Shown: piece by piece, positions 1-64,000 of the stretch | How positions within the stretch are numbered: position 1 is the first letter of the stretch | Layout of the letters: the number at the start of each line of letters is the position of its first letter | Origin: Mizuhopecten yessoensis | Lineage: Eukaryota | Assembly (NCBI RefSeq): GCF_002113885.1 | Contig: NW_018407755.1 | Span: 333,343-397,342, forward strand | Length of the DNA stretch: 64,000 nt | Direction of reading: 5' to 3' | Notes under the pieces: generated by a model | The model's input: the letters and a program-made list of their open reading frames with translations, nothing else | Database searches by the model: none | Told to the model about the DNA's origin: nothing | Made by a program: the position numbers and the translations under genes

Positions 1-160
1 GTCATGTATAACAAACAAACCATACCTACAGAGACAGACGTCATGTATAACAAACAAACCATACCTACAGAGACAGTTGTCATGTATAACAAACAAACCA
101 TACCTACAGAGACAGACGTCATGTATAACAAACAAACCATACCAACACAGACAGTTGTCA
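1..160. repeat. 39-bp minisatellite (~4 copies, truncated at window start)
   Basis: Unit gtcatgtataacaaacaaaccatacctacagagacaga(c) repeats at 1, 40, 79, 118; this explains ORF 4..309. Confidence 0.95.
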
Positions 161-1544
161 TTAATACTGTATATACTACCAGACAACTTAGTCGTAATGC
201 ATTTCAATCTTTAAAATTAAACACAATTAAACACAATTATACACAAAGTCATTTTTGTATATACAATTTAAGTAAAACAACTCAACGTCGTTGCTTATTA
301 CCAAATTAACATACAGTCACAATAAACGTCATTCATACGATGGTTAACAAACTGAAAAAACCCATCATTGGTTTGGAATTAAACTATCTTATATGGTGTC
401 CTGTCGACCTTTTAATAAATAAAAAAATATACATACCAGCAACGGAAGTCGGGAGAATCAATCCGGATTGAAGTACCGCTATCAGTGTGAATGTGGATTT
501 CATAATAAGTAAATCCATTTTCAGTTAAAGTCTTTTTCGCTCACACCTCCTTATGCCCTGTAGTCTATGTGGTCATGTACAAGTGTAGCATTGATTCCTA
601 GTATGTATATAGGCTATTATCGATGCTGTCGGAACCAATAAAACGTATCGTGTTAATTTCATTGCATGATCATCTGACACGAAGTCCGTTATGCCTGTTT
701 ACCTTTTTCCTTAAATGAACTAACTAGGTCTCAATACTTCCTCTTCCTAGCGTCATAATATTTTAGCAGTAACTATATTTGGCAATGCATTATATAGTCA
801 GTTAAAATAGATTGCCTGAATCAACTTACAACGTCGAATGAGTCAATGTGTTACATGTATACCCTTGGGATGCATAAAATCTCTACAATTTTCGTAGTTC
901 TTGTTTGGTAAGTTGTATATCAAATTTCCTAGTACATAGATAACTTCCTTGCTTCCATTGTTTTGAGTATGAAGTTCGTTCAACATCTCACAATTACAAT
1001 GTTTAGTATAAGTTAAAGAATTGTTTTATATACATGAAACGTAAAGTCGATAGATGATGCGTTAGATAAATACATACAATGTAGGAAGTGTGTAGTGAAC
1101 AAACGTGGACGATATATGATAGGTATATTATTCGTGGAATATAATTATTTACTTTATCCGTAAAAAAAAATATAAAAAAATAAGATGATATTTTACCCTA
1201 TATCCTGTAGCTTGTTGAATCATAACATCATCACGAGGAGGTCGGTAATTTGTGAAATTGACTCCGTGTTAATTTCGATTTCAAGATGATTTTTGTTTTA
1301 TTACATTATGCCTTCCATAACTAGCCGGCCGAAGGGATATACGTAAACATCAGCATATGATATAAGCAATAACTGGTTTTCCTCTTACGTAGTTTTAATT
1401 AAGTATTGTTTCCCGGTGATTGTTTATTTTTTTAATTGATAATTGTTCATATTTCTGTCTTAGTAAAGTGGTTGATATCCTCAAAAAAGACAAATTCCTT
1501 TGCCTGCGTTATCAATATAATTATTTGCTTCAGTATGATATGTG

Positions 1545-2010
1545 TGCCATAACGCTTGTGGTGTAATAACGTGATGTGTGGTATATTTACGTGACGTATA
1601 TATGGTATAACCCCGTGATAAGTGGTTTATACACGAGGCGTGTGATATAACCCCGTGTTATATGAAATTGTCACGAGACGTGTGGTATAACCACGTGATG
1701 CGCGGTATTAACACGCTTCGTGTGGTATAACCACGTGTTGTGTGGTATATAAACGAAACGTGTGGTATAACCACGTGATGTGTGGTATTTACACGAGACA
1801 TGTGGTATAATCACGTGATGTGTGGTATATAATCGAGACGTATGACATAACCACGAGACGTGTGATATAACCAGGTTACCTGTGGTTTTTACACGAGACA
1901 TGTGGTATAACCAGGTTATCTGTGGTTTTTACACGAGACATGTGGTATAACCACGTGATGTGTGGTATATAAACGAGAAGTGTGGTGTTACACATGATGT
2001 TTGATGTATA
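1545..2010. repeat. degenerate ~20-bp minisatellite
   Basis: About 20 copies of a tgtggtataaccacgtgatg-like unit with 20-bp periodicity. Confidence 0.9.
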
Positions 2011-4934
2011 TACGTCAGACGTTTTGGTATTATGTATTACACGTGTAGCTCAATAATGGTTCATTTGTTTACATATGACATATGATTTATATATTTATTA
2101 TCTGTCATCAGGCTTTCAAAACTGGATTTTCGAAAAAAATCCGTTTACATTAGTTTCATTATATTGTCTTGATTAAAAAATATTTCGTAACTCTGTCCGT
2201 AAACAACTCCTATGTTACAATCAATATTGTCCTTGTTTGAATTTATGTCTTCGTGTGAGACAGGAAATGGACTTCGATGTTGTCAAGCCTAAATGTTTTT
2301 TTCAGTATAAATTATCACTAGGGAAATAAATACTTTCTGATAAACATTTATGCAGTTCATTTCGTTCAACCCGCAATTTCCTTCCTTTTTTATCTTTTTA
2401 TAATCAGTCATTGATTTACAAAAGAACTCGTTCTCCGAACATTACTGTTAGGGGTTTGCATCATTATTAACGCTGATTTTTATTAACAGACCTTTAACTA
2501 CCTAATAATGCCTTTGACATCTGACGGTCACACTGACAAAAATGAGTTTCAAAAGATGTCAGTTTATGTAGAATAGGGACAAGTTTCATTGTAGCAATAA
2601 AGATTTCATTGGGAAATAGGCTACTTTCTAGTGTGATGTGATAGCCAATGTTTGTGATAATGTTCGTAAATGTGTCTTGTTGTTTTGTTGTTACTACCAT
2701 TGTCATCCAAATAAAGAAATGAAATTACTTGGATTTGACCTAAATTTACACAACGGATATTGTCGATCAAACATAAGACGCTTACCCTTCCGGAACGCAT
2801 GGTCTTATTTTATTATCCCAGTACTTCATTAAGAGTTTCTGTGTATTTTTTTTTATTTGTTCATAGTTTGCCCTTGTTTTAGCGATTATGAGTACGAAAT
2901 ATAGTTTCGGTGACACTCGATAATCTTCGGAGTTTTTGTTCACTCTTTTCTTGATAAATCTAACGCCAACATATTTTGACGACCTTTTACCGACACACGT
3001 GCTTTTATTATTTTTCACTTGACTTATAAACTGTGTAATATTAAGATTAATATAATACTTGGCCTTGTGATATCTCCAAATAACATTAATTTGATGCAAA
3101 TCTTGTAGTATCGGGAAAATTAATTGCAGTCCAGTTTGATATAACAAGCCGCTTGCATATATAAGATTTTACTCCTTTAATTTCAAAAGAGCATCGAATA
3201 CAAAACACCTACGTGATTCCCTGTTTTATTAACATGCATGTAGAAAATAGATTTATCTATATTTTTGCCGGTATCATTTATTTACAATTACTCAAACATT
3301 TTGATTATTGCAAAAATGTATCCCATTTATCATATCATAACCGTTTTCTGACATCAGTGTCAAATTGCATTTGAAAACAAATAGATATCAGTAAAAAAAA
3401 ATCTGTACATTTTCCATCACACTCTTCAGTATATAAACCTGTTGCATTATGCTGTTACTGGAGAATTAAAATAAATGAAATGGATTGCAGTAATCAAGGA
3501 TAACGCTATATGAATAAGTTGATTAAAGGATTTTCAATCATCCAATACCGCGTATATATTAGCCGATTTATTCTAAAGATGTTTTAAATTGCTTGCCGCC
3601 ACGTGTCAACACGACCAAACTTCCATTTTTTCTTACGATAGTTTGCATATATTTGCCAATACCACTTAATAGTCAGTCGAGATTGGCATTTGATAATGCT
3701 GTCGCTAACACACCGTACTATAGAAATTGTGCTTATGATATAAACCTAATTGTTTAGCACTTCCCAACATGCGACTATGACAACAGCCGTAGCAATGCGT
3801 AAAGTAGCTTTTATAATTTTAGAGTTTCGTTTTGAAATGTTATGTGGATCAATATGAAACAAAAGGCGTGTTATAGGATTTAATATATCAAAACACGAAT
3901 CAAAACGATATTAACTAAAAAATGTATAAAATAAAATCAGCTGATAATGAAGATGCTGAAATTAGGCTCTAGAATGCTACAAGTATATTTCTAGAATCTG
4001 TAGAGATCGATAAACTGTGTAGTTATATTTGATAGCTCTCATGGTAATTGTTCAGTTAACAGCAATTAATGTACCTTGGGAAGTTTCTAGTAGGTTAAAC
4101 ATTGGTTTCCTTTGTTATCTAATTGCTGTTCATACAGTAGCAACGTTCCAATTTTTAGCTCAAAACTACACGGTCAGAACTTACATAAAACCTATTGTAC
4201 AAACATAGACCTCACGAAGAGTCGTTATGCTTTATCAAAAACATTAGCTTGTTTTTCAATACATTAGGTTTATCAAAATGTCATAATGATATATGAATGA
4301 AGTCGTGGATGCTTTTGTGACAACCCAAACATATCATGATTATGGATTAGACATTACAATTGAGTGATTTATAATTATAATTGGAGGTTCTAATATACCG
4401 CTTTATTACAACCTAGTTCGTAGGTCGTCTCAAAGCGGTTCACAAATTATCATCCGTGGTTATAGGGCCTTTGCAATCAGCCAACATCTTTCTCAACTCC
4501 CTTGGGAGCATACAGCCGATATCACACAATGCCACATCATTGAAAATGGGTCACGTTTTCCTTCACGAGGACAGTACCTTCTAACTAAAACATCAATTTT
4601 TCTTAAAAGAAGTGGGTATCAACAACAAATTGAATTTAAAGAAACGTCAGATCACTTCGCCATGAGACGATGGCTTTGTAAAATATTTGTTTTTGACCTT
4701 TTAAGTAAGAATATGTTGTTAGACTGTTTTTTATACTTGCCACACTTATATTACGACTTTCAAGTATCATCATACACAAATGTAATCTGCATACGGTAGT
4801 ATAATATCGACCGATTCAAAATATTCGGACTACCGTCAGGGTTTATAATAGCTGACAACATCCACAACAAAGTGTATGTATAAGAGAAGTAGATAAGACA
4901 ACATAAGAACACTGAAACTGTAATTTATACCAGC

Positions 4935-5197
4935 AATCGATAAAGCTATGAGATAAAAAGGATCAAAGGGAACCTCTCCACATATATACTCTTGACAAGA
5001 ATAACGAGAATAAGACCAGGAGTCCCGGAAAGACAAGCGTCGTCCGCATCATAGACGACAGTCTCAAATCGATAAAACTATGATATAAAAAGGATCAAAG
5101 AGAACCTCTTCACATAGATACTCTTGACAAGAATAACGAGAATAAGACCAGGAGTTCCGGAAAGACAAGCGTCGTCCGCTTCATAGACGACAGTCTC
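4935..5197. repeat. 132-bp tandem duplication of a dispersed repeat fragment
   Basis: Near-identical copies start at 4935 and 5067. The core gaataagaccaggagtYccggaaagacaagcgtcgtccgc resembles 61602..61678 and a segment of each 2.2-kb unit. Confidence 0.9.
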
Positions 5198-5880
5198 ATG
5201 TAAGTTAAGGTCAATCTAAGTAATGTCACGCCATCATAGCTGTAAATATTGTACATTTTATCATACATTGTATCTTGACCATATGTAAGATGAGCTTCAT
5301 GCTCAATAGGTTATCAAGAATAAAGAAAGCCTTTATTATTATTAATATTATTATATATTATTATTATTTGTCGTAGCGACTATTATAGCAATGATCAGTG
5401 ATGAGCATAAAAATACCGACCTTCAAATTACTTATATAAATATATTTCCTAATGAAGTCATGATGGTGACCATAACATTTGTAAACAGTCTTCATTTACC
5501 TGCAGATTTGAATACTTTTTTTGTAAAGATAGAGGTCTAAGGTGGTTGGGGCGGTGGAGGAGGGGGTTGGAAGATCACGTTTGCCTCCTCTGTGTCGCAA
5601 AGACAAAGGCAGAAAGGAAACAATACGATTCCGCAATATATACCATATTTGTCTTACAGCACTTCAATTGATTCATATCGCCCCTTAACCTTACAAGGGG
5701 ACAACAATGGACGAAGACTATTGATCCTGTTTAGTATATGTGACAGTTGTTTTTTCCTTTCTGCGCAAACAATGAACAAGAGGATGAGCATAGCGACAGA
5801 TGCAGCTCTTCATACCACACTTCAGTTTACTTTATATGATATACTAGTTTGGTGTAGTCTATCATTCTCTGCTTTATGGC

Positions 5881-8800
5881 ATGGCTAGTTTATCACGACC
5901 AGGTACGTATCCCAGTTCTTTATCAATTACATTGTATGTTAATTTGTATGATTTTTTAGATATTCTAGTTAACAGATAATTATTGTCTGTATATGCAAGA
6001 AAGCCTTTCTCTAGGTAAGAGACTGTCACGGTGAAATATTATCACAAAAGAATATTTCCCTGAGGATAGGGGTGTATTATCAGAGAACACTCAAGATTTA
6101 CCGACATTCCAACCAAAGGGTTTCAATTACAACATACCTTTTCTTTATCTTAATCCAAGATATTAATTATTATATTTCTTGTCTACCTTACGATCAAAAC
6201 GAAAATAATATATTCATAAAAAGAATAGAACACTATTTTTCTTCTAGCATTTTTCAACACTGTTGCTATAGTGAGTAAGAAAAAAAACGATTCGAAAGAA
6301 ATTTTTCAGCATCGATAATTACAGGGATATATTTGCTTCTTGTGAACTCGAAAACTATGTATCTCATGTGGCTTTTTACTTTTTTCTTTGGTTATTACGT
6401 CAGAATGTAGCCAACTACATTTTTTACTTTTCTATATGTTATTTCCATTGGTGGTAAGCATACCATCATACAATGGGTTACTGTATACTTTATTTATCTA
6501 TATTTTTCCTCTATCAGGAAAAATCTTTTTGATTAATGATATCTTTACTTCTGCAAAAACGGTAACTATAATCTTTTGCCAACGTGAATATGTATCACTT
6601 TAACAAATCATTGGCGAGCAGAAAACCATACCTTGCTCAACGTTAACGTTAAAGTATACATCTACATAGCATAAATATACTATAGTTACACAGCAGATAT
6701 CAATCAATTATGAAAAGTTCTTTTTACACAACCAATAAGATTGTATTTTTGACCAAGTATTAAACAAAGCGTAACTGAATTGAGTCATTTCGGAACATAT
6801 ATAACAACTATTGTACATACGCTTCTGCGAAGCCGAATCGACCTCGATTTTGTGGACACTCGTACACATTTTACACCTTTGAGTGTGCATACGCTTCACT
6901 GGTCATTTGTCTGATGAAGGTGACAGTGTACATATCGTATTAGTCATCGAAACGTCACAGAGAAAATATTATTGGTTGTGTAAAAAGAACTTTTCATAAT
7001 CCGTACTTACCAACCTGAAGAAAATGATTAGAGATATCAATTAAATTATATCAAATATTGGTAAAACAGTTATGAAACAGTATCCCGGGGAATTTTCACT
7101 CATTCAAATTTTCGCCCTTCGCCGTTCAAATCGATATTTGCCAAATGTTAATTTCGCCCATCATAATGAATTACTTTATGTAATATTGTTAATAAATATT
7201 CGCTGTAATGATAAATTCGCCCTTTTTATGGGGAGGAAAAAGGCGAAACTTAACATGCAGCAATGTCACACACAGTTGTATAAATAAATTTACCTAAACT
7301 ATCACAGATATTAGTTCAGTAAGCAATTGATCGGAACAAATGTTATATGAATGCTTGCTATATTTAATCTTACATTGTCTTTTTACAACATGGAATGAAC
7401 GAAGTAGTCAAACGGAAAGTACTGCATTTGATTACAAAGTTCGTTAAGTTACAATTTAAATGTCGTGTTCAAAGGGAATAGTGACCTAATGTTTCTTAAA
7501 AGACTTCATCGGGGAAATGTATTGAAATATTGACATAACTGTGACCACGTCTTGTCCAATGAAAATGCAGACCCTAACAAATTTATAATTATCGATGTCA
7601 TTGTGTGATCATAAACAGTCATAGCCAAATGCATAAATGTATGCATCCCGTAAAACGCATGCACAAGCTGTCTACATATTTGAAGCAATTGGGTGTGGAT
7701 TCCACATGGTTTTACATAGCAATTGACGTGATATTTTACGTCGTAATATTGCTGAAAGCACCAGGTATCACCAGACACTTTAATCCTTCGTGGCAACACT
7801 TGGTTCATTTCATAATATTGCTGAAAGCACCAGGTATCACCAGACACTTCAATCCTTCGTGGCAACACTTGGTTCATTGTCCACACGACACTATCATGCG
7901 TTTTACAAAGCGGCGGCAAAATTGAAAGACGTTGTAAGCGACATATGTTAACCGCTTTGTGTGTCACGGACCACGCACGTGTTTCAGGTTTAAGATAAGG
8001 AAGGTCACTTACGACTATCAGATCCAAACAGTTGCTACTTCTATTGCCTATAGTAGTTTACCTGCCGAATCGGAGGTGGTGTCTTCCTTGTCTTCTAATT
8101 AGGAGACAATGGAGAAATCAAGAATATACCTGTTGCAGGCGGTGGTCTCCCCAGTCCTCTGTCCTCATTTGACCCTGGCGGTTGCGAGGACGTTGGACCC
8201 AAAACAAACAAACAAACACGTTTGTGAAATACATTGATAAATAAGAAAAACAGAAATAAATTTGCCAAGACAATTTCTTACATTCCATTTCTAATTCTAA
8301 TTAGTGTATCGCATCTTTGTGTCAAATGAATGCAGATTATGTTGTTTTAAAGACGTACATTGTGTTAGATGATTGAACACATTGGCAAAAGTACCGGGAA
8401 TTAAATTATCAAAACAGAATTCAATTATTATTATTATACCAATACAACTACCAATTGAAAATTCACCATATAGCTAATGATTCAGGCATGAAAATAAAAA
8501 TGTTAAAATATAAGATCACTCTTTATACAAAAGGGAACTTATGAGAAATCTGAGAGTACAGTCCAGAAAATAATTATCCCAAATATATTTTCATATCAAC
8601 AATTTCTTCGAAATAGACACAATAATGTCATGATGCAGTGTACATTATTTTTTTATTTATTTTTTTATTTCTGCGTAGTTTAATCACTAGTGTTTAAAAT
8701 AAAGATCTACCACAAAGGTTGCCATGTGTGTAAAACGACTCTTCGTTAGATATTTTATAAAAAAAGAAAATCTTTAACCATACTTTCAAAAATATTGTTT

Positions 8801-11800
8801 TTTTTATTTCGCTTTGCTTTGTTAATACGTGTTTTGTTAATTCACATTAAATCCAATCTTTTGCACACAAAAAAAGACTCTGCAGAGCGAACTGATTTTT
8901 ATATTTGTATTTCTTGTCTTGTTGTGTCTTGCTTTTAAATGTGTTGATTTCATGTTAAGGATCCCTGTAACCACCGCTGGAAAAACAAAAAAAGAACTCC
9001 ACTGTAGTGTTCGTGCAAACTATAACGCCCCTTTTTAATTTCGTTTTGAATATTGTTCCGTGTTCAAAACACGAAAGAACATGAAAGCTGTGACGGAGAG
9101 AGAAACACTTGTATCAGTGAGCAATTTGTATTCATTCATTAGTACTCAACACGAACTTGTATCAAAGTACATGAAGTGAACCAATATTACTATAAAACAA
9201 GTAATTTCGGTACCTCAAGCGAACCGTAGTCATAAAAATAATAACTGGGGCGGGGGCTGTTTACTACTTAGCTCCGTTGGTTAGAGTGATAGTTCGAGAC
9301 TGAGATCCATGATTTGAATCCCTATCTGTTTCGTTGCAAATTTTTGCACACAGAATGACAATGTCTTTATTTATATATTGAGTTTTTTTTATTCCGCTTT
9401 CATTTTTTTCATAACATTTCTTCTCAACGTAAGCATGACTCATTTAACAAAGCAATAATTATGCCGTTAAATCACATCTTCTTTTTACCACTTGAAGGCA
9501 TTGGTTCGGGATCCTTAAAATTTGACAAATAGATATATTCATTCATCAATAATATAAAATCCTATTAATTACGTTTATCTTCATTACAGGATGGAGATTA
9601 TTGCATGTCGTGTTCTGCAGTCTCATGACTGTTAGTATAATATCTGTAATAGGGTTTATCGTGACATCACAAATGACATTAAAATACAATGTCAAGATGC
9701 CTGACATCAACCTGTTTCGATACGTCGTTGATACAAAGAAGGATGAGTTGTCTTCGAGTCAACTTGAAGGGACGAGCACGATCACCATAGAGACGAAAAA
9801 TGTCACCTCTACGACAAAATCAACTATTCGGAGATTTCAGTCTCAAATGGATGCAGGTTTGGTATTTTGGTATTAGGAGCTTAATAATGTTAAGTGTTTG
9901 TTTCGAAGTAACATTAATATCCATGAGAAAGACTCGAATTTTTAAATATCTCGCTTATCTTGAAGCCAGTTTGTCATGGCTTCAACGGCTTCAACAAAAA
10001 GAGTTTCGATTGCTTTTAGTTAAATGTTTCATGTTTCAGGTATGAATGAATATCAACGTTTTTTTTCAAAACGTTTGCTTACGTTGTCTTTGCAGAACTA
10101 ATGTTTATATTTATTTTTAAAAAAATAGCAATATCAAGAGACATTCGTTAATTTTGATTGTTTAATTGTAGTTGGACGTTAAGATATAACCATTATTTGT
10201 CTACTAAACTTAATATTGAGATATAAGTGGCTACCAGTATAGTGTATTAATAGATCTACCTGTATATGTTATGTTCTTTGTAGATGATGACGATGTTGCT
10301 AGTCGTTTGAAGAAGGAAGTACGTGTGTTGTGCTGGATAATGACATGCCCTGCAAATCTTAAGTATAAGACTGTTTCCGTAAAACGCACGTGGGCCACGC
10401 GATGTAACGTGGTTGTATACATCAGCTCAACTACGGACACCAGCTTCCCGACCGTGGGGCTCAACGTCTCCGAGGGACGGGATCATCTTACGGAAAAAAG
10501 TATGCAAGCGTTTAAGTACGTGTACGACAAACATTTCAATGACGCTGATTGGTTCTTAAAAGCTGATGACGACACTTACGTTATACTAGAAAACCTTCGT
10601 TATTTACTGAAGTCACATTCGCATGAGGAACCTGTTTACTTCGGACATCATTTCAGGGCTCAAGTAAAGCAGGGTTACCACAGTGGAGGGGCGGGGTACG
10701 TCTTGAGTAAAGAAGCCCTACGAAGGCTGGCTCTGAAAGGAAACGATACGAATTTGTGCCATAAATCTGGTCTAGACGAAGACGTAGAGATTGGTCGATG
10801 TATGGAGAATATTGGAGTCAAAATTGGAAACTCAACGGACGCCTTAGGGCGAACCCGGTTCCATTGCTTCTATCCGTCAATGCATTTATCCGGATTATAC
10901 CCTTCCTGGTATTCCCGATACGACACACATGGAGGAAAAAAGAAGGTGGGTATGTCGATAAAAACATTTCAGTTCTTTATGTGATGAATGTTATGTTAAA
11001 TGTTAGCGGATTGATGTAATCATAAGCAGCAGATGTGCACAAGTCATAAGCAGCCAGAAACGTAGAAAACCTAAATTAATTCACAAATATGTATACATAG
11101 ATGCTATTTCATTTTTCCTGATGAACTCTATATATTTCATGAGTATGACGGAATACTGATATTTTTCACGAGTGAGAAGTACGAATTAATATCTCTATAT
11201 TCTGCCATAAAAGTGAAATATATATGGTATTCAGCGGAAAAAACTATTGATTCTTCCATTTATTACATTCTTTAAAGTACAAAAAAGTGCGGGATTAAGT
11301 AGGGCAATATATGACGTCAAGTTATAATGACGTCACGCTTTACAACAAGGCTTTGTGCCATTTTGAATGGGCTGCTCAAAACAATTATATCGTTTTCTGT
11401 CCTTGTTTCGGTAGGATTTGCCCACAAAAAATATCAATTACGTAAGTATGTTAATAACTTTGTGTATGTACCAAAGACGTATAACAATAAGCACTTATTC
11501 CACCGTCGTTTATCTGTAATTGAAAAGAAAATTTGCGACATGAAATAGACAATACCATTTTGATTGGTCAATATTAAATCGATACTGGACCTTATATCGT
11601 TACATATGAAAATAAAAACATTTCGTATTTCTATTTTTTCAAGTTTTTATCATCCTATTTATTTTTTGATATTTCACTAGCACATGTGTTATAAATAGTC
11701 ATTGAACTGATTTTTTTTAATTTTCATGCTGGTATGCACGTTAATCGGTTACATCCATATTGAACATGAAGCCCGCTATTTATAGTCCATATATTTACAT

Positions 11801-14032
11801 TTTAACAATAGAACAGTTGTTTCATTTCATTTATTTGTTCTCAAAGAATTTATCTATTTACTGCGTTTGTATATGCGTCGTCCTATTTAACTAAAATTGG
11901 CGCCAATAATCAACCGTAGTCATGTGAGCGTGTGACGCATGGACATTTTCCGTTTTATTCGAAGCAAAGCGACAAGACTCTCATTAAACATGGTTAATCA
12001 ATGACGTCATATGTAAACCACGTGTTACGTCACGAGAGTGTTTGCTTTCATACTCAAATGAAATGCATTTCTGCTAGGAATGTTAATATTGTGGGTTGCA
12101 GCGCAAAATTTGATGTAAATATACAACTATAAATCTAATACAAATTATACACATGTGTAACAGCTGTGTAATCAAGAAATTACCTACAATGTACCGAGAG
12201 AGATCAAGAAAAAATAGTGAAAATACTCACTAAAATACAAAAACAAAAATTACCTATTTCAAAAAAAACATTTTTTAATTTGTCCGTGCATAAAAAAAAC
12301 ACATATAAGTAAAAATATTATTGCAATAAATCGCCATTTTGTCTATCTACCATCCATGCTTATATTATGTAAACATAACACAGAAACAAAATTCTTATTC
12401 ATATAATAGTCAATTCACAATAAAATATACTTTTTTGATATCATTCGAAATGTATATACATGTATATACAGATATGGTCATCGAAGTAATTTCAGTGGTA
12501 AATTCCGGTACGTATAACTTAAAATTGGTTAATGGGCCAAGGAAGTGATTCCAACAGTGTAGACAATAGGAGGTTATCAAACTTTCGGAGCAATCAACCC
12601 TTTATCGAGACACCGTGTTTTTCTTTGTCTCGATAATTGAGCGGATTGCTCCGAAAATTGTACAACCTCATATTGTCTACACTGTATGATATTTGCTAAA
12701 TCTTCGGAGCAATCCGTTCGATTATCGAGACACCGTATTTTTCTTTGTCTCGATAATGGAGCACATATATCCAAATAGTTGGCAAACTCATACTTGCCTA
12801 TATATATATGTGTGTGTCACTAGGAGGTAGTGATCGACTTTGTTGCTCATTGAAAAAGAAAACTTACTGAAATTAAGATACACTGTAGATATCCCAAAAT
12901 AATAGTCATCAATGTATTTCACCTATCTCAATTCTAAATTAATAAGAAGGAACTAAAGTTACATACACTGTCTAAGCATTTATTAGGAAATTTAAATATT
13001 CGAGGCAACTTATTAGGGGTGCTCTGCAGCGTCCAAGTTTTCCTTTGGTGTTCTCTGCTAAGCAGACATAGTAATCTTAATTACTATTGATGATGTCGAA
13101 CACTTAATTAAGGAATGCCACATCCGTTTCAGGAAAGGGATGCAATACTGGAAACTGCTGTTGATATTTTAAATGTATACTATTATCTCATTTTCTCATA
13201 TAAATGAGTGACAAAGAGCGAAGTGAAGTATTTCTGGCACTATAAGCTTATCACATATTCAGTGGGCAGAAATGATGAAGTCTATCGCAAAATTGATCCC
13301 GAAAATGTACTCAGTAATGCATGAACTTACAAAATAACTGCTAAAAAATAGCAGTTCAAGATCAGAAAATAAAGAAGCCATATTTTCACATAATTTTATC
13401 AAATGTTCCATGTAAAAAAATAATTATATGATGTAAAGGTTCAATTCTTACAATTCCATACAAATGGGTTTATATCAAATATCAATTAGTATGTATGTAA
13501 TGCACCAGATAGTCACAATTAGCGATATGAATGTATGACACTGATTTCTAATTAATGATTTACTATTTCTAAAACTTAATTTTAAAATCAAATCACATAA
13601 ACCATTATGTAATTAATGCAATGTTGCATTAGAGTTATCAAGTTAAAAACATGTATTCAAATTAAATTCATAAGAACATGCCTCCTACAGGTTGTCCAGG
13701 GATCGTTTTTGAATAGATATACATGCCAAATCAATGCATCATATGTTGGTTCAAATGCAGATTTCTATCAATGCCTAATGCGTTATCAGTGATTTTTTGT
13801 TAATGGTGATGAATGCAACAGCAATATATAACATGCTTATTTAAATGCGAATTGCTATTGATGTTAGATGTATTACCAGTGATCTTTTGTTTTGTTTCAG
13901 GGACGTGAGAGTATCAGTGAACACGCCATTTCCTTTCATTATATCACACCCACGGAGATGTATTATCTGGATTTTTTAATTTATCACATACTGCCGTATG
14001 GTATATCTTCCGTTGACAAGCATCTCAACTAA
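5881..14032 (+). CDS. C1GALT1: core 1 beta-1,3-galactosyltransferase (T-synthase)-like, GT31; 4 coding exons, ~360 aa
   Basis: Exons 5881..5902 (MASLSRP, least certain), 9590..9856 (type II TM anchor + stem), 10284..10945 and 13901..14032 (TAA). All introns are GT-AG with matching phases; total 1083 nt. Motifs: VRVLCWIMT, TWATRCN, WFLKADDDTY (DxD), SGGAGYVLSKEAL, EDVEIGRC, AISFHY. Confidence 0.9.
6906..6961 (+). ncRNA. minimal type I hammerhead ribozyme motif (Penelope-like terminal-repeat type)
   Basis: tttgt-CTGATGA-a-ggtgac..gtcatc-GAAA-CG-TC/acaga: intact core, 5-bp stem I, 6-bp stem II, predicted cleavage after C6956. Confidence 0.75.
7078..7250. mobile_element. MITE family with ATACCGGGAAA(T)TTTCGCC-type ends (degenerate copy)
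   Basis: Shares internal ttcgccc repeats and ends with the copies at 18792..19150, 42503..42690 and 43120..43281. Confidence 0.6.
7744..7878. repeat. 69-bp tandem duplication
   Basis: taatattgctgaaagcaccaggtatcaccagacactt..ttggttcatt at 7744 and 7813. Confidence 0.9.
8060..8218 (+). mobile_element. SINE 3' portion with (AAAC)n tail
   Basis: Ends gaccctggcggttgcgaggacgttgg followed by an aaac repeat; similar 3' ends at ~42910 and ~63810. Confidence 0.5.
12584..12763. repeat. 120-bp-period imperfect direct repeat
   Basis: ttcggagcaatc..ttatcgagacaccgt..ttttctttgtctcgataat at 12584 and 12704. Confidence 0.8.
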
Positions 14033-15240
14033 CGCGCTAGACACAAAAAATCGACATCATACTTTGGAAGTTAATTGGTCTGGACACTTTTGTTTAAGAA
14101 TTCAGGAGATTTTTTTCTGGATAAATGAAACCGGAATATTACTGTTTTCGTCCTACTTCATGCTAATTTCAGTGCGATTCACCTGGTCTTTAAACAAAAA
14201 CGATGGCCTTTGATGTAAAAGTTCGGAGAAAATCGTGCATTTTTTTCCAAAACGATCTCTTAAATTACTTGCACTTATATTTTTTTGTATTTATCTAGAA
14301 TTGTATGCAGCATTAAGATATTCCTTTGAACGATCATAGATATGAGACAACACGAATTACTCTCACACTTGCAATTTCTGCTAGACAGGAACATATGTTA
14401 AGCTGAGAATGCATATGAATAATTACACTGTAAAAGCAACTGAAGCTGATAAATCCGTCCTTTCTCGAACAGGTTGCTTGACCCAACCATTTCTTATAGA
14501 TATATACGTTTAGGCCAGGATTGAAGCTATTTACTTTTTTCATGTAAAAATATCGTCCATGCAAATAAAAGAAGATACGCCATTATACATAAGGATTGCC
14601 CTGTACTTTGACGGCGTATACGGTAGCATAAACGCATATGGCAACGGTTACATCCTATGCCATGCGTTAGCACTCCATAAAGAATATGTTTGTTTACAAC
14701 TGCATTCATGCTCACGTATACGCCGTCAAAATGTAGGCAGCACACCATAGGATATATTCGTTGCCAAAAGCGTTCATGCTACCATAAGCGCCGTCAAAAT
14801 GAAGGTGTTCTTTATATTTACATCCAAAACGCGTTAAAATGCTTGTACGAAGGAAACGAGATACACAGTCGGAGTAGGTTCCTACGATGGTAACTACGGT
14901 AGCAAACATAACAATTTAACGCCAAAATAGAATATTTAAAATGCAGGTAGTTCAGTTATTTTAATGTGCTGATGGATTGAAAAATCTATCAAGTCAGATG
15001 ATCCTGTCTGAGATGCGAGGAATTTATGTCTGTTACTGTAGACAATATAAGTAAGGTTTAAATGATCAACGGAGAGAGTTTGAAACGAAATCCTTTGTTG
15101 GCAGAATAAATCTATTTTCATAACTAAAATCGTTTGTACTTTAATAATTTTTTCCCAATTTGTACTTTCTGCAGTGATAAGTCTATATTTCGCTGGTACT
15201 ATAAAAGTTATTTAGATATATTTATATAATGAACATGTCA

Positions 15241-15299
15241 CAACTTTTATTTTTGCTGATGTTGAACGATGCGTTCAACATCAGCAAAAACAAAAGTTG
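15241..15299. repeat. near-perfect palindrome (28-bp arms, 3-nt loop)
   Basis: caactttt-a-tttttgctgatgttgaacg / atg / cgttcaacatcagcaaaaa-c-aaaagttg; one mismatch. Confidence 0.9.
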
Positions 15300-16702
15300 A
15301 CATCTCCGCAAAAATGACACATTTTACTTTAAACGGACACATTTTAATGCAGTCAACTTTTTGCACTTTATCGACTTAAACGTACAAGCGCATTGATGAC
15401 TTTGTGCGCCCACAAAATATGCAATAGAAAACATGAACTCCAATTGCCGCAACATAATTTAGCGTAATATTTAATCGCTAAAATAAGACTACCGCTAAAA
15501 TGAGTACGTTTACAGTATGTAATGAAAAGCTTTGACTAGACAATATTTAAAATATTTATTAAAGTACTAGATGTTCTTTTATGTTGATTGATTAGTGTTT
15601 TTGTTTTTTGAAGTATTATTTGAAGAATCAGACATTACTTATTGTTATTGCAAACAGTTATGAATATATGCTGTTTCTATTGTTTCATTATACAGTATAC
15701 AGTTATACCTACTTGAAATTTCAGTAAGTGGTTTATCTTAATTATTCGTTACTGTAACATTGATAAATTAACCAGATTCTTAACCAGAATTCTTTTATCT
15801 GACTTCAAAGATGCAAAATCGGAATTTCTTTGATATTGTTTAAGGGACTTCAGATTATTTGAACACAATCGTTTACTCAAAGCTATACTTATCACATTCA
15901 GATCAGGTCGTTATTGTCGAATTTTCCGTTCTATTATCTGTTTGACCAGGAACAGTCACTTTGTATAAGAGGTGTTCATATTGTTCTTGTGGTCTCATTG
16001 AAATCTCTTCATATATAACTTGTATCAATGTCTGTATTAAAATAGAGTAGGATGAATAACTTACTTATTATCCGGTTCCTACTCTAAAGTCTATATATGC
16101 TGAGTTTGATAGATTGATTTTTCTACGTATTGATTGCCAGACAACATCGTTCATGGGGCTCTAAAACATGTTTATTTACTGGTTATGTTAATGTCGTAGT
16201 AACTGGCACTTATCAATAAATTATTACCATGGAAACGTGTTTGAGTTGGCTCTTAATTCTGTATTATATTTTGGTTAAAATATCTCTTTCATGTTGACAT
16301 GTTGCAAATGAGTTAAGGGGATAACTATCTGGAATAATGAGGCTCAGTATGAGATGAGCAGTTTTGCATCCGAAAATTGACCATCAATATTTAACTACAT
16401 GTGTTAACAACCCAGCCAGAACTGTGTGTGTGTGTGTTTATCTGTTTGTCGGTGGAAAGAAGGAGAAAAGGAGAGTGAGAGAGAACGACAAATGGTAGGT
16501 GTATAGAAGATAGAGAGAGTATTATATTGACAAAGCGCGGCAGATATACAGAGACACGGAGACGTAGGTAGAATAGGGAGCATGGATATAATATGTACAT
16601 GTACAGTACTATGGTACAGGTAAATATGTCTCTCTATTACAGAAAAAAGCTAACGCTTAAAAAACGAAATTATAAATTTTATTGAACATTACATTAGCAA
16701 TC

Positions 16703-26185
<9,483 letters not shown>

Positions 26186-27121
26186 CTTCAACTGAAACAA
26201 AGCAATGTATTAAAGAACTATATAAATAGCAAACCACAGCAAACCACTACCTGAGTGGCTTGGTGTCTAGATTGTTATATAGCTTTTGAAAGCCATTTCG
26301 ATGTTAGGCACGAGTTCCAATCCCCTCGTCTGGTATTTAAAAATTCAAGAAAAATTCTGAAACGTTACCTTTCAAGAACTGTGAAATCCACCTATATATT
26401 TTATGCGTATATAGGATGTGATAATTTACAAATTTTCAAGCAGGACTGGATTTAATTATGAAATTAAAGTTCAAAATAAAACATATCGTCTCCTCAGGAT
26501 TCAAATGATTACAAACAAACAAAAATGAATAAATAAATGATAAATTAATAAATAAATAAAAATGCAATACATTGTAAACAAACGAAAACAGGCCCGAACT
26601 ATGTCAATAATGACAAGAAAACAACATAAACCTATGAACACTCCGTATGATAGACCAATTTTTCTGTTTGCTCTAAAGAAAGGTAAAACACAATGCAAGG
26701 TGTTTTTTCAGCAAAATACGTGGTTACGTCTTATTTAGTAATTGTTCAAATGTACTTGAAATTGCAACAGTCAAACATTTTACATAGGTATTTCTGAACG
26801 CTAAGCGTCTTCTGCCTCATCGATAAAACCTATCATGTTAATCTAGATCAAATCAAATTCATGTCATGTCCTCAAAAAAAAAAGGTCGTATCATCAAAAC
26901 CCCAATATAAACTTTCATAACAAGTTTCATCTTATTTTATAGCTCATGAATATGATAGCTCAGTACATAAGTACACACCAGGAACTCTAATTGACTTAAT
27001 GCAGCAATAACTAGGGAGACACCAAAACGACACGGGAAGCATCATGAAACGGTACTTACATGAGAGGTGGTGCTTTCAATTAAGTCCGCCACACAATGAT
27101 CTAAAGGCGCCCCTGGAAATG

Positions 27122-27129
27122 TTTAAATA
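27122..27129 (-). promoter_or_regulatory. candidate TATA-like box of cellulase A
   Basis: TATTTAAA on the minus strand ~60 nt upstream of a GTAAGT donor at 27059 (putative 5' UTR exon). The ATG exon is preceded by an acceptor at 26192-26193. Confidence 0.3.
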
Positions 27130-27590
27130 CCCTGGACAGTCTTATCTGGTCGAATACTTGCGTTACATATTTACAAAGCGTTCATAGTCAGGCGGTAAGT
27201 GGAATACCTAGGTCGCCCACCTTATCAGTAGAAATTCACGTCTTTCAAATAGCCTACACACGAATGACCAACTCATCAATTCCCAGGGTCAAATAGTTCA
27301 TCTAGACCTTAATCAAGCACATAATGTTGTACTTAAACATAATGCACCTAAATTAGGTTATGGCCTTGTAATGTACAGCTCAATGTTCGTAAACACACAA
27401 TATTTTATCAGAAGCCGCAGACATTTTATTATTACCGTAGATCAATGTAATTGAAAGATAATGTGTCACTCTTTGTTAAATTTCTTTAAACATACTTTAC
27501 AGACATAGATATGATACTGTTAACCGGATTATTGTTAAGCTTTAACTGAAAAACATTCAAGTTTAGCCACATACTGTACAACATTGTAAC

Positions 27591-27596
27591 GTTGTT

Positions 27597-27629
<33 letters not shown>

Positions 27630-27637
27630 GATGTTGT
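27591..27637. repeat. (GTT)n microsatellite
   Basis: Direct reading; produces the poly-N run in ORF 27486..27731. Confidence 0.95.
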
Positions 27638-28330
27638 CTTGCACCTTCGTTACACCTGCTGAACGCATTTTCTGTGAATGTACTGGGTTCCTCGTTGTTT
27701 TAAATATGCATATTTTGCTTTTCGTTACCAAACTTATCTAATTGTATTTCCTTTCTTTTTGTATTAAATCTGCATATTTTGCGGTTTCTTTTTGCTTTTT
27801 GCTATGAATACTTGTGAAAGCTTAACTTGCTAAATCGTACAATGTACCACATGACCGTTTTGAGATACTACCTTTGATTTCGTAATATTAGTGTAGTGGG
27901 TGTCCCACTAGGCGTTCCATGGCTGCCCCTGTTTAACGCCTCTGATAATGAACAGTGCAGAAAATGATAACGCAATGGTTAATAGGGTTAATGGATTTTT
28001 GATATTGTTATTAAAATGATTTTACACGAATTATATCGATTCTTTTAGTAATAGTAAAAGGTTAAAATTGCCTTCTATTGGATATAAGAAGGAATATATA
28101 TTAAAAAAAAATCGAGAGTAATATGTTTAAGAGACCATTTCTTGTCATGATATTGTTCAAAATATGAATTTATTTTATAGGTTAATTTGAATACGTTAAC
28201 TGGCCTTTTTTTACATCAAACACGGTAATCTGTTTCTTAAAGCTGCATTTATCAAATCACGGATATCCTATGGTGGCAAACATGCATGTGTCTGAATGTT
28301 CTATGATTTAACTAACCAAATAAAGTTCTG

Positions 28331-28585
28331 GGCCTGTATTAATGAAAGCGTTCTCATGCGTAAGCATGGATTTAATGCTCAAGACTGATTTCTTGTCCTT
28401 GTTATAACTTAATAAATAAATATTATTTTCTCAATGATTTGGAAACATGTTAAAGAGATTTAAAGCCACATTCTGTTTTCAATGTTTACATTGGACTTTT
28501 TAACACGTTATAAGCGACCTACAAAAAGTTCGTTTGATCACAGAATCCACGCTTGAGATTGTGAACGGTTTCATGAATACGGGCC
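28331..28585. mobile_element. PIF/Harbinger-like MITE
   Basis: TIR ggcc(c/t)gtatt(c/a)atgaaa..ttctca; CTG 3-bp TSD on both sides. Confidence 0.75.
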
Positions 28586-28640
28586 CTGTTCTTAGTGCTA
28601 TCAACCGTTGTACTAGTTTGTTCTGCCAATTCTTGTCCGT

Positions 28641-31600
28641 GTCCTCAACTAGAGAATCGGTTTTTATGTCTGTGTTGTTGACTTATCTACGTAAGTTCGG
28701 TTATATGGTTTTCATTCCTATACTTTTTATTGCTGCATTAGAACATTATAAGCACGGATTATTATTAGACCCTTTCATGCCAAGGGGTAAGAATTTCCAA
28801 ACAGAATGGTTTCAAATTTTACGGCAATTTGAAAATACCGAGGGTGGAATTTCCTAATTTACATCTCTGAGCATGAACAAGTGTTGTTGTTAACCCCCCT
28901 CGGTGACATCCTCCAAACAAGTAACAAAGACGTTGGTTTCAGCACATAATCCAAGCTTGAGCATGAGAACGGTTTCATGAATACGGGCCCTGTTCTTAGT
29001 GCTATCAACCTTTGTACTAGTTTGTTCTGCCAATTCTTGTCCGTGTGCAGATAAATCAAATCATTTGGTCAACCTTGACTTTTTAACATACTATAATGTA
29101 CCACGTGACCGTTTTGTGTTGTTGTCTCTGTTTTCGTAATATCGTTGAAGTGGGTGTTTCTTATCTGTCTTTGATGAACACCTGTGATGGTGACGAATAC
29201 AGAAATTTGTAATATAACGGTCAATGCAGCAATTGTATTTATTGAATGACCATTTCTTTACATAAATTATATGAATTTATTAATTTTTCTTATATGGGCC
29301 CAGGAAATAGTCACAGGTCGGCGGTTCTCTCCGGGTATTCCGGTTTCCCTCCAACACCAAAACCTATATGAGGCCAAAAACAGTTACCCTACATGTTCCT
29401 TCCCTTATCTTTTCCATTTATCCTAAAACAAAATTTGCAATTATCAAAGAAGTACTGTTAATTTATAGATGACTCGTCTATATAAACCTTATAAAAATAT
29501 TGAAAAATACATATGATTTACTACCTACCCACCCTTTTTATTTCAAACATGTATAATAACAATATGCAAACACAAAATCAAGTATAATGGGCTAAATTTG
29601 GAACAAAGAAAAGATTGACATGAATACCCTTGAAAAAGCTCATGGACAACAAGAATTGGTAATTCGGAAAAGTAGGAGCTTGTCTGCATCAAAGACGCCC
29701 ACCATTAAAATCTAGGTCAGATCTTAATAATGTCATATATACGTCAAAGGAAGAACCGGGGTAATTTCGTTCTCGTTATTTATGTACTTATTTATTCATT
29801 TATTCAATTTGTCATATCAACTTCCGTTTCGGTTTTGCCTCTACATCTTGCCCTTGTGTTGACGCAGTGGTGTATTTTTTTATTTCTACAATTTGTTAAA
29901 ATAGAAAGTATTATTCTCCTTCCTCCACATAACAACAATCTTGCTTCAAGATATTAACTCTTTAACCAATTTGATGCTATTTTGATGGATTTACATTGTA
30001 ATAATTATTTTCATCGATATTCTGGTTAATTCATTGTTCGTAGTGTTGTATCCATTCATAAGATAGTTTTTCCAACATTATCTCTGATTTATCATATTTG
30101 AGTAATGGATGTCCTCATTCTTTGTATATGAACCTAGAAAATTGATGTTCCGTTCATAGTACTGTGAACGAACCCTTGTGCCAGTTTATGACCTACACAC
30201 TCTGTGATATAACCTCTGATTTTCTCAGACTGCTGTACTGTGTGCCCTGACGGGTGATTATTATCTGTCCTAGTTTACAGTATTTGATGGTAACCAATAC
30301 AGAAGATTGGATCGTAATGGTCAATACAACACCACGTTTTGAAACCTGAATATTTATGTCTTTATGAATTTTCATTTAAGTTTATTGCGATCAATATGGA
30401 GAATAGGCAAATTAATCAAATTCAGAAAAACTCCTCATGCGAGTTAAGTTTCAGGAGTTTATTCACTGTCGAGGACAGGATCTATTATTCCTAAAATTAT
30501 CAAACTGAAGGTGTGGATTATTTGCATTTAATGTCTTTTAATTGCCTTCTGACAGATGAAACAAGACATGTACTAAATGTGGTACAGGAAATGGCAACAT
30601 TTCCGTAGTACCTAGTGCTCTGTTAGGATACATGAATAAATGTAAAAGAAATGTCTATAAAACTGTAATTCAAACTTCTAAACCGATAAAATTGTACAAA
30701 AGCTATTTAAGGAAAGATTTACATGGAGATCCTTCCAAATGTTGGAGAAGAATAAGACAAGGTATTCTGGACGGGTAGATGTTCTCTGCTTCATCGACGA
30801 CACCAATAATGGAAATCTAGGTCAAATCAATGTAATGTCACGTCCTCAACTAGAGAATCGGATGTTGTTGTTTGTTATGTCTGTGTTGTTGACTTTTTGT
30901 ATCTACGTAAGTTCGGTTATATGGTTTTCTTGCCTATACCTTTTATTGCTACATTAGAACATTATAAGCACGGATTATTATTATACCCTTTCATGCCCAG
31001 GGGTAAGAATTTCCAAACAGAATGGTTTCAAATTTTACGGCAATTTGAAAATACCGAGGGTGGAATTTCCTAATTTACATCTCTGAGCATGAACAAGTGT
31101 TGTTGTTAACCCCCTCGGTGACATCCTCCAAGCAAGTAACAAAGAAGTTGGTTTCAGCACAGAATCCAAGCTTGAGCATGAGAACGGTTTCATGAATACG
31201 GGCCCTGTTCTTAGTGCTATCAACCTTTGTACTAGTTTGTTCTGCCAGTTCTTGTCCGTGTGCAGATAATCAACTCATTTGGTCAACCTTGACTTTTTAA
31301 CATACCATAATGTACCACGTGACCGTTTTGTGTTATTGTCTCTGTTTTCGTAATATCGTTGAAGTGGGTGTTTCTTATCTGTCTTTGATGAACACCTGTG
31401 ATGGTGACGAATACAGAAATTTGTAATATAACGGTCAATGCAGCAATTGTTTTTATTAAATGACCATTTCTTTACATAAATTATATGAATTTAATAATTT
31501 TTCTGATATGGGCCCAGGAAATAGCCACAGGTCGGCGGTTCTTCTCCGGGTATTCCGGTTTTTCTCCATCACCAAAACCTATATGAGGCCAAAAACAGTT

Positions 31601-34600
31601 ACCTTATATGTTCCTTCCCTTATCTTTTCCATTTACCCTTAAACAATTATCAAAGAAGTACTGTTAATTAATAGATGACTCGTCTATATAAACCTTATAG
31701 AAATATTGAAAAATACAATTGATTTCCTACCTACCCACCCTATTTCTTTCAAACATGTTTAATAACATTATGCAAACACAAAATCAAGTATAATGGGCTA
31801 AATTTGGAAAAAGAAAAGATTGACATGAAGACACTTGAAAAAGCTCATGGACATCAAGAATTGGTAATTCGGAAAAGTAGGAGCTTGTCTGCATCAAAGA
31901 CGCCCACCATTAAAATCTAGGTCAGATCCATGTAATGTCATATATACGTCAAAGGAAGAACCGGGGTAATTTCGTTCTCGTTATTTATGTACTTATTTTA
32001 CTCATTTATTCAATTTGTCATATCAACTTCCGTTTCGGTTTTGCCTCTACATGTTGCCCTTGTGTTGACGCAGTGGTGTATTTTTTTTATTTCTACAATT
32101 TGTTAAAATAGAAAGTATTACTCTCCTTCCTCCAAATAACAACGATCTTGCTTCAAAATATTAACTCTTTAACCAATTTGATGCTATTTTGATGGATTTA
32201 TATTGTAATAATTATTTTCATCGATATTCTGGTTAATTCATTGTTCGTAGTGCTGTATCCATTCATAAGATTGTTTTTCCAACATTATCCCTGATTTATC
32301 ATATTTAAGTAATGAATGTCCTCATTCTCTGTATATTAACCTAGAAAATTGATGTTCCGTTCATAGTACTGTGAACGAACCATTGTGCCAGTTTATGACC
32401 TACATACTCTGTGATATAACCTCTGATTTTCTCAGACTGCTGTACTGTGTGCCCTGACGGGTGATTATTATCTGTCCTAGTTTACAGTATTTGATGGTAA
32501 CCAATACAGAAGAATGGATCGTAATGGTCAATACAACACCATGTTTTGAAACCTGAATATTTATGTCTTTATGAATTTTCATTTAAGTTTATTGCGATCA
32601 ATATGGAGAATAGGCAAATTAATCAAATTCAGAAAAACTCCTCATACGAGTTAAGTATTCAGGAGTTTATTCACTGTCGAGGACAGGATCTATTATTCCT
32701 AAAATTATCAAACTAAAGGCGTGGATTATGTGCCTTTAATGTCTTTAAATTGCCTTCTGACAGATGAAACAAGACATGTACTAAATGTGGTACAGGAAAT
32801 GGCAACATTTCCGTAGTACCTAGTGCTCTGTTAGGATACATGAATAAATGTAAAAGAAATGTCTATAAAACTGTAATTCAAACTTCTAAACCGATAAAAT
32901 TGTACAAAAGCTATTTAAGGAAATATTTACATGGAGTTCCTTCCAAATGTTGGAGAAGAATAAGACAAGGTATTCTGGACGGGTAGATGTTCTCTGCTTC
33001 ATCGACGACACCAATAATGGAAATCTAGGTCAAATCCATTTAATGTCACGTCCTCAACTAGAGAATCGGATGTTGTTGTTTGTTATGTCTGTGTTGTTGA
33101 CTTTTTGTATCTACGTAAGTTCGGTTATATGGTTTTCTTGCCTATACCTTTTATTGCTACATTAGAACATTATAAGCACGGATTATTATTAGACCCTTTC
33201 ATGCCAAGGGGTAAGAATTTCCAAACAGAATGGTTTCAAATTTTACGGTAATTTGAAAAATACCGAGGGTGGAATTCCCTAATTTACATCTCTGAGCATG
33301 AACAAGTGTTGTTGTTAACCCCCCTCGGTGACATCCTCCAAGCAAGTAACAAAGAAGTTGGTTTCAGCACAGAATCCAAGCTTGAGCATGATAACGGTTT
33401 CATGAATACGGGCCCTGTTCTTAGTGCTATCAACCTTTGTACTAGTTTGTTTTGCCAAGTCTTGTCCGTGTGCAGATAAATCAACTCATTTGGTCAACCT
33501 TGACTTTTTAACATACTATAATGTACCACGTGACCGTTTTGTGTTGTTGTCTCTGTTTTCGTAATATCGTTGAAGTGGGTGTTTCTTATCTGTTTGTGAT
33601 GAACACCTGTGATGGTGACGAATACAGAAATTTGTAATATAACGGTCAATGCAGCAATTGTTTTTATTAAATGACCATTTCTTTACATAAATTATATGAA
33701 TTTAATATTTTTTCTTACATGGGCCCAGGAAATAGCCACAGGTCGGCGGTTCTTCTCCGGGTATTCCGGTTTCCCTCCACCACCAAAACCTATATGAGGC
33801 CAAAAACCGTTACCCTACATGTTCCTTCCCTTATCTTTTCCATTTACCCTAAAACAAAATTTGCAATTATCAAAGAAGTACTGTTAATTAATAGATGACT
33901 CGTCTATATAAACCTTTTAAAAATATTGAAAAATACAATTGATTTCCTACCTACCCACCCTATTTCTTTCAAACATGTATAATAACATTATGCAAACACA
34001 AAATCAAGTATAATGGGCTAAATTTGGAAAAAGAAAAGATTGACATGAAGACACTTAAAAAAGCTCATGGACAACAAGAATTGGTAATTCGGAAAAGTAG
34101 GAGCTTGTCTGCATCAGAGACGCCCACCATTAAAATCTAGGTCAGATCCAAATAATGTCAATTATACATCAAAGGAAGAACCGGGGTAATTTCGTTCTCA
34201 TTATTTATGTACTTATTTATTCACATATTCAATTTGTCATATCAACTTCCGTTTCGGTTTTGCCTCTACATCTTGCCCTTGTGTTGACGCAGTGGTGTAT
34301 TTTTTTATTTCTACAATTTGTTAAAATAGAAAGTATTATTCTCCTTCCTCCACATAACAACGATCTTGCTTCAAAATATTAACTCTTTAACCAATTTGAT
34401 GCTATTTTGATGGATTTACATTGTAATAATTATTTTCATCGATATTTTGGTTAATTCATTGTTCGTAGTGTTGTATCCATTCATAAGATTGTTTTTCCAA
34501 CATTATCTCTGATTTATCATATTTGAGTAATGGATGTCCTCATTCTCTGTATATTAACCTAGAAAATTGATGTTCCGTTCATAGTACTGTGAACGAACCC

Positions 34601-37600
34601 TTGTGCCAGTTTATGACCTACATACTCTGTGATATAACCTCTGATTTTCTCAGACTGCTGTACTGTGTGCCCTGAGGGGTGATTATTATCTGTCCTAGTT
34701 TACAGCATTTGATGGTAATCAATACAGAAGATTGGATCGTAATGGTCAATACGACACCATGTTTTGAAACCTGAATATTTATGTCTTTAGGAATTTTCAT
34801 TTAAGTTTTTTGCGATCAATATGGAGAATAGACAAATTAATCAAATTCAGAAAAACTACTCATACGAGTTAAGTATTCAGGAGTTTATTCACTGTCGAGG
34901 ACAGGATCTATTATTCCTAAAATTATCAAACTAAAGGCGTGGATTATGTGCCTTTAATGTCTTTTAATTGCCTTCTGACAGATGAAGCAAGACATGTACT
35001 TAAGTGGTACAGGAAATGGCAACATTTCCGTAGTACCTAGTGCTCTATTAGGATACATGAACAAATGTAAAAGAAATGTCTATAAAACTGTAATTCAAAC
35101 TTCTAAACCGATAAAACTGTACAAAAACAATTTAAGGAAATATTTACATGGAGATCCTTCCAAACATTGGAGAAGAATAAGACAAGGTATTCTGGACGGG
35201 TAGTGGTTTCTGCTTCATCGACGACACCAATAATGGAAATCTAGGTCAAATCCATTTAATGTCACGTCCTCAACTAGAGAATCGGATGTTGTTGTTTTTT
35301 AAGTCTGTGTTGTTGACTTTTTGTATCTACTTAAGTTCGGTTATATGGTTTTCTTGCCTATACTTTTTATTGCTACATTAGAACATTATAAGCACGGATT
35401 ATTATTATACCCTTTCATGCCCAGGGGTAAGAATTTCCAAACAGAATGGTTTCAAATTTTACGGCAATTTGAAAATACCGAGGGTGGAATTTCCTAATTT
35501 ACATCTCTGAGCATGAACAAGCGTTGTTGTTAACCCCCCTCGGTGACATCCTCCAAACAAGTAACAAAGAAGTTGGTTTCAGCACAGAATCCAAGCTTGA
35601 GCATGAGAACGGTTTCATGAATACGGGCCCTGTTCTTAGTGCTATCAACCTTTGTACTAGTTTGTTCTGCCAATTCTTGTCCGTGTGCAGATAATCAACT
35701 CATTTGGTCAACCTTGACTTTTTAACATACTATAATGTACCACGTGACCGTTTTGTGTTGTTGTCTCNTGCAATTGTATTTATTGAATGACCATTTCTTT
35801 ACATAAATTATATGAATTTAATATTTTTTCTGATATGGGCCCAGGAAATAGTCACAGGTCGGCGTTTCTTCTCCGGGTATTCCGGTTTCCCTCCACCACC
35901 AAAACCTATATGAGGCCAAAAACAGTTACCCTACATGTTCCTTCCCTTATCTTTTCCATTAACCCTAAAACAAAATTTGCAATTATCAAAGAAGTACTGT
36001 TAATTTATAGATGACTCGTCTATATAAACCTTATAAAAATATTGAAAAATACATATGATTTACTACCTACCCACCCTTTTTATTTCAAACATGTATAATA
36101 ACAATATGCAAACACAAAATCAAGTATAATGGGCTAAATTTGGAACAAAGAAAAGATTGACATGAAGACACTCGAAAAAGTTCATGGACAACAAGAATTG
36201 GTAATTCGGAAAAGCAGGAGCTTGTCTGCATCAAAGACGCCCACCATTAAAATCTAGGTCAGATCCAAGTAATGTCATAAATACGTCAAACGAAGAACCA
36301 GGGTAATGTCGTTCTCGTTATTTATTTATTTATTTATTCATTTATTCAATTTGTCATGTCAACTTCCGTTTCGGTTTTGCCTCTACATGTTGCCATTGTG
36401 TTGACGCAGTGGTGTATTATTTGTATTTCTACAATTTGTTAAAATAGAAAGTATTCCTCCACATAACAACAATCTTGCTTCAAGATATTAACTCTTTAAC
36501 CAACATGATGCTATTTTGATGGATTTACATTGTAATAATTATTTTCATCGATATTTTGGTTAATTCATTGTTCGTAGTGTTGTATCCATTCATAAGATTG
36601 TTTTTCTAACATTATCTCTGATATATCATATTTGAGTAATGGATGTCCTCATTCTCTGTATATGAACCTAAAAAATTGGTGTTCCGTTCATAGTACTGTG
36701 AACGAACCATTGTGCCAGTTTATGACCTACACACTCTGCAATATAACCTCTGATTTTCTCAGACTGCTGTACTGTGTGCCCTGAGGGGTGATTATTATCT
36801 GTCCTAGTTTACAGTATTTGATGGTAACCAATACAGAAGATTGGATCGTAATGGTCAATACAACAGTTTTAAAGCCTGAATATTTATGTCTTTATGAATT
36901 TTCATTTAAGTTTATTGCGATCAATATAGAGAATAGGCAAATCAATCAAATTCCGAAAAACTCCTCATACGAGTTAAGTATTCAGGAGTTTATTCACTGT
37001 CGAGGACAGGATCTATTATTCCTAAAATTATCAAACTAAAGGCGTGGATTATGTGCCTTTAATGTCTTTTAATTGCCTTCTGACAGATGAAACAAGACAT
37101 GTACTTAATGTGGTACAGGAAACGGCAACATTTACGTAGTACCTAGTGCTCTGTTAGGATACATGCATAAAGGTAAAAGAAATGTCTATAAAACTGTAAT
37201 TCAAACTTCTAAACCGATAAAATTGTACAAAAGCTATATAAGGAAATATTTACATGGTGATCCTTCCAAATGTTGGAGAAGAATAAGACAAGGTATTCTG
37301 GACGGGTAGATGTTCTCTGCTTCATCGACGACACCAATAATGGAAATCTAGGTCAAATCCATTTAATGTCACGTCCTCAACTAGAGAATCGGATGTTGTT
37401 GTTTGTTATGTCTGTGTTGTTGACTTTTTGAATCTACGTAAGTTCGGTTATATGGTTTTCTTGCCTATACCTTTTATTGCTACATTAGAACATTATAAGC
37501 ACGGACTATTATTAGACCCTTTCATGCCCAGGGGTAACAATTTCCAAACAGAATGGTTTCAAATTTTACGGCAATTTGAAAATACCGAGGGTGGAATTTC

Positions 37601-39970
37601 CTAATTTACATCTCTGAGCATGAACAAGTGTTGTTGTTAACCCCCTCGGTGACATCCTCCAAGCAAGTAACAAAGAAGTTGGTTTCAGCACAGAATCCAA
37701 GCTTGAGCATGAGAACGGTTTCATGAATACGGGCCCTGTTCTTAGTGCTATCAACCTTTGTACTAGTTTGTTCTGCCAATTCTTGTCCGTGTGCAGATAA
37801 TCAACTCATTTGGTCAACCTTGACTTTTTAACATACTATAATGTACCACGTGACCGTTTTGTGTTGTTGTCTCTGTTTTCGTAATATCGTTGAAGTGGGT
37901 GTTTCTTATCTGTCTTTGATGAACACCTGTGATGGTGACGAATACAGAAATTTGTAATATAACGGTCAATGCAGCAATTGTTTTTATTAAATGACCATTT
38001 CTTTACATAAATTATATGAATTTAATATTTTTTCTTATATGGGCCCAGGAAATAGTCACAGGTCGGCGTTTCTTCTCCGGGTATTCCGGTTTCCCTCCAC
38101 CACCAAAACCTATATGAGGCCAAAAACAGTTACCCTACATGTTCCTTCCCTTATCTTTTCCATTAACCCTAAAACAAAATTTGCAATTATCAAAGAAGTA
38201 CTGTTAATTTATAGATGACTCGTCTATATAAACCTTATAAAAATATTGAAAAATACAATTGATTTACTACCTACCCACCCTTTTTATTTCAAACATGTAT
38301 AATAACATTATGCAAACACAAAATCAAGTATAATGGGCTAAATTTGGAACAAAGAAAAGATTGACATGAAGACACTCGAAAAAGTTCATGGACAACAAGA
38401 ATTGGTAATTCGGAAAAGTAGGAGCTTGTCTGCATCAAAGACGCCCACCATATTAACTCTTTAACCAACATGATAATGTCATAAAAACGTCAAACGAAGA
38501 ACCAGGGTAATGTCGTTCTCGTTATTTATTTATTTATTTATTCATTTATTCAATTTGTCATGTCAATTTCCGTTTCGGTTTTGCCTCTACATGTTGCCAT
38601 TGTGTTGACGCAGTGGTGTATTATTTGTATTTCTACAATTTGTTGAAATAGAAAGTATTCCTCCACATAACAACAATCTTGCTTCAAGATATTAACTCTT
38701 TAACCAACATGATGCTATTTTGATGGATTTACATTGTAATAATTATTTTCATCGATATTCTGGTTAATTCATTGTTCGTAGTGTTGTATCCATTCATAAG
38801 ATTGTTTTTCTAACATTATCTCTGATATATCATATTTGAGTAATGGATGTCCTCATTCTCTGTATATGAACCTAAAAAATTGGTGTTCCGTTCATAGTAC
38901 TGTGAACGAACCATTGTGCCAGTTTATGACCTACACACTCTGCAATATAACCTCTGATTTTCTCAGACTGCTGTACTGTGTGCCCTGAGGGGTGATTATT
39001 ATCTGTCCTAGTTTACAGTATTTGATGGTAACCAATACAGAAGATTGGATCGTAATGGTCAATACAACAGTTTTAAAGCCTGAATATTTATGTCTTTATA
39101 AATTTTCATTTAAGTTTATTGCGATCAATATGGAGAATAGGAAATTAATCAAATTAAAAAATATCCTCTTACGAGTTTAGTGTTTAGGAGTTCATTCATT
39201 GTCGAGGACAAATATAAGACATCGCCATAATTGAGAATAGCATTCAGCGTGTTTGCATCTGTTTACGTCACCTTGATTCATGATGAATAAAATAGTGTTT
39301 ATTATCTATCATTCTTTAATTTATCAAACTAAAGGCTTGGATTATATGCCTTAACGTAGTTTAGTTGCCTTCTGACAGTTGAAACATGACAGGTGCAGGA
39401 AACATGACAAGTGGAGGAAACGGCAACTATTCCTTAGTACCTAGTGCTCTGTTAGGATACATGAATAAATGTAAAAAAAATGTCTATAAAACTGTAACTG
39501 AAACTTCCAAACCGATAAAACTGTAAAAAAAAAAAAGTATTCAAGGAAAGATTTACTTTGAGCTCCTTCTAAATATTTGAGGAGAATAAGACAAGGTATT
39601 CTGGACGGGTAGTTGTTTTCTGCTTCATCGACGACGCCAATAATGGAAATCTAGGTCAAATCCATGTAATGTCACGTCCTCGACAATATTGTCGTGTGTT
39701 GTCGTTTATTTACGTTTGTGTTGTTGTTTTTTTGTATCTACTTAAGTTCTGTTATATGGTTTTCTTTCCTCTACTTTTTATTGCTACCATAGAACATTAT
39801 AAGCACAGATTATTATTAGACCCTGTCATGCCCAGGGATGAGAATTTGCAAGCAGAACAAGCAGAAGGGTTTCAAGTTGGATACAATCAGCTAACAATGG
39901 GTTTCGCGCAAATTTGAAAATCCCGAGGGTTGCATTTCCTTATTCTTCATCTCTGAGCATGAACAAGTGT
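28641..39970. repeat. ~2.2-kb tandem repeat array (~5 high-identity units plus diverged end)
   Basis: Anchor gtcctcaactagagaatcgg at 28641, 30842, 33050, 35266, 37373 and a diverged version at 39676; single N at 35768. Confidence 0.95.
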
Positions 39971-40559
39971 TGTTATTTAATTTCTAGAACTAGTTCAGAC
40001 CCCCAAGTTAATGGCTTCATTAACAGATAATTGCAATAACGCATTCACTATCAGGTTCACTTTAGATGTGCCGATTATTAACCTGACAGGTCTTATCCAG
40101 ACAGATCATATCGGTCTGTAAACCCTCACAATGTCACCTACTTCTGCAAGATTGGTTTTCTGACATTATCTGGGATTTCACAGGTCTCAGTGAAGTTCCG
40201 TTCATAGCATTACGAACCCTTGTGCCAGTACAAAACCTGCCCACTCATATTCTTTTCCAGATTTTTCCATTATGCATTATGTTAACCTTGACATTTGCCA
40301 CCGACTACCACGTGACTACTTGTTTTGCTATCTAGGCTCGTAAACAGAATTATTTGATGGCAACCGATAGGTAGTATATACTTTGAAGATATGCATAAAT
40401 ATGATATAAACAATGTTTAGATATAGAATGATTTTTTAAGAAATTTTCGAAGATCCATACTTGATCGATTGTGATTCTTTAATAAAAATACAAGAAATCA
40501 CAAGCAACAATAAACTGTAATTTTATTTCTAAATAACAGCAGAAGACCTCAGTCTTGCA

Positions 40560-50873
<10,314 letters not shown>

Positions 50874-51379
50874 ATTGCCTTCCTGTAATATGCAAAAGCA
50901 ATAACGTCCATCGACACAAGGACATATAGGGCTACACCACAGAAAGGGCTAACAATAATGCTCGAAAAACAAATCGAACTTAACTATGGTAGTATGTTAT
51001 ATAAAACTATAAAATAAAGTAAATTTAAATGATTCTATAAAGTGTTGTGGATATAGAAGTCAGGTGCTCTAAGCATGATGTAGAGATTTTGCAAATTGGA
51101 AACGATCATGCGCAAACATTGTTCTTGTTCAAAATGTTTTATTTTAGCAAAAATATTTCCAGTTAAAAATACTAATAACAAAATCGTGAAAATACATAAT
51201 CAGTCAACATAACAAACAAAACAAGCAATTCGCAGTCAAAACAAACAAAAACATTTCAGAGAATAGACAAATAACAAATGAACATCAAACCATGTACAGG
51301 TAACAGTAAATAATATAACACCAACCCAATCTACGACAAACCATGTGACGCCAACAAAATTTAGGACATACCATTTGAC

Positions 51380-51690
51380 GGCAAATCATGTGACAATTAC
51401 ACATGACGACAAAACAAATGTACGGCAAATCATGTGACACCAACAAATGTACGAAAAATCATGTGACACCAACAAATGTACGAAAAATCATGTGACACCA
51501 ACAAATGTACGACAAATCATGTTACACCAACAAATGTACGACAAATCATGTGACACCAACAAATGTACGATAAATCATGTGACACACACAAATGTACGAA
51601 AAATCATGTGACACCAACAAATGTACGACAAATCATGTGACACCAACAAATGTACGACAAATCACATGACATCAAATAAATGTTCGACAA
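51380..51690. repeat. 29-bp minisatellite
   Basis: Unit aaatcatgtgacaccaacaaatgtacgac, about 9-10 copies. Confidence 0.9.
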
Positions 51691-53791
51691 ACTATTGACA
51701 CTAAAATCATGTTATAACAACAAATAAAAATTAGTCACACACAGTATGAAGCATTCACATTGAAACTTACATTAATGCGCATGACACATTGCTATTTATT
51801 TAAATATTCCTCAATAAATCAACATTTAGTTATTTGTACTTTAAGAAAGGATTTCGTGAAACGTTATTGCAAGGCAATTAAGATGTGTGATACCCACAGT
51901 TGTCAGCAACATTGCAGCTATAGAAAGATAACTTTTTCTGAAATATTAACGATAAGTGGATTACCTCTGCAGGTCCCCTCGTTTACACTACAGCCTATAA
52001 CTGGATAAACTACCGGTCTGGTCTCCTTATCAGGATAGGCCACAATACAGGTCAAGGAGTTACTACCACCAGGGTCCAGTTAAATAGGTGGAATGGTTAC
52101 TTAAGTGCATGTGTCCTGATATAGATAGTAATCGTAGTTGTCCATGTACATGTCCATTTGAGAGTATCTGTCTGTCTTATGAAATTATGACGAAATGTTG
52201 ATTGACTGCCAAAAATATGTATTCATTGAAGTTGACACCGTTGTAAGCGTTGAATCTCTTCTTGAGGTCCTCTAAATCCAATCCTGTCAACTTCCGGTTG
52301 CGTTTTGAGGCATTTTGAGTTGACATTCAATACTCCAAAATATAGCAAACAACTCTAATGAATTGACATGAAATTTCAATGCGTCTAACCCTTTGACAAA
52401 ATTTACAATATTAGTTTAAAACATTATATTGGAGTTCGTTATAACTTAAGTAATCAATGTACTTTATTGTGAATTATTATCAAGTTTCTGAAAACTGCAA
52501 ACATTTTGTCATGATTTTTAGCATTATATTTTATTTTGTCTAAGAAGATTCCCTGAAAAGAACTTAGTTCGTTCGCGTCAGTGTAAAAGGTGTAGCATTT
52601 ATAATCTGGTAATGTGATGTTATAACCAATAGAAAATCTGTCCAGCTCCTCTCAAAGTCGAACGTAAGACCTGCACATCAGAATGCAATTATATAAATTG
52701 GTGATTGATAATCCACCAAATATTACTCTGTGGCTTGCGTCCGTTTAGAATGTACAATGAACATATATTGTGAAATCATATGTTATGAACACGAGCCTGA
52801 AAACACGAGAAAACATAAATGCAGTTAAAGTAATGAAAGGGAGAGCTCGTTAAGTTCAGGAAGATTCGTGAAATGGGGCTTGCGTGTACGATCAAAATAT
52901 GTTCACAACTATTAAGTAGTGAAATTCATGAAAAAATGGCATTAATTTATTAATGGTTTTGGTATCATGGTATTTTTACAGTATTTAGGTTTTCATCAGT
53001 TGCTGATTTGAAGTATATGGAAATGTGAAGACCCCTGCTAAGAATATGAAAACAACGATCGTGGCGTCTTATCAAATATTTCAGGTGACCTATTTTCAGG
53101 TAGATCTCGATGCAAATATTTCGTCTACGATCTAATCTTCTCGTGTGGGTCTCTCTCGCTATTAAAATGAGCATTACATTCCCTTTCTTCCATGTAAATA
53201 CAGTGTGATTCCCAACATACAAAGTCGGGTATATTGATGACGTCAACACCGATTTATACCTGACGGTTTGAGCTGATGAGCAACGCCACGAATAGCAATG
53301 TTTAATCTTAAATAAACCTACCTTGTAAATAAATGTTAAAACGCCCGGTTCAACCAAGTACAGTATTAATTTTGCATAACATCGTTTTGAACAAATTACA
53401 GTGTTGCGTTGCCCTTTATTTTTACAGGCGTTAAACTGATTAAAGAATTTTTGGCTTTATCAGCTATGCATACAGTGGAATACATCTTCTGTTCAAGCAA
53501 CAAGTTAATAAAGACTAATAACCCTGTATGGTCCTGTACTGTGACCTGCTTATACATTGAATCACGTGGCATCAAGGTCATACAAACAAGACGATGTGTG
53601 TCGCCGGAGCAGACCCACTTTATTTGAAATTTCCACTTTATTTCAGTTTAAGAGAATGAACAGTTGTATTCATATAAAACAAAGAACACATGTGACTCAT
53701 AAACTAAGCTTTCTGGTTGTGCATTTGAGTGTCTATCCTTCGAAAAGAAAATACCTTTAATTTTCACATTTGACTTGATTTCTCCTTCCCT

Positions 53792-53882
53792 TTAACTCAT
53801 TCACCCCTGAAGACAAATTTGAACTCTTCCAATTCAATGGATGGAATAGTTCATTATGAAACTTCAGGGGTGAATGAGTTAA
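53792..53882. mobile_element. tiny TTAA-flanked MITE (piggyBac-like)
   Basis: Perfect 21-bp inverted ends ttaactcattcacccctgaag / cttcaggggtgaatgagttaa. Confidence 0.8.
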
Positions 53883-54302
53883 TGAAATATGCCTTCCTCT
53901 GCACGCCACTGTGACTACATTCATTGCGGTCCAGATTTAAATAAAGTCAACAATCGATTTTAATATCAAGTTTTTTTCTACTGATTGTTTTTCTTATCAT
54001 ACCACAATTTATATATTTCCATCATTATTTTTAATTTCAATCCATTGACTCTTGTGCCTTCTATGTCATGCACTATTTAAATGTATAATGATAACTAGAG
54101 GGCGATGCCAATATTTTAATACTAGTGTACGTAAACAAAGGACTTTACATTATTTGGACAACTTGTGCCCAATCCCTTTTGTATATTAGATGCAAATAAA
54201 AATATGTTTAAATCAAATCAAACAAAAGACATCATCATTTATTACATACTTACTGATAAATACTGTGGGGTTTTTTTTGACAAACTAAAAAGTCACTATT
54301 TT

Positions 54303-54335
54303 TCCAACCTTTCGGGCTTAGCCCTTCGTCAGGGA
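54303..54335 (-). ncRNA. minimal type I hammerhead ribozyme motif
   Basis: Minus strand tcc-CTGACGA-a-gggc-taa-gccc-GAAA-GG-TT/gga: 3-bp stem I, 4-bp stem II. Confidence 0.65.
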
Positions 54336-54639
54336 TTAAATGTCACGTGACCTCTACGTCACATCTATCTTGACAAACAGGATGAGTAACTGGGTTTTTG
54401 TATATGCGATACGACACAATTGCTCAAACCCGTATCAGCCCTCGCCGTATCACATCACAAAACCCGTATCAGCATGGAAAAAGTTTCGTTTTTCAATATT
54501 TCAAAAGAAAAATAGATCAAAAGATAGTATATCTATCCGTATTTTATTGGTAAGTATGTAATAAACAGAATAAAACATGCCTTTTCGGCTGATATTTGAG
54601 TCTCGGGTTGCTACTAGGTGTATTATGGAAAAAGGCATG

Positions 54640-55700
54640 TATTATAGGGTAGAGCACTTGATTTGTTAATAGGTAAATCTAAATCAATGGGAGGCTTGCC
54701 ATATAAAACCTTCACAAAACCGTATGAGAGTACAGTGTGACCAGTAATTAGTTACGGTGCTGCTATATGGGGCACATGTACATTTAGTAGTTTTGTGGCT
54801 ATTCAAAATAGCGCATGTAGATTTTATCTAGGCCTTGGTCGCTATGCACCTAACGTAGCTGTTAGCGGGGACATGGGTTGGACTCCAGTAATAGTGAACC
54901 AATGGCAAGCTGTTTTTAGACATTTGAGTCGTCGTCATAATATATCGGATAATAGATTGAATAAGGCAGTATTTGCATGGAGTGAGCATATAGGTAACCA
55001 CCTTAAAAAAAATGGAACTTCAGGGTAATTTGCAGACTCACGGAGCTAGGCTTGGATAACTATAGCAAAGGTCCAATTAATAGTAAAAAAATACTTAAGG
55101 ACGCTAAGGTCCGTGGCTTGGAATTGTTTATTGAAAATTGGAAAAGGGAACTTAACCGTCCCGGAGCCAAAAATTGTATTTCTGGAGGTAACAAACTACG
55201 TACGTACAGATTATTTAAGTTTAATTATGAGGTAAAAAAAAAAAAAAAGTTTTTTTAGTAATGTCTAAATCGCATCGTAGTGCGCTAGCTAAGTTTAGGT
55301 GTGTGGTTCATTCGGCTAACCTCGGCCGATTCCGGTTCCCTTCATCTAGGTACGGAATCTGCCGAGATGTGACGAGTGGTGTGGGGTTGCACCGATACGC
55401 ATCGAAACAGGCCGGTAAGAGAGAATACCTTTGACCGAAAGAAAGTGTTTCGCGTGTCAAAGCCTGGTAGAAACAGAGAGACATGTTTTAATAAAATGTA
55501 ACTTGTATGATGATCTCCGTTCAGGCCTATTGAAGGAGGCTAGTAAAATCACAAATGATTTTTACAATATGAGTAAAGAGGAAAAGTTAGTTGTAATTCT
55601 AAGCAACACTTACTTGGCGAGGTCCTGTGCCAAAACCTGTGTTAATATTCTCAATCGACGACGCAACTTGATCTATAATTAAACAGTAATGTGTCTTTTA
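54640..55700 (+). mobile_element. decayed non-LTR retrotransposon, C-terminal part of ORF2 (RTEX-like)
   Basis: Frameshifted fragments YGAAIWG..IQNSACRFYLG..GDMGW, NKLRTYRLFK, RSALAKFRC..APIRIETGR and C-x2-C..H..C (RKCFAC..ETERHVLIKC). Confidence 0.8.
55304..55377. mobile_element. 74-bp hairpin insertion with 6-bp TSD inside the LINE relic
   Basis: GGTGTG on both sides; internal stem ctcggc-c-gattccg / cggaatc-t-gccgag; removing it restores RCGVAPIR. Confidence 0.7.
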
Positions 55701-56260
55701 ATGTCAATTGTTTTTATAGTTTTATATTGGCAAATTGTTTTTAATTCATAAGTATGTATATATATGTAATACTTTTACAGTCTAGAATGATAGGAGAAGA
55801 GTAAGTGTCTCGTAAGTCTAATATAGACTGGATGTAAGGGTGACACTATAATAAACTAATTTGAATTGAATTGAATTGAATTGAACTGAATTATTCTCTA
55901 TGTGTTGCAAGCCGACAAAACATGAAATGCATTGTACCTGAAATAGATCTCTCATAGACTTAAGAAGATATTTCGAAAACAAATGTGTAAGATATGTAAG
56001 AAACAAATGGAAGATCTTATATATATAGTCCTTATTGTTCGAAATATCTATATAACATTTCAAGACATCAACGTATCGTTAATTCATTTCAAGACATATT
56101 TATTAAACTTAAATAAAGATACTTTAACTATCATTAGATTATCCAGACCGTTGCGTGGACGATAAACCACGATCAAACCATGATCAAGAATAAATAAATA
56201 AATCGACACTGTCTGAAATATACCTTTTTTTATTGTTAATAAGATAGAAACAGTTAAAAT

Positions 56261-59200
56261 CTAGGCTAGTTGTCCAGTTAATGAGAGATGCTTCAGACCT
56301 GCAAATGAAATGAAGACAATCAGAATATGAATTTAATAGTAGTTAACGCTAATTGTTCTTATCATGATCAATGCCGCGGAAAGCTCGAAACTGACAGTTT
56401 TGCATATACAGAAAAAGATATGGGGGGCATTCAAAGACATGTTTTTTTGTACAATTTTTGATTGATGTGTGTGCAATAATCCTGTAAAATAATTATGAAA
56501 AAAAAAGTTTATATTTTTTCATTGTAAAATTATTTTTTGCATAAGCAACTTTTTTGGCAATTTCGAAGCACTTGCCCCACCATACTTAATAGGCCATCAG
56601 GGAGTGTACGGACCTGCTACAGCTGACTGGAAGCCCGCGTTATAATCACAGGCCACTTCGTTCTGTTTGTAATCCTGTCTGTCGTCTATATAACTACCCT
56701 CCTGGCTCGGCCCGCCCACAAGTCCGCCGTATACCGTGTGGGGGCTTGACTCCGGCCTGGTCAGCGCCTCAAAAGAGCATGGTGCTGGCATCGATGGGCA
56801 GGAACTGCACCAACAGGAAGTGGGTTGTAGACAGTTACAAATTAATAATAGAACTAATTAATTCATCGCTTGAAAGATATTGCTTCCCTTACAACGCATT
56901 ACATTGTTATAAGCTGGTTGTGTGTTTTTGTTATCAATATGACTTTTACGTTTTTATGGTTAAGAGTGTATATTTTGCTGTAAATTTATTTTAAAAAAAA
57001 AATCGACGTGAATGTAATACGGGAGCTAGAAACACCGCGAAACCAAAAAGCATTAGTTATTAGTCTAGTGCGAGAGTTTAAATTGTAACCTGCGGATTTG
57101 CCCCAAAAGCAAAGGATGAGTGTCTATAAATAAGGCCTTTTTTGGGCCCGGTATATTCGGATTATGCCCTCCTTAATTTGTTCAAAGTTGTCCTATTGTA
57201 TTACATGCACAAAAACTAAGGTATAAGTTCGACCGAAAGTGAGTTTGGGATTACCAAAAGGGGTAGGGTAAATCACAAATATAATTTTCTGCTTTCAAAA
57301 TGAGTTTAAAAATCAAAAAAGTTCCATTTCTGGTTTTGAAAACATGCGTAAACCAAACAGGCATATATAAAAGAATGAAAAATTCAATCGTCACTGTAAA
57401 TCATTTATAAAAAACAGAGGATTCAATTTACTTATTTGAGCACACTTATATATAACGCATATTTACTACACACTTTCCTTTTGTTTTATACTGAGTTATG
57501 GCCTCTGGACACATCTCAAACTTGACAATTTCAAATACCTCTCTATCTTAAGTGAATTAAAAGTTGCAGTGAGCACTTTATATGCTTTAAGTATATGATA
57601 GTAACAGTTAATATTGTATATCATATATATCATATAATATGTGTTCACCACCTGTGGCTGAAGTGAGTTCCAGGTCCTGATTTGTTTTCTTACTTATTAA
57701 AGTTATCTTACAAATAAAAAAAATGGCATTTGCCACCACAACCACAGTAAAATGATAAATTTAATATATAAAGATTGATTTGCTGGTAATTTTAAGTCTC
57801 CTAGCTTCAAAAAAAGCATCTGTTTTAAACGTTTAAGTTAACCCATTTCATTGTTTTATCAATTGTAGTGCCTATTTCCAATGTTTATGCACTGATTGTA
57901 GATATGGGGCATTTTTGGATAGGCACGCAACTTGGCACAGATATTGGTTATATAGTTGTTTTACTTAAAAAAACACTTTTTCTTTTGTTTAGGACTACAA
58001 ATCCAAAGTGCATCTCCTTGCTCAACAACAAATAATCCATAGCAACCACCTATACTCATTCTCTCTCCCACCATCACTCTCCCCCACACACTACCTCCCG
58101 CAATATCTCACTCTCCCCACACACACACTCTCCCAAAATCTCTCACTCTCACTCACCGTGAAACCGCTCATGCAGTTGAAAGTGTAGTCGCTTCACGACA
58201 AAATCGAAGCTTAAAGGCCAATCAGGGGTTAGGGGAGCTTTGATTGCACATCAGCGCACAGTTTGGCACTTCCGTGTTTGAAATAACATCAGCAAGGCTA
58301 GGAAATCGTACAGTTTTTATATAAAATAATATCTTTCTTCGCAGGTGTGCAGTTTATATAACATTAAATATAATACTACAACAATATTCTAACTCTCGAT
58401 CATTTGAGAGGGAGACATTTTAGTGCGTTCTGAACAATTGCATATAAATTATGATTTGAAATGGGAAAGAAAAACATCAAAATACGATATATTTTGGCTA
58501 ATTCCAAGTTGAGTAAAATGGTAGGTAACTCTTTATTGTTTAATTCTATATCAGGTAGACCAATTACAGTTAATCCCTGCCGACTACCGCTAATAATCCC
58601 TGTAAGTATCGCTACCAGTATTGATAACTACTCAGATCAACGGTCTACCGACTATCTCCTAAAATGTATTATTTTATTGATGAAGATCGCTTTATAGACT
58701 GCATAGTCTATGCGTAAATGGAACATGTGCCCCTACCCCACCCATTGTCACTTCAACACCACCAAGATTTACGTTGGGGTTCAATATATCCACCGTGTCT
58801 TGGAAACAATTGAGATCTCAACAATTTAACCCTACTAAGTTTGGTTTAAAAACGTAATTCTAGCACCCCTGGGGCTGAGGTGATATGCCAAAAAGGGGAA
58901 GCTGGCAGATAAATATTAGAAAGCCTACTCCTCTAGACCACTCTGAGGCATTAATGGGATCAGAAATTATGTATAAGGACGGTATAAACTGTCGTAAAAT
59001 TTGTACTGTGTATAATATGTAATAATATTTGTACAATGTGTACTGGGACTGAAGCACAATCTTTCCTTTCTTATGAATGTATAGCTACTACAGGGGTCTG
59101 TATGCACGATACTTGCATCCCCTATAGTACATAGCTATTAGCTACCACAGATGACTTGTATATTTGCCTCCGCTACCACAGGACACTGTAGCACACTCGT

Positions 59201-62200
59201 TGTCTCCTCTATAGTATAACCATTGTCTCATGTATAGTTTATAGCTATAACAGGGGACTGTAACACGATCCTTGCCTCCCCTAGCGTATATGTATAACTA
59301 CCACAGGGGACTGTAACACTATCATTGCCTCCCCTAGAGTATAAATATAGCTACAGCAGGGGACTGTAACATGATCATTGCCTCCCCTAAAGTATAAATA
59401 TAACTACCACAGGGGACTGTAACACTATCATTGCCTCCCCTATAGTATAAATATAACTACCACAGGGGACTGTAGCACGATCATTGCCTCCCCTAGAGTA
59501 TAAATATAGCTACAACAGGGGACTGTAACACTACCAATGCCTCCCCTAGAGTATAAATATAACTACCACAGGGGACTGTAACACGATCATTGCCTCCCTT
59601 AGAGTATAAATATAACTACCACAGGGGACTGAGGCACGATCATTGCCTCCCCTATAGTATATATATAACTACCACATGGGACTGTAGCACTATAATTGCC
59701 TCCCCTATAGTATATATATAACTACCACAGGGGACTGTAGCACGATCATTGCCTCACCTAGCGTATAAATATAGCTACAACAGGGGACTGTAACACTACC
59801 AATGCCTCCCCTAGAGTATAAATATAACTACCACAGGGGACTGTAACATTATCATTGCCTCCCCTAGAGTATAAATATAGCTACCACAGGGGACTGTAGC
59901 ACGATCATTGCCTCCCCTAGAGTATAAATATAGCTACCACAGGGGACTGTAGCACGATCATTGCCTCCCCTAGAGTATAAATATAGCCACAGCAGGGGAC
60001 TGTAACACGATCATTGACTCCCCTAAAGTATAAATATAACTACCACAGGGGACTGTAACACGATCATTGCCTCCCCTATAATATAAATATAACTACCACA
60101 GGGGACTGTAGCACGATCATTGCCTCCCCTAGCGTATAAATATAGCTACAACAGGGGACTGTAACACTATCAATGCCTCCCCTAGAGTATAAATATAACT
60201 ACCACAGGGGACTGTAACACGATCATTGCCTCCCCTAGAGTATAAATATAGCTACAACAGGGGACTGTTACAATATAATTGCCTCCCCTAGAGTATAAAT
60301 ATAACTACCACAGGGGACTGTAGCACGATCATTGCCGCCCAAGAGTATATATATAACTACCTCATGGGACTGTAGCACGATCATTGCCTCCCCTAGAGTA
60401 TAAATATAACTACCACAGGAGACTGTAGCACGATCATTGCCTCCCCTATAGTATAAATATATCTACCACAGGGGACTGTAGCACGATCATTGCCTCCCAA
60501 GAGTATATATATAACTACCACAGGGGACTGTAGCTTGATCAGTGCCCCCCGCAAGTACATATTTCACTATTACAGGGGACAGTAGCACTATATTTGCCTC
60601 CCCTAGAGTATATAGCTACCACAGGGGACTGCAGCACGGTCTTTACCTCCCCTTTCAGTGTATAGCGACCACAAGGGAACGGTACCCGATCCTTGCCTCC
60701 CCTATTAGTGTATATCTACCACAAGGGAACGGTACCAGATCCTTGCCTTCCTTTTAGTTTATAGCTACCACAGAGGACTCTAGCAAGATCCTTGCCTCCC
60801 TTATAGTAGGGAACTGTTGCACGAGCTAGCAGGAGACTGTATTACGATCCTTACTGACAGACGTAATGACGGACGATTGGGGATAATCATGATCGTTTCT
60901 TTAGGATCGTACCTATCTAGATGTACACTATGTACAATGATAGAATACTAAAAAATGTCAAATATTTACACAAAAAATATAAAAAGAATGTATTTCTAAC
61001 ATAAAATAATATCAACAGCGATGTTCATGTATTGATATTTAAAACGTCACAGTGTCTTGGATAATTTCTTATTTTTGGCCAGTGCCCGAATGTTGAGTTG
61101 TTTTTATAAACAGCGCGGAGTTGGGACGACAACTGAATAATAGATGACCGAGAGCTGTGTTTATGAGCCATTTTACATTACTTCCTTGTGAGAAATTGCG
61201 GGGTAAGGTTATTTAATTTTTTTTACATTAATATAGCTCTCTGAAATCTTATTGAATTACTATTTCGACAGTTCATTGAGCTATTTATTTTTTCTCTCCA
61301 TATTTTACCATAATGTTGACCATATTTTCCCGTTTTGGTACGGTACCATGATCATTCAAGAACACCGCTCGTTGTTTATTGCGTCTTACTCTTCTCTTTT
61401 TATCAGTGCATGTATATTTGCATGAATATCGATATCTAACACAGAGAATTTTGCGAAACCAATCACAAAATGCAATAATGATATAGTATGTGCTACGTGT
61501 CTCAATCAACAGAAAAGAAATATGTTGATAGATGTAAATCAGGACTTATTATGAACAATCAAAATATTAATATGGAGACCCTTGAAAGTAGAACAAGAAG
61601 AGGACCAGGTATTCCGGAAGGGTAAGCGTCCCCTGCTTCCATAAACGACACCCGCCATGTAAATCTAGGTCAAATCACAAGTATCTGCTTCTAAAATGAA
61701 TACATGTAAATGGATTTACTATATCTTCTCCGTTTTCGGGGCAGATACTCTTTTCAAGGCAGAGTAATGAGAATTTGAAAAAAACGTTGATAAAAGCACC
61801 CCCTGACTTAATCCTCTGTTTTTTTTATGAACGATCTTTAAGTGACGAATATATGCCTGTTTAGTGTACACATGTTTTCAAAAACAGAAATTCCATTTTT
61901 GGTTTTTAAGCTCATTTTGAAAACAGCAAATTATATTTGTGATTTACCCTACCCCTTTTGGTACCCCCAAAAACTCACTTTCGGTCAAACTTTTACCTTA
62001 GTCTTTGCGCATGTAATACAAAAGGACATCTTTGAACACATCAAGGAGGGCAAATATACAGTGGCCAAAAAAAGGGCCTTAAAAACACTCATCCTTTGTG
62101 TTTCTATAGCGTTTTAACTGACTGCAGGTAAAGTCACATTGCAAAAATGTAATATGCATGAAATATAGAGGAACAGATTATTATTAGCTTGAATTTGGAA

Positions 62201-64000
62201 CTAGACTGTAAATTGAGATACAGGACCTACAAGTCGTTTACCAGGGATAACTAAGAGAACTGGTCAAGAGACGTTTTGTTATGGACACGCAGAGACGTTT
62301 TGTTATGGACACGCGATAGTACCTAATTAGAACACGTTTATCCTGAGAATCGAATCTCAGACTTTCGTGTTGAAGGTCAAATTGACATAACTAATACTGA
62401 CCTTGCCCTGTGGTGAGGATGACTGGGCGGGTTAACGCCAAAACCAACCACAAAACTCCTTCCGGTGTCTCCCAGAGCGATATGGATCTGAGACTTCGCC
62501 CATGCGCGGTATGCGTCGCTATTTATTCCATGCTCAGCAGCTACCAAAGCTACGAACGCCATATTGGCTGCAAGGAAAATACGAAAATGTCTCTTATTTT
62601 CGTACAATTTCAAGAGTTTCCTTCATTATACATAGTGTACCTTATGTCTGGGAAATCCCTTGTTTATATCTAGCTGCGGAGTATTTGTCCAAGATGTCCC
62701 TTTTTCACATAATCATAAAGCTACCAATTACCTGCACGAACATGTCTAGTCCTTGTTTCTTCATTTGGTACGTAATATTATTATATATCTTGGGGACGCC
62801 AATGTTTCTATACAAAGCTACGTACTAACGTGGCAGGTTTTAATAGTGTAACTTCGCGCTAGGTAGCGGGTCCCTTTAGCTCAATGGTTAGAGCAGCGGA
62901 CTAGAATGCTGGAGTCGCTGGTTTGATCCCCGACGAAAGCATATTACTATTATAAATATTGCATCAACATTTCAATATATTTAGTATAATACAAGGTACT
63001 GCTTGCCAGAGTCCCCCATTCGCTGCTGTATATAGCTACGTAGCGGCATGCCTGATAGATCCCATTCCGTTACTAAATATAGCTACCTACCGGCATGCCT
63101 GAGAGATCGAATTCCGTTACTAAATATAGCTACCTACCGGCATGCCTGAGAGATCCACTTCCGTTATTAAATATAGCTACCTACCGGCATGCCTGAGAGA
63201 TCCACTTCCGTTACTAAATATAGATACCTACCGGCATGCCTGACATATTCCTTCCCTAATTATATATAGCTACGTTTACGTACCAGCATGCCTGAGAGAT
63301 CCCCATTGGTCGCGGAAGGCTAGGCCACTTTTGAAGTAGGGGAGACTTCCTCCGGGCATCCAATCCGTGAATGTGCCTGTAATATCAGCCTTATACTTGT
63401 CTTCTCCGGTGACATTGTACAGTAATACCTGTAACATGAAAGAAAGGTATACACCACGCGATAGAACGACAATTATTTATTAAACGCCAAACCTCTCTAT
63501 ATAAAAAATATACCTGACCTTACTCACAGTATCTTGTAAGACCTACACACGGGCCGTGACATACACCAAAGGTATCAAAAGTGATAAATTTAAGGGTAAA
63601 GGCAACATGTGACCGATTGGAATAGTGAGCTTGGTGATTTTGGCATGATATGTCAATGAGGTAGCACTCTAAAGTCGGCATCCGCTCAGCGCTATCGAAA
63701 GGAGACAAATACACCAACATACGGCCAACAAAAACACCACCATACGGCAAACAAATACACCAACAAGCGGCCTCCTGTACACACGCACACATTACACGTG
63801 TCCTTAAATGACCACGGCTGTTGATAGGACGTTAAACAAAATAAAATAAAAACCGAATTCCCAGCGTCTCGCCTTACCTTACAACCTATATCCTTGTTAC
63901 CCCAGGACTGTCCCCAGCTAGTTCCCGGATGGTGATATTTCTTGGAATCTGTCAGGAATTTCTCCTCACCTGTGGCCAAATACAGCCACGCCCCTCCCCA
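56261..64000 (-). CDS. GH9 endo-1,4-beta-glucanase (cellulase) C, 3' part (5' end outside window)
   Basis: Exons >64000-63878, 63428-63284, 62567-62402, 56804-56614, 56298-56261 (TAG). The last four exons match gene B in size (145/166/191/38). Motifs [22 protein letters not shown]. Confidence 0.92.
57110..62098. mobile_element. ~5-kb block bounded by ~250-bp inverted repeats (candidate non-autonomous DNA transposon)
   Basis: 57110..57369 is the reverse complement, with substitutions, of 61849..62098. Confidence 0.6.
59085..60830. repeat. 53-bp satellite array (~30 copies)
   Basis: Unit ctaccacaggggactgtagcacgatcattgcctcccctagagtataaatataa; degenerate at both edges. Confidence 0.97.
62866..62945 (+). 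mobile_element. tRNA-like repeat head (degenerate)
   Basis: tagctcaatggttagagc ... ggtttgatcccc; no intact acceptor stem. Confidence 0.55.
63030..63245. repeat. 47-bp minisatellite derived from the adjacent exon end and splice donor
   Basis: Unit ccgttactaaatatagctacctaccggcatgcctgagagatccactt at 63067, 63114, 63161, 63208; compare the exon end gtaccagcatgcctgagagatcc at 63280. Confidence 0.9.
63600..63855 (+). mobile_element. SINE 3' portion
   Basis: tagcactctaaagtcggcatc..gtccttaaatgaccacggctgttgataggacgttaaacaaaataaa; homologous to 42790..42960. Confidence 0.6.

What the first reader, a model, noticed from the sequence alone, without database searches (positions are those of the whole stretch)
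6906..6961. Intact hammerhead ribozyme on the sense strand of C1GALT1 intron 1
Seen: the full core CUGAUGA..GAAA..GUC with a 5-bp stem I, a 6-bp stem II, an extra A after A9 and a minimal stem III, inside intron 5903..9589 and oriented like the gene. Known: such minimal type I hammerheads typify Penelope-like terminal repeats and retrozymes, and often need dimerisation to cleave. Inference: it could cut the nascent pre-mRNA, or simply be a relic.
Basis: partly seen in the sequence, partly recalled or inferred. Interest (0 to 1): 0.7.

Follow-up and report, generated by a model that had tools for sequence, protein, structure and literature searches.

The report
Penelope transposon relic carrying hammerhead motif
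A hammerhead self-cutting RNA motif does sit in the predicted first intron of this scallop glycosyltransferase gene, but it is one of at least 749 copies scattered by a decayed Penelope-like jumping gene and is likely an inactive passenger rather than a regulator of the gene.

Summary
The motif is real: intact core, 6-bp stem II, extra A after A9, GUC at 6954-6956; one comparable hit in 300 shuffled windows. It has no stem III that can close in one molecule (loop-less ACGU palindrome), so it is a minimal type I hammerhead. It lies in a 325-bp insertion (6707-7031): a solo terminal repeat of a Penelope/Poseidon-like retroelement with an inverted arm, a 31-nt tail and a 12-bp target-site duplication. 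At least 749 intact cores of this pattern occur genome-wide; longer sisters encode RT plus GIY-YIG and one carries the motif in both terminal repeats. The 5-bp stem I is a rare variant (14 of 895 copies). The intron is supported by a public gene model and a paralogue, but 7 RNA runs gave no reads on exons 1-2. There is no partner copy in the window, no intact family ORF was found, the core decays like its flanks, and 0 of 30 copies begin at the cut site. Verdict: ordinary relic of a known kind; host pre-mRNA cleavage untested and unlikely. The scan reported the same kind of relic elsewhere in this genome (e1-9880437).

The parts
5881..5902 (+). Predicted first coding exon (22 nt, MASLSRP + phase-1 G) of a C1GALT1-like glycosyltransferase gene
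   Evidence: Matches the N-terminus of public protein P0001; strong donor; same exon length and phase in paralogue P0002; no RNA reads
5903..9589 (+). Predicted intron 1, host of the insertion
   Evidence: GT..AG ends; P0001 joins the two exons; splice junction not seen in reads
6695..6706 (+). Left target-site duplication
   Evidence: 11 of 12 identical to 7032-7043; 13 of 20000 random intron pairs reach this within +-3 registers
6707..6738 (-). Inverted 5'-truncated arm (reverse complement of 6969-7000; weak extension to 6753/6954)
   Evidence: Self-BLAST; 32-bp helix in the fold; same arm in front of full-length sister L131
6750..7031 (+). Solo pseudo-LTR of a Penelope/Poseidon-like retroelement
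   Evidence: About 90% identical to dispersed copies; equals both direct terminal repeats of L131; differs from the column majority at 18 of 286 positions
6751..6774 (+). Last codons of the element's GIY-YIG endonuclease ORF (DQVLNKA*)
   Evidence: sister copies continue upstream into ...EAIWIRR..LNRDEG..LSHIYDQVL
6906..6961 (+). Minimal type I hammerhead motif; core 6911-6917 and 6949-6956, stem II 6919-6924/6943-6948, loop-less ACGU palindrome 6952-6955, predicted cut 6956/6957
7001..7031 (+). 31-nt tail present at the sense end only; holds the element's likely ORF start codon (ATG 7024-7026)
   Evidence: Inverted arm stops at 7000; in L135 this ATG opens the frame that aligns to RT-EN protein P0121
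7032..7043 (+). Right target-site duplication (first bases overlap the family's own end by microhomology)
9590..9856 (+). Exon 2 of the C1GALT1-like gene (transmembrane segment and stem)
   Evidence: tblastn of P0001
10284..10945 (+). Exon 3 (catalytic domain; Pfam Fringe E 1.6e-18, Galactosyl_T E 7.7e-9)
13901..14032 (+). Last coding exon (start inferred from P0001 length)

Best explanation
The motif is the minimal hammerhead of a Penelope-like retroelement's terminal repeat, left in the predicted first intron as a solo, 5'-truncated insertion, and it is likely an inactive passenger. [quoted passage not shown] Inferred: the element's endonuclease nicked AT-rich intron DNA, reverse transcription began just inside the ORF start (7031, and 7000 for the arm) on an uncleaved RNA, read through the hammerhead and stopped near 6750. 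Inferred: in the parent element two same-strand hammerheads about 2.2 kb apart could form a shared stem III or be folded by the element's protein; here neither a partner nor an intact family ORF is found, so the pre-mRNA, when made, would be spliced uncut or cut too rarely to matter, and the copy decays neutrally.
For: Family: 2781 first-look candidates, 40 scored, best 90-94% identical; 749 intact-core pattern matches against 1 in the reversed control; 147 exact copies of the commonest 46-mer. Coding sisters: RVT_1 E 1.2e-6 and GIY-YIG E 0.004-0.007, below Pfam cut-offs; 44-77% identical relatives, many with RT domains; L131 = inverted arm, pLTR with hammerhead, ORF aligning to P0121 residues 1-797 with a gap, second pLTR with hammerhead. 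Inverted upstream copy in 16 of 30 and 8 of 8 loci. TSD 11/12. No second copy in the window; the neighbour 15 kb upstream is antisense or lacks the 3' half. In 39 copies picked by ORF only, core substitution 21/468 vs flanks 277/4878, p=0.34; 0 compensatory changes and 14 broken cells in stem II. This copy: 2 of 56 differences inside the motif vs 16 of 230 outside, p=0.54. Stem I pair probability 0.02-0.30; the MFE pairs the core with the cut site, -14.3 vs -7.8 kcal/mol for the hammerhead stems. 0 of 30 copies picked downstream of the cut begin within 3 nt of it; 26 cross it. No family match of 60% identity or more has an open frame over 313 aa. Literature: a min-HHR monomer showed no cleavage and dimers low cleavage (PMC4209133); the Anolis Poseidon HHR did not cleave without its protein and was not needed for insertion in vitro (PMC11167929).
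Against: All core positions are intact and G6960 strengthens stem I relative to the family. Pooling both copy sets, the core is slightly more conserved than flanks (29/864 vs 461/9575, p=0.053), though one set was chosen by likeness to this copy. Ten distant PLE-like matches (28-36% identity) have open frames of 705-867 aa, so some PLE protein may exist in the cell; only 150 of 263 candidates were scored and a fragmented assembly can hide an intact family copy. Family RNA is present in all 7 RNA runs, so partners in trans exist. No cleavage assay was possible.
Confidence: 0.88

Rival explanations
1. Conditional host cleavage: when the gene is transcribed, this copy is cut after C6956 by pairing with a family RNA in trans or by binding of a Penelope protein to its retained tail, lowering or delaying mRNA production.
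For: Intact core, sense orientation, stronger stem I; tail retained; family RNA in 7 of 7 RNA runs; protein-assisted cleavage shown for the Anolis Poseidon HHR (PMC11167929).
Against: No intact ORF of this family found; two-copy cofolding prefers a non-hammerhead duplex (-33.0 kcal/mol) and the palindrome duplex is only -3.1; zero depth on exons 1-2 in 7 RNA runs; no sign of selection on this copy; absent from the introns of two paralogues examined whole. From recall, a cut inside an intron often leaves splicing intact.
Confidence: 0.07
2. Monomer of a non-LTR retrozyme that amplifies through tandem copies and circular RNA.
For: Small (about 300 bp), non-coding at this locus, type I hammerhead; retrozymes are proposed to derive from PLE pLTRs (10.64898/2026.07.22.740005).
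Against: Only 1 of 92 hammerhead-bearing loci held a same-strand pair, 2.2 kb apart around an ORF; 28 held opposite-strand pairs; 5' ends are variable and run into coding sequence.
Confidence: 0.03
3. Chance match to the hammerhead consensus.
For: No Rfam hit; fold z-score -0.02; no compensatory changes within the family.
Against: 1 hit in 300 shuffles; sits in a PLE terminal repeat where such motifs are reported; shows the four features that paper lists or describes; the Anolis element printed in PMC11167929 has the same GAAACGUC junction.
Confidence: 0.01

Closest known systems
[quoted passage not shown]
   Same: Full core, long helix II closed by G10.1-C11.1, extra base after A9, palindromic 15.2-16.2 with no loop, short helix I, mostly single dispersed copies from truncated elements, some opposite-strand pairs.
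   Different: A scallop family not named in what I read; 18-nt loop II; family helix I carries a U.U mismatch that this copy turns into a U.G pair.
Poseidon element of Anolis carolinensis, PAc (PMC11167929; passages and section 3 part 2 read)
   Same: RT + C-terminal GIY-YIG, 30-40 nt tail, hammerhead with the GAAACGUC junction in the pLTR, AT-rich target, copies made from uncleaved RNA.
   Different: In PAc the ORF starts inside stem II; here the likely start codon lies 68 nt downstream of the cut. No intact copy of this family was found.
Penelope/Poseidon clade of EN+ PLEs (Craig et al. 2021, PMC8557442; passages read)
   Same: CCHH motif, no CX2-5CxxC linker, 5' truncation, inverted 5' copy, tail at one end, hammerhead in the pLTR.
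   Different: Clade assigned by motifs only; no tree built.
Non-LTR retrozymes (10.64898/2026.07.22.740005, part 1 of 5 and passages read; PMC7229834, listing only)
   Same: Type I hammerhead in a short repeat; about 42-44% of Xenopus copies lie in introns, so an intronic site is common.
   Different: Not tandem; the family encodes its own RT-EN.
Conserved intronic ribozymes of host genes (amniote HH9/HH10, mammalian CPEB3; recalled, CPEB3 also in the listing)
   Same: Sense-strand self-cleaving motif in an intron.
   Different: Those are single-copy, conserved across species and active as monomers (recalled); this is one of hundreds of young copies without a closable stem III.

Membership tests
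min-HHR of metazoan PLEs | Conserved core CUGANGA / GAAA / UH | tested here: met
min-HHR of metazoan PLEs | Long helix II with G10.1-C11.1 and an unpaired base after A9 | tested here: met
   6 bp, pair probability above 0.95; A6918
min-HHR of metazoan PLEs | Palindromic 15.2-16.2, no helix III loop | tested here: met
   ACGU 6952-6955
min-HHR of metazoan PLEs | Short helix I (4-5 bp) | tested here: met
   5 bp with one wobble here; 3 bp + U.U + 1 bp in 881 of 895 counted copies
min-HHR of metazoan PLEs | Located in the pLTRs of a PLE | tested here: met
   Both direct repeats of L131
min-HHR of metazoan PLEs | Covariation supporting the helices | tested here: inconclusive
   0 compensatory changes among 72 copies of one young family; the shorter-spacer search returned almost only deletion variants of the same family
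min-HHR of metazoan PLEs | Self-cleavage as dimer or with protein help | not testable with these tools
   Needs an in vitro assay
Penelope/Poseidon EN+ PLE | One ORF with RT and C-terminal GIY-YIG | tested here: met
   In sister copies: (Pfam scores below cut-off); this copy keeps only the last codons and the start codon
Penelope/Poseidon EN+ PLE | CCHH motif present, CX2-5CxxC linker absent | tested here: met
   By inspection of translations against the definition
Penelope/Poseidon EN+ PLE | Direct pLTRs, inverted 5'-truncated copy, 30-40 bp tail at one end | tested here: met
   definition
Penelope/Poseidon EN+ PLE | RT phylogeny places it in the clade | not tested
   No named reference set at hand; PDB search gave one weak RT hit (E 0.59)
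Non-LTR retrozyme | Tandem units each with a hammerhead | tested here: not met
   Solo in the window; 1 of 92 loci with a same-strand pair
Non-LTR retrozyme | Accumulates as circular RNA | not testable with these tools
   A junction at the cut site is invisible for a solo copy; not seen
Rfam hammerhead families | Gathering score | tested here: not met
Domesticated intronic ribozyme | Conserved at the same intron site and under selection | tested here: inconclusive
   Absent from two paralogue introns covered whole; no excess conservation; orthologous loci of other species not available

The most novel reading that the evidence does not exclude
Orphan Penelope hammerheads in sense orientation in introns are cut when a Penelope protein binds their retained tail or a family RNA pairs in trans, coupling transposon activity to cleavage of host pre-mRNAs; this copy, with a mutation that strengthens stem I, would be a direct test case.
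Probability: 0.05. Interest if true: 0.65.

Novelty: new member of a known kind. Interest (0 to 1): 0.15.

Why it matters
As a relic it matters little: it is one more of hundreds, and a second, unrelated Penelope-like family leaves another hammerhead 11 kb away in the same window. Its modest value is as material for the open question of what PLE hammerheads do: in this family 0 of 30 sampled copies begin at the cut site, a genomic echo of the in vitro report that uncleaved RNA is the template. If trans or protein-assisted cleavage of host introns were real, it would tie retroelement activity to host gene output at hundreds of loci.

Tried and rejected
Rfam: no hammerhead match; taken as a limit of the models for a loop-less stem III, not as absence. 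Idea that the inverted arm sequesters the cut site: rejected, the stable helix covers 6969-7000 only and stem I probability is not lowered by it. Run search: no RNA holder listed; not used as evidence. Read ends at 6956/6957: none listed, but fragmented libraries cannot show them. Empty-site test with DNA contigs of run X1: depth 0-1 over 5400-6600 against about 11 from 7500 on, no bridging contig; the tool warns that a hole proves nothing, so polymorphism is unresolved. Summed contig depth over the element was not used as a copy number. Cross-family covariation search: 67 matches, nearly all deletion variants of the same family. PDB search: uninformative. Paper search 'hammerhead ribozyme' + 'Penelope' + 'scallop' gave 0 papers; searches listed no paper on this family by title or abstract start; supplements of PMC4209133 and PMC8557442 were not read and may list mollusc elements. 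Look-up of earlier findings by sequence returned nothing. First exon of the L064 paralogue was not found in the 10 kb fetched, so that intron is not counted as covered.

Full report
Observation. The motif is at the stated place: core 6911-6917, extra A6918, stem II 6919-6924/6943-6948, GAAA 6949-6952, then C, G, U, C, and stem I 6906-6910/6957-6961. A descriptor scan found it as the only + strand hit in the window; 300 dinucleotide shuffles gave one hit in all. Rfam has no match and the stretch folds no better than shuffles (z -0.02). C15.2 and G16.2 are adjacent, so stem III cannot close in one molecule; the four bases ACGU form a palindrome that can pair only between two copies. This is the minimal hammerhead of Cervera and De la Pena (PMC4209133, parts 1-2 of 4 read).

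The motif belongs to a repeat. A search of the own genome with 6780-7030 gave 2781 candidates; the 40 scored gave copies 90-94% identical. Homology spans about 6750-7035. A core pattern matches 749 times against 1 for the reversed control; the commonest 46-mer occurs exactly 147 times. At 6960, 28 of 29 aligned sisters have T, and genome-wide 881 copies have T and 14 have G: the 5-bp stem I is a rare variant of a family helix with a U.U mismatch.

The repeat is a Penelope-like element. Longer copies continue upstream into a GIY-YIG C-terminus and an RT (Pfam RVT_1 E 1.2e-6 and GIY-YIG E 0.004-0.007 in 4 of 6 fragments, all below cut-off; 35 longer relatives at E<=1e-40). Of 8 loci fetched for their 5' part, L131 shows the whole plan: inverted arm, direct terminal repeat with hammerhead, ORF, second terminal repeat with hammerhead 2.17 kb downstream. 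In L135 the ATG that corresponds to 7024-7026 opens the ORF. The translations show the CCHH motif and no CX2-5CxxC linker, which by the definition in PMC8557442 (passages read) points to Penelope/Poseidon; no tree was built.

Anatomy of this copy. 6695-6706 and 7032-7043 match at 11 of 12 bases, reached by 13 of 20000 random pairs; 12 of 29 copies with a found end, this one included, had a match of 12 or more bases upstream, most next to the mapped 5' boundary (no separate control for that count). Inside lie a 32-bp inverted arm (6707-6738 = reverse complement of 6969-7000), a solo terminal repeat from 6750, and a 31-nt tail at the sense end only. Opposite-strand partial copies occur in 16 of 30 and 8 of 8 loci. 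These are the insertion hallmarks described.

Host gene. The closest paralogue has a 22-nt phase-1 first exon too, and of two phase-1 candidates upstream this one has the better donor. So the intron is well supported as a model. The gene is one of 15 loci at E<1e-50 among 28 matches. In 7 RNA runs, 18-26% of each read, exons 1 and 2 had zero depth and no junction was listed; the few exon 3 reads carry other letters and look like paralogues. Reads on the motif come from other copies: 25 of 25 at 6960 in X10 and X15 have T. Transcription of this site is therefore not shown, nor excluded. The element is absent from the two paralogue introns covered whole.

Is it active or selected? In 39 copies chosen by ORF sequence alone the core is intact in 25; core substitution 4.5% vs 5.7% in flanks (p=0.34), with no compensatory change in stem II. 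Pooled with 37 copies chosen by likeness to this one, p=0.053, a weak hint the other way. This copy differs from the majority at 2 of 56 motif and 16 of 230 other positions (p=0.54). Folding gives stem II above 0.95 but stem I 0.02-0.30, with an MFE that pairs the core to the cut site; two copies cofold as a non-hammerhead duplex. No second copy lies in the window. Among 142 matches (150 of 263 candidates scored) none of 60% identity or more has an open frame above 313 aa, while ten distant ones have 705-867 aa. Of the first 30 of 696 matches to a pattern downstream of the cut, 0 begin within 3 nt of it, 26 cross it and 4 stop short (crude aligner, small sample).

Mechanism. Shown: a solo terminal repeat with duplication, arm and tail. 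Inferred: target-primed reverse transcription of an uncleaved element RNA into AT-rich intron DNA, starting just inside the ORF. This fits PMC11167929 (passages and section 3 part 2 read), where the Poseidon hammerhead cleaved only with its protein, was dispensable for insertion in vitro, and no reads ended at the cut. A min-HHR monomer showed no cleavage and dimers little. Without partner or intact family protein this copy most likely does nothing (0.88). Rivals: conditional trans or protein-assisted cleavage of the pre-mRNA (0.07), retrozyme monomer (0.03), chance (0.01).

Novelty. New member of a known kind. A search for hammerhead ribozyme + Penelope + scallop found 0 papers; searches showed none on this family; unread supplements may list mollusc elements. 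Intronic position is common: 42-44% of Xenopus retrozyme copies are intronic (10.64898/2026.07.22.740005, passages). An earlier, unreviewed note of this scan (e1-9880437) reached the same verdict for another locus of this genome; I looked it up after forming my reading and did not check it. A second Penelope-like family leaves another hammerhead at 17638-17594 in this same window, which underlines how ordinary such motifs are here. Interest 0.15.

Noticed in passing
window 17638-17594 (- strand), in a repeat spanning about 17813-17512: A second hammerhead-like motif (CUGAAGA core, 5-bp stem II, short stem III, UA cut site) in an unrelated dispersed family (989 candidates, 40 scored, about 90% identical). 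8 of 10 loci show the motif; sisters encode a GIY-YIG domain preceded by a CX2-5CxxC linker, so Neptune- or Nematis-like, with inverted copies. It may lie on the sense strand of the nearby GH9 gene; not checked.
   Followed up: partly
window 18905-19408 (- strand): Exon of a glycosyl hydrolase family 9 (cellulase-type) gene, Pfam E 5.6e-18.
   Followed up: no
window 6888-6930: All 7 RNA runs show reads that go back from 6930 to 6888 (up to 143 reads in X10), absent from X1 contigs; not at the cut site; probably an expressed copy elsewhere with an internal duplication.
   Followed up: no
window 5400-6600: DNA contigs of run X1 leave a hole over exon 1 and the start of the intron (depth 0-1 against about 11); filter, divergent haplotype or deletion cannot be told apart.
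   Followed up: no
window 7003-7011 (- strand): The tail reads as a near-consensus splice donor on the antisense strand; antisense insertions of this family could supply cryptic donors.
   Followed up: no
window about 6732-6747 and loci L003, L009, L010, L011, L017: Several solo copies share a 5' end within about 15 nt, possibly the element's transcript start inside the ORF end.
   Followed up: no
L065:1638-2076: A decayed second copy of the family about 15 kb upstream of the finding, mainly on the - strand.
   Followed up: partly
P0138: A Ylistrum balloti gene model joins a 77% identical piece of this endonuclease to a PF00386 domain: the family has close relatives in another scallop; the fusion may be an annotation artefact.
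   Followed up: no
window 7741-7878: 69-bp tandem duplication, 97% identical.
   Followed up: no
window 4370-4520, 5240-5310, 11720-12320: Other repeats that attract RNA reads from elsewhere in the genome.
   Followed up: no
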